Shown: piece by piece, positions 1 to 64,000 of the stretch
Numbering within the stretch: position 1 is the stretch's first letter
Layout: every line of letters starts with the position of its first letter
From: an archaeon GW2011_AR15
GTDB taxonomy: Archaea > Nanobdellota > Nanobdellia > Woesearchaeales > GW2011-AR15
Length of the DNA: 64,000 nt
Direction: 5' to 3'
Assembly: GCA_000830295.1 (NCBI GenBank)
Contig: CP010425.1
Span: forward strand, 32,001 to 96,000
Notes under the pieces: generated by a model
What the model saw: the letters and a program-made list of their open reading frames with translations, nothing else
Told to the model about the DNA's origin: nothing
Databases searched by the model: none
Program-made: the position numbers and the translations under genes

Positions 1-7
1 GTGTGGA

Positions 8-820
8 ATGGAAATGAAAGAGTTTATACTGGAGGTCGCAAAAGAGGTCGGAGAGCTGGCGATGGAATACCTTGGAAAGGCAAAAGTCTCAGACAAGGGT
101 CCGAAGGATGTTATAACTGAAGCAGACCTTGCAGTAGAGAAGCTCATAATAAAAAAAATCAGGGAGAAATACCCCGGCCACAATATTGTGGCAGAAGAGT
201 CCACGAATAAAAATTCAGGCTCAAGATACAGATGGTATATTGACCCTATAGACGGCACCCATAATTACGCGCACGGAGACCCGAATTTCGTGGTTTCAAT
301 AGGAGTGACCGAAGATGGGGAGCTGAAATATGCGTGCATAAATTTCCCGTACATGAAGGACATGTATTACGCAGAAAAAGGAAAGGGCACAGAGCTCAAC
401 GGAAAAAAAGTCCGTGTCTCAAGAGCCTCAACACCTGACAGGGCAATGATACAGCTCGGCATAAGCCCGCTGAAGGATGCAATTGATGATTCGCTGAAAT
501 TGTTCAGGTATTTCACAGTGCACTACCTTAAAGCAAGGGATTACGGGTACACTGCGGGACAGATGGCATTTGTTGCTTCAGGGAAGGCAGACGGCTATCT
601 GAAGATAGGGCAGCATCCGTGGGATGTTGCTGCAGGAATACTGATTATTGAAGAGGCAGGAGGGAAAGTGACTGATTTCAAAGGGAATAAAATAAAACTA
701 GGCGGGAAATCAGAGCTTTACAACCTGGTTGCCTCAAACGGCCTGTTACATGATCAGCTACTAAAAGAGCTTGACAGCAAAGAGCTGAAGAGCATTGATA
801 AAAATAAAACATGGTATTGA
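8..820 (+). CDS. suhB: Inositol monophosphatase family protein
   Basis: Motifs ITEAD, WYIDPIDGTHNY, WDVAAGILIIEEAGG. Confidence 0.9.
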   Translation: MEMKEFILEVAKEVGELAMEYLGKAKVSDKGPKDVITEADLAVEKLIIKKIREKYPGHNIVAEESTNKNSGSRYRWYIDPIDGTHNYAHGDPNFVVSIGVTEDGELKYACINFPYMKDMYYAEKGKGTELNGKKVRVSRASTPDRAMIQLGISPLKDAIDDSLKLFRYFTVHYLKARDYGYTAGQMAFVASGKADGYLKIGQHPWDVAAGILIIEEAGGKVTDFKGNKIKLGGKSELYNLVASNGLLHDQLLKELDSKELKSIDKNKTWY

Positions 821-825
821 GAAAA

Positions 826-967
826 AACAAGGAGATGATATGAAATGTCAAAAATAATCGGAATGAACCTTTTAAGAAAACGTTCACGAAAACAAATTAA
901 GGACTACATTGGCAAGCCAAGTAGTCCGAACAAGGAGATGATATGAAATGTCAAAAATAATCGGAAT
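826..967 (+). repeat. 39-bp perfect direct repeat (826-864 and 929-967) of the dnaK SD and first codons, flanking a 64-bp twin-hairpin insert
   Basis: AACAAGGAGATGATATGAAATGTCAAAAATAATCGGAAT occurs twice; insert has GAACCTTTTAAGAAAACGTTC and GGACTAC-A-TTGGC-AA-GCCAA-GTAGTCC (901-927). Confidence 0.95.
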
Positions 968-2846
968 AGACCTAGGAACTTCGAACAGCGCAGCCGCTGT
1001 GCTTGAGGCAGGCAGGCCAAAAATAATCCCCTCAGCAGAGGGGACAACACAGTACGGGAAATCCTTCCCGAGCGTAGTTGCCTTCACAAAAGACGGCCAG
1101 CTGCTTGTGGGAGAGCCTGCAAGAAGGCAGGTAGTGAGCAACCCCGAAAGGACAATCACAAAAGCGAAAAGAAAGATGGGAACATCCCACAAGTACAAGA
1201 TAAACGGCAAGGAATACACGCCGCAGGAAATCTCAGCTTTCATACTCCAGAAGATAAAGAAGGATGCTGAAGCTTATCTCGGAACAAAGGTTGAGAAAGC
1301 AGTAATCACTGTGCCTGCTTATTTTGACGACAACCAGAGACAGGCAACAAAGGATGCCGGAAAGATTGCAGGCCTTGATGTTGTAAGAATAATCAACGAG
1401 CCTACTGCGGCATCTCTTGCATACGGGCTTGACAAGGCAAACCATGAGCACAAGATACTTGTGTTTGATTTAGGGGGAGGAACACTTGACGTCACAATCA
1501 TGGAATTCGGCGAGGGTGTCTTTGAAGTCAAGTCAACTTCAGGAGATACGCAGCTCGGAGGAACAGATATGGATGATGCCCTGCTGAACTTCCTTGCTGA
1601 AGAGTTTGAGAAAAAAGAGGGAGTCAACCTGCTCAAGGACCCTGTTGCGACTGAAAGGCTGAAAGAAGCAGCAGAGAAGGCAAAGATAGAGCTTTCAACA
1701 GTTATGGAAACCGATATGAACCTTCCTTTCATAACAGCGACAAACAAGGGGCCGCTGCATTTCAGCAGGAAGCTGAAAAGGTCAGAGCTGGAAAAGATTA
1801 TAGACCCTATTGTAAATAGATGCAGGAAGCCTCTGGAGCAGGCAGTCAAAGATGCCGGCCTGGGCTTCGGCGAAGTTGACAAGGTCATCCTTGTAGGAGG
1901 GCCGACAAGAATGCCTGTTGTGCAGAAATTTGTCGAGGATGCAGTGGGCAAGAAAGTTGAAAGGGGGGTTGACCCTATGGAATGCGTTGCGCAGGGCGCT
2001 GCAATCCAGGCAGGTGTGCTTGCAGGAGATGTCAAGGATGTGCTGCTGCTGGACGTTACTCCGTTGAGCCTTGGAATTGAAACATTAGGCGGGGTATTTA
2101 CAAAGCTGATAGACAGGAACACCACGATCCCCACAAAAAAATCCCAGGTGTTCAGCACAGCTGCTGACAACCAACCTGCCGTAACAATCAGGGTTGGCCA
2201 GGGGGAAAGGCCCATGTTCAATGACAACAAATTGTTAGGGCAGTTTGACCTTGTCGGAATACCTCCTGCGCCAAGAGGCATACCTCAGATTGAGGTTACT
2301 TTTGACATTGACGCAAACGGCATAGTGAATGTCTCTGCAAAAGACCTCGGGACCAAGAAACAGCAGTCAATAAGGATAACTGCCTCAGAGAAACTCAGCG
2401 ATGAGGACATAGAGAGGATGAAGAAAGACGCAGAAGTCCACGCAGAAGAAGACAAGAAAAAGAAAGAAGAGATAGAAACAATCAACCAGGCAGACACTCT
2501 TGTCTATACAACTGAAAAGCTTTTTGAGGATTTCAAGGGAAAAGTCGATGACAAAAGGCTTGAAGACATCAGAAAAGATGTCGATGAGCTGAAGAAGCTT
2601 CTTGAGCCTGAAAAGAAAGACGTTGACGCAGTAAAGAAAAAGCTGGAAGAAGTCAACAAAAAGGTACAGGAAATGAGCACTGAGATGTACCAGAAGGCAG
2701 CTGCAGAGCAGCAGGCTGCTACAGAAGCATCAGCTGAATCTTCAGGGCAGCCGAAAGCAAAAGGCAGGAAAAAAGAGAAGGTTGTCGATGCCGAGGTTGT
2801 TGACGAAGAAGAGGACGAAAAAGAGAAGAAAGGCAAAAAGAGATAA
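948..2846 (+). CDS. dnaK: Molecular chaperone DnaK (Hsp70)
   Basis: [43 protein letters not shown]. Confidence 0.99.
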
Positions 2847-2907
2847 TTTTTTTATTTTCTATTTTTATTCCAAGCAGATTTTTAAATAACTCCCTTCTCC
2901 ACACTGC

Positions 2908-3507
2908 ATGAACAGATATTTCGTAGGGATTGCAGGAGGCTCCGGGAGCGGAAAGTCTACCTTGGCCTATAATCTCCAGAGCAGATACCCTCCAAGAATC
3001 GGAGTCCTGGAATTAGATGATTTCCAGAAAACAAATGAGCTGCTTTCTCTCCTTGAAGGCATGCCAAACCGTGACCATCCGAGCTCTGTGGATTTTGACA
3101 GCCTGATAAGCAGCATTAACCTGCTGAAAAACGGCGAGCCTGTTTCTCTGATGACAAAAAGCCTGCGCCTGAATCCGGGATACGCTAAAGGAGGCTGGAG
3201 GATCCCTTACACAGTCATGCCAAAAGAAATCATGCTTATTGAAGGATACTGTGCATTGTGGCATCCTGAAGTGAGGTCGTCTTTTGATTACAGCATCTTC
3301 CTTGATGCTTCTGAGGAATTGAGGGTCACAAGAAGGAGCTGGAGGACAAAATCCGACTATATTGAGAAAGTCCTGCTGCCCATGCATAACCAATACATAG
3401 AACCCGCGAAAGTGCATGCTGACTTAATTATAAATGTTGATGGGTTAGATGAGGGTTCCCTTGCATCTTTAGTTGAGGAGCATCTTAAAAGCCGGAATAT
3501 ATTATAA
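2908..3507 (+). CDS. udk: Uridine kinase family protein
   Basis: GIAGGSGSGKST P-loop, LDDF, DHP, IEG, H..YIEP.K..AD. Confidence 0.8.
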   Translation: MNRYFVGIAGGSGSGKSTLAYNLQSRYPPRIGVLELDDFQKTNELLSLLEGMPNRDHPSSVDFDSLISSINLLKNGEPVSLMTKSLRLNPGYAKGGWRIPYTVMPKEIMLIEGYCALWHPEVRSSFDYSIFLDASEELRVTRRSWRTKSDYIEKVLLPMHNQYIEPAKVHADLIINVDGLDEGSLASLVEEHLKSRNIL

Positions 3508-3552
3508 GCCATAAGGACAACATAAATAAATCCCCCAGTTTTCTTTCCCCAT

Positions 3553-4056
3553 ATGGAAGACATTCTTCTCGTGGATGAGGATGACAACATAATCGGGAAA
3601 GAAGAAAAGCTCAGCGCCCATAAATCAGGGAAATTGCACAGGGCATTCTCTGTTTTTGTGTTCAACTCAAAAAAAGAGCTTCTTATACAAAAAAGAGCAC
3701 AGGGCAAGTATCATTCAGCCGGCCTGTGGTCCAACACCTGCTGCAGCCATCCGGTTACTGAGGACACTAAAAAAGAGGCTGAAGAAAGGCTAAAAGAGGA
3801 GATGGGGTTCAGCTGTGAGCTGGAGGAATTATTCAGCTTCATATATGAAATAGAGTTTAAGAACGGGTTAAAAGAGCATGAGTTTGACCATGTCTTTAAG
3901 GGAAAATATAACGGGCCTGTAATGCCTAATATAAAAGAGGTCATGAACTATAAGTGGGTTGCTCCTGAAAAACTTCATGAAGATATTAAAAAGAACCCCG
4001 GCAGCTACACGCACTGGCTGAAGCTCTGCCTGAGCAGGGTCATTTCTTTTTCCTGA
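3553..4056 (+). CDS. idi: Isopentenyl-diphosphate delta-isomerase type 1
   Basis: [24 protein letters not shown]. Confidence 0.95.
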
Positions 4057-4426
4057 ACTCCAGGGCAGCGGAATTAATGCAGTACCTTTTTCCTGTCGAA
4101 ATTGGTCCGTCATCAAAAACATGGCCTAAGTGGCCACCGCATTTCCTGCAGGTGACTTCTGTCCTTACCATGCCGTGGCTTTCATCCCTCCTCAGCTCAA
4201 CAGTCTCAGGCATTGATTCAAAAAAACTCGGCCAACCGCAGCCCGAGTCGAATTTTGCATCAGAAAAAAATAATTTCTGGCCGCAGCCAGCGCAAACATA
4301 AAAGCCTTTTTCTTTATGGAGATAAAATTTTCCTGTAAAGGGAAACTCTGTCCCTTTCTCTCTAAGTATGTGATACTGCTCTTTGGTCAGCTTCTTTTTC
4401 CAGTCTTTGTCTGGCATTGCAGGCAT
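4040..4426 (-). CDS. msrB: Peptide methionine sulfoxide reductase MsrB
   Basis: [34 protein letters not shown]; start moved to internal ATG (4426 or 4417) to avoid overlap with folA. Confidence 0.95.
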
Positions 4427-4448
4427 GATTAAAACATAGGCCGAGAAT

Positions 4449-4946
4449 TTATATAGTTTTTCCCTTCTTCCTCTCATAAACCCTGAAATAATAGTCATAC
4501 GGGTTCTTCTCGTTCTTTGGCCCTTTTTCTTCAGAGATAAGTTTCCACTCTTTCATGTCAAACTCAGGGAAGAAAATGTTTGCGTCAAAATTATGGTCGA
4601 TGTAAGTCATGTATAATTTACCAACAGTGGGCAGAAACTGCCTGTAGATGGATGCCCCGCCCATGATAAAAGCCTCATCATCATGCTTCAGCGTAGCAAG
4701 TGCGCCCTGTATTGAAATGAAGACCTCGCAGCCGGGGATATTCATCTTCTCAAAGCTGAGGATGATATTCCTCCTTCCCGGCAGGGGCTTGCCGAGCGAC
4801 CTGAATGTTGTAAGCCCCATGATGACAGGCTTGCCCATTGTTGTTTTCTTGAAATGCTTGAAGTCCTCAGGGATATGCCATGGTATCTGGAGATCTTTCC
4901 CAAGCTCCCTGTTTTTTCCCATTGCCCAGATCATAGAAAGTGCCAT
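4449..4946 (-). CDS. folA: Dihydrofolate reductase
   Basis: [30 protein letters not shown]; adjacent to thyA. Confidence 0.95.
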
Positions 4947-4955
4947 TCTAATTAC

Positions 4956-5849
4956 CTATACTGCCACATCGCCTTTTATTGCAGGATGCGGGTCATATCC
5001 GGTGAGCTCGAAATCCTCAAACCTGAAATCAAATATTGATTTCACCTTTGGATTTATTTTCATTACGGGAAGTTTCTTCGGCTCCCTTGTAAGCTGCAAT
5101 TTCACTTGGTCAATATGGTTGAGGTAAATATGCGCATCCCCGAAGGTGTGGACAAAATCGCCCGGCTCAAGCCCGCAGACCTGTGCCACCATCATTGTCA
5201 ATAGCGCGTATGAAGCTATGTTGAAAGGCACTCCCAAGAACACATCTGCGCTTCTTTGATACAGCTGGCAGCTCAGTTTCCCGTCAACAACATAAAACTG
5301 GAATAATGTATGGCAGGGCGGCAATCCTGCCTTTGACATTTCCTCAACTTCAGGGGGGTTCCATGCTGAAACTATAAGCCTTCTTCCGTTCGGGCTCTCC
5401 CTGTCCTTCTTTACTTTCTTTATTTCATCAATAACCCACTTTATTTGGTCAACGCCGTTGAAATCCCTCCACTGCTTTCCGTAGACAGGGCCGAGCTCTC
5501 CCCATTTTTCCGCAAATTTCTCATCCTGCGCAACTTTCTCTGCAAATCCCTTTATATCTTCACCCCGGAATTCAGCACTTTCTTTATACCTTCTGTATGG
5601 CCATGCATCCCAGATATGGACATTGTTCTGCGCCAGGTATCTCAGGTTAGTGTCTCCCTGCAAAAACCACAGGAGCTCATGTATTATTCCCCTAAGATAC
5701 ACTTTTTTTGTGGTAAGAAGCGGGAATCTCTCCTGGAGGCTGAACCTCATCTGGTAGCCGAAGACGCTTATCGTGCCTGTGCCTGTCCTGTCTTCTTTCT
5801 TTACTCCGTTATCGAGGATATGCCTGGCAAGCCTGAGGTATTGTTCCAT
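4956..5849 (-). CDS. thyA: Thymidylate synthase ThyA
   Basis: [32 protein letters not shown]. Confidence 0.98.
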
Positions 5850-5903
5850 TGTAATTTTTCACTTTTAATTATTTAAAAAGATTGTGACATATTCTAATAT
5901 CTG

Positions 5904-6488
5904 CTATGGCATCCACTTGGTGTCTTCCTTTCCCTGCCTGTGGCTGGCTAAACGGGCTGCTGTGAAAAGATAGTCTGAAAGCCTGTTCATGTATTTCAGG
6001 ATGTTCTTTTCTATCTCCTCTTCCCTCATCAGCCTTATTATTTGTCTCTCCGCCCTCCTGCATACGACCCTTGCCATGTGAAGCAGTGCGCTTTCTTCAG
6101 TGCCTCCTGCAAGTATAAAATTCTTCAGCACAGGAAGCTCTTCCTCATACATGTCAATAAGCCTTTCAAGCTTCTTGACCATATCCTCTGTCACCCTTGG
6201 GATCTTGTTTGCCATCGGGTTTCCGTCTATCTTTGACTGTGAAAGCACAGAGGGGTATGCGAGATTTGAGGAGATTGCGTGCAGGTCTTTCTGTATATCC
6301 ATAAGATGCGATTTAAGGTCCTCCTCTTCCAGCTTTACTATGGCAAGGCCCAAGAATGCATTGGTCTCGTCGAGCACTCCGTATGCCTCTACTCTCGTTG
6401 TATCCTTCAGTGTCCTTGAGCCGTCGCAGAGTGAAGTCTCTCCTGTATCCCCTCTTTTAGTGTAGATTTTTATCTTCCTATCTGCCAA
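5904..6488 (-). CDS. pduO: ATP:cob(I)alamin adenosyltransferase, PduO type
   Basis: KIYTKRGDTGET, AYGVLDE.N, AR.VCRRAER, NRLSDYLF. Confidence 0.93.
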   Translation of the reverse strand: MADRKIKIYTKRGDTGETSLCDGSRTLKDTTRVEAYGVLDETNAFLGLAIVKLEEEDLKSHLMDIQKDLHAISSNLAYPSVLSQSKIDGNPMANKIPRVTEDMVKKLERLIDMYEEELPVLKNFILAGGTEESALLHMARVVCRRAERQIIRLMREEEIEKNILKYMNRLSDYLFTAARLASHRQGKEDTKWMP

Positions 6489-8499
6489 TGTTTATCACCT
6501 GCTCGCTCAGGCTGCCTTCCCTGTAAACTGTTATGCCCCTGCAGCCGAGCTCATATGCCAGCAGGAAGGATTTCTTTATGTCCTCGGTGGTTGAGCTCTT
6601 TTGGAAATTTATTGTCTTTGAGATTGCATTGTCGACATGCTTCTGGAAAACTGACTGCATCTTTATGTGCCACTCAGGCTTTATGTCATAGGCAGTCACA
6701 AATATCTTCTTCATATCCTCGGGAAGCGCAAGGTTCTCAAGCGAGTTTGACTGGATTATCTTCCTTATTATATCCTCTGAGAAATCAATGCCGTGCTCTT
6801 TTGAGACTTCCTCAAGCACCTTGTTCACATGCGTTATCTCTGTGTTCCCAAGGACTTTCCTTGTATATCCGAGCGCAAAGTTGGGCTCTATCCCCGGAGA
6901 GGTGTCTGCAAGTATGCTCCTTGCTCCTGTAGGCGCGATTGCTATCAGCGAGCAGTTCCTCAGCTTTGCCTTGTTGCAGAATACGCTTTGCTTCCACATC
7001 GGGAAGACTCCTTTTTCCTCTGCCAGCTTCTCTGACTCATTCCTGGCTGTTGATGATATGAACTTCATGACCTTCTCAGCAACCGCAAGCCCCTCCTCGG
7101 AATTATAGGGAATCCTGAGTTTGTAGAGCATATCCGCAAATCCAAGCACTCCCAGCCCTATTCTTCTGTTGCCCTTGGCCATGTCCTCTATCTTTTTCAC
7201 AGGGAACCTGCCAAGGTCGACTATATTGTCCAAAAATCTTACAGAAGACCTTATGACTTTCTCGAGGTTCTTCCATCTTATCTGCTTCCTCAGCACGAAC
7301 CTTGAAAGGTTTATTGCGCCGAGGTTCCCTGCGTCATAAGGAAGCAGGAGCTGGTCTCCGCACGGGTCGGTTGTTTCTATCTTCCCCATATCTGGGAAAG
7401 GATTTCCTTCATTTATCCTGTCTATGAAAAGCACTCCGGGGTCCCCTGTCTTCCATGCCATCGTAACAATGAGGTGGAATATGTTGTTGGCATCAGCCAT
7501 CTCAATTACTTCGCCGGTTGCAGGGTTCTTTATTGCATATTCCTTCCTTTTCTTGACAGCTTCCATGAACTCGTCTGTCATCTCGACAGATATATTGAAG
7601 TTCTTTATTTCCCCCCTCTCTTTCATAGTTATGAATTCTATTATGTCAGGGTGTTCCACGCTGAGCGAGCCCATGTTGGCAGGCTTCCTGTTTCCCGGGA
7701 CAACTGTAAGGTCAGATGCATGGTCAAACAATTTTATGAATGCTATGGGCCCTGATGAAAATCCTGCTGTTGTCTCGAGCACCTGTCCTTTCGGCCTCAG
7801 CCTTGAAAATGAGAATCCTGTGCCTCCCCCCAGCCTCTGTATAAGGGCTTTGTCATAGAGTGCCCTGAAAATCCCTTTCATGCTGTCCTCAACAGGAATT
7901 ACAAAGCTGCTGTAGAGCATCCTGTTTGATGTGCCTGCATTCGCAAGTATCCTTCCTGAAGGTATAAATTCAAGCGAAGACAATATTGTAAAGAAATCTT
8001 CCTCTATCTCCTCTGTCTGCTTCTCGCTTTTCTTATATTTCTTTTCTACAGAAGCGACTGCTTTTGCTACTCTCCTGAACATCTCTTTCGGCGTTTCAAT
8101 GATATTGCTTTTCCTGTCCCTTGCCAGGTATCTGGATTTTGCTATCAGCAGCCCGTTCACGCTCAGCCTTGAGTCATCCATCCTGCCGAGTATGCTCTGT
8201 TTTAGTTTTCTTAATTCAGTCCTTTTCTGCCTGTAGAGGATGAATGCCTTTGCCATCTCAGACTGGCCGTTCTCCATAAGGACTTTCTCAACAATGTCCT
8301 GCACTTCCTCCACAGAGATGATGTGGCCGTCCTGGGCTTTCTTTTCTATCTCAAGGATGACTTTTCCGGCAATCATATCAGGGAGCTCCTGATTATCTAT
8401 ATTTACAGCCAGCATCGTCTTCTCTATTGCAGAAGAAACCTTGGCAGGGTCAAAGTCTGCTATTGTCCCGTCCCTTTTCCTTATTTTAGAAATCCCCAT
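6478..8499 (-). CDS. Class II ribonucleotide reductase paralog with N-terminal ATP cone and degenerate active site
   Basis: ATP cone KRDG...VEEVQD.VE...KAFILYR; RNR core PSGRILANAG, GGGTG, RRIGLG, AIAPTG, ISKTIN; but SSFV, TDPCGD, AGNLG replace NCFV, TNPCxE, CNLG. Confidence 0.9.
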   Translation of the reverse strand: MGISKIRKRDGTIADFDPAKVSSAIEKTMLAVNIDNQELPDMIAGKVILEIEKKAQDGHIISVEEVQDIVEKVLMENGQSEMAKAFILYRQKRTELRKLKQSILGRMDDSRLSVNGLLIAKSRYLARDRKSNIIETPKEMFRRVAKAVASVEKKYKKSEKQTEEIEEDFFTILSSLEFIPSGRILANAGTSNRMLYSSFVIPVEDSMKGIFRALYDKALIQRLGGGTGFSFSRLRPKGQVLETTAGFSSGPIAFIKLFDHASDLTVVPGNRKPANMGSLSVEHPDIIEFITMKERGEIKNFNISVEMTDEFMEAVKKRKEYAIKNPATGEVIEMADANNIFHLIVTMAWKTGDPGVLFIDRINEGNPFPDMGKIETTDPCGDQLLLPYDAGNLGAINLSRFVLRKQIRWKNLEKVIRSSVRFLDNIVDLGRFPVKKIEDMAKGNRRIGLGVLGFADMLYKLRIPYNSEEGLAVAEKVMKFISSTARNESEKLAEEKGVFPMWKQSVFCNKAKLRNCSLIAIAPTGARSILADTSPGIEPNFALGYTRKVLGNTEITHVNKVLEEVSKEHGIDFSEDIIRKIIQSNSLENLALPEDMKKIFVTAYDIKPEWHIKMQSVFQKHVDNAISKTINFQKSSTTEDIKKSFLLAYELGCRGITVYREGSLSEQVINIGR

Positions 8500-8552
8500 C
8501 TATCAGCCCCCGATATAATAAAGAAATAATAGAAGTATTTTTAAAAGTTGTT

Positions 8553-8616
8553 ATTGAAAATAAAGGCATTTTCAATTCCGAAACCCGAATCATAAAATTG
8601 GTAAGTTCGGGTTTCG
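8553..8616. repeat. Two adjacent inverted repeats between the RNR genes
   Basis: ATTGAAAAT(8553-61)/ATTTTCAAT(8568-76); CGAAACCCGAA(8579-89)/TTCGGGTTTCG(8606-16), abutting the nrdJ stop codon. Confidence 0.8.
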
Positions 8617-10653
8617 CTATACAGTGCATACGCTGAAGCCGCAGTCCGGACATAGCACACACCCTTCCTGCTTGACAAGAGGCGCATCGCATTCCGGGCA
8701 GTTGGTCATCTGCTTTTTGTCGAAACTCACCATGATTTTGCCTTCCGGCACCTTGTCATGCGCGGTTTTTCCTGACGATTCCACAACTATCACCTGTTCA
8801 GGCATCCCTTCAACTTCCAGCTCTTCTGTCTGGACAACTATTGTTTCCTCGGTCTCGACAACAACAGGCTCCGCTGAGCTCCTGGCCTCCTTCTTGACCT
8901 CTTTTATGTTCAGCACCTGGTTGCCCCTGCTTCCGTCCCTGTAGACTGTGCATCCCTTGCAGCCTGTCTTCCAGGCAAGCATGTATCCTTTCTTGACGTC
9001 ATCTATGGTTGCGCTTGTGGCGAAATTGATCGTCTTTGAGACTGCGTTTGTCACATATTTCTGGAATGCTGCCTGCATAAGTATGTGCTCCTCAGCTGAT
9101 ATGTTGAAAGAAACCTCAAACACTTTTTTCACATCTTCAGGGACTTCATCCAGGCCGTCAAGCGTTCCCTGCTCTGCAATCTTTTTCATAAGCTCTTCAG
9201 TATAGAATCCCCTTTCCCTGGCAACCCTCTCGAAGTGCTTATTCACGTAAGTGAACTGCTCTTTTATTGAATGGCTGTTCTTTATGTAGGCAAGGGCAAA
9301 GTTGGGCTCGCATCCTCCGCTTGTATCCCCGACCATGCTGAGCGTCCCTGTCGGAGCAATTGCTGTTATGGCGCAGTTCCTAACTCTCCTGCCCTCTTTT
9401 TCAAATTCGCTGCCTTTCCATGCGGGAAAAACTTCCCTTTCCCTTGCAAGCTCTTCTGACATCTTCCAGCCTTCCTCATCAATAACTCTCATGACTTCTG
9501 AAGCCACCATCCTGCCTTCCTCGCTTGAATAGGGAAGCCCGAGCTGGTAGAGAAGGTCTGCAAATCCCAATACTCCAAGACCTATGCGCCTTGTCTTCTT
9601 GGCCATCCTGGTTATCTTCTCTGTAGGGTATTCCCCCGCATCTATGACATTGTCCAGGAAATGGATTGCTGTCCTGGTTGTCTTCCTGAGCTTATTCCAG
9701 TCAATCTCAATCCTGCCGTTGACTTTCCTGACCATCCTGTCAAGGTTTATTGAGCCGAGGTTGCATACCTCATAATCAAGAAGCCATATTTCCGCACAGG
9801 GATTTGTAGCCTTGAATAAGCCAATGTGCTTGATTTTATTGTGCCTGTTTGCTGTGTCTATGAAAAGCACGCCCGGCTCCCCTGTCTTCCAGGCGTGATA
9901 TGCAATTTTGTTAAAGAGCTCTTTTGCCCTTACTGTTCTGGCAACCTGCATTGTGTGCGGATCTATGAGATCATACTCACCGTCAGCCTCGACTGCTTTC
10001 ATGAATTTGTCGTCAAGCATGACTGAGATATTGAAATTTGTAAGCTGGGTAAGGTCATCCTTTGCTGTTATGAAATGCTCAATGTCAGGGTGGCTGATGT
10101 GGAATGTCCCCATCTGGGCCCCTCTCCTGTTGCCCTGCATTATTGTGCTGCACATTACATCAAATACCCTCATGAATGACAGTGGGCCTGAAGCAATCCC
10201 GCTGCATCCTGAAACCCATGAGCCGCCCGGCCTGAGTGTTGAGAAGCAGTATCCGACCCCGCCCCCCCTTTTCTGGATAAGCGCTGCCTCCTTGACTGCC
10301 TGGAATATGCCTTCCATGCTGTCCTCAACAGGGATTACAAAGCAGTTCGCAAGATTCTTTACAGGTGTGCCTGCATTTGCGATTGTCCTCCCGCCAGGGA
10401 TGAACTCAAGCTTTGTAAGCATGTCAAGAAATTCTTTTTCTGTCTTTTCAACTTCCCCGTCTGGCCTGTACACTGCGTCCGGGCCTGCAATCTCCTTTGC
10501 TATTCTTTCGAACATGTCCAGAGGGGTCTCTACGACAGTCCCGTCTGCGTCCCTTTTCAGGTATTTTGCAAATATTATCCTAAGCTGGTTCTCGTTCAGC
10601 CCCAGTTTTTCTTCTTCACTGATGCTTTCCATAAATGTTTTGTAATCCTGCAT
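8617..10653 (-). CDS. nrdJ: Adenosylcobalamin-dependent (class II) ribonucleotide reductase, catalytically intact, no ATP cone, C-terminal Cys-rich Zn ribbon
   Basis: NCFV, TNPCAE, CNLGSINL, AIAPTGT, C-terminal CPEC...CVLCPDCG.S.C; ATG at 10653 preceded by SD GGTGAG (ORF track starts at GTG 10665). Confidence 0.95.
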   Translation of the reverse strand: MQDYKTFMESISEEEKLGLNENQLRIIFAKYLKRDADGTVVETPLDMFERIAKEIAGPDAVYRPDGEVEKTEKEFLDMLTKLEFIPGGRTIANAGTPVKNLANCFVIPVEDSMEGIFQAVKEAALIQKRGGGVGYCFSTLRPGGSWVSGCSGIASGPLSFMRVFDVMCSTIMQGNRRGAQMGTFHISHPDIEHFITAKDDLTQLTNFNISVMLDDKFMKAVEADGEYDLIDPHTMQVARTVRAKELFNKIAYHAWKTGEPGVLFIDTANRHNKIKHIGLFKATNPCAEIWLLDYEVCNLGSINLDRMVRKVNGRIEIDWNKLRKTTRTAIHFLDNVIDAGEYPTEKITRMAKKTRRIGLGVLGFADLLYQLGLPYSSEEGRMVASEVMRVIDEEGWKMSEELAREREVFPAWKGSEFEKEGRRVRNCAITAIAPTGTLSMVGDTSGGCEPNFALAYIKNSHSIKEQFTYVNKHFERVARERGFYTEELMKKIAEQGTLDGLDEVPEDVKKVFEVSFNISAEEHILMQAAFQKYVTNAVSKTINFATSATIDDVKKGYMLAWKTGCKGCTVYRDGSRGNQVLNIKEVKKEARSSAEPVVVETEETIVVQTEELEVEGMPEQVIVVESSGKTAHDKVPEGKIMVSFDKKQMTNCPECDAPLVKQEGCVLCPDCGFSVCTV

Positions 10654-10704
10654 TTTTCCGCTCACCGTTCTCTTTAGTTTTTGTTATCCTTGAAATATAC
10701 AAAC

Positions 10705-10752
10705 ACACAATATGTTGTGTCCCAACATATGAGAATCTACAATATGTTGTGT
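10705..10752. promoter_or_regulatory. Tandem NrdR-box-like operators upstream of nrdJ
   Basis: ACACAATATGTTGTGT (10705-20) and CTACAATATGTTGTGT (10737-52), 32 bp apart; fits the consensus acaCwAtATaTwGtgt; TATA TTTAAATA on minus strand at 10777-84. Confidence 0.85.
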
Positions 10753-10827
10753 ATCATAATTAAGTAGGAAAATTAGTATTTAAACATTCCTACAAATGAA
10801 AATAGATAATGAAAAATATATTTTTAG

Positions 10828-11130
10828 TCATTTCTTTTTCCTGTGGCCTTGCTCAAGATGCTGCTTTATGGCATCCCTGAGAAGCTTTATCTCAAGCATA
10901 TGCTCAGACTGCAGCATTGCAAGCTCCTCCTTCATGTTCTCTGATATCGCTGTCTGTATGACCACAAAGAGCAGCAGCATCCAGATGAACAGGGCTCCGA
11001 GCCTGACCCATGCAAGTATTGTCCCTGCCTGTTCTGCAAGGAATATGAGGTATAAGCCGATGAATATAAGCGCCATCCCTGCCGGAAGCAGCAGCTTCTC
11101 GAATAGATTTATTTTCCTGTTGCTAAACAT
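10828..11130 (-). CDS. Hypothetical two-TM membrane protein
   Basis: Two hydrophobic segments, SD GGGGTGG, co-oriented with sppA. Confidence 0.75.
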   Translation of the reverse strand: MFSNRKINLFEKLLLPAGMALIFIGLYLIFLAEQAGTILAWVRLGALFIWMLLLFVVIQTAISENMKEELAMLQSEHMLEIKLLRDAIKQHLEQGHRKKK

Positions 11131-11146
11131 TGATAACCACCCCTTT

Positions 11147-12025
11147 TTATCTGAACTGGACTGATGGGTTCAGGTTTATAAAATTTTCTTTCCCCATGCC
11201 AGAAAAAATAATGTCAAGGAATCCTTTCTTCTCTTCCAGCTCAAAAGCAGAGACTGTTATGTTATGCCTGGACGCTACAAAATCCAGCACATCCTTCCTT
11301 GTGCCCAGCTCATCAACCAGGCCGAGGTCTTTTGCTTCGCTTCCGAGGAAAATCTGGCCTGTTGCAAGCCTCCTTACGCTGATAACGCTCATGTTCCTGT
11401 TCTCTGCGACTTCCTTTATGAAGAACTCATTCATCTTGTATATTATATCCTGGAATATCCTCCTCTCCTCTTCACTGGGCTCTTTGAAAGATGAGCCCAT
11501 GTCCTTGAGCTCGCCTGAGACATACCTCTGGTAGGTTATGTTGTATTCCTCGAGGAATCCGGAAAAGTCAAGGTAGGAGCCTATCACTCCTATGCTTCCT
11601 GTCAATGACATCCTGTTTGCATACACATAGTCTGTCGAGCTCGCGACCCAGTATGCTGCGCTTGTTCCCATATCCCTTATCAGGGCGATTGTTGTCCTGT
11701 TGGCTGATTTTATCCTCTGGGCTATCTCATCAGCAGCAACCCCTGAGCCGCCCGGTGAGTTTATGTCAAATATTATCGCCTTTACACCCATGCCCTCTGC
11801 CTTGTCTATGGCTGCTATTACTGCCTGGCTGGAGATTGTGTCGCCTGTCAGGCCGCTGCTCTCCTCTACGCCTATGACTCCGTGTATCGGGATTATGGCA
11901 ACATTACCTGTCCCAAGGCTCATATCAGGGCCGAACAGGAAGGATGTTGCAAAGCTTATAATCCAGAGTATCAAAAGTATCTTCAGGACCGGGAGTATCT
12001 TTTCCTTAAGGCCAGTTCCTATCAT
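11147..12025 (-). CDS. sppA: Signal peptide peptidase SppA (S49)
   Basis: INSPGG, SAAYWVAS, TGSIGV, GELKD, LGLVDELG; ATG overlaps stop of RDD gene. Confidence 0.93.
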   Translation of the reverse strand: MIGTGLKEKILPVLKILLILWIISFATSFLFGPDMSLGTGNVAIIPIHGVIGVEESSGLTGDTISSQAVIAAIDKAEGMGVKAIIFDINSPGGSGVAADEIAQRIKSANRTTIALIRDMGTSAAYWVASSTDYVYANRMSLTGSIGVIGSYLDFSGFLEEYNITYQRYVSGELKDMGSSFKEPSEEERRIFQDIIYKMNEFFIKEVAENRNMSVISVRRLATGQIFLGSEAKDLGLVDELGTRKDVLDFVASRHNITVSAFELEEKKGFLDIIFSGMGKENFINLNPSVQFR

Positions 12026-12516
12026 ATTGAGATCTCCTCTATGATTTTTGTTTTTGTCAGCCTGTCTGAAAGCCTGCTGCCTGTTATGAAAAGGTATGCG
12101 GGGTCTGCTATCCAGAGCAGCCACAAGGGAAAAACAGGGAAGCATGCAAGATTCCTTATTGCCACATTGAGAAAAGTTATCCTCTCTTTTTTCTCGGTCT
12201 GGAGCTTCAGCCTCATTATCATCTTCCCGGGCGTCTGGCCGAACTTCAGCTCGAATATCACAAAATATGCAAACACCAGAAGGAACATGACAGCAAATGC
12301 GGGAATCAGGGAATTTATTGCATCAGGATTTGCCGCGATATAATTATAGTTCTGCGTGAAATCCCGGCTCGTGGGAATAACCCTCTGCACAACCCCTGAA
12401 TACGGCATGAAAATCACGAACTGGATAATCAGGATATCAATGGCAAAAGACAATGTGCGCTTCCATGCAGGAGCGTTTGCAGTCATTACCCTTTTCTTGG
12501 GAAGATTCAGGTCCAT
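12022..12516 (-). CDS. RDD family membrane protein
   Basis: A..WKR...FAID, GQTPGK, L.D.L.KT. Confidence 0.9.
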   Translation of the reverse strand: MDLNLPKKRVMTANAPAWKRTLSFAIDILIIQFVIFMPYSGVVQRVIPTSRDFTQNYNYIAANPDAINSLIPAFAVMFLLVFAYFVIFELKFGQTPGKMIMRLKLQTEKKERITFLNVAIRNLACFPVFPLWLLWIADPAYLFITGSRLSDRLTKTKIIEEISI

Positions 12517-12551
12517 CAGCCCTGTTAATTGGAAGTGGTTTAAATTGTTTT

Positions 12552-13208
12552 CTAAAGAACTGTGCCAAGATCCACCATGGGCTTTGCTGTCCTTTTCGTG
12601 TCATCCCACCCTATTCTGGGGCAGGCTGTATTGACCCAGACATCGACAAAAGGGAAATCCTCTAACTTGTCAAACTCAATGGTGTCAAATGCAATATAGT
12701 AGAAATTTTTTTCAGGATATTTTTCTTTTAGTTTTAATGCCTGCTGGAGATAGCTCTGGCCTGATTTTGTGCTCACCAGAACCCCGATGTTCTCTTTCAT
12801 CAGGAAGCTGGAGTAGGCTGCTTTCTGCCTCTTCACTTCTTTTTCCATCAGGGATTTTGTCACAACAGAATATTTTTTGTCCACAGGATTCCAGATGTGA
12901 ACATGCTGCTCATTTCCCAGCACAAGCGCCTTTGGATGGAACAATCCGTCTCCGACATAGAGGAATGCATCCACCCCGTCAAATTTCTCAAGGTTGCACC
13001 CGTATATCTGGCCCGGCTGCTTTGTGTGCTTGCCTTTCAGCAGCTTCACTGTCCTGCCTGTCTTTTCTATATCTTTTTTTATTGATTCAAGCGAGTCAAT
13101 GAACTGCACTGTGAAGAACAGCCCTATTGTCTGCGGGAGCTTTTCTATCACGGATTTCGGCACTTTTATTATGCCGTCGTATTTTGCCTCGATAAAAAGG
13201 AATTTCAT
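12552..13208 (-). CDS. dph2: Diphthamide synthesis protein (Dph1/Dph2 family), short form
   Basis: TVQF, GQIYGC, GDGLFHP, LVSTKSGQ, VNTACPRI.WDD. Confidence 0.85.
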   Translation of the reverse strand: MKFLFIEAKYDGIIKVPKSVIEKLPQTIGLFFTVQFIDSLESIKKDIEKTGRTVKLLKGKHTKQPGQIYGCNLEKFDGVDAFLYVGDGLFHPKALVLGNEQHVHIWNPVDKKYSVVTKSLMEKEVKRQKAAYSSFLMKENIGVLVSTKSGQSYLQQALKLKEKYPEKNFYYIAFDTIEFDKLEDFPFVDVWVNTACPRIGWDDTKRTAKPMVDLGTVL

Positions 13209-13249
13209 GATGGGAAGAAACAAAAGTTAGTTTAAAAAAGCTTTCAAAA

Positions 13250-13732
13250 TCAGGGCTTGAGCCCTGTAAGCTCATAGATTACTGCCTGGGGCTCTGCATA
13301 AAAAAGATAATATGCCCAGAACTTAAAGCCGTCAAAATCTTCTGGCATCGCTCTGCTTGTCAGCTCATATCCCCAGTCTGTATGCCCGTCTGCTATATGG
13401 TAAATCTCATGCTTGAGGTCTGAAACTGTTCCTGATACGGGGATTATAATTGTATACTCTTTTTCAGCTGATTTCCATGAGCATGATACTGTGGCATATC
13501 CATAGCATCCGTAAATATAGTCTGAATTGAAGATGGCATTGATAAAAATATCTTCGCCTATCTCCAGACTGGCTCTTTCTTCACCTAATAGTTGCTCAAG
13601 CTGGCCCTGTGATTTGATTTCCGGGGAATTTAAGCTGGCAAGTTTGCTAAACCCCACAAGGGACCCTACATATAAAATACCTCCTGCTAATGTAACTCCT
13701 ATTGCTCTCATTGCCGATTTAATTAAGCTCAT
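13250..13732 (-). CDS. Hypothetical membrane-anchored protein with HExxH motif
   Basis: N-terminal hydrophobic segment; KHEIYH. Confidence 0.6.
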   Translation of the reverse strand: MSLIKSAMRAIGVTLAGGILYVGSLVGFSKLASLNSPEIKSQGQLEQLLGEERASLEIGEDIFINAIFNSDYIYGCYGYATVSCSWKSAEKEYTIIIPVSGTVSDLKHEIYHIADGHTDWGYELTSRAMPEDFDGFKFWAYYLFYAEPQAVIYELTGLKP

Positions 13733-13785
13733 CAGCCCTGAAAGAAAAAAGTTATTTATAAATTTAACAGAAGATTCTGATAGAC

Positions 13786-14733
13786 TTATTCATCCTGTAT
13801 AAAAGTAACAATCTTGGTTATGTCCCCTATATGGGAGAGCATGTTAAAAATATCTATTGTCAGCCGGGTTGAGCTTGCGCTCTGGCTTTTCTTGTCATAA
13901 TCCTCTATTTTTTTCATGAGCGCCTCGCGCTTTATAGATGCCTCAATCGCGTCCTTTGTGGAGTTTGAATAAAATGCATTCATGACTTCCACATAAAATG
14001 CGCTGATCTCGGTGAAAAGGCTGAGGAAATCCCCATGCTCTGATTTTTTGAGCCCTGATACTTCACTGGCAATGTATTTTATCCTGTCCCCGATTTTTTC
14101 AAGCATCATGTTGAGCTCCCAGTACTTCATTATATTCAGCCTTTCAAGGTTCAGGGATTCCTGGACATCCCTTCTCGCCTGGGCGGATTTGAGAATCTTT
14201 ATAACTACATAGTGCAGCTTATTGAGTTCCCTGTCCCTGTCCCCGATTGCAAGCAGGAGTTCTTTGTCATCAACGGACTTTGTATCTGCAATCATAGACC
14301 TGACAATGTTATCCATCCGCCTCATGAGGACCTGGAGGTCAATGTCATGTATATTCAGGAAGCTTCTTGCGGTTATTTTTTTTGCTTCTTCCTCAACCAC
14401 TTCAAGGGCTATGAACTCCGCTATCCTTTTCTTATAACTCTTTATTTTCTTCGGGAGCGTCTCTCCTTTCAGGACTATGTGCATGTAATCATTCAGGTAG
14501 GCGCAGGTAATCTCGCGGAAGATAAAATCAAGTGGCTTGTTGTCCACATCAATAGTCTTTACCCTGTCGCTGATGCCCTTTTTCTTAATATCTGCCGTCA
14601 GCCTGAGATAATTATCAATTTCCTCAATATATATCTCATCCCCGCCTTTCATAGAATTATCTTTTATCCAGCTTTTCGGCAGGGCGACTACCAGAGAAGA
14701 GAGCCCGCTTTTTACAAGTTTCCTGATATACAT
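13786..14733 (-). CDS. Archaeal phosphate-uptake regulator (AbrB-like N-terminus + PhoU repeats)
   Basis: RKLVKSGLSSLVVALPKSW, D.ELNKL, LEKIGDR; start placed at MYIRK. Confidence 0.85.
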   Translation of the reverse strand: MYIRKLVKSGLSSLVVALPKSWIKDNSMKGGDEIYIEEIDNYLRLTADIKKKGISDRVKTIDVDNKPLDFIFREITCAYLNDYMHIVLKGETLPKKIKSYKKRIAEFIALEVVEEEAKKITARSFLNIHDIDLQVLMRRMDNIVRSMIADTKSVDDKELLLAIGDRDRELNKLHYVVIKILKSAQARRDVQESLNLERLNIMKYWELNMMLEKIGDRIKYIASEVSGLKKSEHGDFLSLFTEISAFYVEVMNAFYSNSTKDAIEASIKREALMKKIEDYDKKSQSASSTRLTIDIFNMLSHIGDITKIVTFIQDE

Positions 14734-14779
14734 GCTTTTGAAATACATATTTGTATATATATAATTTTTGAATAACCTC

Positions 14780-15766
14780 CTAACTATAAAACCATTCTGG
14801 ATGCACCCTGCCTTCGCCGGCATAATCTTTTCTGAAGGACTCCAGCACATTGACTGCCCTTCCAAGCTTGTCTCCGTCAAGACAGAGCTCATCGCACAAT
14901 AGCATTTTCCTGTAGCCTATATCATATATCCATGAAAGCTCTGACAAGTCTGCAGCTGCAGGGACAGGATGATTGATTACAGAAAGGAGCATCCTTGAAC
15001 CGATAACTGCTTCAGGGTCCTTTGCGATAATCAGTTTCATGGCTTCCATCATATGATGCGGCTTGTCAATTTCCACATAAAGGTCTCCTCGGGCTGCGCA
15101 GAGATAGACGTTTTTCTGCTTCCTATACTCGTTCATTACATACTGGAGGCCTTTTTTGCTCTCAATCTTCAGCACAATTTCGGAATCCCCGACTATCTCC
15201 CTGAACTGGTCAACATCTTTCTGGGATTCGACAAATGAAAGGTAATACCTGTCAAACCCCGCTGCTTTTGCCTTCTCTATTTTTTCTATCTCATAGTCAA
15301 GGAAAGTCGGACCTATCATATTATAGCTCGGATCTTTTATGTGCAGCGACTCTCCCCTATAGACCATGTACTGCGACCCGCCTTCAAAGACGAGCCTCTT
15401 CCCGCCTTCAATCCTGTTCAGCAGCGCATAATCCTCTCCTCCTTTAAAGAGGACCATCGTAGGCGTCCTGGCTTCAATAGGGTGGTTGAGTATAACTTCA
15501 AGATGGTCATTGTTCGGGACCACTTCCATCACCCTGAGCTGCCTTCCCTTTATATCAAAATAAAGAGGGACATGCCCGGCAAGCGCCTGGGCATCCTTCA
15601 GCTCTGTCCCTATCTCTGCTGCCTTGATCATGGCTGTGTTCAGTCTTATCCCTGCAAGCCTCTCATCAGTTGCAAATTTCCGGAAATGGGGGAACGTGGG
15701 CCAGAGCGTCACAAGCAGCTCCAGGTCCCTCTCCTTCTTAAATAAGTGATTTAGATAATTCCTCAT
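14780..15766 (-). CDS. Divergent pyruvate kinase barrel-domain protein (no C-terminal domain)
   Basis: RLN, DIKGRQLR, LSFV, KIE, ARGDLYVE, MLLS. Confidence 0.75.
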   Translation of the reverse strand: MRNYLNHLFKKERDLELLVTLWPTFPHFRKFATDERLAGIRLNTAMIKAAEIGTELKDAQALAGHVPLYFDIKGRQLRVMEVVPNNDHLEVILNHPIEARTPTMVLFKGGEDYALLNRIEGGKRLVFEGGSQYMVYRGESLHIKDPSYNMIGPTFLDYEIEKIEKAKAAGFDRYYLSFVESQKDVDQFREIVGDSEIVLKIESKKGLQYVMNEYRKQKNVYLCAARGDLYVEIDKPHHMMEAMKLIIAKDPEAVIGSRMLLSVINHPVPAAADLSELSWIYDIGYRKMLLCDELCLDGDKLGRAVNVLESFRKDYAGEGRVHPEWFYS

Positions 15767-16709
15767 TTCCGTCCCTCTGCATCACTGACTTTCCTGCATC
15801 CTTCCCCTTTATTTTGTCCGGAAGAAGATGGACATCGTGCAGCGACTTGTACACTGTCTTTACCTGGTTTGGCTTCTGCCTCCCTTCAAGCTCTCCCTTA
15901 AAGTAATCTACCCTGCCTGTTTCCTTTGCGAGGATGCCGAATATCACATCGACTACCCTGCCTGCTTCAGGAAGGTTGCAGATATGGTCTGCCCCAAGCA
16001 GCCCCTCCCACTGGGCATAAACTTTTTTGTCCTCGGAACTCATGGAATCTCCTGATGAGACATTATACGGCTTCCTGACAAGATATACAGAGTATTTGTT
16101 CTGGAGCTCGCTGAGCATCTGATTTGATGAGAGCCTGCCCTCGATGTTCTGGCCGCAGATGTCTTTTGCCTGGTCTTTATCGACAAAATCGTAAAGCCCT
16201 TCATCCCCTATGAATATTAATATCGGGCTCACTGCATTTGGCATGCTGACATTCCTTGAATAATACATTGCCGCCAGGTCATAGCTTTCCATAATCTGCC
16301 CGCCCCCGCCGCCTTCAATCACAAGCTCTTTCAGCCTGTCCGCCAGCTCTGTGCCTTTTGTAAAAGGCCTTACCTGCAGAGGATAATTATCTGAGTATGC
16401 ATCCCCTACTGCTGCAAAGCTTATCTCCATGTCCTTGCCGAGATATTCCTGGCCTTCGAGCTCAAGATACGGCAGTTTTGAAAATATTACTGCGGGCCAC
16501 TCCCCCATCGAGCCTGTCACATCAGATATTATCACCAGCGGGGTTGTGCTGCTGGTGCTTATGTTTTTCGGGAGCACGTCCTCCAAAGATTTGTTGCTCT
16601 TGAGGGCGCTGTCATAGCTCCTTCCGACATGCACGTCGTATACTTTTCTTGCCTTGCCAAAATCATAACCCTTCCAAGGCCCCGGGTCAAAATCTCCTGC
16701 TTCGCTCAT
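15738..16709 (-). CDS. vWA-domain protein
   Basis: MIDAS-like DVTGSM, GGGG..ESY, FIGDE. Confidence 0.85.
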   Translation of the reverse strand: MSEAGDFDPGPWKGYDFGKARKVYDVHVGRSYDSALKSNKSLEDVLPKNISTSSTTPLVIISDVTGSMGEWPAVIFSKLPYLELEGQEYLGKDMEISFAAVGDAYSDNYPLQVRPFTKGTELADRLKELVIEGGGGGQIMESYDLAAMYYSRNVSMPNAVSPILIFIGDEGLYDFVDKDQAKDICGQNIEGRLSSNQMLSELQNKYSVYLVRKPYNVSSGDSMSSEDKKVYAQWEGLLGADHICNLPEAGRVVDVIFGILAKETGRVDYFKGELEGRQKPNQVKTVYKSLHDVHLLPDKIKGKDAGKSVMQRDGNEELSKSLI

Positions 16710-16721
16710 TTTTCCTACCTC

Positions 16722-17729
16722 CTAGAAGCCCGGTATGGGCTTCATGCCTGATCTCCTTCTTCCGAATTCTTTCTGCCTTATGTTTGAAATTGTTTCTGCC
16801 AGGTCCTCTTTTCTCCAGTTCGGCCTCTGGATGACGTCCCTGACAATAAGCTTCTTTATGAAATCGCAGAGTGAATCGGGAACATCAGCAGGGACTCTTC
16901 TCGTCAGCGGGTCGCCGCCAAGGGCATACAGCATGGTCATCCCCAGGCTGTAAAAGTCTGACTCTGGGACAAGCGGCTTGCCTGATATCTGCTCAGGAGA
17001 GGCAAACATTGGTGTATATCCCTTGCTGGATGAATTCTCAGAAGGCCTTATCAGAGAAAGGCCGTAATCAACAAGCACAACCATGTGGGAGTCAGGCTGG
17101 ACAATGAAGTTCTGGGGCTTCACATCGCCGTGCACAACACCGTTGTAATGAAGGTATTTCAGGGCATTAAGCGACCTTTCAGTTATCCATGCGACATTTT
17201 CAGGGTCCAGCTTCTTGTTTTTTTCTATTATCCTGCCAAGAGTAGGGCCCGGGACATAGCTCATCACAAGCACAGGCGAGCCGTCCTCCAGTTTGAAAAA
17301 GTCCCTCATAGTAGGGATGCTGTAGTGCCTCAGGTCCCAGATGGATGCTGCCTCTTCCATCAGTATCCTCTCATCCTGCGGGGAAACATAATGGCCGTGC
17401 TTGAGGCATACGGGAGCGCCAAGCATCACATGCTCCCCGTAATATGTTTTTCCAAATCCTCCGTCTGCAATTTCCTTTATCACCCTGTAATCTTTTATTA
17501 TCTTGCCCTCTAGAGAAGACCTGTCCCTGTCATAATCTGCCCTGCTGGCAGGATTAAGCAGCGTGCCGCTTGCCTCATTGAGAAGCTGGGCAATATCGCC
17601 TTTCCCTTCATTTACATCAGGGTGGTAGAGCTTCATCAGGACTTTGTATGCTGCAGAAATAACCTCGGGCCTGGCTCTTGGGCTGACTTCCAGAACATCA
17701 TAGTAGTTGACTTTTGTACCTGGTTTCAT
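16722..17729 (-). CDS. J-domain/Ser-Thr protein kinase fusion
   Basis: YYDVLEV...AYK.L...YHPD; GGFGKTY, VCLK, HGDVKPQN, DYG, SPEQ, DFYSLG. Confidence 0.92.
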   Translation of the reverse strand: MKPGTKVNYYDVLEVSPRARPEVISAAYKVLMKLYHPDVNEGKGDIAQLLNEASGTLLNPASRADYDRDRSSLEGKIIKDYRVIKEIADGGFGKTYYGEHVMLGAPVCLKHGHYVSPQDERILMEEAASIWDLRHYSIPTMRDFFKLEDGSPVLVMSYVPGPTLGRIIEKNKKLDPENVAWITERSLNALKYLHYNGVVHGDVKPQNFIVQPDSHMVVLVDYGLSLIRPSENSSSKGYTPMFASPEQISGKPLVPESDFYSLGMTMLYALGGDPLTRRVPADVPDSLCDFIKKLIVRDVIQRPNWRKEDLAETISNIRQKEFGRRRSGMKPIPGF

Positions 17730-17838
17730 AGCATAATAGATGGAAAGCAAAAAATATATATTTAACGTACTTATTTAAAGTTTAATATGTTTTGTATATA
17801 CTTAAGGTTTATTAAAAGAAAGCAAAATCCCGGATATC

Positions 17839-18282
17839 CTACATCTTTTCCTTTGCAAAGAAATATCTTGCCCTTTGCAGGCTTTCTCCTTTAATCTGGG
17901 AAATGTAAAATCCCTGCTCCAGGAAGCAAAGCATAGGATGATAGTCAAGAAAAAAATCACTTACCTTCATCTTATCGCCAGAGTCCTTCCACATAACCCT
18001 TGCTACCGGCTTCTGGAGCCCGTCCCCATATTCAGCTCTTTGCGCAGTCGGCGAAAGCATGTATGCTATTGTATAAACTCCCGGGTTGGAGTCCTGCTCT
18101 TCCCAGAGAGTCTCCTCCTGCCCTGATCCTGTCCCATAATAAAGATGAAACACCGGATTTTCTGAAAAATATTTCTGCAGCTCCACAAGAATCCCATGTT
18201 CCGGGACTTCCCATTCCCTGAGTGCAGGGATCGAAAGCATAATTTCTTCCAGTTTCTTGTCCATTGCTTTTTTTTCTGGCAT
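17839..18282 (-). CDS. Hypothetical protein
   Basis: ORF fills the gap and has an upstream TATA; no motif recognised. Confidence 0.6.
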   Translation of the reverse strand: MPEKKAMDKKLEEIMLSIPALREWEVPEHGILVELQKYFSENPVFHLYYGTGSGQEETLWEEQDSNPGVYTIAYMLSPTAQRAEYGDGLQKPVARVMWKDSGDKMKVSDFFLDYHPMLCFLEQGFYISQIKGESLQRARYFFAKEKM

Positions 18283-18366
18283 TAATACTAGTAGGCATAA
18301 TTTATATTTAAATGCTTCCCAGACCGAACATTTTTTATATCATGACGGCTATAAGAGTATAAAAAG

Positions 18367-19632
18367 ATGGTGAGCCTTGGTTTTGAAAGCCAGATAGTTG
18401 TTGTTATCGGCCTCTGTCTGGTGTCCTCGTATCTTCTCAACCTTGTGTTAAATAAAAAATTTAAGCTTCCGCTGATGATTGCCCCGCTTATAGTCGGCCT
18501 GCTGCTGAATTATAATTTCTTTGACTACCGCTACCTTGTCCCTGATTTCAGGACAGTAATTTCTGTGTTCGCCAACATGGGTGTTGCTGTTGTGCTTTTC
18601 TTCATCGGCCTGAAAGTCGATCTGAGATATATGAAGGACCTGTCAAGGAGCGCCTCAGTAATAGCCCTCAGTTCCGGGCTTATCCCTTTTTTGCTTGGCT
18701 CTGCTGCAACTTTCCTGTACACCGGCAACCTCTTTGAATCCCTGTTCGTGGGAGTTGCGCTTGCAATCACGGCAGAGGAAGTATCCGTCGGAATACTTGA
18801 TGAGCTGAAAATGCTCAAGAAAAGAATCGGGCAGCTCATACTGGACGCAGGCATAATAGGCGATATTTTCGAGATAAGCATAATCGCGCTCCTGGGGATC
18901 CTGATCAGGTATAATTCCATGCAGGGCTCTGCCCTTTTCACTATGCTGCTGGAGATAGGTGTATTTCTGGCAGTCATACTCCTGATGAGGTATTTTGTGA
19001 TTGACATGCTGCTCAGGATTGCAGAAAAGACAAAAAGGGGCTTTGATTATTTCGGCGTTGCCCTTATTACACTGCTGGTAATGACTGTGGCTTCGGAGCT
19101 GCTTAACTTCAGCATGGTCCTCGGCGCTTTATTGGCCGGGATTTTGCTGAAAGACAAGCTCGTAAAAGACAAGCTCTATTACGAGGAATACCAGATAACA
19201 GAAGCCCTCGAGGTTTTCAATTTCGGGATATTCCATCCGATTATATTCATCTGGATCGGGCTGAGCATTGATTTCAGCATAATTTACAATAACATCGGGT
19301 TCGGGCTGCTATTGACTTTCCTTGCTCTTGGCGGGAAACTGCTTGGAAGTGTATTCGGGAATTATCTTGTCAACGAGCCTGCGAGCGAGGGGATGCTGAT
19401 AGGCTGGGGCCTGAATGCAAGGGGAGCGACAGGGCTGTTCGCCCTGCTTATAGCAAAGAATGTCGGGCTTGTCTCCCTCGGAGTTTTCTCAGCAATAGTT
19501 TTCATGGCCCTGGTAACAACAATCATCTCCCCTGTTGTCTTCAAGATGCTTGCAATGAAGGGCTACGGGATTGTCAATCATGCTAATCATTACAAAGCGC
19601 ACAGGCACAGGAAGAAGGTTGGGATTGTATAA
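18367..19632 (+). CDS. Cation:proton antiporter (CPA2/Kef-type)
   Basis: About 12 TM segments, LFFIGL, AITAEEVS.GIL.EL, ARG in TM11. Confidence 0.88.
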   Translation: MVSLGFESQIVVVIGLCLVSSYLLNLVLNKKFKLPLMIAPLIVGLLLNYNFFDYRYLVPDFRTVISVFANMGVAVVLFFIGLKVDLRYMKDLSRSASVIALSSGLIPFLLGSAATFLYTGNLFESLFVGVALAITAEEVSVGILDELKMLKKRIGQLILDAGIIGDIFEISIIALLGILIRYNSMQGSALFTMLLEIGVFLAVILLMRYFVIDMLLRIAEKTKRGFDYFGVALITLLVMTVASELLNFSMVLGALLAGILLKDKLVKDKLYYEEYQITEALEVFNFGIFHPIIFIWIGLSIDFSIIYNNIGFGLLLTFLALGGKLLGSVFGNYLVNEPASEGMLIGWGLNARGATGLFALLIAKNVGLVSLGVFSAIVFMALVTTIISPVVFKMLAMKGYGIVNHANHYKAHRHRKKVGIV

Positions 19633-19646
19633 AAAAAACAGAATGC

Positions 19647-20243
19647 TTATCTGGAACTATCCGCCTGTCTCTCCATCTCCAGTTTCTTGGAAATGGCTTT
19701 TGAGGTCGGGCTCATGCTGTATGCACTTATAATCTCCTCAACCAAGTTGTCAACTGCATCTTTCTTGTTGTTGAATGATGCCTGGTAGACGCCCTGTACC
19801 ATGTACTTCATAGCCTGGTCAACCCTTCTCTGCGGGGCGACTTCAACTGCCTTAGGATACCTTGCTCCCCCGTACTCGATTGTGATAATCTCCTCCCTCG
19901 GAGCTGCATTCTCAATTGCCTTTGCAAAAACCTCAATCGGGTTCTTGTTAAGCTTTTTTTCGATTCTCTTAAATGTCTCTTCCACAAGGTCATATGCAGA
20001 AAGCGCTTTTCCTGTGTTCCTTCCTGAAGAGATGACGTGCTTCTTGGCCTTGTGGCCTGCAACCATAAGCCTGTTCATAAGCCTTTCAACAATGAATGTC
20101 TTTGACTTGTGGAACCTGTTGCCTGCATATCTTGCGCCTGTCCTTGGGACTATCCTTGGCTTCAGCGAGATGTAATTCTTAAGGCCGGGATCACTTATCT
20201 CAATGCCTTCCACACCCCACCTGTTAAATGCCTTAATGCTCAT
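19647..20243 (-). CDS. rps7: 30S ribosomal protein S7 (archaeal)
   Basis: [30 protein letters not shown]. Confidence 0.97.
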
Positions 20244-20677
20244 TTTCTAGCCTTCTCCAGTTTTCCGTGAAGCAGTGCATGGAGCGACTGGTCGTTCACC
20301 TTGATGACCTGCCACCTGACGCCGGGAATATCTCCTTTTGACCTTCCCTTTGCTCCTCCGATGCATTCAATCATTACTTCATCGTGCTCGTCTACAAATT
20401 TGGTTGCCCCGTCTCCCGGAAGGAATGCAGTGACCTGCTTCCCGTTCTTGATAAGCTGCACTTTTACGCACTTGATAAGCCCTGAGTGAGGCTGCTTCCT
20501 CTCAATCTGCGTCTTCTCTATGACGATGCCGTTTGCCTGTGAGACTCCTCCCAGAGGGTCGGATTTCTTTCTCAGGCCAAGAAGCTTCCTCTTATACCTG
20601 ATATCCTGCCACCTGGAGTTGATTCTCCTGCTTACCAGCTTGTTTGCTGCGTTTATCCCTGACGGTTTTTTTCCCAT
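20240..20677 (-). CDS. rps12: 30S ribosomal protein S12 (archaeal)
   Basis: [34 protein letters not shown]. Confidence 0.98.
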
Positions 20678-20678
20678 A

Positions 20679-21098
20679 TCAAATTACCTTCAAATCCTGA
20701 ACATCTTTAAAATACTTTCGCATGATGTCGAGGTTGTTTTTTATGTTCGACTGGTTCCTTCCTATGAGGAAGGCCTTTGTCCTGGTGTCATCAGCCTTCA
20801 TGGTGATGACCCCTTCTTTAAATTCCACCTCTGCCCTAAGCGGGTGGATAAGGTTTTTTGCAAACTCTGCCTCTGATTCCGTAAAGCCTATGATCCTGAC
20901 CTTCTTTTTTAGCATGGACTCCATCTTCCTGACGTTTGCCGCATGCTTGCCTATTGCCTTGCCCAGCATCTCCTGGGGGACAACAAAGTTCATCAGGTTA
21001 TTGCTGTCTATGAAATAATCCTTTACCCTTGTCCTTGTTATTTTTTCAAACAGGGTCATCACCTTTAAACTGTCTGCGTTATATGTGATACGGGACAT
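20679..21098 (-). CDS. nusA: Archaeal NusA-like KH-domain protein
   Basis: GKAIGK..ANV, IGRN..N; lies between L30e and S12. Confidence 0.92.
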
Positions 21099-21099
21099 G

Positions 21100-21369
21100 T
21101 TAGCTCAGTAACCCGATTACTGAAATTGAATAGGGCCTCTTGCATTGGACGCCCAGCTCGTCGTTGGGAACTTCCAGCATCACTGCCTGCACACCTGCAA
21201 GCCTGGCATAATGCTCGATATCCCTGACTACTTCTGCTGGCGCATTTGATGATATGAAAACCCTGCTCAGCTTCCTGAGCTTCAGATTCTTTATGGTGCT
21301 GTCAGTACCTATTACAAGCTTCTTTGTCTTCAGGTACTTTTTTATTTCTTCCAACCCTGTTTCTGTCAT
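21100..21369 (-). CDS. rpl30e: 50S ribosomal protein L30e
   Basis: KLVIG...T.K, ELG..C.RPY.ISV; operon context. Confidence 0.9.
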   Translation of the reverse strand: MTETGLEEIKKYLKTKKLVIGTDSTIKNLKLRKLSRVFISSNAPAEVVRDIEHYARLAGVQAVMLEVPNDELGVQCKRPYSISVIGLLS

Positions 21370-21430
21370 CTTTCCTCATGAAAATTCCGACTGTTTATAA
21401 AGATTTTGCTCTCGGACAGACAAGGAGAAA

Positions 21431-21946
21431 TCATTCAACATTCTGTATCTGGTCGTCGTTGTCTCTCCTGATAACCTTGACAGCATCCATCTTGACTGTA
21501 ATAGGAATAGGGACTGCTGCCTGAAGCAGCTCGACAACAACTTCTTCCTTAAGCTTGTCAACCCTTATGATCTTGGCCTTCTCCCTCTTGAACGGCCCGC
21601 TTATTATCTCGGCAATGTCATTCTTCTGTATATTAACTTCCTTCTTGACCTGCTCAAGCATATGCTCTATCTCCTTGTACTGGACCTGCTTCGGAAGTAT
21701 CCCCCTTGCATAAGGTATATTGAATGCTGCCTGCTCTGCATCTGACTTTGTGGCAGCTTCCAGGAAAATGTAGCCTCTCATGCCGTGCGGCCTTACGACT
21801 GCATATACTTCAAGCCCTTTTTTCTGGGCATTGCTTGTCACGAAATCCATGACCTGGTCTTCCCTGTTGGCAGTTGTCCTTAGTGCAAATATGTTCGGCT
21901 CGCTGCTCTGCGGCGCTGCTGCATTTTCTGTTGTTTCTTCCGGCAT
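21431..21946 (-). CDS. spt5: Transcription elongation factor Spt5 (NusG)
   Basis: NGN GYIFLEA; KOW IISGPFK.EKA. Confidence 0.96.
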   Translation of the reverse strand: MPEETTENAAAPQSSEPNIFALRTTANREDQVMDFVTSNAQKKGLEVYAVVRPHGMRGYIFLEAATKSDAEQAAFNIPYARGILPKQVQYKEIEHMLEQVKKEVNIQKNDIAEIISGPFKREKAKIIRVDKLKEEVVVELLQAAVPIPITVKMDAVKVIRRDNDDQIQNVE

Positions 21947-21947
21947 T

Positions 21948-22118
21948 TTATATAAGCATCTCCTTTGCTATGAAAAGCAAAAAACCTACTGCACCTATCA
22001 GCAGTACACCCATCCCTGAAATCTTGAATATGTTCTTGAATTCAGTCCCGTCCGGCTTCTTTGTAACAGCCAGGACCCTTTTGCATTCTATGATAAATGT
22101 CTTTAGGTTGCTAATCAT
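21948..22118 (-). CDS. secE: Protein translocase subunit SecE/Sec61-gamma (56 aa, absent from ORF track)
   Basis: Hand translation MISNLKTFIIECKRVLAVTKKPDGTEFKNIFKISGMGVLLIGAVGFLLFIAKEMLI; directly upstream of spt5. Confidence 0.93.
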   Translation of the reverse strand: MISNLKTFIIECKRVLAVTKKPDGTEFKNIFKISGMGVLLIGAVGFLLFIAKEMLI

Positions 22119-22156
22119 TTGCTTAAAAGCAAAAACCCCTAGTATTTAAAGATTGC

Positions 22157-22720
22157 CTAAATGACCGGAGCAAGCAGATCATAGAGTGCGCTGAGCAGGG
22201 GAAGATAGATCACGAGGTTGAAGAACATCTGGGAAGTCTGGTGGGTAAAGCTCTCGAAAGGCGATATCCCGACCATCGTGAACCAGGGGAAGGCGATTAC
22301 TGTCCTTATTATTATGGCAGCAAAGTAAGCGGTCGCAAAGGGCATGCCGAAGGCGCTGTGCATTGTCCCTGTAAGGAAGCCTGCCACTCCTGCAAGTATT
22401 ATGGTGGAGACATAGGTTATTGAGACAAAGCTGTTCATCACATAAGAGAACCCGCCTACTGCAAGGCCGTAGAATAACCCCACTATAGGGCCGAATATGT
22501 ATCCTATAAAGCATGACATTGCCGTGTTGCTCTCAATCGAGATATGCGGCACCATCTTTGCATACCTTACAGTTATGAAAGTTATGGGGGCAAAGACGAT
22601 GACAAGGAGTATTCCTGTGACATATCTTGACCAGATAAGCGCCACAAGAAGGATGACAAGGGCAATAAGAACGTTTCTGAGATTTAGGTATTTCCTAAAA
22701 TCAATCTTCTTTTTGCTCAT
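22157..22720 (-). CDS. Membrane protein, ECF S-component-like paralog 1
   Basis: About 6 TM; PHISIE...GYIFGP..G..YG; ESFTH. Confidence 0.7.
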   Translation of the reverse strand: MSKKKIDFRKYLNLRNVLIALVILLVALIWSRYVTGILLVIVFAPITFITVRYAKMVPHISIESNTAMSCFIGYIFGPIVGLFYGLAVGGFSYVMNSFVSITYVSTIILAGVAGFLTGTMHSAFGMPFATAYFAAIIIRTVIAFPWFTMVGISPFESFTHQTSQMFFNLVIYLPLLSALYDLLAPVI

Positions 22721-22870
22721 TAAAAAACAGAGTAAAATGCCTTCCTTTTTAAATATTCTGATAAGGGAGTTTATTCCCTCAGAAACTTTTAAATAGTGTA
22801 AACATCTTTCCGATTTTATGAAGGGTTGCTTTTATTGTAAATTCTCTGCTTCTGGGGGCGGCTGTGCTGG

Positions 22871-23443
22871 ATGACTAAGAAAAAGAAGATATATTTTGAC
22901 AGCATAAAGAAGCATCTTACCCTGAGGAATTTCCTGATTGCGGGCATAGCCCTTATCATCTACCTTATGTTTGCAGACCTGGCAAAGGCAATATTATTTA
23001 CAGCCCTCTTTGTCCCGCTCGGCACAGTCTCCATCAAGGTAACCAGGCTGCTGCCGCAGGCAAACATCGAGGTCATAACGCCTTGCAGCTTTTTCCTCGG
23101 CTACCTCTATGGCTGGCCCGTGGGCGTCTTTTACGGCGTAATCCTGGGCGCATACATGTGGTCAACCGCATACAGCATTTCCCAGTTCGTCGTCATGTCG
23201 CTGTTCCTGAACGGCGTTTCCGCATTTATGGGCCATTACTTCAGCACCTCTTTCGGATGGAGCTTTACATTCGCATATCTTCTGGCAATGGGCATAAGAA
23301 ACATACTATATTTCACAATAGGCCTTCTTATAGGCGGCAATCCTGTGGAAAACACCATGCATACAATCACTGCCACCCTCACCAACATGCTGATTTTCCC
23401 TACTTTCATGATAATGCTGTATAACATAGCAACAATAATCTAA
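22871..23443 (+). CDS. Membrane protein, ECF S-component-like paralog 2
   Basis: PQANIE...GYLYGW..G..YG; ENTMH. Confidence 0.7.
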   Translation: MTKKKKIYFDSIKKHLTLRNFLIAGIALIIYLMFADLAKAILFTALFVPLGTVSIKVTRLLPQANIEVITPCSFFLGYLYGWPVGVFYGVILGAYMWSTAYSISQFVVMSLFLNGVSAFMGHYFSTSFGWSFTFAYLLAMGIRNILYFTIGLLIGGNPVENTMHTITATLTNMLIFPTFMIMLYNIATII

Positions 23444-23453
23444 GGGAGCATGG

Positions 23454-24005
23454 ATGAAAAAGACAACAATCACTGAATTCATAAAGCAGAACGGGAAGAT
23501 GCTTCTCCTTGCTGTTATCTCACTTATAATTTTCAACAAGTATATCATAATAATCGGCGTCTTCATACTCTTCGGCATCCTGGGCATAATAAGCCTCCAG
23601 GTGACAAGGCTTATCCCCCATGTCTCAATAGAGACAATCTCGGCATCATCAATACTATTAGGCTATCTGTGGGGATGGAAGCTTGGGCTTGCATTCGGAG
23701 TCATTTTCGGGCTCTACGGCTACATGAAAATCTCGCTGATAAAGCTGAAGACAATTATTGCAGCAATGCTGATGGGCATCTGCGGCGTCATCGCTGCGAT
23801 ATTCGCCTCTCTCGGCTACTCTTTTGCCTCTGCATACCTGCTGACTTTCCTTATCAAGATGGGGCTCAACCAGATTATATTCCCCCTTGTGGAATCAAAC
23901 ATGACAGAAAACTTCATCCACTCTTTCGGAGACCCTATTTTCAACATGCTCATAACATTCCAATTAATGCAACTAATATATACTATACTCACTTTCATAG
24001 CATGA
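23454..24005 (+). CDS. Membrane protein, ECF S-component-like paralog 3
   Basis: PHVSIE...GYLWGW..G..FG; ENFIH. Confidence 0.7.
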   Translation: MKKTTITEFIKQNGKMLLLAVISLIIFNKYIIIIGVFILFGILGIISLQVTRLIPHVSIETISASSILLGYLWGWKLGLAFGVIFGLYGYMKISLIKLKTIIAAMLMGICGVIAAIFASLGYSFASAYLLTFLIKMGLNQIIFPLVESNMTENFIHSFGDPIFNMLITFQLMQLIYTILTFIA

Positions 24006-24018
24006 GGAGGCATAAAAA

Positions 24019-24531
24019 ATGAAAAACCTGTTCAAAAAACTTGACAAGATCGCCACGGATATTCCTGCATCAGAAATAATGGTCAAAGATATCAAGACAA
24101 TAAATGAAACAGAAACTGCCCAGAAGGCTGTTGAGCTGATGTCAAAGCACTCAGTATCGGGGCTGATTGTGCAGGACACGACAGGAAAGACAATAGGGAT
24201 AGTGAGCGAAGGCGACCTCCTGAAGAAAGTTTTCCTTAAGAAAAAAAGCCCTGCCAAAGTTAGAATCAGCGAAATTATGACGCGCGGCCTTGAGACAATC
24301 CCCCCTGAGAAAAGCATAGGGGAAACTGCGCTGATGATGAAGAGGCTCGGAATAAGCAGGCTTCCTGTAGTCAAAAATAAAGAAATACTGGGCATGGTCA
24401 CAAAGTCCGACCTGCTTGAGGAGCTGAACGAGATCTACAGGCAGAACAGGAGGCTGCTCTGGGTTGCAGCAGTAATAACCCTGCAGTTCATAATAATAGC
24501 CGTACTGGTTGCAATGCTCATAAGCAAGTGA
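24019..24531 (+). CDS. CBS-pair protein with C-terminal TM anchor
   Basis: GIVSEGDL, ISRLPVV, GMVTKSDL; hydrophobic C-terminus. Confidence 0.9.
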   Translation: MKNLFKKLDKIATDIPASEIMVKDIKTINETETAQKAVELMSKHSVSGLIVQDTTGKTIGIVSEGDLLKKVFLKKKSPAKVRISEIMTRGLETIPPEKSIGETALMMKRLGISRLPVVKNKEILGMVTKSDLLEELNEIYRQNRRLLWVAAVITLQFIIIAVLVAMLISK

Positions 24532-25118
24532 AGATAATGAAGAATCCAAATACAATAAAAAAGGAGAACCAGAGATACCAGAGGCTCTTTGATAAATATT
24601 TTAAGATAAGGTATATACTCATCGGGGTAATCCTTATTTTCCTGTTCTCGCTGTACACTGATTTTTTCAAGGTGCTCATCCTTGTTGCGATGTTCCTTCC
24701 GCTGGCAGCCTACAGCATGATAGCCAGCAAGTTCGTGCCTCATATTGCTGTTGAGACTCTCTCAGGCAGCGTCTTGCTGCTCGGGTATCTTTACGGGCCG
24801 ATGGTTGCGCTGATATTCGGCATAATCGCAGGCTTCTACGGGATGTACAAGTCAAGCCACATAAAATACCTCATGATTATAAGAGTGGTCGTCACTGCAC
24901 TGGTCGGCTTTGTCATGGCTTTTTTTACAAACATAGATTTCAACCTGAATTTCATCATCGGAATAATAGCCATGAATGTTATACTGTACTTCCTTTACCT
25001 CCTCGTTGACCCTGACCCGATACAGAATTACACGCACAGGGCAAGCCACATACTCTCCAACATATTCCTTCTCAGGTATCTGTTTTTGCTTCTCTACAAC
25101 ATAATAAAAATAATTTAA
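24528..25118 (+). CDS. Membrane protein, ECF S-component-like paralog 4
   Basis: PHIAVE...GYLYGP..A..FG; QNYTH. Confidence 0.7.
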   Translation: MKIMKNPNTIKKENQRYQRLFDKYFKIRYILIGVILIFLFSLYTDFFKVLILVAMFLPLAAYSMIASKFVPHIAVETLSGSVLLLGYLYGPMVALIFGIIAGFYGMYKSSHIKYLMIIRVVVTALVGFVMAFFTNIDFNLNFIIGIIAMNVILYFLYLLVDPDPIQNYTHRASHILSNIFLLRYLFLLLYNIIKII

Positions 25119-25144
25119 TAAATGGGCAGTGGTTTTCTCCGGCT

Positions 25145-25927
25145 ATGAAAATACTGAAAATACCTTTGTCAGCAGGTAACCTGAAGCAGAAAAAAGGACT
25201 GGAGAAGGGGCCTGATGCCGTAGCAGGAGAAGTAAAGAATTTCTTCCTTAAGGAATCCGAAGTGCTGCCTTTCCTTGATGTAGAGGATGTAAAGATAAAT
25301 AATTCCAATATAGAAGAGGCCAACAGGCAGATTGCAAAGGCTGTCTCCGGCCTTGACATGCCTGCAATACTTCTTGGGGGGGACCATTCAATGACATATT
25401 CTGCTTTCAGGGCATTCTCAAAAAAATACAGCAACCCCGGACTTCTTGTCTTTGACGCGCATCTTGACTGCGAAAACGATTTCAGCCCGCCCACGCATGA
25501 GGATTACCTCAGGGTGCTTATAGGAGAAGGCCACCTGAAGAAAGAGAATGCTGTTGTCATAGGGGTGAGGAACATGCATACGAATGAACTTGAATTTGCA
25601 AAGAAGAGCAAGCTGAAGATTTTTTCAATGCCCGAGATATACCAGGAAGGGAGGCACGTGGTTGCCGACTCATTCATGTCAGTTGCAAGGAAATTTGATG
25701 CGCTCTACATCTCTGTTGATGTTGATGTGCTGGATCCTGCTTTTGCCCCCGGCACAGGGTATACGGAACCTGGCGGGCTTACAACAAGGGAGCTGATCTA
25801 TTTTATACAGCGGCTGAAGAACCTGAAGAACATCCAGATGTGGGACCTGGTTGAGGTCAATCCTGATAAGGATATTAATAATATTACTGTCATGGCTGCT
25901 GCAAAGCTGGTTGTTGAGATGAGCTGA
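25145..25927 (+). CDS. Arginase/agmatinase (ureohydrolase) family protein
   Basis: GGDHS, DAHLD, DVDVLDPAFAPG, VEVNP. Confidence 0.93.
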   Translation: MKILKIPLSAGNLKQKKGLEKGPDAVAGEVKNFFLKESEVLPFLDVEDVKINNSNIEEANRQIAKAVSGLDMPAILLGGDHSMTYSAFRAFSKKYSNPGLLVFDAHLDCENDFSPPTHEDYLRVLIGEGHLKKENAVVIGVRNMHTNELEFAKKSKLKIFSMPEIYQEGRHVVADSFMSVARKFDALYISVDVDVLDPAFAPGTGYTEPGGLTTRELIYFIQRLKNLKNIQMWDLVEVNPDKDINNITVMAAAKLVVEMS

Positions 25928-26711
25928 GAGACGCATTCAGTATATTGTGAAGTCTGGGTGTCTCATTGAGCTGCTTGTATATCAGGGTAAAATATCTCGG
26001 GTTCTCTTTTGTGGAATAGGCAAAATATTTTCTTTTTACAACAGCCTCATACCCCATTCTTACGGCCGGCAGCGGGTCCCATGAAATCATCCCATAGAGC
26101 TCCCTGATTCCCGCTTCCCACATCTTATGCTCAAATATATTTGCAAGTACTGGACCAAGCAGCCCTCCCCTGGCCTCCTGCCTAATGTTAAAGTGCATAT
26201 GGCCCATTCTTCCCGGAAATTTCCATTTCCTGTTTTTTGCCAGGTTGTGGACAAATATGTCAAGCTTGTAAGGTGCAAATGCCGGCACTGACGCAAGCAG
26301 TTTTATTATGAACCTCCTGTTCATTGAGTTGCTGTATTTGCCACCCTCCCAAAAATACTTACCGATATTTCCGGAAAACATTTTTACCCACAGTTTATTT
26401 CTTTCAGCATCAAACTTTTTTCCTGATGCTGCAATCATATATCCGATTACCCTGTTGTCCTGGCTGGCTGCTACGTAGGCATTCTCAGCCTCTAAATCAA
26501 GGTAGGACTTTGTCAGCAGTCTTCCGTAGAAATCCCTGTCAGAAAAAAACCTGTCTATGCCGATGCCGCTGACTGCAGTATCGCAGCATATATCCTCTAT
26601 ATACTTCCTGTCAGCCTCTTCAAATTTCCTTATAGTAAACCTGCTGCCTATCCTTGGATCTGCATAAGTAAAGGGGATAAGCTCATCTATGCCGGATAAT
26701 TTGCTGCCCAT
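25890..26711 (-). CDS. Putative GNAT-fold acetyltransferase
   Basis: IRKFEEAD, VIGY, HMHFNI..EARG..LG resembles motif A. Confidence 0.55.
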   Translation of the reverse strand: MGSKLSGIDELIPFTYADPRIGSRFTIRKFEEADRKYIEDICCDTAVSGIGIDRFFSDRDFYGRLLTKSYLDLEAENAYVAASQDNRVIGYMIAASGKKFDAERNKLWVKMFSGNIGKYFWEGGKYSNSMNRRFIIKLLASVPAFAPYKLDIFVHNLAKNRKWKFPGRMGHMHFNIRQEARGGLLGPVLANIFEHKMWEAGIRELYGMISWDPLPAVRMGYEAVVKRKYFAYSTKENPRYFTLIYKQLNETPRLHNILNASLSSSQQPALQQP

Positions 26712-26737
26712 GCTAAAAATTAAAGAAAATGTTATAT

Positions 26738-27133
26738 TTAAAGCCTGTACTCAACCCACTTTATTTTCTTGCTTTCAATTGCCTCTTTCAGTTTTTTCTC
26801 TACATCTGAGAGTTTTGCATTCCCTGTCTTTATCTCAACAAACACAACTTCCTCAGGTTCTTTATTGTCAAGCCCCCTGAAAACAATAAGGTCAATCGGG
26901 CTGCCTATGAACCTTGATTCTGTCGGGGAATACGGGAAGTCCGGAAGATACGGGGCAAGCTGCTCTGAGAATTTTCCTGTCAATACTTGTCGTGATTTTT
27001 CCACAGAATCTTTTCTTAATTTCGGCAGGCTTTCTTTCCATTCCTGGTCTTTCACAACAGAGCCTATCCAGTACCCTATCCATATCAGCACCAGTGCACC
27101 TGCAAGAAGAAGGACAATTGTTAATGGATCCAT
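26738..27133 (-). CDS. Holliday junction resolvase-like PD-(D/E)xK nuclease with N-terminal TM
   Basis: EQLAPY.PDF, FIGSPIDLIVF.G, FVEIKTG. Confidence 0.88.
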   Translation of the reverse strand: MDPLTIVLLLAGALVLIWIGYWIGSVVKDQEWKESLPKLRKDSVEKSRQVLTGKFSEQLAPYLPDFPYSPTESRFIGSPIDLIVFRGLDNKEPEEVVFVEIKTGNAKLSDVEKKLKEAIESKKIKWVEYRL

Positions 27134-27168
27134 GATGAAAAAATAAGAAAAGAAGTTAATATAAGTTT

Positions 27169-27642
27169 CTATTGGACTATGAGCCTTCCTCTCATTTCCT
27201 GATGGCCAGAGCCGCAGAAAACGTTGCAGAAGAATGTGAACTCTCCTGTCTTGTCAGCAACGAACTCAACTGTGACTTCCTCGCCTGGAGAAAGCTTCTC
27301 GCTCACTCCGAATTCAGGAATGGCAAACCCGTGGTCAACATCAACGCTTGTTATCAGAAGCCTGACAGTGTCCCCTTTATTTACTGTGATTTCAGCAGGG
27401 TCAAATTCCCAGTTCTTTGCAACAATGCTGAATTCCCTGACTTCAGCAGCTGCATTATCTGAAACATCTGCATTATCTGATGTTTCCTGCTCCTCTCCTA
27501 CCGGCTGGTCTGCCTCTTCCTGTGTCCCTGCACTGACATCTGCCTCTGCCTCAACATCTGCATTATCTGCATTATTGCCTGATGTTGTGCATGCGGATAT
27601 CAGAAATGCTATAACCAAAATAACTGCTAATATCTTCCTCAT
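27169..27642 (-). CDS. CuA-type cupredoxin lipoprotein
   Basis: Lipobox LISAC, acidic linker, DV.HGF, CNVFCGSGHQEM. Confidence 0.88.
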   Translation of the reverse strand: MRKILAVILVIAFLISACTTSGNNADNADVEAEADVSAGTQEEADQPVGEEQETSDNADVSDNAAAEVREFSIVAKNWEFDPAEITVNKGDTVRLLITSVDVDHGFAIPEFGVSEKLSPGEEVTVEFVADKTGEFTFFCNVFCGSGHQEMRGRLIVQ

Positions 27643-27751
27643 GGTATCACCCGTCTTCTGGATAATGGAAATCCAATATAAAGTTTTCGAATTCCTCTGA
27701 ATGCATAATTTTAAATATAAATTTCTTCTCGGGTAGCTTTGGGGAAATAAA

Positions 27752-28519
27752 ATGAGTCTGAAAAGGGGAATCATGGATGCGGGGTTTATAGTCCTGGATG
27801 ACAAGGTCATGGGAATAAACCTTGGCTGGGATGCGGCTACTGAGCATGAAACTGGGATAAGAGAGTTAAGGAAATCATTCGGCATCGGGCTTGATGAAAA
27901 GCTTCTGGGCTATGAGGCAAGGAAAAATACAGCAGTACCGAAAACTCTTTTTTACCATGAGGATGAGACAGCATCTCTTGTATTCGTTCCTTATTCTTCC
28001 ATTAGCTCAATTGAAGAGGCATTGGGATACATCCCAAAACTTTATGACGGGGAAGATCTTGCCACAGGATGGGAAAGCGATGCATTTGCAGTCAGGACTA
28101 CATTAGAGCACGGCGCTGCTCTGAAAAATGTGTATGAGGCTTTCAGGAAAAAGAGCGGGATAATAATGCTCGGCAACAGGACAACGCCTTTTGCGAATCC
28201 CGGACTAATTCTTATGGACTACAGGAAAATACCTGAAGAATATCTTGAAAAAGCAAGGGAAATTGACAGGACACACAGGGAAGAACAGGCAAATTACAGG
28301 AGACTGGAAAAGGAAAGTGGAGTGTTTGAGCTTCTTGAGAAAGGAGGCAAAGAATATTTTGCCTTAAGCATAAGGGGTCTTGGCGAAAACGGAAAGCCAA
28401 GGTGGTGGCTGTACCCTGAGCAGCAGGATAGGTATGAAGCAGGGTGGTACTCTACAGAAGATTTAAAGCTGTGGGCAAAAAACAAGGGCCCTGTAATGAG
28501 AGAAGCGGACAGCAGGTAA
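27752..28519 (+). CDS. Hypothetical protein
   Basis: 255-aa ORF with upstream TATA; no motif recognised. Confidence 0.65.
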   Translation: MSLKRGIMDAGFIVLDDKVMGINLGWDAATEHETGIRELRKSFGIGLDEKLLGYEARKNTAVPKTLFYHEDETASLVFVPYSSISSIEEALGYIPKLYDGEDLATGWESDAFAVRTTLEHGAALKNVYEAFRKKSGIIMLGNRTTPFANPGLILMDYRKIPEEYLEKAREIDRTHREEQANYRRLEKESGVFELLEKGGKEYFALSIRGLGENGKPRWWLYPEQQDRYEAGWYSTEDLKLWAKNKGPVMREADSR

Positions 28520-28569
28520 ATTCTTGCAATCACAAATTTAATAAAGGAATCCTGATAAGAAAAAAAGAG

Positions 28570-29040
28570 ATGGCATTAAAACAGAGAATAGAGATAATAC
28601 GCTCCATCTATAAGCATAAGGAGGCGTTGCCGATTACAATTTTAGCGGGCTCCCTCATGGCTTTTGTGCTGTTCTATTTCACGTATTTCGAGCAGATATA
28701 CTGGAGCATGGGAAAGCTGTATGCATATGCACAGGTCATTATCCAGATATTATTATCCGCGCTCTTCGGAATAAACATTGCGCTGCTATGGTTCAAGCTG
28801 AAATTTGCTGCTTCTGCTAATTCAGGAAAAGAGATAGGGAGCATAACAATAGCTTCAGTGATAAGCATCATTGTTTCAGGCTGCCCTGTGTGTGGGATAA
28901 CTCTTGCGTATTATCTCGGAATAGCTTCAATATTCGCTTCATTCCCGCTGTACGGGCTTGAGCTGAAAATAATCGGGCTGCTGCTTTTACTTTATTCGAC
29001 AAACCTGCTGGCAAAAGACCTTTACTCATGCAAAATCTAG
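28570..29040 (+). CDS. Membrane protein with GCPxCG motif
   Basis: About 4 TM segments; SGCPVCG. Confidence 0.7.
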   Translation: MALKQRIEIIRSIYKHKEALPITILAGSLMAFVLFYFTYFEQIYWSMGKLYAYAQVIIQILLSALFGINIALLWFKLKFAASANSGKEIGSITIASVISIIVSGCPVCGITLAYYLGIASIFASFPLYGLELKIIGLLLLLYSTNLLAKDLYSCKI

Positions 29041-29550
29041 AAAATTCCTTATAATCTTTTCATTCCTGACTTCGGGGTGGAACATTATGCCGCAGAGATT
29101 CTTTTTTTTGTGCTTCACTGCCTGGACTGATTCTTCAGACTCTGCCAGCACATAAAATTCATTAAGGTTATCAACCCCGTTCCCGTGCAGGCTGTATGCT
29201 TCAAAGTTTCCTGAAAACAGCGGATTCTCCCTCAGTGTCTTTATTTTAGTCATGCCTATCTCTTTGTTTTCAGTGATTCGTGCGCCATAGAGCAAACATA
29301 GAATCTGCATGCCTGAACATATGCCAAGCACGGGAGAGATTGTTTCTTTTAGAAATAAAAAACCGTTAATATTTTTCAGATACTCATTATCTTTCAGTGC
29401 CGTGCCGCAAATAATTATTTTATCATATCCAGACACATCCTTGACATTTGTATAATGCTTTACATCACATTTCCCTGCAATCCCCACAATCGGTTTTACA
29501 AATTCCTCCTCGCTTAATTTGTCAGCGCAGGTGCTTACCACAAGTATCAT
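29026..29550 (-). CDS. Stand-alone class I glutamine amidotransferase
   Basis: PVLGICSGMQ nucleophile elbow, FHPE. Confidence 0.9.
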   Translation of the reverse strand: MILVVSTCADKLSEEEFVKPIVGIAGKCDVKHYTNVKDVSGYDKIIICGTALKDNEYLKNINGFLFLKETISPVLGICSGMQILCLLYGARITENKEIGMTKIKTLRENPLFSGNFEAYSLHGNGVDNLNEFYVLAESEESVQAVKHKKKNLCGIMFHPEVRNEKIIRNFLDFA

Positions 29551-30221
29551 TCCAGCTCTGCCTCTTTTATTTCGAAAACACCGTGGTTGCCTGAAAATCT
29601 TGCGCTGCTTTTTTTCACATTAATTTTTTTCCTGAAAAAAGGCGCACTCAGTACAAAACTCTCAAATTCACCGCCCTCGCCTGCAGGGTTTATTTTGTAT
29701 TTTTCCTTCAGCCCCGCCAGCTCTTTCACTGCTTTCCTGTCAAGTCTTTTTCCGAGCCATGACTCATCAAAGGGGTATGCTGCAACGCCCACTATTATTA
29801 CTTCAAATTTATTTTTCAGCAGGTCATCAAGAAGCTGCAGCTGGTCAAGCTGCCATAAAGGATTGAAGCACCACAGCCCGAGCTCGTCGCATATCTTCTG
29901 TATCCTTGCTGCCTGGTAGACTGACCCGATTGCGCCTGTGACAACACCCTCAATCCGGAAAAGCTCAACAGCTTTTTTTACTGCCTCCTTCAGGTCCGCC
30001 AGTTCTGCTTCTTTTTTCCCTTCTGTCTCCGCAACAATCAAGGGAAGCCCTGCTGCCTCTGCCTGCAGCTGCGTAATCCCTGTATTGGGAGTGTGGAACA
30101 TGTAGCTCTCGGGATTTTTTGATTTTATGGTAATAAGGCTCGCAATTTCATGAAGCTGCATTGCCCTGTATATTGCATACGCAGAATCCTTCCCGCCTGA
30201 GAACAAGCCTGCCAGTCTCAT
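29547..30221 (-). CDS. dph6: Diphthine--ammonia ligase
   Basis: SGGKDS, SYMFH, YQ..RI, PLW, GEGGEFE; start MRLAG overlaps cbf5 stop. Confidence 0.9.
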   Translation of the reverse strand: MRLAGLFSGGKDSAYAIYRAMQLHEIASLITIKSKNPESYMFHTPNTGITQLQAEAAGLPLIVAETEGKKEAELADLKEAVKKAVELFRIEGVVTGAIGSVYQAARIQKICDELGLWCFNPLWQLDQLQLLDDLLKNKFEVIIVGVAAYPFDESWLGKRLDRKAVKELAGLKEKYKINPAGEGGEFESFVLSAPFFRKKINVKKSSARFSGNHGVFEIKEAELE

Positions 30222-31201
30222 TTTATCCTTGGATATGTGCCCGGCTCCATTATTACCTTGCCTGCTTCCACTGCCATGCCCTTTTCTCCCATCATCTCTT
30301 TTGAGGTAAAGATAGCTTTCCCGTAGCATACAAGCTCGTCTTTCAGTGTGAATACTGCGACCATCTCCCCCTGGCTTATCCCTGATTCCAGCTTTGCTAT
30401 CCCGGGAACTGCAAGAGAGGCTCCGTGGCACAGGCTGTCAACAGTGGTGTCCATCACCCATACCTTCGGGAGATGCCTCACAGCCTCCTCAACAGGCCTG
30501 ATAACCTTTCTTATGAATTTCTCATTGTGGTGCTTCTTGTAGTAATACCATGCATCGGCGACATCCTGCAGGGTAAACAGCCCTTCTTCGCTGAAAGGCC
30601 CTGCCCTTGTCCTTCTCAGCTCTGCCATGTGCGCCCCGCACTTCAGCTCCTGTCCCATGTCATGCACCAGCTTCCTGATGTATGTCCCTGCCTGGCAGCC
30701 GACCCTGAAAAGCACGTCCTGCTTTTCCAGGCCAAGCACTTCAATATAGTATATCCTCCTCTCCCTCAGCTGCCTTTTCACAGAGCTTTTTATCGGGGGC
30801 AGCTGCTTTATTTTTCCTGTGAATTTTTCAAATGCCTGGTAAAGCTCGTATTCAGGGACTTCCCTGTGGAGGTGCATCAGGCAGACATATTCTTTTCCTG
30901 CATTCAGCAGCGTCTGGATCACTTTCGTGGCCTTGCTTACTGCAACAGGCAGCACTCCTGTGACATTGGGGTCAAGCGTGCCTGAGTGCCCTCCCTTTTT
31001 TACCCCGAGAATCTTCTGGAGATAAGCAGAAACCTGATGGCTTGTCGGGCCCGCAGGTTTATCTATATTTATTACCCCGAGATTGAGAAGCTGCTCTACT
31101 GTCCTTTTGCCGGGATAAACCCCGAACTTGTCGCTTGTCTCTGAGTCCTTCCTTACAAGAATCTCCCTTTTATTCTTCTCAAAAGGCAGTGTCGTTTCCA
31201 T
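30218..31201 (-). CDS. cbf5: RNA-guided pseudouridine synthase Cbf5
   Basis: DKPAGPTSH, GHSGTLDP.VTG, GTYIRKL, C-terminal PUA. Confidence 0.96.
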   Translation of the reverse strand: METTLPFEKNKREILVRKDSETSDKFGVYPGKRTVEQLLNLGVINIDKPAGPTSHQVSAYLQKILGVKKGGHSGTLDPNVTGVLPVAVSKATKVIQTLLNAGKEYVCLMHLHREVPEYELYQAFEKFTGKIKQLPPIKSSVKRQLRERRIYYIEVLGLEKQDVLFRVGCQAGTYIRKLVHDMGQELKCGAHMAELRRTRAGPFSEEGLFTLQDVADAWYYYKKHHNEKFIRKVIRPVEEAVRHLPKVWVMDTTVDSLCHGASLAVPGIAKLESGISQGEMVAVFTLKDELVCYGKAIFTSKEMMGEKGMAVEAGKVIMEPGTYPRIK

Positions 31202-31218
31202 AAGAGCAGGGATTGAAG

Positions 31219-31533
31219 TTATTTATATAAATGTCGCGATTTCCTTTTCCTGGATTTTTTCCCGCCCCTGTTCTGGTAAAGATAATAGCCAAGGAGCAGA
31301 GCGTTTGCAGCAGCAGAGTATACCCAGACATTCATCCGGGAAAGCCCGCCCGTAATCCTGTATGTGAATTCATTAAAGCCAAGGATAACCCCGAGGGCTG
31401 TTGTGAAACCTATGCTCATAAGCACAACGAGAGCTATTTTTTCAAGCAGAGGCTCATCCTTAAAGAAGATCATTGTAAGCAGGAATCCCGGGACAACAAA
31501 CACAAAAAGAAAGCCAAGAAACTGCAGAATCAT
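31219..31533 (-). CDS. Small membrane protein (DUF1616-like N-terminus)
   Basis: FVVPGF.L...FF, LEKI.L...SI; 3 TM. Confidence 0.6.
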   Translation of the reverse strand: MILQFLGFLFVFVVPGFLLTMIFFKDEPLLEKIALVVLMSIGFTTALGVILGFNEFTYRITGGLSRMNVWVYSAAANALLLGYYLYQNRGGKKSRKRKSRHLYK

Positions 31534-32906
31534 TCTTTTTCCTCTACAAGCTTAAATGAGAACTGGATAAACCTTTTGTACAGCTCCCTGTTGAACATCA
31601 GCGTCATCGCGACATAGAGCCCCAGGCCCAATACTATGAAAAAGACGAGAGAGATTAAGCCTGTTATAGGGAACCATTCCTTCAGCAGCCCCAGAAGGAG
31701 GGCAGTTCCCACGCCTGAAAAGAATATGTAAAAGTAATCCCTGGAAACTGTCAGTATGTCCAGCCTTGTCAGCTTCTCGGCTGTGCCGAGGTAAAGGAGG
31801 GAGCTTGCGACAGAGGATATTGCTGCTGAGAGCGCAATCCCCTGTATGCCTATCCTGCTGTAAAGGAGGAATGAGAGCAGCACAAGCAGGCCTGACTCTA
31901 TATATCTTATCCTGTGCATGACGTCCTGCTTTTCCTCAGTGAAAAACACAAGCCTCGTAACCTCTGCTATGCTCTTCAGCATGCCTGCAAACAGGAACAT
32001 TATAAAAATCTCTGAAAAATTCCCCCATGTAAGGAAATACTGTATAAATTCTTCTGAAAGCACCATGAGGACAAGCGAGCAGGGAACAGCAACAAGGGCA
32101 GTGTATTCAATCAGCCTTATCAGGTTGAATTTGAAGACATCATAGCCCATCTCAGCAAACTTATTCTGGAGATGGCCGGCAAGGAAAAGAGTGATGTTCC
32201 TGTATAAGAAAGAGCCTATGACAAATGAGATGAAAAGGAAGGAAAACTCCCTGAGGCCTATGAAAAACCCGGTGAGGATAAGCACCACATAGACAAGGTC
32301 AATCCCCAGCATGCCTTTCCAGAGCTGAATTAAAATCCTGTTCAGCTCTGCCCTGTGCTTTTCCAGTTTTATCTTTATCGGGAAGTTTTTCCAGAGCAGG
32401 AAGGCTGCAATTGCCTGCACTGCCAGATATCCTGCAATAGCTGAGTAAAATCCGAATTTAAAGAGCACAAGCACAGCCATGAGGGGCAGGGCAATCGTAT
32501 ATGCCCTTGAATATGCCCTGTAAACTTTTTTGGGAGACTTGTCCAGGTAATAGACCTCAGGCATTGTCTTCAGCCCTATGAATATTGCAATGGCTGATGA
32601 GAGCATAAATGATATGTAAAGCTGGCTGGAGACTGAGGAAAGCAGGATCATGATGCCTGCTATTACAATTCCCAGGAATATTGAGATTATGTTCAGGACA
32701 TTATAGAATTTATTCTCTTCATTTTCCCCGCTGCTGTGCCTGGCTGTGTCCAGGAAGGATGTCAGAAAAGTCAGCGTCAGCAGGGGGATGAATGCGATTG
32801 CGAAATCAGGCCTTGAGAGGAACCTTGCAAAGAAAAGTATGGCAATTATTTCCAAAGATTTCCAAAGATAGAAATATCCTACCTTGCTTAATTTCCTGGC
32901 TGCCAT
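31530..32906 (-). CDS. Polysaccharide flippase-like (Wzx/MOP) membrane protein
   Basis: 12-14 TM, ARFLS..DF, IGIQG.A. Confidence 0.65.
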   Translation of the reverse strand: MAARKLSKVGYFYLWKSLEIIAILFFARFLSRPDFAIAFIPLLTLTFLTSFLDTARHSSGENEENKFYNVLNIISIFLGIVIAGIMILLSSVSSQLYISFMLSSAIAIFIGLKTMPEVYYLDKSPKKVYRAYSRAYTIALPLMAVLVLFKFGFYSAIAGYLAVQAIAAFLLWKNFPIKIKLEKHRAELNRILIQLWKGMLGIDLVYVVLILTGFFIGLREFSFLFISFVIGSFLYRNITLFLAGHLQNKFAEMGYDVFKFNLIRLIEYTALVAVPCSLVLMVLSEEFIQYFLTWGNFSEIFIMFLFAGMLKSIAEVTRLVFFTEEKQDVMHRIRYIESGLLVLLSFLLYSRIGIQGIALSAAISSVASSLLYLGTAEKLTRLDILTVSRDYFYIFFSGVGTALLLGLLKEWFPITGLISLVFFIVLGLGLYVAMTLMFNRELYKRFIQFSFKLVEEKE

Positions 32907-32946
32907 ATATGCTGATTAAGGGTTATTCACTATAAATATTTTTGCA

Positions 32947-33597
32947 TTATTTATTCTCAGCAAAAGCAAATCCCAGCTCTTTTCCTGTCCGGGGGTCTTT
33001 GACCCTTGAAGTCATATCCACGCTATCTGCAGCAACCGCCAGCTTTTTCGGCGGCCTGCTCTTGTGGTGCACCCTTGCAATTATCTCCTGACCGACAAAG
33101 CATCCCTTCTGGTAGGAAACATAATCCTCTGAGACATTCAGGAGCATCTCGCTGTCATAGTCAATGCCGTGGAGCGGGATATTGTTCTTCAGCCTGAAAA
33201 GAGTAAACTCCTCATCTGAAACAGTTGTTTCCAGCTCTTTTTCTGTAATGACCAGCTGCCCTTTTTTCTGGGGGATTGCGATGCCCTCTCTTATTTTGCC
33301 ATCCAGGTCAAAATAAACTTTCAGTTTTGTTTTCCCGGCCTCTGCCTTGACCAGCTTCATGTATTTTTCAATGGCTGCCATGAGCCTGCCGTAGAATTTC
33401 GGGTTGATGATGATAAAAAATTCCTCTCCTTTCCTGAACTGCTCAAACGTGACTATTATCTTTCCAAATCTGTCAAGCAGCGCATTCCTGTCAGCATCCA
33501 GGGTATTTGAGGTTACATTTCCCAGAAGCCTGTCTGCCCTGGTTATTTTCAGGACAAGCTTGTCCAGCCTGTAGATTCTTTCCATCTGATTCTGCAT
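32947..33597 (-). CDS. YgfZ/GcvT-like folate-binding protein
   Basis: KGCFVGQEIIARV. Confidence 0.8.
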   Translation of the reverse strand: MQNQMERIYRLDKLVLKITRADRLLGNVTSNTLDADRNALLDRFGKIIVTFEQFRKGEEFFIIINPKFYGRLMAAIEKYMKLVKAEAGKTKLKVYFDLDGKIREGIAIPQKKGQLVITEKELETTVSDEEFTLFRLKNNIPLHGIDYDSEMLLNVSEDYVSYQKGCFVGQEIIARVHHKSRPPKKLAVAADSVDMTSRVKDPRTGKELGFAFAENK

Positions 33598-33678
33598 CCC
33601 GTAGAGGGAAAATGGCTGAGCGTTTAAATAAATTTGTGTAAAAGTTTAAATATGAGAATGAGCATTAAATGGTGCTGA

Positions 33679-34311
33679 ATGGGGTTTATAGCGGCTGCAG
33701 TAGAGCATGGCACATTTACAGCAGATTACGACAAGTTTCTGAATGATCATTACAACCGTTCCCTCTCCCCGCTTCTAAGGAGGCTTGCCAGAAAAAAAGA
33801 GATTATTGACAAGTCTTTTTTTGAGTCCTGCTATGCGCTCTATTCCCTTGGCCTTGATACAAGCAAAGAAAAAAATGCCGCATTTTACGACAGAGGGTTC
33901 TACAGGCTGATAAGGGTAGCGAGGAATGTCAATAATATAGGCTACAGAGACAGGATAGAAGAAGCTCATTCGGATTTCCCGATGTGGCTTCTCCCTACTG
34001 AGTTTATGAGCAGAACCATGCTTGAAGCAGAATATGTCTACAGCCTGCTCTACGATACCGACACAGAGCCGGAGATAAGAAGGACCCTTGATAGTGTTTT
34101 CCTCGGTTCTTATTATTTCGGCAGGGGGCGCTACGGGAGCACAGTGCACACCGGCCTCCTTATGATGGAAATAAAGGCAAAGCACGCAATCGGGAGAGAC
34201 CTGGCTGAGAAATATTTCTACGGCAACGGGCTCGATAAGAAACTGAAGCAGATGGCCTTCGACAAAAGGATAGATGAGATTGCTAAAATATATCTGAACA
34301 ATCAAACATAG
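33679..34311 (+). CDS. Hypothetical protein
   Basis: ORF with SD GGTG and upstream TATA. Confidence 0.6.
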   Translation: MGFIAAAVEHGTFTADYDKFLNDHYNRSLSPLLRRLARKKEIIDKSFFESCYALYSLGLDTSKEKNAAFYDRGFYRLIRVARNVNNIGYRDRIEEAHSDFPMWLLPTEFMSRTMLEAEYVYSLLYDTDTEPEIRRTLDSVFLGSYYFGRGRYGSTVHTGLLMMEIKAKHAIGRDLAEKYFYGNGLDKKLKQMAFDKRIDEIAKIYLNNQT

Positions 34312-34390
34312 CCCCGCAGTTAGGGCAGAGAACCTTGCAGTGCCTTTCATACATCTCATAGCCGCATCGTACACAGTGCATTTTCTTCAT
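34283..34390 (-). CDS. 35-aa zinc-finger micro-protein (HVO_2523-like), absent from ORF track
   Basis: Hand translation MKKMHCVRCGYEMYERHCKVLCPNCGAMFDCSDIF. Confidence 0.8.
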   Translation of the reverse strand: MKKMHCVRCGYEMYERHCKVLCPNCGAMFDCSDIF

Positions 34391-34516
34391 AGATAGAGAA
34401 AAGCAGCATTGCAATATAATATTTTTTAATTTTTAAGTTATCAGAGGGAAGTATCCCTCCGAACCACCCTCTGCTTATTCGAAACTTTTTTAATCTGGAA
34501 GGTTATTGGATAGGCT

Positions 34517-35065
34517 ATGAAGATAAAAATAGGCGTGATGGGCTCTTCTGAAAAAATCAATGATATGACTCTCGTGCGCAGGGCCAGGGAAGTTGGAAAG
34601 CATATTGCCAGGCACAACTGCATCCTTGTAAATGGGGCAACAACAGGTCTGCCTGACCAGGCTGCGCAGGGCGCAAAAGAGGCAGGCGGATTTGTCCTTG
34701 GGATTTCCCCGGCCGAGAACATGAAGGAGCACAAGAAAAGGTACAAGCTTCCTTCAAAAGGATATGACGCAATAATATTCACCGGATTCGGATTCAACCA
34801 GAGGAACATCCTCAACATAAGGACTTCTGATGCCCTTGTTTTCTTAAGGGGCTCTCTGGGAACACTGAATGAGTTCACAATTGCATTTGAGGACGGGAAG
34901 GTTATAGGCGTCCTGGAAAACATGGGCGGGATATCCAGCTTCTTTGACGAGCTTATCCAGCTTACAAAAAAGAAGACAGGAGCAAAGATAATCTACGAGG
35001 CAGACCCAAAAATTCTCATCAGCAGGCTTGTAAAGGAAGTAAAAGCAAGAGACAGCCGGCGCTGA
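34517..35065 (+). CDS. LOG/TIGR00725-family Rossmann-fold protein
   Basis: IGVMGS, GA.TG, LGISP, RNILNI, GSLGTLNE. Confidence 0.85.
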   Translation: MKIKIGVMGSSEKINDMTLVRRAREVGKHIARHNCILVNGATTGLPDQAAQGAKEAGGFVLGISPAENMKEHKKRYKLPSKGYDAIIFTGFGFNQRNILNIRTSDALVFLRGSLGTLNEFTIAFEDGKVIGVLENMGGISSFFDELIQLTKKKTGAKIIYEADPKILISRLVKEVKARDSRR

Positions 35066-35106
35066 TGTGTCCTAAACAACAGAAATAATTATAAACAAAA
35101 AAATAT

Positions 35107-36165
<1,059 letters not shown>

Positions 36166-36166
36166 A

Positions 36167-36622
36167 ATGGCAGAAGAAAAAGTCGTGAAGATGGCTGTAA
36201 CTGCGCTGAAAGAGGGTACTGTGATAGACCACGTACCTGCGGGCCAGGTTTTCAAGGTTGTTGATGTCATGAACCTCTATGAGTACAAGAAGGCGCTGAG
36301 GATCGGCATGTATCTTGACAGCAAAACCTATGGAAAAAAAGATATCCTGAAGATTGAGGACAGGTATCTCACCCAGGACGAGGCCAATATGATTGCGCTA
36401 ATAGCGCCGAATGCCACGATAAACATAATCAAGGACTGGAAGGTCGCAAAGAAAATACAGGTCTCTGTCCCAGATGTTGTGACAGGGCTGAGGTGCGGCA
36501 ACCCGAGATGCATAACAAGGTATGATAAAATAAAGACCGTGTTCAGCGTGCTGGACAAAAAAACCCTGAAAGTAAGGTGCCACTACTGCGAGCATGTTTT
36601 CGGGAAAGAGGAAGTGATCTGA
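36167..36622 (+). CDS. pyrI: Aspartate carbamoyltransferase regulatory subunit
   Basis: GTVIDH, KKD..KIE, CGNPRC...CHYCE. Confidence 0.96.
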   Translation: MAEEKVVKMAVTALKEGTVIDHVPAGQVFKVVDVMNLYEYKKALRIGMYLDSKTYGKKDILKIEDRYLTQDEANMIALIAPNATINIIKDWKVAKKIQVSVPDVVTGLRCGNPRCITRYDKIKTVFSVLDKKTLKVRCHYCEHVFGKEEVI

Positions 36623-37527
36623 TGAAAAAAGATTTCCTGAAGATGACCGACCTGACATCTCAGGAGCTGAAAGAAGTTATTGAGCTGGCTGTCCGGATAA
36701 AAAAAAATCCTGAGAAGTATTCCAAGAGTCTTTCCGGTAAAACTTTGCTGATGATTTTCGCCAAGCCTTCACTGAGGACAAGGGTGAGCTTTGAGACAGG
36801 CATGACAAAGTTAGGGGGGCATGCAATATATTATGACATTGCGACTTCTCCTCTCGGCAGGGGCGAGACAATAGCTGATACTGCAAAGTGCTCTTCGCGC
36901 TATGTTGATATTATCTCTGCCAGGCTGTTTGAGCATGCTGATATTGTTGAACTGGCTAAGAATTCAGATGCCCCTGTCATAAACATGCTTACAAATCTTA
37001 CACACCCGTGCCAGGGGCTTGCTGATTTGATGACAATTAAGGAAAAGAAAGGAAAGCTGGAAGGGCTTAAGCTGGCATACCTGGGCGACGGGAACAATAA
37101 TGTAACCCATTCTCTCCTGCTTGGCTGCGCTTTGAGCGGGATTAATATTTCTGTTGCAAGCCCCGAGGGAATGATGCCTGATGCTTCAATTGTTGCAGAG
37201 GCAAAGAAATTGGGAAAGGTTGTGATTACGCATAATGCCGGGGAAGCGGCAAAAGACGCAGATGTCATTGTCACAGACACATGGATGAGCTACCACATCA
37301 GGCCCGAGAAAAAAGAAGAAAGGGTGAAAAAATTCAGGCCATACCAGGTCAATTCCAAGATAATGAAGCTGGCAAAGAAGGATGCCATTTTCATGCACTG
37401 CCTTCCTGCCTACAGGGATTATGAAGTAACTGCAGAGGTCATAGACGGCCCCCAGTCAGTTGTTTTTGACGAGGCAGAAAACAGGATGTGGACTGAGATG
37501 GCGCTTATGGTTGCACTGCTAAAATGA
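36622..37527 (+). CDS. argF: Ornithine carbamoyltransferase
   Basis: F.KPSLRTRVSF, HPCQ.LAD, MHCLPA, AENR. Confidence 0.93.
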   Translation: MKKDFLKMTDLTSQELKEVIELAVRIKKNPEKYSKSLSGKTLLMIFAKPSLRTRVSFETGMTKLGGHAIYYDIATSPLGRGETIADTAKCSSRYVDIISARLFEHADIVELAKNSDAPVINMLTNLTHPCQGLADLMTIKEKKGKLEGLKLAYLGDGNNNVTHSLLLGCALSGINISVASPEGMMPDASIVAEAKKLGKVVITHNAGEAAKDADVIVTDTWMSYHIRPEKKEERVKKFRPYQVNSKIMKLAKKDAIFMHCLPAYRDYEVTAEVIDGPQSVVFDEAENRMWTEMALMVALLK

Positions 37528-38744
37528 TAATAAAGGGCGGGAATGTTTTTCTTGACAGCAGGTTTGTTAAGAGGGATCTTTTTATTTCAGGGGAAAAGAT
37601 AGTTTCTTCTTCATCCGGTGAAGTTATAGATGCTTCAGGAAAATATGTTGTGCCCGGCCTGGTTGACATGCATGTACATTTCCGAGATTTTGGCGAGGAG
37701 CATAAGGAAGATTGGAGGAGCGGCTCTGAGGCTGCTCTTGCTGGAGGGATTACGACTGTGTTTGACATGCCCAACAATAAGGTTCCGATAACTTCTAAAA
37801 AGCTTTTAGATCAAAAGAGAGACAAAGTTTCTTCCAAAGCCCTTGTTGATTTTGAGCTATATATTTCTGTGAACAATTCCAATGTTGATGAGATTAATGA
37901 GAACAAAATTAAATTTGTCAAGCTGTATTACGGCCATACAACAGGGGATAATAAGGTTGATGATGCCGGGGATATCTTCAAGAGAATCTCAAAGGATATT
38001 GTGATAGTTGTCCATGCCGAGGATAACAGGGTGATGGAGGAGAACAGGAAGAAGTTTGATGTTTCAGAGAAGAGATATCATTCTCTGGTCAGGGATAATA
38101 AAGCAGAATACACTGCTGTAAAGGATTTGATTGGGTTTGCTGAGAGGTATGGCAATAAACTGCATATTACCCATGTGAGCTGCAAGGAATCTGCTGAAAT
38201 GATAAAAAATGCTAAGAAGAGAGGAGTTAAGGTTACCTGTGATACCTGTCCGCACTATCTTTTTTTAGATGATTCGCTTTATGATAAGATAGGGAACAGG
38301 GCAAAGGTAAACCCTGCCCTGAAGTCTGGAGAAGACAGAGAAGCATTGTGGAAATATCTGAATGACGGAACAATAGATTGTGTGTGTAGTGATCATGCGC
38401 CACATACATTGGAGGAGAAAAACAGGGATTATGAGAATTGCCCTTCCGGCTTTCCCGGAGTCGAGACAACACTGCCTTTAATGCTCACTGCTGTAAATGA
38501 GGGAAAGATAAAGCTTGAAGATTTTATTCCAAAGATGACAACAGCGCCTGCAAAGATATTCGGCCTGGAGAGAAAAGGACAGCTTAAAGAAGGTTTTGAT
38601 GCTGACGTTGTTATTATTGATTTGAACAAGGAAGGAGCTATCTCCGGCAACAAATTGCAGACAAAGGTTAAGTGGAGTCCGTTTGAGGGGATGAAAACAC
38701 AGGGGAGTAGCGTTAGAGTAATTATTACTGACAAAGTATATTAG
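37524..38744 (+). CDS. pyrC: Dihydroorotase
   Basis: DMHVHFRD, DMPN, HAED, SDHAPH; pyr context. Confidence 0.93.
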   Translation: MIIKGGNVFLDSRFVKRDLFISGEKIVSSSSGEVIDASGKYVVPGLVDMHVHFRDFGEEHKEDWRSGSEAALAGGITTVFDMPNNKVPITSKKLLDQKRDKVSSKALVDFELYISVNNSNVDEINENKIKFVKLYYGHTTGDNKVDDAGDIFKRISKDIVIVVHAEDNRVMEENRKKFDVSEKRYHSLVRDNKAEYTAVKDLIGFAERYGNKLHITHVSCKESAEMIKNAKKRGVKVTCDTCPHYLFLDDSLYDKIGNRAKVNPALKSGEDREALWKYLNDGTIDCVCSDHAPHTLEEKNRDYENCPSGFPGVETTLPLMLTAVNEGKIKLEDFIPKMTTAPAKIFGLERKGQLKEGFDADVVIIDLNKEGAISGNKLQTKVKWSPFEGMKTQGSSVRVIITDKVY

Positions 38745-38754
38745 AGCAAAACGG

Positions 38755-39309
38755 CTACGCAGTAATCCTGCTGTTTCTCAGAGCATTCTGGTACCAAGCT
38801 AGATTCGCACTAATGAGCTGGCTGTTTTGTTCCGATGGTAGCTTTAATACATCAACGCCATATTTCCCCAAAACATAAAACGCCCCTATATCAGCAACCA
38901 GTTCTTTTTCATCGTGAGAGCATTTTTCAAAATGCTCATATCCACTAAGTTCTATATCAAGTCCTTTCTGCTCTAGTTTTTCCTGGAGCAGATAGATTTG
39001 CCCTATCGCGTGCAGGACATGAGCCTGCTCATGCCCAAGCCTGTATAGGTTAGTTATGTTGCTGGCAGAATACTGGTAGAAAGCAATCCATATTGTATTA
39101 TTGTCTAAAGTTAAAGACATAACTCTTGCCCCTGGTTTTTCATGCCTGTATTTTTCCAGCTCTTTCTCTATCCCTTCTTCAGAGCCCATCCACATTTTGT
39201 ACACTTGTTTTGTAAACTCTGTGACATCAGGGACAAAGCCAAGATCCAGATAAGCATGGTTCTCTCTCTGCACTGTTATTCCTAAAGCTGTCAGTTGAAT
39301 ATCAGTCAT
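38755..39309 (-). CDS. Hypothetical protein with HExxH motif
   Basis: GHEQAH followed by downstream E..AD. Confidence 0.6.
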   Translation of the reverse strand: MTDIQLTALGITVQRENHAYLDLGFVPDVTEFTKQVYKMWMGSEEGIEKELEKYRHEKPGARVMSLTLDNNTIWIAFYQYSASNITNLYRLGHEQAHVLHAIGQIYLLQEKLEQKGLDIELSGYEHFEKCSHDEKELVADIGAFYVLGKYGVDVLKLPSEQNSQLISANLAWYQNALRNSRITA

Positions 39310-39356
39310 AACCAGGCAAAAACAACTGCAATTTATAAATATTATTGTTTTAGTTA

Positions 39357-40427
39357 CTACTCAGTACTAACATCTATCCCGACAGCCTCTCTGACATTCC
39401 TGAAGCCGTCCCTCTTCAGAAATCCCACAATCCCTCTGTTTATGTTTTTAGCCATCATAGGCCCTTCATAAATAAACCCGGTATAGACCTGGACCAAAGA
39501 AGCGCCTGCCTTAATCTTCTCATAAGCATCCTCTGCTGTGAACACTCCGCCTACTCCGATAATAGGCAGCTTCCCTTTTGTCTTCTTATAGATATGCCTG
39601 ATAAACTCTGTTGCTGTCCTTGTCAATGGCCTGCCGCTCAACCCTCCGGCCTCATTTATTTTAGTCCTCAGCCCTTTCCTCGAAACTGTGCCGTTGACAG
39701 CTATCACGCCTGATATTTTTGTCTGCATGCACACATCAACAAATTCATCCAGCTCTTCCCACGTCAGGTCAGGCGAGACCTTGACGAACAGGGGCTTATT
39801 CTTCCTGTTGGCCTTCTGCAGTGTTTTTATTATTTTCAATAAACTGCTCTTGTCCTGCAGCTTCCTCAGCCCCTGTGTATTAGGGGAGGAAACATTTATT
39901 GTCATGAAATCAGCAAAATCATAGAGCTTCTCATAGGTATAGAGATAATCCAAATAAGCCTCTTCAAGGGAGGTGTCTTTTGATTTCCCGATATTGAGCC
40001 CGACTATGAGCCTCTTATGTTTCACAGCTCTTAATTTCCCGGCTGCCCTGTCCGCGCCCATGTTGTTGAAGCCCATCCTGTTTATCAGGGCAAGGTCCTT
40101 CGGTAGCCTGAATATCCTCGGCTTCTCATTTCCCGGCTGCTCATTCCTTGTTATTGCGCCTACCTCAATGTGGCCGAAGCCAAGGGAGGGCATAATCTCT
40201 ATCAGCCTGCATTCCTTGTCAAAGCCTGCAGCTATGCCCATGGGATTGTCAAACTTCATGCCTGCGACCTCTGTCCTCAGCATCGGATGGGAGTAGCCAT
40301 AGAGTGATTTCAGCAGGCGTCTGGTCAGGGCAAATTTCCCGAAAAAAGAGAGTGAAGACGAGACAAAACCATGGATTTTTTCAGGGTCGGCTTTGAAAAG
40401 AATCGGCCTTATAATAGCTTTATACAT
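39357..40427 (-). CDS. pyrD: Dihydroorotate dehydrogenase, class 2 (quinone-type)
   Basis: DPE..H, AAGFDK, QPGN.KPR.FR, NVSSPNT, GGLSG. Confidence 0.96.
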   Translation of the reverse strand: MYKAIIRPILFKADPEKIHGFVSSSLSFFGKFALTRRLLKSLYGYSHPMLRTEVAGMKFDNPMGIAAGFDKECRLIEIMPSLGFGHIEVGAITRNEQPGNEKPRIFRLPKDLALINRMGFNNMGADRAAGKLRAVKHKRLIVGLNIGKSKDTSLEEAYLDYLYTYEKLYDFADFMTINVSSPNTQGLRKLQDKSSLLKIIKTLQKANRKNKPLFVKVSPDLTWEELDEFVDVCMQTKISGVIAVNGTVSRKGLRTKINEAGGLSGRPLTRTATEFIRHIYKKTKGKLPIIGVGGVFTAEDAYEKIKAGASLVQVYTGFIYEGPMMAKNINRGIVGFLKRDGFRNVREAVGIDVSTE

Positions 40428-40512
40428 GCTAAAATGATAATAAGCCCAAGGTAGTATATATAATTGATTGTTGGATAAAAAATATAAACTAAGGATTTTT
40501 ACCTTATCCCAA

Positions 40513-41154
40513 ATGAAAGAGAGAGTCGCTGAGATACTTCTTAAGATAAAAGCTGTCGAGATATGCCCAAACAGCCCTTTCACGTACACATCAGGCATGA
40601 TAAGCCCGATCTACATAGACAACAGGAAGATAATCTCCTATCCTGAAGAGAGAAGAAAGATACTTGAAGACCTGTGCGTCCTGATAGGCTCCCTCAATAT
40701 AAAATTTGATGTGATTGCAGGAGTGGCGACAGCAGGCATACACTGGGCAGCATGGCTCTCAGAAAAATACAACAAGCCCATGGTATACATAAGGGACAGC
40801 GCAAAGGGCCATGGAAAGCAGAACCAGATCGAAGGCTATCTGGAAAAAGGAAAGAAAGTCCTTGTCATAGAGGACCACATAAGCACAGGCGGAAGCTCAA
40901 TAGCTGCTGTGAAGGCTGTAAGGGAGTTTGGCTGCGAAGTGACTGACTGCATTGCAATAACAACATATGAATTCAGGGAAGCAAAGGAAAAATTTGATGA
41001 GGAAAAATGCGGCCTGCATACGCTGACTGATTTCACGACCCTGATAAAGACAGCTGCTGAAAAGGGATATATCAGCAGTGAAGACGAGAAAAAAGTGCTG
41101 GAATGGAATAAATCCCCCCAGAAATGGGGAAAAAAGCACGGCTTTGAAAAATGA
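40513..41154 (+). CDS. pyrE: Orotate phosphoribosyltransferase
   Basis: SG..SPIY.DNR, K.HG, VIEDHISTGGS. Confidence 0.96.
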   Translation: MKERVAEILLKIKAVEICPNSPFTYTSGMISPIYIDNRKIISYPEERRKILEDLCVLIGSLNIKFDVIAGVATAGIHWAAWLSEKYNKPMVYIRDSAKGHGKQNQIEGYLEKGKKVLVIEDHISTGGSSIAAVKAVREFGCEVTDCIAITTYEFREAKEKFDEEKCGLHTLTDFTTLIKTAAEKGYISSEDEKKVLEWNKSPQKWGKKHGFEK

Positions 41155-41969
41155 GCTATCTTGACATCCTGAAAGAGAAAGCAGAAGAAGCAAACAGCAT
41201 CCTCTGCTTCGGCATTGACCCTGTGCTTGAGAAGATGCCTGAGAAAGATATTGTAAACTTCTATTCAGACATATTTAACGCTATGGAAGGCGAGGATGTT
41301 TCTGTCCCATCAGTAAAGCCGAACATTGCATTCTTTGAACAGTACGGACTGGAGGGATTATCCTCATTAAAGAAATTGCTTGAAGACATAAAAAAAAGAG
41401 ACATCAGCATCATACTTGACGCAAAGAGGGGAGACATAGGGACAACAGCAAAGGCCTATGCAAAATCTGTTTTTGAATACTGGCAGGCAGATGCAGTAAC
41501 CCTTCACCCCTATCTCGGCCATGATTCAATATCTCCCTTCCTTGAATACAAAAACAAGGGCGCATATGTGCTCAACAGGACTTCCAACAAAAGTGCTGTT
41601 GAGGTGCAGGATCTGAAATCAGACGGCAAGCCTGTCTATGAAAAAGTCTCTGAATTAATACTGAAATGGCATTCTCCCGGGCTTGGCTCTGTAATAGGCG
41701 CAACATATCCTAAAGAGCTTGAGCATCTCTCAAATTTATTTGTAAAATCAGGAAAACAGGTGCCATTATTGATCCCCGGAGTCGGAAGCCAGGGAGGAAG
41801 CGCTGAGGAGGTTGTTTCCATTCTGAAAAAGACAAACAATCCTCTTTGGCTGCACAGGGTCAACAGCTCTTCGGGCATAAGCTATGCCTATCTGGAAAAA
41901 GACACTGGTGATTATGCAGGCGCGGCTGTTAAAGAGATGAAAAGGCTGAATAAAATTCTGAAATTATAG
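41151..41969 (+). CDS. pyrF: Orotidine-5'-phosphate decarboxylase
   Basis: GIDP, KPN.AFFE, DAKRGDIG.T, PGVG.QGG. Confidence 0.96.
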   Translation: MSYLDILKEKAEEANSILCFGIDPVLEKMPEKDIVNFYSDIFNAMEGEDVSVPSVKPNIAFFEQYGLEGLSSLKKLLEDIKKRDISIILDAKRGDIGTTAKAYAKSVFEYWQADAVTLHPYLGHDSISPFLEYKNKGAYVLNRTSNKSAVEVQDLKSDGKPVYEKVSELILKWHSPGLGSVIGATYPKELEHLSNLFVKSGKQVPLLIPGVGSQGGSAEEVVSILKKTNNPLWLHRVNSSSGISYAYLEKDTGDYAGAAVKEMKRLNKILKL

Positions 41970-42004
41970 AAAGGCTTAAATAATACTACCTTTCAATAGT
42001 AACA

Positions 42005-43021
42005 ATGCGAAAAGCCAGCATGAAAATTTATTATGATCCTCACCAATTCTCTGATGTTAAGGCACTCATGAATCTGTACTGGTATACGGCCGGTAAAAGC
42101 AGCAAGGCGATATTATTCAAAGATTCCCCTGTAGTAAATGACCATAACAGCGTATCTGAAGAAAAACTTCCTATAGCAGAGACTTGGAGAGGCAATACGC
42201 TTTGTATCAGCACTTACGCAGATTTTTCTAATTCATTGAACTCGGGCGGTTTAACCCTTCAGATAGATGCAAAACTTCTCCATAACTGCGGCTCTGTTTC
42301 TTCATTGGAGGATAAAATAAAGGCAAGAAAAAAACTGGACATTCCAGATGATATGCCTATTGTAGTGATAGGGTTTGTGAAAGGATCAAACATTGGCTTG
42401 CTTAACCATCTGCTGAAAAAGATTTCAGAGCTAAGCAGGATATATCTCTTTCCCAGCTGGGGGACACTGGGCACTCTGCCGCATAACCCAAACTTGATGA
42501 AGCATCCGAATATAGAAATAATAGATACATATGGTGAGCTTGAGAATTATTTTAAGTGTGCTGATATCGCCCTTTATGCTGACACAATTTCACCAAGGGA
42601 GGGGATAATGCACAATTATATTGAGGCAACAGCAGGCGGATTGCTTTACTGCGTTGAGCCAAGCAGGTCAAGAAGCCAGTATGGATTCAAGGAACTGCTC
42701 AAGGGAGGCTCAATAGTTTCATGCCAAAGTCTAGATGAGGTGAGCAACAGGATTGCAGTGCATCTTGGGTGCGGGACTCTGGAAAAAGATATCGAAGCCT
42801 CACAGATACCGAGAGATCGGCACATAAAAAAAACTATTGACACCTATCTCCCTGTATTAGCAAAATGGATAAACTTTATATCAGATGCAGGAAACCATGC
42901 TGAAATAGAAGGGTTTCCTGCTGCAGACCTTAAAGTGTACTGGAGAAAAGACCCTCTTGTTGTCAGGCTTCTGCATCCTGTCAGCAGATATAAAGGAGTG
43001 TCAGACAGTATAGTGCCTTAA
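42005..43021 (+). CDS. GT-B glycosyltransferase-like protein resembling the WaaA/KdtA C-terminal domain
   Basis: IIDTYGELENYFKCADIA...HNYIEA resembles WaaA DTMGEL..LY..AD.AFV...GHN.LE. Confidence 0.5.
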   Translation: MRKASMKIYYDPHQFSDVKALMNLYWYTAGKSSKAILFKDSPVVNDHNSVSEEKLPIAETWRGNTLCISTYADFSNSLNSGGLTLQIDAKLLHNCGSVSSLEDKIKARKKLDIPDDMPIVVIGFVKGSNIGLLNHLLKKISELSRIYLFPSWGTLGTLPHNPNLMKHPNIEIIDTYGELENYFKCADIALYADTISPREGIMHNYIEATAGGLLYCVEPSRSRSQYGFKELLKGGSIVSCQSLDEVSNRIAVHLGCGTLEKDIEASQIPRDRHIKKTIDTYLPVLAKWINFISDAGNHAEIEGFPAADLKVYWRKDPLVVRLLHPVSRYKGVSDSIVP

Positions 43022-43029
43022 TTCTGTTA

Positions 43030-43146
43030 TCAAGCACACAATTAAAAAAAATGGGCCTGACTTGATTCCCACCAATCCTTTTCAGCATTGATGGGGAAAG
43101 TGTGTTTCCCTTCGGTCAAGCACACAATTAAAAAAAGTGGGCCTGA
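43030..43146. repeat. 31-bp direct repeat (43030-60 and 43116-46, 1 mismatch) covering the tRNA-Ile 3' end and T-tract, flanking a 55-bp hairpin insert
   Basis: TCAAGCACACAATTAAAAAAA(A/G)TGGGCCTGA occurs twice. Confidence 0.92.
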
Positions 43147-43241
43147 GCGGATTTGAACCGCCGACCAATGGCTTTCTTAGATAACATGTACCAATGGCGG
43201 TCATATAAGACCATCGCTCCACCAGGCTAAGCTACAGGCCC
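43138..43241 (-). tRNA. tRNA-Ile(UAU) with 30-nt intron at 37/38
   Basis: GGGCCTG/CAGGCCC-A acceptor; ATGGT-CT-TAT-A[intron]A-GCCAT; GGCGG-TTCAAAT-CCGCT; BHB helix CTTA/TAAG. Confidence 0.9.
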
Positions 43242-43291
43242 GTAAAAAGACCCTGGTGTGATGCCATGGAAACTTAATCGATTTTTATAGT

Positions 43292-43594
43292 TTACTCATT
43301 CCCGACGACTTCATTGTGCTGGGTTTCGAGTTTCTTCACGAAGAAGTTGAGGCAGTCTAGCCCGCAGAAAGTTGCTTTTTTCCTGAAATCCTCAGGGCCG
43401 AAAAATAATGCGTATCTGGGCTCGCCTTCATGGACTGTGCCGCAGGTGGCGCATATGTTGGAAGGGAATTTTTTCTCAAACCCCTCCAGCCTGGCCTTCA
43501 GCAGCCTGGCTATGTTGCCCTCATACAGGTCCTTCTCTATTGCTTTTAAGTCCTTATAATTCATAGAACTAATCATGTTTGAGAGCCGGTTCAT
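43292..43594 (-). CDS. Small protein with TRASH/zinc-ribbon-like Cys motif
   Basis: CATC...FCGLDC. Confidence 0.7.
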   Translation of the reverse strand: MNRLSNMISSMNYKDLKAIEKDLYEGNIARLLKARLEGFEKKFPSNICATCGTVHEGEPRYALFFGPEDFRKKATFCGLDCLNFFVKKLETQHNEVVGNE

Positions 43595-43646
43595 ATGTAA
43601 ATCCTATATAGGAGTGCTGTTTATATTCTTTTTCCTTTTCCAATTA

Positions 43647-43714
43647 TGAAAATTCACTGAAATCTCTTTTTGTAGTGAATTTTCAACTTGAAAATCAGCT
43701 AAAGTGATTTTCAA
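43647..43714. promoter_or_regulatory. Two tandem perfect inverted repeats sharing a TGAAAAT/ATTTTCA core
   Basis: TGAAAATTCACT(43647-58)/AGTGAATTTTCA(43674-85); TTGAAAATCA(43688-97)/TGATTTTCAA(43705-14). Confidence 0.55.
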
Positions 43715-43757
43715 TTAAGAAAACTATAAAAAACAACATGAATTACTTGGATAATAT

Positions 43758-43884
43758 GCCGCGGTCGCATAGCCCGGCCATTGCGATGGATTGCTAGGAG
43801 CTTTTGTTCCTCAGAAACCTACACTGGCCCACAAATATCCATTGTCCTTTTTGGGACACGTGAGTTCAAATCTCACCCGCGGCG
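43758..43884 (+). tRNA. tRNA-Ser(GCU) with 40-nt intron (43797-43836)
   Basis: GCCGCGG/CCGCGGC-G acceptor; ATGGA-TT-GCT-A[intron]A-TCCAT; long variable arm; GTGAG-TTCAAAT-CTCAC. Confidence 0.9.
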
Positions 43885-43989
43885 TCTTTTTTTCAAGTGT
43901 GGCTAAGTGAAACGCATGCCGCACCTGTTTTCCATCAATGCTTTTTCTAAAAGGATTGGTAAGAATCACACTTCGCGGCGCTTTTTTCA
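43869..43989. repeat. Degenerate ~26-bp duplication of the tRNA-Ser 3' end and T-tract, flanking a twin-hairpin insert
   Basis: AATCTCACCCGCGGCGTCTTTTTTTCA (43869-95) vs AATCACACTTCGCGGCGCTTTTTTCA (43964-89); insert shares CCATCAATGCT..AAAAGGATTGGT..GAATCA with the tRNA-Ile insert. Confidence 0.8.
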
Positions 43990-44025
43990 TCAGTTTTATA
44001 AACCAGCACTGATTTTCTATATGCC

Positions 44026-44784
44026 ATGAAAAGCAAAATATTCCTTCTCTTCATAGGCACATTGTTCTTAATAGCTGCATGCACAAAAACACAGAATATT
44101 ACCTCATTTGAGGAATGCGCAGCAGCAGGCTATCCTGTAATGGAAAGCTATCCGAGGCAGTGCAGGGCAAACGGAGAATTATTTGTTGAAGAAATGGTTG
44201 AACTTGCATGGACAGGATTTATTCAATGCCCTGATGAAAAGCCTGAAGTATGTACAGCAGATTATAGACCAGTATGCGCGCTAAAAGACAACGGTCTCAG
44301 ATGTATCAAAGCACCATGCCAGAGCTTTGATGCTGTAACAATGGGCAATGACTGTACAGCCTGCGGAGATGCAGAGGTATTTGGGTATTATCCTGGTGAG
44401 TGTGAATACAGAAGGTTTGTAATATGTGAAGAAACAGAAAAAGGATTTAATATAACAAAAATGGCAGAAGAATATGGGTGGGATTGTGTGGACATCTGCC
44501 CCGGCAACTATGATGAGTATTATACGCAGATAGGGTCAACGGCATGCATAATCCATTACGGAGAGGAAGAGATAAGTGAGTGGGAAACCTGCGATAGGTC
44601 TTCTGATTCTTGCAACTGCGTCAAGGCATATGAGACAACAGATGGTCACAAGAGTGCAGAAGAAGTGCAGGTTGAAAACGCAAAATTCAGGTGCGTGCCT
44701 GAGGAGTATGCTGAAAGGCTGCTGTTCAGGGGCGGGCAGGAAAGATTAGATGAGAACGGCGAATCCTCCACTATAATTGCCTAA
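44026..44784 (+). CDS. Cys-rich lipoprotein (Kazal-like segment)
   Basis: Lipobox IAAC; SFEEC..AGYPVMESYPRQC; CTADYRPVC. Confidence 0.7.
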   Translation: MKSKIFLLFIGTLFLIAACTKTQNITSFEECAAAGYPVMESYPRQCRANGELFVEEMVELAWTGFIQCPDEKPEVCTADYRPVCALKDNGLRCIKAPCQSFDAVTMGNDCTACGDAEVFGYYPGECEYRRFVICEETEKGFNITKMAEEYGWDCVDICPGNYDEYYTQIGSTACIIHYGEEEISEWETCDRSSDSCNCVKAYETTDGHKSAEEVQVENAKFRCVPEEYAERLLFRGGQERLDENGESSTIIA

Positions 44785-44835
44785 GTATTCTGCTTTGATA
44801 AAGTATTTATACTCCTTCTGTTCAATAATACTAAA

Positions 44836-45573
44836 ATGCTGAACAAAGTTGCTGTTGTGACCGGGGCTGTAAAGGGAATCGGCCTGGGCATAGCAGAAGA
44901 ATTTGCAAGGCAGGGTTCTTATGTTGTCATAGCTGACCTTGAAAAAGAGGAGTGCGATAAGACAGCAAAGGAGATTGAGGCAAAATTCAAAGTAATGGCC
45001 CTCGGGATAAAATGCGACATGGCCAGCCAGAAGGATGTGAAAAACCTTGTCAGCCAGACAGTAAAGAAATTCGGGAAGCTGGATATTTTCGTCAATAATG
45101 CAGGCATCTATCCTTTCAAGCCTATTCTTGAAATAACTGAGCAGGATTGGGACAAAGTCCTGGATATCAACCTTAAGGGCTCATTCTTCAGCATATCAGA
45201 GGCTGCAAAAGCCATGCAGCCAGGAGGAAAGATTGTCATAATCTCCTCAATCGCATCACTGGTCGGCTTCAGCGGGCTGAGCCATTACTGCGCTTCAAAA
45301 GGCGGAGTAAACGGGTTAGTGAGGGCTGCTGCCCTGGAGCTTGCAGCGAAAAAAATAAATGTAAATGCTGTTGCACCCGGAGCAATAGAGACACCAGGGG
45401 CAACAGGAGCAATGGATGAGAAAGCAAGACAGCAGACTATGGCTGCAATCCCATGGAAAAGATGGGGCCAGCCGGAAGATATTGCCCACGCTGCAGTATT
45501 CCTGTGCTCAGAAAAAGCAGACTACATCACCGGCCAGGTAATTGTTGTGGACGGCGGCTGGACTTTACAGTAG
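44836..45573 (+). CDS. Short-chain dehydrogenase/reductase
   Basis: TGAVKGIG, NNAG, YCASK, VDGG. Confidence 0.95.
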   Translation: MLNKVAVVTGAVKGIGLGIAEEFARQGSYVVIADLEKEECDKTAKEIEAKFKVMALGIKCDMASQKDVKNLVSQTVKKFGKLDIFVNNAGIYPFKPILEITEQDWDKVLDINLKGSFFSISEAAKAMQPGGKIVIISSIASLVGFSGLSHYCASKGGVNGLVRAAALELAAKKINVNAVAPGAIETPGATGAMDEKARQQTMAAIPWKRWGQPEDIAHAAVFLCSEKADYITGQVIVVDGGWTLQ

Positions 45574-45639
45574 GTTTCTATAAAACAAAATCAATAAAAA
45601 AAAATTATATTGAGAATTCTTTTAATCAAGAACCTGTGT

Positions 45640-45831
45640 TTACGCTTTTGACACGTTGACAGCTTTAGGGCCTTTGTCGCCCGTGGCTACGTCAAAAGTT
45701 ACTTTGTCATTCTCACGAATTGAAACGCCGTCATTTAATCCGGTCTGGTGGACAAAATACTCTGTTCCATCATCGCCGGCTATGAAGCCGAATCTCTTCA
45801 TGTTGTTAAAGAACTTAACAACTCCTTCCAT
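45640..45831 (-). CDS. Cold-shock protein
   Basis: GVVKFFN..K.FGFI, YFVH, KGPKA.NV. Confidence 0.95.
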   Translation of the reverse strand: MEGVVKFFNNMKRFGFIAGDDGTEYFVHQTGLNDGVSIRENDKVTFDVATGDKGPKAVNVSKA

Positions 45832-45898
45832 TATTCTCCCTCCTGGTGTGTTTTAATAAGTCTAATAAGTGTGCAATATTGAACTTGTTTATAAAGCT

Positions 45899-47083
45899 TC
45901 ATCTTCTGCCGTGCCTGAACCCGCTTTTTCTGAAGAATCTCCCTTCTCTTCTCTGCGGGGCTTCTATCATGATCCTGTCGATTCTCGGGACATCCACTTT
46001 CTGTATGTTGATGCTCGTATCCCTCAGCACCCTGTCAAAATTCTCATAATCCCTTTCAGTGAGTATGCTTATTGCTTTCCCCTCGTGCCCTGCTCTTGCA
46101 GTCCTTCCTATCCTGTGGATATACTGCTTGCTCTCTTTCGGGATGTCGTAATTATAGACATGGGAAACCCCCTCTATATGGAGCCCCCTGGCTGCAACAT
46201 CAGTGCATACCAGCACCCCGACTTTGCCTTCGTGGAATCTTTCCATGGTATGGTTCCTTTTTGACTGGGACAGGCCGCCATGTGTTGCCATTGCCTGGAT
46301 TCCCTGCTTCTGCAGGTTCCTGGCCACAACATCAGTAAACCTCTGCGTGTTGCAGAACACCATCACGAGCCCTGATGTCTCGTTCTTAAGAAGGTGGGCA
46401 AGCAGCGAGAATTTCATGTTCACCGGCACCTGGTAATAGAACTGCTCCAGTTTTGAAGGATCAACATATGCTTCAACCCTGAGGACAACCGGATCCCTCA
46501 TATATCTCTGGGCAATACCGCGGATATCGCTTGATATCGTGGCAGAATATAATAAAGTCTGTCTGTCTGCCGGGCATTCCCTAAGTATATTATTGACATC
46601 GTCAATGAATCCCATGTCCAGCATCCTGTCAGCCTCGTCAAGCACAGCAATCCTGATTTTGCTTAGGTCCAGCGTCCCTCTTGACATGTGGTCCAGGACC
46701 CTGCCCGGGGTGCCGACAACAACCTCTGCGCTGTGGAGCTTTTCCATCTGCGGGTTTATTGAGACTCCGCCGTATATGGACGCAACCCTCAGCCTTTTGT
46801 ATTTTGAAAAAAGAACCATTGACTCTGATACCTGCTCTGCAAGCTCCCTTGTCGGCGTGAGTATGATTGCCTGTATGCCTTGTCCGGGCTCAACTATTTT
46901 TATGACTGCGCTTGCAAATGCCAGTGTCTTCCCTGAGCCTGTCGCAGAACCTGCGATAACATCCTTCCCTGAAAGTATGACAGGGATTGATTTCTCCTGT
47001 ATTTCTGTGGGATCCTGAAAGCCCTGCTCCTCAATGGATTTCAGCACAGGCTCTATTATTCCTAATTCCCTAAATGTTTTCAT
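45899..47083 (-). CDS. DEAD-box RNA helicase
   Basis: TGSGKT, PTREL, DEAD, SAT, HRIGRTAR. Confidence 0.97.
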   Translation of the reverse strand: MKTFRELGIIEPVLKSIEEQGFQDPTEIQEKSIPVILSGKDVIAGSATGSGKTLAFASAVIKIVEPGQGIQAIILTPTRELAEQVSESMVLFSKYKRLRVASIYGGVSINPQMEKLHSAEVVVGTPGRVLDHMSRGTLDLSKIRIAVLDEADRMLDMGFIDDVNNILRECPADRQTLLYSATISSDIRGIAQRYMRDPVVLRVEAYVDPSKLEQFYYQVPVNMKFSLLAHLLKNETSGLVMVFCNTQRFTDVVARNLQKQGIQAMATHGGLSQSKRNHTMERFHEGKVGVLVCTDVAARGLHIEGVSHVYNYDIPKESKQYIHRIGRTARAGHEGKAISILTERDYENFDRVLRDTSINIQKVDVPRIDRIMIEAPQRREGRFFRKSGFRHGRR

Positions 47084-47306
47084 TTAATTTACCTCTTGAA
47101 AATCTGCAATTATGTAAAGAAAAAGTCGGGTTGTAACTGCCTTTTCTTTCTAACCAGTTTTCTGTATTATTATGAAGAGTTGGCCCTCTCTATATAAAGC
47201 TATGCATTCAGAGGAGAAAAACAGCTTTTTCCGTCGGGAGTTTTCGGTAAAAAGATTTATATACTATTATACCCTAATATGATAAAAATCTAAAAGGTGA
47301 AAATCA

Positions 47307-47501
47307 ATGGAAGAACATGAACACACACATGGCTGTATGGGAAGTAAGTGGCTGGTCGTAGGCCTGCTTGTAATAGCAAACAACTATTACGCATGGTTTG
47401 ACTGGTGGTATTTCCTGGGTGGCCTGTTGGTGCTTAAAGGGCTCTGGCTGCTGGTAATGAAGGGCCACTGCATGTGTCACGGGAAAAAATCCAAGAAATA
47501 G
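47307..47501 (+). CDS. Small membrane protein with His/Cys-rich termini
   Basis: SD GGTGA; EHEHTHGC...2 TM...HCMCH. Confidence 0.65.
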   Translation: MEEHEHTHGCMGSKWLVVGLLVIANNYYAWFDWWYFLGGLLVLKGLWLLVMKGHCMCHGKKSKK

Positions 47502-47509
47502 GATACCCT

Positions 47510-47677
47510 ATGATACATAATGCTGTTAAGATAGTTTCACTAATTTTTATTTTTCTTCTTTCCCTTAACCTGCTGCTTCTGGCTTTGGGAAAAATAAGCG
47601 TCCTGCTTTTCTGGATCATACTCCTGCTTGGGGCAGTTGCATCATTTCTCATAAACAGGGTCATAAAACAAAAGTAA
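47510..47677 (+). CDS. Small two-TM protein
   Basis: Hydrophobic ORF between co-oriented genes; ATG at 47510. Confidence 0.55.
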   Translation: MIHNAVKIVSLIFIFLLSLNLLLLALGKISVLLFWIILLLGAVASFLINRVIKQK

Positions 47678-47705
47678 TTTATACATACCCCTAATCTAGA
47701 TAAGC

Positions 47706-48065
47706 ATGGCATATCCGGGACAACCTGGCGGGCATGGTCATGGGCTTAAGCACGGCGATGACCACGGCCATTATCCTGAAGAGGAGCTTCTCAAGCAGAT
47801 GGGAAACAGGGCATACAGCCTGACCCATAATGAAAAAGAGAATGTAGATGAGATTGAAAGGCAGCTGAAATCAGGAAACCGGTTTTCGCATGATGAGCTT
47901 CACCAGTTCCAGCATTACCTTGAGCATGCAAGCCACGAGCTGAAAGAAATACTCCAGGAAGAGCAGGAGGACCATATACATAACCTCCAGCTTGAAAAAG
48001 ACCTCAGGCGGGTAGCACAGCTGCTCGGGGAAGTATCAATGCTTCTTGAGAGGCACCATCACTGA
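47706..48065 (+). CDS. His/Glu-rich hypothetical protein
   Basis: GHGHG.KHGDDHGH, helical E/H-rich body, ends HHH. Confidence 0.6.
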   Translation: MAYPGQPGGHGHGLKHGDDHGHYPEEELLKQMGNRAYSLTHNEKENVDEIERQLKSGNRFSHDELHQFQHYLEHASHELKEILQEEQEDHIHNLQLEKDLRRVAQLLGEVSMLLERHHH

Positions 48066-49181
48066 GTCCAGGACTTTCCTTATCCCTTCTGATGTTTTCT
48101 CCCAGGTATAGTTTTTTACTATTGTCTCCCTTGCTTTTTTCCCCATTCTCTCCCTTGCTGCTTCATTTTCCATAAGGTAAACTATCTTCGTATAGAGGGC
48201 ATACGAGTTCTTTTTAGGGAATATCAGGCCGTTGGCGCCGTCATTGATATATTCCCTTATGAAACCCACAGGCGTAACTATGACAGGGACTTCGCAGGCC
48301 ATTGCCTCCATTGTTGTAAGGGAGGTTGTTTCAATAAGGCTTGGCAGGACATAGACATCCATTGCCTGGTAATACGGCACAAGGTTGTCTTTTGGCCCTG
48401 TTATTATTATATTTTCTTTTCCCCTGAAAAGCCTTTCAATCTCCGGCCTTCCTCCGCCTGCTATCAGAAGAATGCAGTTGTCGTATTTTTTTGTAAGCCT
48501 GATAAACGCCCTGTGGAGGGTCTTCAGGTCTTTCTCAAGGCTTACTCTCCCGCCGTAGCCAACCACAAACTTTCTCGGGTCAATGCCTATATCCTCCTTT
48601 GCCTTTTCTTTGCTCTGCGGCGGCTTGTAGAGATTTATATCAACCCCCAGATGGACAACGCGCTTCTCTGAGTTTATCCTCAGCAGGCTGAGAAGCTCTG
48701 CGTGGTCAGATGAAGGGACTATTATTATTGTGCACATATTGTACAGCCATATTGCGATTGCCTTTGTAATTATGTTAATCGGCAGCTTTATGAAATCAAT
48801 GCCCTGGCTGTTAGGGAAGACTTCCCATTCCAGCATGTGGTTGTACATTATTACGGGCTTCCTGTGCCTTTTTCCCGCAATTATCCCTGCAATGCCTATC
48901 GGGCCTATGCACTGCACCCAGACTAAATCTGCCTTCTGCACTTCTTTGGAAACTGTCCTATAATCCACAATTGCAGAATAATAATTGTCAGCCAGCCTTA
49001 CTTTCAGTATCTTAAACCTTATTATCCTTGCCTTGTACTTGGGGGCAAGCTCTCCCAGGTCAGGTGCAATCACAGTCAGCTGGTAATCATCCTCAATCCT
49101 CGGGATGAGCTCATTAAGGAAGCTTGAGATGCCGTCCCATCTCGGAAGGAAGCCGTCTGTTGCAATCAGCAGTTTTTTCAT
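48036..49181 (-). CDS. Glycosyltransferase family 4
   Basis: GRVS.EK, D.YVLPS..ET..L..MEAMACEVPV. Confidence 0.92.
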   Translation of the reverse strand: MKKLLIATDGFLPRWDGISSFLNELIPRIEDDYQLTVIAPDLGELAPKYKARIIRFKILKVRLADNYYSAIVDYRTVSKEVQKADLVWVQCIGPIGIAGIIAGKRHRKPVIMYNHMLEWEVFPNSQGIDFIKLPINIITKAIAIWLYNMCTIIIVPSSDHAELLSLLRINSEKRVVHLGVDINLYKPPQSKEKAKEDIGIDPRKFVVGYGGRVSLEKDLKTLHRAFIRLTKKYDNCILLIAGGGRPEIERLFRGKENIIITGPKDNLVPYYQAMDVYVLPSLIETTSLTTMEAMACEVPVIVTPVGFIREYINDGANGLIFPKKNSYALYTKIVYLMENEAARERMGKKARETIVKNYTWEKTSEGIRKVLDSVMVPLKKH

Positions 49182-49225
49182 TTTATTCGGGTCCCCCGGA
49201 TATTTGAAAATTTTCAATTTTCATT

Positions 49226-49876
49226 TTACTTTATTTTATAAAATACCTCTGCATATTTCACATGGTTGTTGAATCCCTGGGTTATTGCCTGGAAGTAGAT
49301 GTTCCACATAAGGGAGAGTCTTGACGGCAGCTGGCTCTTGTGCTTGTTGAATGCCTCAATCTTTACCTTGAAAGTGTCTGTTATGTCCACCACAAGCTTC
49401 GGCTGCTCCCTCTTCCTGAAATTGAGGAAAAAATTCCAGATGTTGAAAGAATACACTTCCCCTTTGTAGCTGATCTTTTCAATCAGGTCCATCGTGAACC
49501 TGTAGACTGCCCTGTGGTCAGGGTGCGGGTCGTCAAGGGAATGAGTGAATATCTTTGCAGGCTTTATTCTTTTTATTATCTCCCAGACTTTCTCATCAAT
49601 CTTCCTCTCTGCAATCTCCTCTGCAAAATTCCCCTCTCTGATGCCCAGATAATAGACTTCATCTTCTCCCAGGAGTTTTGCTGCCCTCTTGGATTCCTTG
49701 ACTCTTGTTTTCCTTGAAAATTCCTCCTGTATGTGGGGAAGCGAGGTCTCGCCGAAGGAAAATATCAGGGTAACTATTTTCTTGCCCTCCTTGGCATATT
49801 TTGCTATTGTCCCCCCTGCGCCAACCAGCTGGTCGTCATTATGCGCGCACAGGAAAAGCACTGATTCAGGCTCCAT
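49226..49876 (-). CDS. PIG-L/LmbE family de-N-acetylase
   Basis: AHNDD, R..E, D.HPDH, H.SQ. Confidence 0.9.
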   Translation of the reverse strand: MEPESVLFLCAHNDDQLVGAGGTIAKYAKEGKKIVTLIFSFGETSLPHIQEEFSRKTRVKESKRAAKLLGEDEVYYLGIREGNFAEEIAERKIDEKVWEIIKRIKPAKIFTHSLDDPHPDHRAVYRFTMDLIEKISYKGEVYSFNIWNFFLNFRKREQPKLVVDITDTFKVKIEAFNKHKSQLPSRLSLMWNIYFQAITQGFNNHVKYAEVFYKIK

Positions 49877-49913
49877 TGCAGCTTTTATAGAGAAGGGGAT
49901 TATTTAAAGTTTG

Positions 49914-50273
49914 TTATAGGAGAGAAAGGAGAGAGATGCCAAGAATCAGCCCCGCAACAACAACTGCAATCACATAGAATACTGCTATGAAAACAAACTG
50001 CAGCAGCCATGCAACAAAAGCCTTCCACCATTTCAGCCTGAATATCTCCCTGTATATCCATATCATCAGCACAAATGCTATTATCCCGCCGAAAGTCCTG
50101 AAGAGGTATCTTACGGCTGAGACAACTATCCCTGTAATGAACATGACAAGAAGCGTTGTGAATATGGTTGTTTTTCCGCCAAGGAGCCTCACTGCAAAAT
50201 AGAGGGGGAGGGCAGAAATAATCATGACTACAATTATAATCAGTATTGGGATAAGCACCTCTGATAATGCCAT
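49914..50273 (-). CDS. Hypothetical membrane protein
   Basis: 4 TM segments. Confidence 0.7.
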   Translation of the reverse strand: MALSEVLIPILIIIVVMIISALPLYFAVRLLGGKTTIFTTLLVMFITGIVVSAVRYLFRTFGGIIAFVLMIWIYREIFRLKWWKAFVAWLLQFVFIAVFYVIAVVVAGLILGISLLSLL

Positions 50274-50406
50274 CCGGTGAGGGAAGTGAAATAACTATAA
50301 AAATATTACCTGAGGGGTATAAAAAGCATACAACAGCAACCTTTATAATATTCCCCAATGTTCTTTTTACTAAAATAAATTATTTAAAAAATATTAGGTG
50401 ATATAT

Positions 50407-51402
50407 ATGCCAAAACATTCAGACCAGAGGGTCGGAGTATTTATAGACGTACAAAACTTATATTACAGCGCCAAGCAGCTGTACAATGCCAAAGTTAATT
50501 TTGCGCACATCCTTAAGAGGGCTGTGGCCGGAAGGAGACTTATCAGGGCAATTGCCTATGTCATTAAGGCAGACATAAAAGAGGAGCACAATTTCTTTGA
50601 AGCCCTTGAAAAGATAGGCTATGATGTGAGGTCAAAAGACCTGCAGACATTCTACACCGGAGCAAAGAAAGGTGACTGGGATGTGGGCATTGCCATGGAT
50701 ATAATGAGGATGGCAGCAAAGCTTGACGTTATTGTTCTTGTCTCAGGAGACGGGGATTTCAAGGACCTGCTTGAGCACGTGAAAGCACTTGGCTGCAGGG
50801 CCGAAGTGCTGGCTTTCGGAAAGACATCCTCTTCAAGATTAATAGGGGAAGCTGATGAGTTCGGCGACCTTGGAAAAGAGCTTGACAAGGTGCTGATAAA
50901 GGGGAACAGCAAGGCATTCAGGACTGACAATAAGCCTGCAGCAAGCAGCGGGGGAACTACCGTGACCGCCGTACCAGCAGAAAACAGGCCCGAGAGCAGT
51001 GGCAGGGCTGAAAGCAGTGTAATCGCTGCCAATGATATCAGGAATGAGATGAGCAGGGAGCGCAGAAATTTCAGGCATGACAGGATGAGAGGGAACAGGG
51101 GTTTCAGAAGGCCTGACAGGAATATGGGGGGAGGCAGGGATTTCAGGAGGCCAATGGAGCCTTCAGACAGCGCATCCCTTCTTCAGAAGATAAATATGGA
51201 CCAGCCGGTTCTTGAGCCAAGGAAAGAAGAGGCAAAGCTGGTCATGCCAAAAGACGAACCGAAAAAAGAAGAGCCCAAGAAAGAAGAGCCGAGAAGAGAA
51301 GAGCCAAAAGAAAGGGCTCCTGAAAAGCCTGCTGAGCAGCCGGAGGCAAAAAAAACAGCAAAAAAGCCGGCGAAAAAGGCTGTTCCGAAGAAAAAGAAAT
51401 AA
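50407..51402 (+). CDS. NYN-domain (LabA/DUF88) protein with low-complexity C-terminal tail
   Basis: FIDVQNLY, KGDWDV, SGDGDF. Confidence 0.92.
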   Translation: MPKHSDQRVGVFIDVQNLYYSAKQLYNAKVNFAHILKRAVAGRRLIRAIAYVIKADIKEEHNFFEALEKIGYDVRSKDLQTFYTGAKKGDWDVGIAMDIMRMAAKLDVIVLVSGDGDFKDLLEHVKALGCRAEVLAFGKTSSSRLIGEADEFGDLGKELDKVLIKGNSKAFRTDNKPAASSGGTTVTAVPAENRPESSGRAESSVIAANDIRNEMSRERRNFRHDRMRGNRGFRRPDRNMGGGRDFRRPMEPSDSASLLQKINMDQPVLEPRKEEAKLVMPKDEPKKEEPKKEEPRREEPKERAPEKPAEQPEAKKTAKKPAKKAVPKKKK

Positions 51403-51434
51403 TCTTTAAATATAAATTTCCATAGCCTCTTATA

Positions 51435-51761
51435 ATGCTGTCCGCAAAGCTGCTGGAACATAGTGCTATGGATTTTTTCTACAGCATGCTTGAGAGATAT
51501 GCCAGGTATGGCATCACTCCCGATAAGATAGAAGGCATAGTCACGGATGAGATCAAAAAAGAGGTTGAATACTGGTGGCAGTACTATCAGGAGGTCGGGG
51601 CCAATCCAGGCTGGAACGAAGGCAAGAGAGAGCTTGTCCTTGACATATATACAATATGGCTGAAGCTTGACGATCTTTCCGGGAACCTCCTGGAAAAAAC
51701 AGATTACAGTACATTCTATAACTGGCATCAGCTGAAAAAACCTCTTCAGGGAGTGAACTGA
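51435..51761 (+). CDS. Hypothetical protein
   Basis: ORF after TATA; closely coupled to next gene. Confidence 0.55.
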   Translation: MLSAKLLEHSAMDFFYSMLERYARYGITPDKIEGIVTDEIKKEVEYWWQYYQEVGANPGWNEGKRELVLDIYTIWLKLDDLSGNLLEKTDYSTFYNWHQLKKPLQGVN

Positions 51762-51763
51762 GG

Positions 51764-52294
51764 ATGAGAACCCTGCAGCAGAAGGCAGATGAGCTCTTTG
51801 AAAGCCTTGAATGGATGTACAGCGATATTTTCACAGACAGGAAAATAAAGGCGCCTTCTGCCAGGTACAGCATAAGGGTAAGCCCGAAGATAAACAGCAG
51901 GGGGCTCGTAGAAATCCATATGGCAAAATTTGCCATGCTTCCCCAATACCATGATGAAGAGCTTGCTATCCACACCATCTCTATCTGTGATGTTTCTGAA
52001 ATGTATCCGTTCAGGCTGAGGCTGAAAAGGAATCCTGATTTTGATGATTATGCCCTTGATATGTTTCTGCTTGATGAGTTCGGGATAGAATATGTTGTCC
52101 AGACAACTGACAGGAAAAGATATGTCGATGACGCCACATTATTCGCCGGAAACATGGATGAGGAAAACAGGATTCACAGCAATTTCCAGACTGCCGGAAA
52201 TTTTGAGGAGAAGGTTCTTGACAGGGTCATGAAAAGAGCAATGAAATATCTCCCTCCTGAAAACGAAAGCTATCTTTCTGCATACAGCTCATAA
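51764..52294 (+). CDS. Hypothetical protein
   Basis: ORF with SD GGAGTGA. Confidence 0.55.
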   Translation: MRTLQQKADELFESLEWMYSDIFTDRKIKAPSARYSIRVSPKINSRGLVEIHMAKFAMLPQYHDEELAIHTISICDVSEMYPFRLRLKRNPDFDDYALDMFLLDEFGIEYVVQTTDRKRYVDDATLFAGNMDEENRIHSNFQTAGNFEEKVLDRVMKRAMKYLPPENESYLSAYSS

Positions 52295-52344
52295 GAAAAC
52301 TTTAAATAGTTTCATCGCGATTCCTAACTCAGGTGATTTAAAAC

Positions 52345-52653
52345 ATGGGAGAACTTTACGATAAGGAATACAAAGAAGGCACAAAAAAATTTCTGGATGA
52401 GACAAAGGAAGCTGCAGAGGCATACAAGCAGTACCAAAAGGCTCTTTCTGACACCAGCCCGTTTGACAAGAAGACAAATGAGCTTATCATGGTTGCTGTC
52501 AGCGCAGCACTGCAGTGCGATTACTGCATTGAGACGCATTCAAAAAGGGCAAAGCTCGCAGGCGCAACAGACAAAGAGATTGCTTTTGCAGTGCATCTTG
52601 CGGCTTCTGTAAAGCACGGGGCAACTGTAAGCTACGGAGTGAAAGCCCTCTGA
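52345..52653 (+). CDS. Carboxymuconolactone decarboxylase/AhpD-family protein
   Basis: ELI..AVS...QCDYCIETH...A...GAT..EI. Confidence 0.9.
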   Translation: MGELYDKEYKEGTKKFLDETKEAAEAYKQYQKALSDTSPFDKKTNELIMVAVSAALQCDYCIETHSKRAKLAGATDKEIAFAVHLAASVKHGATVSYGVKAL

Positions 52654-52654
52654 G

Positions 52655-53530
52655 ATGCAATCCGTAATTATGAAGCCCGAGTGGCTCAGGATAATGCCTC
52701 CAAAGGAAAAGTTCAGTGAGGTAAAAGGGATAATAAGCAGCCACAGGCTCAACACTGTCTGCCAGGAAGCGCACTGCCCAAATATGTCAGAGTGCTGGTC
52801 TTCTGGGACAGCAACATTCATGCTGATGGGAGACACCTGCACAAGAGGATGCAGGTTCTGCGCTGTAAAGACAGGAAAGCCGGGAGAGCTTGACAGGACA
52901 GAGCCGGCGAGGCTGGCAAAGGCAATAAAAGAGCTCGGGGTCTTTGATTATGTTGTGCTTACTTCTGTTGACCGCGATGACCTTGAAGACCAGGGCGCCA
53001 ATCATCTTGCCGAATGCATAAGGGAAATAAAAAAGCAGTATCCGGGGATTATTGTTGAAATCCTTATCCCTGATTTCAGGGGAGACAAAGAGCTTCTCAG
53101 AATTATAGCTGATGCCGGGCCTGAGGTAATTGCGCACAATGTTGAGACTGTTGAAAGGCTTCAGAGGAAAGTGAGGGATTACAGGGCAAACTACATGCAG
53201 TCATTGTCAGTTCTCCGGAATGTGAAAAAGCTCAGCAGAAAAATCTATACAAAAACTTCCATAATGCTCGGGCTTGGTGAAAAAGAGGATGAAGTAATCC
53301 AGGCAATGAAGGATTTAAGAGCCATTGATGTTAATATTATAACATTTGGGCAATACCTAAGACCATCACAGAAACATTTGGCAGTCAGCGAATATGTAAA
53401 GCCAGAAAAATTTAAATATTATGAAGAGGTTGCCAATAGCCTGGGGTTTTTATATTGCGCGTCTGGCCCTTTTGTAAGGAGCTCATATAAAGCAGGGGAA
53501 TTATTTTTGAAGGGGAAAATAAATGGTTAA
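52655..53530 (+). CDS. lipA: Lipoyl synthase
   Basis: CQEAHCPNMSEC, CTRGCRFC, RSSY. Confidence 0.97.
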   Translation: MQSVIMKPEWLRIMPPKEKFSEVKGIISSHRLNTVCQEAHCPNMSECWSSGTATFMLMGDTCTRGCRFCAVKTGKPGELDRTEPARLAKAIKELGVFDYVVLTSVDRDDLEDQGANHLAECIREIKKQYPGIIVEILIPDFRGDKELLRIIADAGPEVIAHNVETVERLQRKVRDYRANYMQSLSVLRNVKKLSRKIYTKTSIMLGLGEKEDEVIQAMKDLRAIDVNIITFGQYLRPSQKHLAVSEYVKPEKFKYYEEVANSLGFLYCASGPFVRSSYKAGELFLKGKING

Positions 53531-54587
53531 GAAAGTCATAGGGAAATTCGAGGTTGAATACCTGCAGGTTCTTGATGAGGAAGGCAATGCTGATGAGGCC
53601 CTCATGCCGAAGCTGACAGGCAGGCAGATAAAAGAGCTCTATGAAAACATGATCCTTGTCAGGACTTTTGATGACAAGGCTTTCTCAATGCAGAGACAGG
53701 GGAGGATAGGCTCATACCTCCAGGTAAAGGGGCAGGAAGCAGCACAGGTGGGCTCTGTCTATGCCCTACAGGACAAGGACTGGCTGTTCCCTATGTACAG
53801 GAGCAGTGGGGCATTGCTTGCAAGGAAGCAGCCCATGCATCTTCTCTATCTTTACTGGGGCGGAGATGAACGCGGTTTGAAAAGTCCGGAGAATGTGAAT
53901 AATTTTCCCATTGCAATACCTGTCGGGACGCAGATACCTCATGCAGTAGGTGCTGCCTGGGCATCAAATCTCCTTGGAAAAAAAGAAGTCTCGCTGGTAT
54001 TCTTCGGAGAAGGCGCAACATCAAAGGCAGATTTCCACACTGCAATGAATTTTGCAGGAGTCTATCAGGTTCCGTGCATTCTTGTCTGCGAGAACAACCA
54101 GTGGGCAATTTCTGTGCCGAGAAAAATACAGACGCATTCAGAGACAATAGCACAGAAGGGAATTGCATACGGGGTTAAGGGAATCCAGGTCGACGGGAAC
54201 GATATTTTTGCAGTCTACAAAGCAGTAAAAGAGGCTGTTGATGATGCAAGAGCAGGCAAAGGCCCTGCATTAATAGAGTGCATGACCTACAGGATAGGGG
54301 ACCACAGCACAAGCGATGACGCAAAAAAATACAGGGGCGAAAAAGAAGTCGAGGAGTGGGCGAAAAAAGACCCTGTGCTCAGGCTTGAGAGATATATGAA
54401 AAAGAAAAAGCTGCTTGATGAAGCGTATAAGAAAAAAGTCCTTGAGAATGCAAAAGAGACTGTTGAGAAAGAAGTGAAGAAATATGAGGAGTATCCTGCG
54501 CCTGACAGGGAAGATATCTTCAAGTACACATTTGCGGAGATGCCGCAGCAGCTGAAAGAGCAGTTTGAGGAGTTCAAGAATGGTTAG
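53523..54587 (+). CDS. pdhA: 2-oxoacid (pyruvate) dehydrogenase E1 alpha
   Basis: RQGRIG.Y, GQEA, GEGATS..NNQWAIS, TYR.GDHSTSDD. Confidence 0.92.
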   Translation: MVKKVIGKFEVEYLQVLDEEGNADEALMPKLTGRQIKELYENMILVRTFDDKAFSMQRQGRIGSYLQVKGQEAAQVGSVYALQDKDWLFPMYRSSGALLARKQPMHLLYLYWGGDERGLKSPENVNNFPIAIPVGTQIPHAVGAAWASNLLGKKEVSLVFFGEGATSKADFHTAMNFAGVYQVPCILVCENNQWAISVPRKIQTHSETIAQKGIAYGVKGIQVDGNDIFAVYKAVKEAVDDARAGKGPALIECMTYRIGDHSTSDDAKKYRGEKEVEEWAKKDPVLRLERYMKKKKLLDEAYKKKVLENAKETVEKEVKKYEEYPAPDREDIFKYTFAEMPQQLKEQFEEFKNG

Positions 54588-55551
54588 CATGAATAATGTA
54601 GAAGCAGTGAGATCCGCGCTTGACCAGGCGCTGAAATCTGATAAGAGTGTTGTTGTGCTTGGGGAAGATGTCGGAGTAAACGGCGGAGTCTTCAGGGCAA
54701 CTGACGGGCTGCAGAAAAAATACGGAAAAGACAGGGTAATTGACACTCCGCTGAGCGAGGAAGGCATTGTGGGAATGGCAATAGGCCTGGCTGTCACCGG
54801 GGTAAAGCCTGTTGCAGAGATACAGTTCTCTGGATTTTTGCCTGCTGCATTTGACCAGATATTCAGCCATGCCGCAAGGATAAGGTCAAGGAGCAGGGGA
54901 AGGTTTACATGCCCGATGGTGATAAGGGCGCCTGCAGGCGGGGGAATACGGGCTCTTGAGCTTCACTGCGAAATGCCGGAAGCGCTGTTTGCGCATATCC
55001 CTGGGATAAAGGTTGTCTGCCCGAGTACGCCTTATGACACAAAAGGCCTGCTGCTGGCTGCAATAAAAGACCCTGACCCTGTGATATTTTTAGAGCCTAT
55101 GAGGATCTACAGGGCAGTAAAGCAGGATGTCCCTGAAAAGGAATACACAATTCCGCTGGGAAAAGCCAATGTCATAAAAGAAGGAACTGACATCACAATA
55201 ATAACCTGGGGCTCAATGGTGAAATACACCCTTGATGCTGTTGCCGGGCTTGATGATGTTGATGCTGAGGTAATTGATCTGCGGACAATATATCCTTTTG
55301 ATACTGAGGCGATAATAAAGAGCGTCGGGAAAACAGGCAGGGCGGTTGTCGTGCATGAGGCCCCGAAGACCTCCGGGTTCGGAGCTGAGATTGTGGCAAC
55401 AATAAATGAGAAAGCTCTTGACTCCCTGGATGCGCCTGTGCTGAGAGTTACAGGCTATGACACTGCGCTTCCGTTTGCAAGGCTGGAGATGCAGTTCATA
55501 CCGAGCAAAGAAAGGATTATAAAGGCAATTAACGAGGTTATGGATTATTAA
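54580..55551 (+). CDS. pdhB: 2-oxoacid (pyruvate) dehydrogenase E1 beta
   Basis: GEDVG..GGVFR.T, DTPLSE, EIQF, EVIDLRT. Confidence 0.92.
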   Translation: MVSMNNVEAVRSALDQALKSDKSVVVLGEDVGVNGGVFRATDGLQKKYGKDRVIDTPLSEEGIVGMAIGLAVTGVKPVAEIQFSGFLPAAFDQIFSHAARIRSRSRGRFTCPMVIRAPAGGGIRALELHCEMPEALFAHIPGIKVVCPSTPYDTKGLLLAAIKDPDPVIFLEPMRIYRAVKQDVPEKEYTIPLGKANVIKEGTDITIITWGSMVKYTLDAVAGLDDVDAEVIDLRTIYPFDTEAIIKSVGKTGRAVVVHEAPKTSGFGAEIVATINEKALDSLDAPVLRVTGYDTALPFARLEMQFIPSKERIIKAINEVMDY

Positions 55552-55563
55552 TTGAAAAATAGA

Positions 55564-56772
55564 ATGGTATTTGATTTTAAGTTCCCGGATGTTGGAGAAG
55601 GCATTACTGAAGGGACTATTGTAAAGTGGAAAGTAAAAGCAGGCGATTCTGTCAAGGCTGATGAGCCTATTGCTGAAATCGAGACAGACAAGGCAATTGT
55701 TGATATCCCTACGCCAAAGGCCGGAGTAATCCTGAAAATCAATCACAGAGAGGGAGAAACAATAAAAGTCGGGGAGACCCTTGCAGTTATTGGCGAGAAG
55801 GGAGAGAAGGCAGGAGAAACAAAAGAAAAAAAAGAAGGCAGGGAAGATGAGCACTACACAGGCAGTGTCGTCGGCTTCCTTGAAGAGGCAAAGGATGAGT
55901 TTAAGCCAGGAAGAAGCTCCAAAAAAGAGTCGGAGTCTTCAGAGAAAAGAATAAGGGCCACCCCGAAAATAAGAATGCTTGCAAAAGAGCTCAATGTTGA
56001 GCTGAAAAATATTGTCCCGACAGGCCACGGCGGAAGAATAAGTGAGGAAGACATCAGGAAGTCTGTTAAAAAAGCAGCTAAAAGAGAATATCACGGCAAG
56101 GTTACAAGGAGGGAACTGAAAGGGGTAAGAAAAACTATTGCAAAAAACCTTGTTGAAGCCCACCTGGCAACTGTTCCTGTAACCACAATGCATGACGCTG
56201 ATGTAACAGGGCTCTGGGAAGCAAGGGAAAAAGAAAAAATAAGCGCAGAAAAGAAGGGAGTAAAGCTTACCTTCCTCCCATATATAATAAAAGCAGCAAC
56301 TGAAGCGCTGAAAAAGCATCCTGAGATAAACTCAACTCTTGAGGGTGATGAAATTGTGCTGAAAAACTACTATCATATAGGGTTTGCCGTTGATACTGAT
56401 GACGGGCTTATAGTGCCTGTGGTAAAAGACGCTGACAAGAAATCCCTGATGGAACTTGCGAAAGAACTGGCAGAGCTGGGAGAAAAGGCAAGGGCAAGGA
56501 AGCTTGGGATAGATGAAATAAAAGGGGGTTCTTTCTCAATAACTAATTTAGGCTCTGTGGGAGTGAAATATTTTACGCCGGTAATTAATTATCCTGAAAG
56601 CGCCATACTCGGCCTGGGAAGCATCGGGAACATGCCGGTCGCATCAGAGAATGACATCAAAATAAGAAAAATACTCCCTCTTTCGCTTACATTCGATCAC
56701 AGGGTAATAGACGGCGCGCAGGCGTCAAGGTTCATGCTGGATTTAATCAAAAATCTGGAAAGCATAAAATAG
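55564..56772 (+). CDS. pdhC: Dihydrolipoamide acyltransferase E2
   Basis: Lipoyl domain ETDKA, PSBD GTG..GRI-like, DHRVIDG. Confidence 0.93.
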   Translation: MVFDFKFPDVGEGITEGTIVKWKVKAGDSVKADEPIAEIETDKAIVDIPTPKAGVILKINHREGETIKVGETLAVIGEKGEKAGETKEKKEGREDEHYTGSVVGFLEEAKDEFKPGRSSKKESESSEKRIRATPKIRMLAKELNVELKNIVPTGHGGRISEEDIRKSVKKAAKREYHGKVTRRELKGVRKTIAKNLVEAHLATVPVTTMHDADVTGLWEAREKEKISAEKKGVKLTFLPYIIKAATEALKKHPEINSTLEGDEIVLKNYYHIGFAVDTDDGLIVPVVKDADKKSLMELAKELAELGEKARARKLGIDEIKGGSFSITNLGSVGVKYFTPVINYPESAILGLGSIGNMPVASENDIKIRKILPLSLTFDHRVIDGAQASRFMLDLIKNLESIK

Positions 56773-56805
56773 AGTAAATAAAAAACATTGGGGGTGCAAA
56801 AAAAA

Positions 56806-57210
56806 ATGGTAAACTGGTTATCTGTACTAGGAACTGCATTAGCAGGCTTTTTGCTGGGATGGATTTGGTATGGCCCGTTGTTCGGAAAACAGTGGATGAA
56901 GCTGATGAAAATATCCAAGAAAGACATGCAAAAAGCAAAGAAGAAAAGCATGGTTACACCGATGGTCGGCGGGTTCCTTGCTACGGTTGTTATGGCTTAT
57001 GTGCTTGATACATTCGTTAGACTTGTGGCTGCCACAACTTTTGTTGAGGGAGCAATCCTCGGATTCTGGCTGTGGCTGGGGTTCGTGGCAACTGTTCTCC
57101 TGGGAAAAGTCCTGTGGGAGAACAAATCATTCAGCCTCTACCTTATTGACTCGCTGCATTATCTTGCTGTGCTTGGGTTGATGGGCGGTCTATTGGCTGT
57201 CTGGATATAA
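56806..57210 (+). CDS. DUF1761-like membrane protein
   Basis: G.IWYGPLFGK.W, 4 TM. Confidence 0.8.
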   Translation: MVNWLSVLGTALAGFLLGWIWYGPLFGKQWMKLMKISKKDMQKAKKKSMVTPMVGGFLATVVMAYVLDTFVRLVAATTFVEGAILGFWLWLGFVATVLLGKVLWENKSFSLYLIDSLHYLAVLGLMGGLLAVWI

Positions 57211-57277
57211 TTCTTTTTTTATTTTTTATTAGTTAACTTTAAATATAGTTTAATTACTGGGTTGCTGGGGAAAACTT

Positions 57278-58132
57278 ATGGCAGAAAACAGGGTTGTTGT
57301 TATCGGCGGTTCCGGTGTGCATGACAGCCCCGGCTTCAAAGAGGCTGTATGGGAAACACTGGATTTGGGAACACCTTATGGCAGGATAGAATATCAGGAA
57401 AGAGAAGATGGTGTAGTCTTTATACCAAGGCATGGCCATAATGTGAAATATGCCCCCCATCTTACGCAGTATATTGAAAACAGCCTGGCAGCAGCCCATC
57501 TTGGTGATGTCGTTATAGCCACCAGCGCAGTAGGGACATACCATCCTGAAAAAATCAAAGTCAAAGGCCTGGTTATTCCTGATGACTATATAGACATGAC
57601 AACAGGAAGGAAATCTGACCCTTATGGCGAGGGAATTACGGTCCATGCAAACCCAAGGCCTGCATTTACTGAAGAAGTCAGGAAAATTCTTCTTGAGAGC
57701 GGGAAGAAGCATTCGCATGCTTTTAATGGAGTTACAGATGGCGGCACATACCTGACTATGGACGGATCGAGGTTCGGCACAAGAGCTGAAGGGAACATGA
57801 GGGCATATTATGCTGACCTTGCGGGAATGACCTGCAATCCTGAAGCTGAGATAATGATGTATCTTGATATGCCTTATGCACTTGCTGCATTTGTTGTTGA
57901 TGAGGATGTTGACGCTGACCACGAACTGTCAACAATGGCTGTTATGAAAGAGCTTTCACAGCCTGATAAAGTCCCTGCTTTCATAGAGACTGCAATTGAG
58001 CTTGCAAAAGAAATGAAACTGCCTGAACGTGACCCGAGAATTGCAACAGGAATAATAGAACAGGGTCTGGAAAGGATCGCCAATAAATACGCAAGACAAA
58101 GAGCAGGATATCTTATGCAGAAATACAAGTAA
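57278..58132 (+). CDS. MTAP-like purine nucleoside phosphorylase
   Basis: IGGSG, TPYG, RHG..H, F.T.AE, GMT..PEA. Confidence 0.85.
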   Translation: MAENRVVVIGGSGVHDSPGFKEAVWETLDLGTPYGRIEYQEREDGVVFIPRHGHNVKYAPHLTQYIENSLAAAHLGDVVIATSAVGTYHPEKIKVKGLVIPDDYIDMTTGRKSDPYGEGITVHANPRPAFTEEVRKILLESGKKHSHAFNGVTDGGTYLTMDGSRFGTRAEGNMRAYYADLAGMTCNPEAEIMMYLDMPYALAAFVVDEDVDADHELSTMAVMKELSQPDKVPAFIETAIELAKEMKLPERDPRIATGIIEQGLERIANKYARQRAGYLMQKYK

Positions 58133-58876
58133 TTATTTCATGAAATTCCACTCTCTTGTGGAATATTTTTCTTCTACCAGCTGCCTTGCCCGCTTAATCT
58201 CCTCTTCAGCAAGCTCCCCGAAGCTGAATTCCTTCCCTTCTGTAAATCCCTTGAGCAGGGCATTATATGTATCTTCCCTCGTAACTTTTTTGTAATCTAT
58301 CACTCTTGTAACCCTTTCTTCAACAGACTTTATTATTTTATCGCGGATTTTCTCATCAGGAATTTTGAGAACAGTGAACATCCTCTTCACATCAACATCA
58401 TATAATATTGTGCCGTGCTGCAGCAATACGTTATTCCTCCTTGTCTGCGCATTGCCTGATATCTTCTTATTTCCGACAACAATATCATTTATAGGCACAA
58501 ACTGCGCATCAATCCCTATATTTTTCAGCCCTTTGACCACCCAGCCGCATATTTCTTTATAGCTCTCGATTATATTTTTCGGGAACATTCCAACCGGACC
58601 AATTACGGAATAAGTTATCTCTCCGTCATGGGAATGATAGACTGCCCCGCCGCCTGTCCTTCTTCTCACTATGCTGATGCCAAGCTTCCTGCATTTTCTC
58701 GCGTCAACAACATCATCCATGCTCTGGAAATATCCTATGGAAACCGCACTCGGAAGCCATCTGTAGAATCTTATTGTCGGCTCTCCCCCTTCTGCAACTG
58801 ATTCAGAGACTGCCTCATCTATCGCCATATTCATGAAAGCATGGTCCATTTCCAGGGGTATGACTCTCCACTTCAT
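58133..58876 (-). CDS. lplA: Lipoate-protein ligase catalytic subunit
   Basis: NMAIDEA, RR.TGGGAVYH, ND...KKISGNAQ, HGT. Confidence 0.92.
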   Translation of the reverse strand: MKWRVIPLEMDHAFMNMAIDEAVSESVAEGGEPTIRFYRWLPSAVSIGYFQSMDDVVDARKCRKLGISIVRRRTGGGAVYHSHDGEITYSVIGPVGMFPKNIIESYKEICGWVVKGLKNIGIDAQFVPINDIVVGNKKISGNAQTRRNNVLLQHGTILYDVDVKRMFTVLKIPDEKIRDKIIKSVEERVTRVIDYKKVTREDTYNALLKGFTEGKEFSFGELAEEEIKRARQLVEEKYSTREWNFMK

Positions 58877-59160
58877 TTTTGATCAACTGCCTTTTTCAGC
58901 ACTCTTGCTATTGCGGCCGCATCCAGGCCTATCAGCTGGTAGCCCTTTTCTGCTATGACTTTCTGCAGCTCTTCTGCAATCTCTTTTTCATCAAAATCCT
59001 TTTTTATGCCCGCCAGTCTTTTCTCTATCTCTTTTATTGATTCTTCAGGGTGCGCAAAGAAATCGCCTGTAATATCAACTTTCTCTATTTTGTCACCGAA
59101 ATCTACTTTTATAACTAGAAGTTTTCCGCCCTCAACTTTCTCCATTGCCTGAGTGTGCAC
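58873..59160 (-). CDS. Lipoate-protein ligase accessory subunit (LplB-like C-terminal domain)
   Basis: K..GGKL, ITGDFF.HPEE; coupled to lplA. Confidence 0.85.
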   Translation of the reverse strand: MHTQAMEKVEGGKLLVIKVDFGDKIEKVDITGDFFAHPEESIKEIEKRLAGIKKDFDEKEIAEELQKVIAEKGYQLIGLDAAAIARVLKKAVDQK

Positions 59161-59341
59161 AATAAATGAAAGTGATTCACTTATAAATATGTTTCCAAAT
59201 ACAAAATATCAATTTGGAAAATCTTAAATAGAAAATATCCTTACCCAGGCCTAAAAGGGGGTGGAATATGAGGCGAGCATATCGCTTTATAGTCAATAGT
59301 TTAGTTCTTAATAGTTCTTTTAATAGAGGGGGTAATCTGAA

Positions 59342-61450
59342 ATGAAAAAAATATTGTTTGTAGTGTTAGCTTTGATAATGATTGTTTCTGCAGCGGCTGT
59401 TCAGGATAATATTGAGAGAAAGGACGGCGGGATAAAGACTGAGAACAAGGATTTTGTCCTTGACTGGGACTTGGAAGTTACAGGCTACAGCCCGCACTCA
59501 GGGAAATTCATACTTGAAGGGACTGCGCTGAGAAGCAAGGAAACAGATAGGAAAGCAGATATTGCAATAATCAGTCCCGTCCCTCTGGTGTCGATGAGCA
59601 GCGCTGTTGTATGGGAAGATATTGAAGAAGTTTTAACTGAGGAGAAAATTTATCCCTGTGACGGTCAATACGGCTGGAATAATGAAGAACACACCCAGAT
59701 TTATTGTGCAAGAACATACACAAGGTTAAATAATCAGACCGAGCAAATAGAGAACTATACTTCAACTTCAGTCATTGATGTTAACTCCGGAATATCTGTT
59801 ACTGATTTGGGGGATTCAATTGCATGGAACAACACAAAAACAGTAAAAAGGATATCTGAGAATGTAATATCATCAAAAATATCTTCCATTGAACATAAGA
59901 CAGATTATGGAAATTACGTCTACTATGTAAAAAACAATACTTTCAAAGCAGATGAAGATTACAGGTTCAGGTTTGAGATTGATGTAGCTAAAGAGATGCT
60001 TCCTGTAAAATATACTGTTTGTATAGGTGATGCAGAAGCCAACATATATTATTTCTGCCTAGACCCTACAATTGTCGATGCAAGGACATGGACAACTGAT
60101 GCTGACTTCACGAACGGAACAACACTTCTTAATTTGACTGCGGAGAATGATGATTTAAGGTTGGATATTGACAATGATGCTGCCTATTCAGATAGTCTAA
60201 TTCATTATTATTCGTTTGATTCTAATGCCAGTGATAGTGTTGGCAGTCTTGACGGAAGCGTGGATGGAGCAACCAGCACTACAGCCAAGAACAATAATGG
60301 GTACTCCTTTGATGGAACTAATGATAGAATAACTTATGATGGTGGCAGTAGATTTTATGATGATTCTGGCGATTTTTCAGTTTCTTATTGGGTATACATA
60401 GATTCTGATGGAACAGGAGTCCAAAAGCACATTTCAGCTCTTCAATGTGACTCTAATGCGGGAATGGCATATTACTATACTCATACAGGAGACATATATC
60501 ACGTTCAGATGAATAATGTAGGAGACATTTTAAGTGATAGTGCATTAACAGAGGATGCATGGACACATATTGTCTTTACAAGGAATGTCTCAGGGACAAT
60601 CCAGAACGCACTATACATAAATGGGGTATCTCAAACTTTAAGTGCTTCAGAACAAACCTACGACCCGATTTCCGGTGGTAGTTCATATACTAATGTTATA
60701 GGTGCACAACAGAGTGATTGCTTTTCATATGTTCAGTTTACAAAAGGGGATATTGACGAAATTGCTTTCTGGAACAGGTCTTTGACAGAAGAAGAGGTAG
60801 TATCTCTCAATAATTCCCATTTCTACTCTCCAGGGAGTTCAGAAACATTCTCACAGGGATTATACAGCGATGTTCAAGGTTGGTATCCTCAGAATGGATC
60901 AAAGCTAACAAGTGTTGATGTGCAAACTGTGCTCGCTGTTGATAGCTCTATCTTATTTAAATATAACAGCACTAATGCTTCACTGGACAGTTCTGAGTGG
61001 ATAAATCTTACTACTAATGGAACTAACATAATCAGTTTAGATCTGTCTAATGACCAGCCAATCTACTATCAGTTCAAGCTAATAGGGCCTGTTTCAACAC
61101 CAAGTGTAACTTCATATACTCTTCAGGAGACGATATATTCTGAGTCAGGAGCCAACAATTTTATTGATTTGGGTATACAACAGAGCTCAGCATGGCCTGA
61201 AGCGAATGTGTATAATGGCCAACAAGTTTACCTGAGAAACCTCAATAATGACCAAATATTAGCAACCGTAGACAGAGTTGTGGTGTATGGGAATAAAAGA
61301 TGGATTATCAACTATGCACTACCAAATGAATCTCTTGTGGGTTTGACTTTCAACATAACTCCGGTTGTTTATGTTCTTGATATGGCAAACCTGTCTTCGA
61401 CAGAGCTAACCACAACAGTAAAAAATCTCATAGACGCAACCATTAACTAA
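59342..61450 (+). CDS. Secreted LamG/concanavalin-like domain protein
   Basis: Signal peptide; YYSFD, FDG.ND, FSVS.W, W.HIV, LYING, G.IDEI..WNR.L. Confidence 0.85.
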   Translation: MKKILFVVLALIMIVSAAAVQDNIERKDGGIKTENKDFVLDWDLEVTGYSPHSGKFILEGTALRSKETDRKADIAIISPVPLVSMSSAVVWEDIEEVLTEEKIYPCDGQYGWNNEEHTQIYCARTYTRLNNQTEQIENYTSTSVIDVNSGISVTDLGDSIAWNNTKTVKRISENVISSKISSIEHKTDYGNYVYYVKNNTFKADEDYRFRFEIDVAKEMLPVKYTVCIGDAEANIYYFCLDPTIVDARTWTTDADFTNGTTLLNLTAENDDLRLDIDNDAAYSDSLIHYYSFDSNASDSVGSLDGSVDGATSTTAKNNNGYSFDGTNDRITYDGGSRFYDDSGDFSVSYWVYIDSDGTGVQKHISALQCDSNAGMAYYYTHTGDIYHVQMNNVGDILSDSALTEDAWTHIVFTRNVSGTIQNALYINGVSQTLSASEQTYDPISGGSSYTNVIGAQQSDCFSYVQFTKGDIDEIAFWNRSLTEEEVVSLNNSHFYSPGSSETFSQGLYSDVQGWYPQNGSKLTSVDVQTVLAVDSSILFKYNSTNASLDSSEWINLTTNGTNIISLDLSNDQPIYYQFKLIGPVSTPSVTSYTLQETIYSESGANNFIDLGIQQSSAWPEANVYNGQQVYLRNLNNDQILATVDRVVVYGNKRWIINYALPNESLVGLTFNITPVVYVLDMANLSSTELTTTVKNLIDATIN

Positions 61451-61460
61451 AGGAGGAAAC

Positions 61461-64000
61461 ATGAAGAAAACTAGTTTCCTCCTGCTTTTTGTATTTTTAT
61501 TAGTGATTAGTGTGAGCTATGCGGCTGATACGTACAAGCCTTACATACACAAAGCCAATCTTCCTGAACACCCTAAAATAATCCTGTACGGCCAGTACAG
61601 GACCAGCCTGTTTCCTGGGGCAGCCACTTATTCTTACGGCATTGAAGTTCCTAGAGGAACAAACGGGCTGCAGCCTCTGGTTTTTGCCAGCTACAACAGC
61701 CAGTCTGCATCACAAAGGCCCGGGATACTTGGAAGCGGCTGGGCAGAAAGCAGCATATGGACGATTCCTGAGGATTTCATAAACAGCTCAGGAGACACAG
61801 GCATCAGGGTTATAGATATTAATGGAGATGGTCTGCCTGATATCCTGCAGGGCGCAGCCAGTACTAAAAAAGCATGGCTCAACAATGCAAGCGGCTGGGA
61901 AAATTATGATGCAGTGTGGCAGCCGCCGACCTCTTTTATAGACGGAAACGGGAAAGACGAGGGAACAAGGTTTATAGATGCCAATCTTGACGGGCTGGTT
62001 GATATCATAAAGCAGGATGATTCAGCATGGCTCAACAATGGCTCAGGCTGGCAGGCTACTGATGGCTGGAAATCGCCTGCAGATTTCATTGTCAGTAATG
62101 AAAACCTTGGCAGGAGCATCGCAGATGTCAACGGAGACGGGTTTGCCGATATAATCATTTCAACTTCAGGAGGGAATACAACATGGATTAAGAATTCAAC
62201 ATATCCTCAAATGCTGAAAAACATAGAGAATGAATATGGCGGGATTACAAATATAAGCTATGCCAGCTCAACACAGTTCAATAATTCAGAAAATGTGACT
62301 TCCCAGCTTGGCTTTAATATTTATGTTGTTTCCAATGTAACAACAGCAAACGGGCTTTCGGATGATTTTAACTTTGCTACTTCAACATCTTATAATTATT
62401 CTCTTGGAAAATACAATTACGGAAACTCTGAGTTCAGGGGTTTCGGAGTTTCTAAAGAGATAATGCCGTCAAAGATTGTCAGCCATTATTTCCATCAAGA
62501 TAATCCTAGAAGGAGCAAGGAGTTTAAGACTCAGATATATGATACGAATTTAAGCATCTTTTCAAAAAGCGAGAAAGAATATGCGGTTGTGTTTTCTGAT
62601 GGTGTTTATAATATAAGTCTTGATTCTTCTGCTGAATATCTCTATGATGGTTCTAATTCTCCTGTAATTACAAATAAAAGCTATACCTATGACTGGTACG
62701 GCAACCTGCTTTATTTAGAAGATCAAGGAGATGTTTCTGTTGCCGAAGATGAGAGATATTTCAACTATAGCTATGGTTTTGACAAGCAAAACTGGATAAT
62801 GGATAGGGCTGCGAGAGAAACTATCTATGATGATGAATTAGAGAAAGTAAGCGAGACAAAATACTATTATGATAATTTGGGCCTGGAAGGAGTGAGCGGC
62901 TATGGCAGACTGACTAAAACAGAAAGATGGGATTCAGGCGGAGATAATGTGTTTACTTACTTTAGTTATGATGGTTTTGGGAATGTGATTAAGAAAACAG
63001 ATAGTTTAGGGAACAGCTATAAGTTTTCGTACGACAGCACGCACACCTATCCTGTTACAGAGATAAATCCCCTGGGGCATATTACCACAAGGGTTTTTGA
63101 TTTACGGACAGGGAATGTTTTGTCTTTCACACAGAATGATATTACCGCAAGCTTTGTTTATGATGCTCATGGAAGAATAGCTAAAGAGGTCATGCCTTTT
63201 GACACGAATTTCTCTCCGACAAAAGAGTATGAGTATAGCTTTGATGGGGCGGCTCCTGAGAAGGTAAAGGTTAGTATGAAAACAACAGCTAACAGGACAG
63301 ACCGCATGTCCTATTTCTATGACGGGTTTGCCAATCTTATTCAGGTCAAGTCAGAGGTTGAAGATGGCCGGGAGATTGTCAAGAATATCTTCTATGATTC
63401 TGAATACAGGGTTGAGAGTGAGCAGAACCTTTATTTTGCTGATTATTCTTTAGAGCTAAGTCCTGCGGACAATGAAAGCAATTATGTTTTCTATAACTAT
63501 GATGCTTTAGATAGAGTTGTTTCTGTAACTAATCCTGACGGGACTTCTAAGACTGTCAGCTTTGAAAAGTACAATATAAGCTCTTATGATGAAAACGGGA
63601 ACAGGCATGATTACCTATTGGATGCGTTCGGCAGGATTGCTGAGGTCCACGAGTATAACACAAATGATGTCGGCCTGCAGAAAGTCTATAACACAACCTA
63701 TGAATATGACTCCAATGACAATCTGGTTAGAATTACAGATGAGGAAGGCAATGAGTTTTTGTTCTTCTATGATTCGCTGTCGAGGAAAACAGCAATGGAT
63801 GACCCTGATCTGGGCAGCTGGAGTTATGGCTATGACAAGAATTCAAACCTGATCAGCCAGACAGATGCAAAGAATAATACTATCAGACTTGGCTATGATG
63901 CCCTGAACAGGGTAACAGAAAAAAACAGCTCAGACGTTAACATTACTTTCAGCTATGACGGGGCTTACTCCGGTGTGCTGACAAATATGAGTATGAATGA
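61461..64000 (+). CDS. Secreted SpvB-N/FG-GAP/TcdB-midN/YD-RHS repeat protein (3' end beyond window)
   Basis: SD AGGAGG; signal peptide; GAATYSY.IEVP.GTNGLQP; DINGDGLPD repeats; EFRGFG; YDALDRV, DPDLG.W.Y.YD; start and last codons are in the same frame. Confidence 0.85.
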   Translation, partial: MKKTSFLLLFVFLLVISVSYAADTYKPYIHKANLPEHPKIILYGQYRTSLFPGAATYSYGIEVPRGTNGLQPLVFASYNSQSASQRPGILGSGWAESSIWTIPEDFINSSGDTGIRVIDINGDGLPDILQGAASTKKAWLNNASGWENYDAVWQPPTSFIDGNGKDEGTRFIDANLDGLVDIIKQDDSAWLNNGSGWQATDGWKSPADFIVSNENLGRSIADVNGDGFADIIISTSGGNTTWIKNSTYPQMLKNIENEYGGITNISYASSTQFNNSENVTSQLGFNIYVVSNVTTANGLSDDFNFATSTSYNYSLGKYNYGNSEFRGFGVSKEIMPSKIVSHYFHQDNPRRSKEFKTQIYDTNLSIFSKSEKEYAVVFSDGVYNISLDSSAEYLYDGSNSPVITNKSYTYDWYGNLLYLEDQGDVSVAEDERYFNYSYGFDKQNWIMDRAARETIYDDELEKVSETKYYYDNLGLEGVSGYGRLTKTERWDSGGDNVFTYFSYDGFGNVIKKTDSLGNSYKFSYDSTHTYPVTEINPLGHITTRVFDLRTGNVLSFTQNDITASFVYDAHGRIAKEVMPFDTNFSPTKEYEYSFDGAAPEKVKVSMKTTANRTDRMSYFYDGFANLIQVKSEVEDGREIVKNIFYDSEYRVESEQNLYFADYSLELSPADNESNYVFYNYDALDRVVSVTNPDGTSKTVSFEKYNISSYDENGNRHDYLLDAFGRIAEVHEYNTNDVGLQKVYNTTYEYDSNDNLVRITDEEGNEFLFFYDSLSRKTAMDDPDLGSWSYGYDKNSNLISQTDAKNNTIRLGYDALNRVTEKNSSDVNITFSYDGAYSGVLTNMSMN

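Follow-up and report, generated by a model that had tools for sequence, protein, structure and literature searches.

A conserved family of ATP-cone NrdJ paralogs without the redox cysteines accompanies cone-less class II ribonucleotide reductases and may regulate them

We found that the archaeon GW2011_AR15 carries two neighboring genes for class II ribonucleotide reductases (RNRs), one encoding a catalytic NrdJ without an ATP cone and the other an NrdJ paralog (hereafter the variant) with an ATP cone and without the redox cysteines. The variant belongs to a family that we refer to as D-x-C-x-D, for which we observed loss of the redox residues and of the cysteine tail, a conserved cone, purifying selection, obligate co-occurrence with cone-less partners, and a defined operon context. 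Because the variant keeps the sensor, has lost the residues of the normal reaction, and adjoins an enzyme without a sensor, it is probably a regulatory partner. Stated in full, the variant could be a subunit without catalytic activity that, through its ATP cone, controls the cone-less NrdJ within a hetero-oligomer, a proposal to which we assign an even chance.

The DNA analyzed was a window of 64,000 nt (contig CP010425.1, positions 32,001 to 96,000), and all coordinates are positions in this window. Its relevant features are as follows.

4449..4946, minus strand: dihydrofolate reductase (DHFR), downstream of the nrdJ pair and on the same strand
4956..5849, minus strand: thymidylate synthase ThyA, downstream of the nrdJ pair and on the same strand
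5904..6488, minus strand: PduO-type cob(I)alamin adenosyltransferase (Pfam PF01923 and TIGR00636)
6478..8499, minus strand: the variant, an ATP-cone NrdJ paralog of 673 aa in the D-x-C-x-D family, without the redox Cys pair and without a Cys tail
7327..7329, minus strand: codon of G391 of the variant, the second redox cysteine position by alignment
7354..7374, minus strand: finger-loop tip of the variant, T376-T-D378-P-C380-G-D382, with Asn replaced by Asp and Glu by Asp, and with the thiyl-radical Cys and the class II Pro kept
7678..7704, minus strand: loop 2 of the variant (VVPGNRKPA), by alignment
7906..7908, minus strand: codon of S198 of the variant, the first redox cysteine position by alignment
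8215..8487, minus strand: ATP-cone domain of the variant, residues 5-95 (Pfam PF03477, 76 bits against a cut-off of 25.8)
8579..8616, minus strand: 11-bp perfect inverted repeat immediately past the catalytic stop, then a T-rich TATA-like stretch ahead of the variant start
8617..10653, minus strand: catalytic cone-less class II RNR (NrdJ) of 678 aa, with C-N-C-E-C, an NTP-type apical loop P-G-G-R, and a six-Cys zinc-finger-type C-terminal tail
10707..10752, minus strand: two identical 14-nt palindrome-like boxes (ACACAACATATTGT), NrdR-box-like, upstream of the catalytic nrdJ

Both nrdJ reading frames are uninterrupted, and their products share 47% identity across 568 residues, an alignment in which both genes are complete RNR cores. 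An alternative GTG start of the catalytic gene lies at 10665. The best solved relative of both proteins is Thermotoga maritima NrdJ, and the catalytic positions were read by alignment to this enzyme and to 183 canonical relatives. The five positions correspond to Escherichia coli C225/N437/C439/E441/C462, in the usual numbering. At these positions, the catalytic NrdJ has C-N-C-E-C (motifs NCFV, TNPCAE, and CNLGS), its loop 2 reads MQ-GNRRGA, and its C-terminal end carries six cysteines spaced C-x2-C-x9-C-x2-C-x2-C-x4-C, which resembles the CRD reported in PMC5704485. Pfam detected two RNR domains only and no cone. A cone hidden 5′ of the catalytic gene was ruled out, as the upstream region of only ~175 nt is occupied by the NrdR-like boxes. 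Thus, the catalytic motifs, the Cys tail, and the missing cone that the initial annotation had ascribed to this copy are all found in the sequence.

The same is true of its description of the variant, namely, a canonical cone, altered motifs, a PGNRKPA loop 2, a missing tail, and a retained radical cysteine. The five positions of the variant are S198-D378-C380-D382-G391 (SSFV, TDPCGD, and AGNLG). It lacks the redox Cys pair of a class II RNR, with S198 and G391 in its place, and its finger loop D-P-C-G-D departs from the N-P-C-x-E motif of a competent class II enzyme, with the Pro and Cys retained. N437, C439, E441, and C462 are treated as required in a preprint (10.1101/2021.01.20.427478). 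Loop 2 has lost the canonical Q and G. The last 45 residues contain one cysteine and no tail, and the protein ends 10 residues past the last barrel strand (E655-660 in the AF2 model). The all-α domain and the ten-stranded barrel of RNR are present (PF00317, PF02867, and AF2 fold match), the Pfam domains being ATP-cone, Ribonuc_red_lgN, and Ribonuc_red_lgC, and most barrel motifs, among them GGGTGFSFS, SKTINF, and TVYR, are retained. The AF2 model has a pLDDT of 86.7, with the finger-loop tip as its weakest part (pLDDT <50 at residues 379-389). In Foldseek, the model matched T. maritima NrdJ best (TM 0.75-0.83, 1XJE/3O0O), and the sequence also aligns to this enzyme with a phmmer E of 3e-114. 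Because the TIGR02504 equivalog (NCBIfam) scores the variant above its cut-off (621.5 bits against 399.95), this HMM is unable to separate it, which accounts for its public annotation as an [quoted passage not shown] that is, as an ordinary NrdJ.

The ATP cone of the variant is full length, spanning positions 2-88 of the 88 in the profile at 76.2 bits (cut-off 25.8). Conservation across the family is at least 95% for its residues K8, R9, K27, E64, Q67, D68, E71, K84, R90, R93, and R97, and the conserved charged cone residues are all retained except K20 (52%) and D10 (89%). Across 106 canonical cones, 27 columns reach a conservation of at least 90%; by this column comparison, the family keeps 16 of them at 90% or more and the remaining 11 at 48-89%.

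An ATP cone is present in every one of the 44 family members collected, and the tail in none. D378, C380, and D382 are present in 44/44, while the canonical N and E are found in 183/183 canonical relatives. Because the S/D/C/D/G-type pattern recurs across these 44 members, it is not due to chance. Of the S/D/D/G pattern, whose conservation the initial annotation had proposed to test, the two aspartates are conserved; the outer positions vary. The S198 position is Ser in 38 members, Cys in 3, Ile in 2, and Asn in 1, a spectrum indicating relaxed constraint there, and the G391 position is Gly in 25, Ser in 12, Val in 5, and Cys in 2. Variability at both former cysteine positions would follow from a loss of reduction. 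Constraint is likewise relaxed at T524, the phosphate-loop Thr, and in loops 1 and 2, and the first three positions of loop 2 vary across the family.

Seven family-specific residues (S278, E306, T376, D378, D382, A395, and R527) are invariant in 44/44, as is the apical P-x-G-R loop, which is of the NTP type by the motif meanings given in PMC8365446. The family retains 108 of the 160 canonical-invariant columns and has 16 new conserved positions; in the C-terminal half of the barrel (residues 440-673), few columns are lost, mostly through conservative changes. Judged by the alignment, the active site looks remodeled rather than decayed, with D378, C380, D382, A395, R527, and E306 all invariant. 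Together with P-x-G-R, the invariant family-specific residues look like a redesigned ligand or catalytic pocket, which a mere scaffold would not need, and this counts against a purely regulatory role.

The family forms a single clade of 43 rows (SH-like 100), is set apart by a single branch in IQ-TREE (SH-aLRT 78), and is deep and diverse. The catalytic NrdJ is one of 26 MQ-GNRRGA NrdJs without a cone, which form a clade nested within a set of five relatives that have one. A recent duplication of the two genes was ruled out, as they belong to different NrdJ lineages in the tree. Over 55 genome pairs, mean pairwise identity was 0.675 for the variant and 0.722 for the catalytic copy. Because dS is saturated in most of these pairs, dN/dS is reported for the closest pairs alone; in the least saturated pair, it was 0.08/0.90 for the variant and 0.08/0.70 for the catalytic copy. 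The dN/dS of the variant (~0.09) is similar to that of the catalytic copy, and its frame is intact in all 12 genomes of the archaeon’s own family that hold a complete gene. The variant family is thus under purifying selection as strong as that on the catalytic copy. The initial annotation had suggested that targeted substitutions in an intact frame reflect selection for a new role and had proposed homologues with dN/dS below 1 as a check; monophyly, purifying selection, and D-x-C-x-D in 44/44 members support this suggestion.

A few family members (e.g., CDCDC) keep one or both cysteines, and a near neighbor, CDCEC, keeps both, suggesting that the cysteines were lost stepwise. Comparison of these sequences points to an order in which the Asn and Glu changes came first and the loss of the cysteines later. 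Recent decay, in which the closest homologues would retain the cysteines, does not describe the 26 closest relatives, although the few retaining members do exist. In a profile search of a representative library (50% clustering), most of the best 150 representatives were canonical or intein-bearing. Other odd motifs among these 150 were SSCEG, SSCEA, SDCET, and GITEC. The ESM Atlas returned ordinary NrdJ clusters only.

Wherever a full-length family member was present (15 genomes checked), a catalytic cone-less class II RNR (CNCEC) accompanied it, although these genomes are related and the counts are therefore not independent events. In the archaeon’s own family, both genes are present in 12 genomes and in a 13th, where the variant is cut by the contig end. 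The catalytic copy alone was found in one genome (76% complete) and the variant alone in none, and the genomes without either gene all use NrdD (6/6). GW2011_AR15 itself has no second RNR beyond the nrdJ pair, and its sole other ATP cone lies in an NrdR-like protein. In the other branches, three genomes (CDCDS and two SDCDV) each encode a class II-like CNCEC enzyme that has no cone and is ~890 aa long; two copies are complete (889 aa), the third is truncated to 730 aa by a contig end, and in one genome the enzyme adjoins the variant. A 981-aa enzyme with a cone shares 63% identity with the 889-aa partner, in an alignment that begins exactly past the cone. The cone-less partners thus form two lineages, and the nearest relatives of both carry cones. 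On these gene-content grounds, the idea of an ATP cone acting in trans, which had been raised for the variant as a pseudo-enzyme, gains strong comparative support from the constant co-occurrence and from two partner lineages minus the cone.

Strict adjacency to the cone-less nrdJ, which the initial annotation had also proposed to check, does not hold throughout, as the two genes are >10 kb apart or on different contigs in two genomes. Two odd relatives break the rule of one cone per pair: G022 has two cones, and G056 holds no RNR-like gene other than a Cys-less variant. In a lineage other than that of the family, a Cys-less SSCEG variant is the sole RNR-like gene of a 97%-complete genome. Conserved clade-specific substitutions cluster in the αA-loop 1-αB-loop 2 region (13% of the core) in both proteins, with 7/16 in the variant (p = 0.003) and 14/32 in the partner (p = 2.5e-5). 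Complex prediction with variant residues 190-673 and catalytic residues 96-590 gave run scores of 0.23, 0.94, and 0.22 and no verdict, and counts neither for nor against binding; the method is in any case blind to heterodimer versus homodimer.

The nrdJ pair shares its dNTP/dTMP operon with ThyA and DHFR. In the window, the PduO start overlaps the variant stop by 11 nt; the two overlap or lie close together in 13/13 core-clade loci, with the window counted, and PduO is directly downstream of the variant in 12/12 core-clade loci. PduO stays with the variant even where the catalytic gene is missing from the 10 kb upstream and lies on another contig. Among 80 loci fetched, a PduO homologue was found beside an RNR gene only in the core-clade loci and in one bacterial locus, and none was found near members of the SDCDV or CDCDS branches in the loci examined. 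ThyA follows PduO in six related loci too. No conserved operon enzyme able to use a new product was found in the loci compared. The two exact copies of ACACAACATATTGT start 32 nt apart, and five matches to this box with at most two mismatches were found against 0.34 expected. The boxes look like NrdR boxes, by the NrdR-box consensus and spacing, and the NrdR-like protein encoded in the genome comprises a zinc ribbon and an ATP cone. The inverted repeat at 8579..8616 may be a terminator, with a promoter after it.

In the proposed regulatory arrangement, the variant and the catalytic NrdJ would form a hetero-oligomer, most simply an α-α′ dimer through the helix αA/αB bundle of dimeric NrdJs. Binding of ATP or dATP to the cone of the variant would switch the complex on or off. 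All reduction would be performed by the catalytic subunit, which its own Cys tail would re-reduce. Because the NTP-type phosphate pocket and the conserved Asp-Cys-Asp finger loop are kept, the former active site of the variant probably still binds nucleotide without converting it, and may bind AdoCbl in the same way. What we infer is that the two proteins associate physically, that the variant regulates in trans, and that it binds ligands. Several findings count against the regulatory reading. The variant retains the radical Cys and the class II Pro; PduO is coupled to the variant instead of the catalytic gene; loop 1, with which the variant would contribute to the effector site of its partner in a heterodimer, is relaxed; and the two genomes with separated genes, as well as G022 and G056, depart from the expected arrangement.

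It is unlikely, in our judgment, that the variant is instead an AdoCbl-dependent thiyl-radical enzyme that acts on a nucleoside triphosphate by a different chemistry. The reaction might begin with 3′-H abstraction, followed by acid/base steps through D378, D382, and E306 (dehydratase- or isomerase-type), or an external reductant might take the place of the Cys pair. The invariant C380 and class II Pro would fit such an enzyme, as would the Asn-to-Asp and Glu-to-Asp changes, fixed in 44/44 without drift, the new invariant charged residues E306 and, in the distal phosphate loop, R527, the P-x-G-R loop, and the well-kept residues 440-673. The 13/13 coupling of PduO to the variant, the D/D members that still hold both cysteines (CDCDC), and the SSCEG variant that stands alone in its genome argue in the same direction. 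However, relaxed loops 1 and 2 and a relaxed T524 would be unusual if the enzyme had a defined nucleotide substrate, the variant was never found without a class II catalytic partner and is missing from the NrdD-using relatives, and no product-using enzyme is conserved in the operon. The finger-loop tip, moreover, is the least confident part of the model. In its most specific form, the D-x-C-x-D proteins would be a new kind of AdoCbl thiyl-radical enzyme on the RNR barrel, with an acid-rich pocket (D378, D382, and E306) in place of the cysteines and an extra phosphate-binding Arg (R527), performing a non-reductive, cone-gated reaction on an NTP (dehydration or isomerization) and fed by its own adenosyltransferase; we consider this somewhat more doubtful still. 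Formate-type reduction as in class III was ruled out: that reaction still needs one bottom-face cysteine, and the first position is Ser in 38/44 members and the second non-Cys in 42/44.

The stop/start coupling of the variant and PduO in all 13 core-clade loci, and the near restriction of PduO-RNR neighborhoods to these loci, could also mean that the variant handles the cofactor, taking AdoCbl from the co-translated PduO and holding it or passing it to the catalytic NrdJ under control of the cone. The well-conserved C-terminal half of the barrel is compatible with this role. We nevertheless find it improbable, as the nrdJ-pduO pairing may be mere inheritance from an ordinary ancestral ATP-cone NrdJ, and PduO was not found near SDCDV or CDCDS members. 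To our knowledge, no RNR has a cofactor-handling role. Last, that the variant is a redundant, functionless copy in decay would explain the lost catalytic residues and tail but is hardly credible given its intact frames in all 12 genomes with a complete copy, its low dN/dS, its retained and newly conserved columns, and the depth and diversity of the family.

The family represents stepwise enzyme re-use, and it bears on why many genomes hold several NrdJ genes, a puzzle noted in PMC8365446. If the pocket of the variant is catalytic, it would represent new B12 chemistry on an RNR scaffold. In the PASV preprint (10.1101/2021.01.20.427478), sequences lacking four key residues were discarded from an RNR survey (286/29,401). 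Because curated HMMs call the variants active reductases and surveys drop such sequences, the family has been mis-annotated and overlooked. We found no description in the literature of an ATP-cone NrdJ paralog without the Cys pair, although supplementary RNRdb tables (PMC5704485 and PMC8365446) may list such sequences, nor did we find there an account of ATP-cone control in a class II enzyme. Because the sensing and catalytic parts are on separate polypeptides, they can be mixed and titrated.

Among known systems, yeast Rnr4 is a class I small-subunit paralog that has lost the residues for chemistry and is maintained by selection; it functions only together with the active Rnr2. The purifying selection on the variant and its constant co-occurrence with an active paralog parallel this case. 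In contrast to the variant, Rnr4 is a radical-generating β rather than a catalytic α subunit and has no allosteric domain, and the heterodimer is proven in yeast, whereas here it is a proposal. Betaherpesvirus R1 homologues are also catalytically dead with the RNR large-subunit fold kept, and their viral role lies outside nucleotide metabolism. Unlike the variant, they have neither a partnership with an active RNR nor any ATP-cone logic.

The variant shares its fold, domain order, radical Cys, and class II Pro with dimeric class II NrdJ (T. maritima, PDB 1XJE and 3O0O), from which it differs by the missing redox Cys pair and re-reducing tail, by Asp in place of Asn and Glu, and by the relaxed loops 1 and 2. 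The ATP cone also sets it off from most class II NrdJs, as fewer than 10% of class II enzymes carry one according to PMC11226230. In a class I system (2018 study, cited in PMC11226230; PDB 5OLK), activity is likewise controlled from a cone off the catalytic polypeptide; there, however, the cone-bearing protein is an active radical generator and not a dead copy of the catalytic subunit. In genomes with two NrdJd (Loderer et al. 2017, PMC5704485), only one copy has a Cys-rich C-terminal domain, as is the case here, and that paper shows electron transfer between subunits to be possible. Unlike the variant, the tail-less copies are not reported, in the sections consulted, as active-site-deficient or as the sole cone-bearing copy. 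Pseudomonas aeruginosa NrdJa/NrdJb (PMC4520616) is also a class II RNR from two adjacent genes, but it is one enzyme cut into a catalytic part and a tail, whereas the window encodes two complete cores. All known class II RNRs are described, in PMC11226230, as single-protein enzymes, either monomers or homodimers. If the regulatory proposal is true, a conserved α-α′ pair in which the dead copy carries the sensor would represent a subunit arrangement new to class II RNRs.

The source genome (1.16 Mb on a single contig, 96.8% complete) carries both RNR genes in a row on the minus strand, in the order catalytic nrdJ, variant, PduO, ThyA, DHFR, and MsrB. The features of this row, its upstream region, and a gene elsewhere in the genome are as follows:

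11147-12145, minus strand: S49-family peptidase gene, upstream of the catalytic nrdJ
10707-10720 and 10739-10752, minus strand: two identical 14-nt boxes, starts 32 nt apart, upstream of the catalytic nrdJ
8617-10653, minus strand: cone-less class II RNR (the catalytic copy)
6478-8499, minus strand: ATP-cone class II RNR paralog (the variant)
5904-6488, minus strand: PduO-type cob(I)alamin adenosyltransferase gene, its start overlapping the variant stop by 11 nt
4956-5849, minus strand: thymidylate synthase gene
4449-4946, minus strand: dihydrofolate reductase gene
4040-4498, minus strand: MsrB, longest ORF, overlapping the DHFR gene by 50 nt, with a Pfam match from residue 37
L053:1333-1800, plus strand: NrdR-like gene (zinc ribbon and ATP cone, 155 aa), elsewhere in the source genome

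Because of the DHFR overlap and the late-starting Pfam match, the true MsrB start is probably farther downstream than that of the longest ORF. The spacer between the RNR genes holds a perfect hairpin of 11 bp together with an A/T-rich stretch. We take the boxes upstream of the catalytic nrdJ to resemble NrdR boxes; none of the five box matches in the window stands in front of the variant gene. The S49 peptidase gene likewise precedes the catalytic nrdJ in four related loci (L054, L058, L063, and L065), and this synteny is thus conserved.

The residue statements of the initial annotation were all confirmed by sequence and alignment. Read at the equivalents of E. coli NrdA C225, N437, C439, E441, and C462, the catalytic copy is C-N-C-E-C, with loop 2 MQ-GNRRGA (MQ type) and a tail of six cysteines spaced nearly as in the Cys-rich domain of Loderer et al. 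(PMC5704485). The variant carries a complete ATP cone, lacks a tail, and reads S198-D378-C380-D382-G391, with VVPGNRKPA as loop 2. Identity between the proteins is 47% over 568 residues.

We searched 60 relatives, 19 of them in the organism's own family (f1), and added its own genome to these. A variant with Asp at both former Asn/Glu positions (the D-x-C-x-D family) accompanied a cone-less C-N-C-E-C NrdJ with MQ-GNRRGA in 12 genomes of f1, and a 13th contained both genes, the variant being interrupted by a contig end. One f1 genome (76% complete) had the catalytic copy alone, while six had neither gene, and NrdD was found in all six (G006, G008, G011, G014, G015, and G017). The variant was never found alone among these 19 relatives and the own genome. 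The only NrdD match among pair genomes was a 67-residue fragment in G009; this fragment excepted, the NrdJ pair and NrdD excluded each other in f1. Gene adjacency, for which the initial annotation had proposed a test of conservation, was seen in 5 genomes of the 12 (spacing 0-0.85 kb), as well as on a further public contig (L057). The genes were 6.6 and 9.2 kb apart in two others; in two more, the catalytic gene was not within 10 kb upstream of the variant and lay on another contig, and in three the spacing was not readable on short contigs. Three genomes from other branches (one CDCDS and two SDCDV variants) each carried a second, cone-less class II-like RNR of ~890 aa with C-N-C-E-C, P-G-G-R, and a 165-residue insert; one copy ends at a contig edge, and the partner adjoins the variant in one of the three. 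All 15 genomes that carry a family member at full length also have a cone-less catalytic class II partner, although the independent pairing events must be far fewer than 15, as the genomes are related. In searches with the variant protein and with the NrdD family, some relatives, including G044 (one contig, 99% complete), yielded no match, and these may be without any RNR.

The 26 partners of the MQ type group together with support 100, and this clade is nested among five cone-bearing MQ-type NrdJs. The 889-aa partner and a 981-aa cone-bearing enzyme of another genome share 63% identity, the alignment starting at residue 8 of the former and residue 92 of the latter, just past the cone. Thus, two catalytic lineages are cone-less exactly in genomes with a cone-bearing, seemingly dead paralog. 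The MQ partner clade has a long stem with 32 clade-specific substitutions at otherwise nearly fixed positions. The stretch from helix aA through loop 1 and aB to loop 2 (13% of the core) contains 14 of these 32 (p=2.5e-5) and 7 of the 16 variant substitutions (p=0.003), and columns 262 and 278 are altered in both proteins. Such clustering would fit a re-fitted dimer or effector interface. The partner-clade substitutions are located at:

8617-10653, minus strand: protein positions 98-100, 129-136, 146-151, 167-168, 180-185, and 280-296

Three new cysteines (C136, C150, and C168) are among them, and the clade has Trp for a universal Pro two residues past the catalytic Glu.

An ATP cone is present, and a Cys tail absent, in all 44 D-x-C-x-D sequences, which were compared with 183 C-N-C-E-C relatives. 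Within the cone, 16 of 27 canonical columns are retained at 90% or more, as are all conserved charged residues except K20 and D10. Together, the co-occurrence, double cone loss in the partners, conserved cone, missing tail, and dNTP operon suggest that the variant may well serve a hetero-oligomeric class II RNR as a regulatory subunit that bears the ATP cone but is not itself catalytic, a reading we hold with middling confidence. The cone-less NrdJ would catalyze, and the variant would regulate.

Next, we considered the active site. In 156 canonical relatives, 160 columns show at least 95% conservation; 108 of these persist in the family and 134 in the catalytic partner clade. Lost or relaxed in the family are the two cysteines (S/C/I/N and G/S/V/C), positions 236-253 of loop 1, the beginning of loop 2, and the distal phosphate loop Thr (T524). 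The GGGTGFSFS, SKTINF, and TVYR motifs are retained, and all 44 members keep P-x-G-R in the apical phosphate loop, a triphosphate-type motif according to PMC8365446; the catalytic partner has P-G-G-R in 27 of 27. Sixteen positions are conserved and family specific, seven of them invariant (S278, E306, T376, D378, D382, A395, and R527, which belongs to the distal phosphate loop), and six of the 16 lie in helices aA and aB of the AF2 secondary structure (K217, R222, L257, H260, S262, and L264). Thus, with phosphate motifs kept and new, partly invariant positions gained, the pocket looks redesigned, not eroded, which a regulatory subunit leaves unexplained. The invariant Asp-Cys-Asp loop and the new charged residues likewise speak against a regulatory subunit and for a B12/thiyl-radical enzyme with new chemistry, which we nevertheless consider unlikely.

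The PduO gene lies 3' of the variant in 12 of 12 loci of the core clade, the genes being separated or overlapping by 7-339 nt (28 nt or less in eight); both genomes with the catalytic gene on another contig are among these 12. Among 80 loci compared, a PduO homologue stood beside an RNR gene only in core-clade loci and one bacterial locus. This may reflect an inherited nrdJ-pduO pair or a variant still handling AdoCbl. The coupling of PduO to the variant, together with the relaxed loop 1, argues against the regulatory-subunit reading; a cofactor-handling role for the variant seems quite improbable.

We then examined the variant's 120 best database relatives. The 26 closest (63-99% identity) read SDCDG (23), IDCDS (2), or NDCDG (1), while more distant branches (~50-57%) read SDCDS, SDCDV, SDCDC, CDCDC, CDCDV, or CDCDS. 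The family forms one clade (43 rows, support 100) in a FastTree phylogeny of 116 rows, neighboring a pair of canonical cone-bearing NrdJs, and again in a quick IQ-TREE run (SH-aLRT 78, 57 rows). Because members at or near the base retain one or both cysteines (CDCEC, CDCDC, CDCDS, and CDCDV), the Asn/Glu changes seem to have come first and cysteine loss later, the basal branching order being weakly supported. Over the 55 pairs formed by 11 genomes in which both genes occur, protein identity averaged 0.675 for the variant versus 0.722 for the catalytic copy, and dN averaged 0.246 versus 0.212; dN/dS in the least saturated pair was 0.08/0.90 and 0.08/0.70, respectively. Constraint on the variant thus nearly equals that on the catalytic enzyme, with the dN/dS below 1 that the initial annotation had proposed to check. 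As the 26 closest relatives do not retain the cysteines, and the variant is similarly constrained, a decaying copy is hardly credible.

Other odd variants, some without the Cys pair, arose separately within the same order. Several are listed here, together with a catalytic partner and a set of tandem NrdJ genes:

L030:1498-3597 / L138:919-3018, plus strand: S-S-C-E-G ATP-cone NrdJ-like gene (genome G056)
L071:9327-11351, plus strand: T-D-C-S-V ATP-cone variant (genome G064)
L151:1129-3822, minus strand: 897-aa cone-less catalytic enzyme of the ~890-aa type (G064)
L099:10073-11950 and L104:9977-11866, plus strand: C-D-C-E-A cone-less variant
L042:941-6740, minus strand: three tandem NrdJ genes (genome G039)

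An SSCEG/SSCEA clade stands apart from the D-x-C-x-D family; in G056 (97% complete), its SSCEG ATP-cone gene was the sole RNR-like gene detected, and NrdD is also absent. ASCEA and SDCET variants fall beside the family. The TDCSV variant, which co-occurs with the 897-aa enzyme, is probably of separate origin, given its placement among canonical NrdJs on the tree. The CDCEA variant is the next gene downstream of a catalytic NrdJ (1259 and 867 aa in the two loci) that has both a cone and a six-Cys tail, reversing the cone distribution of the window pair. The G039 genes are all C-N-C-E-C, with a cone in two, a six-Cys tail in none, and three different loops 2. It thus seems that NrdJ copies have repeatedly died or been re-purposed among these small archaea.

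Public sources and NCBIfam label the variant an ordinary NrdJ; at 257 bits against a cutoff of 906, it is not a member of NF005401 ("ribonucleotide reductase-like protein"). RNR surveys filter out such sequences (PASV preprint). Our literature search returned no description of such a Cys-pair-less ATP-cone NrdJ paralog. One of the closest precedents is yeast Rnr2-Rnr4. Other close precedents are L. blandensis, with the ATP cone on NrdB (cited in PMC11226230), and the NrdJd pairs with a Cys-rich domain on only one copy (PMC5704485).
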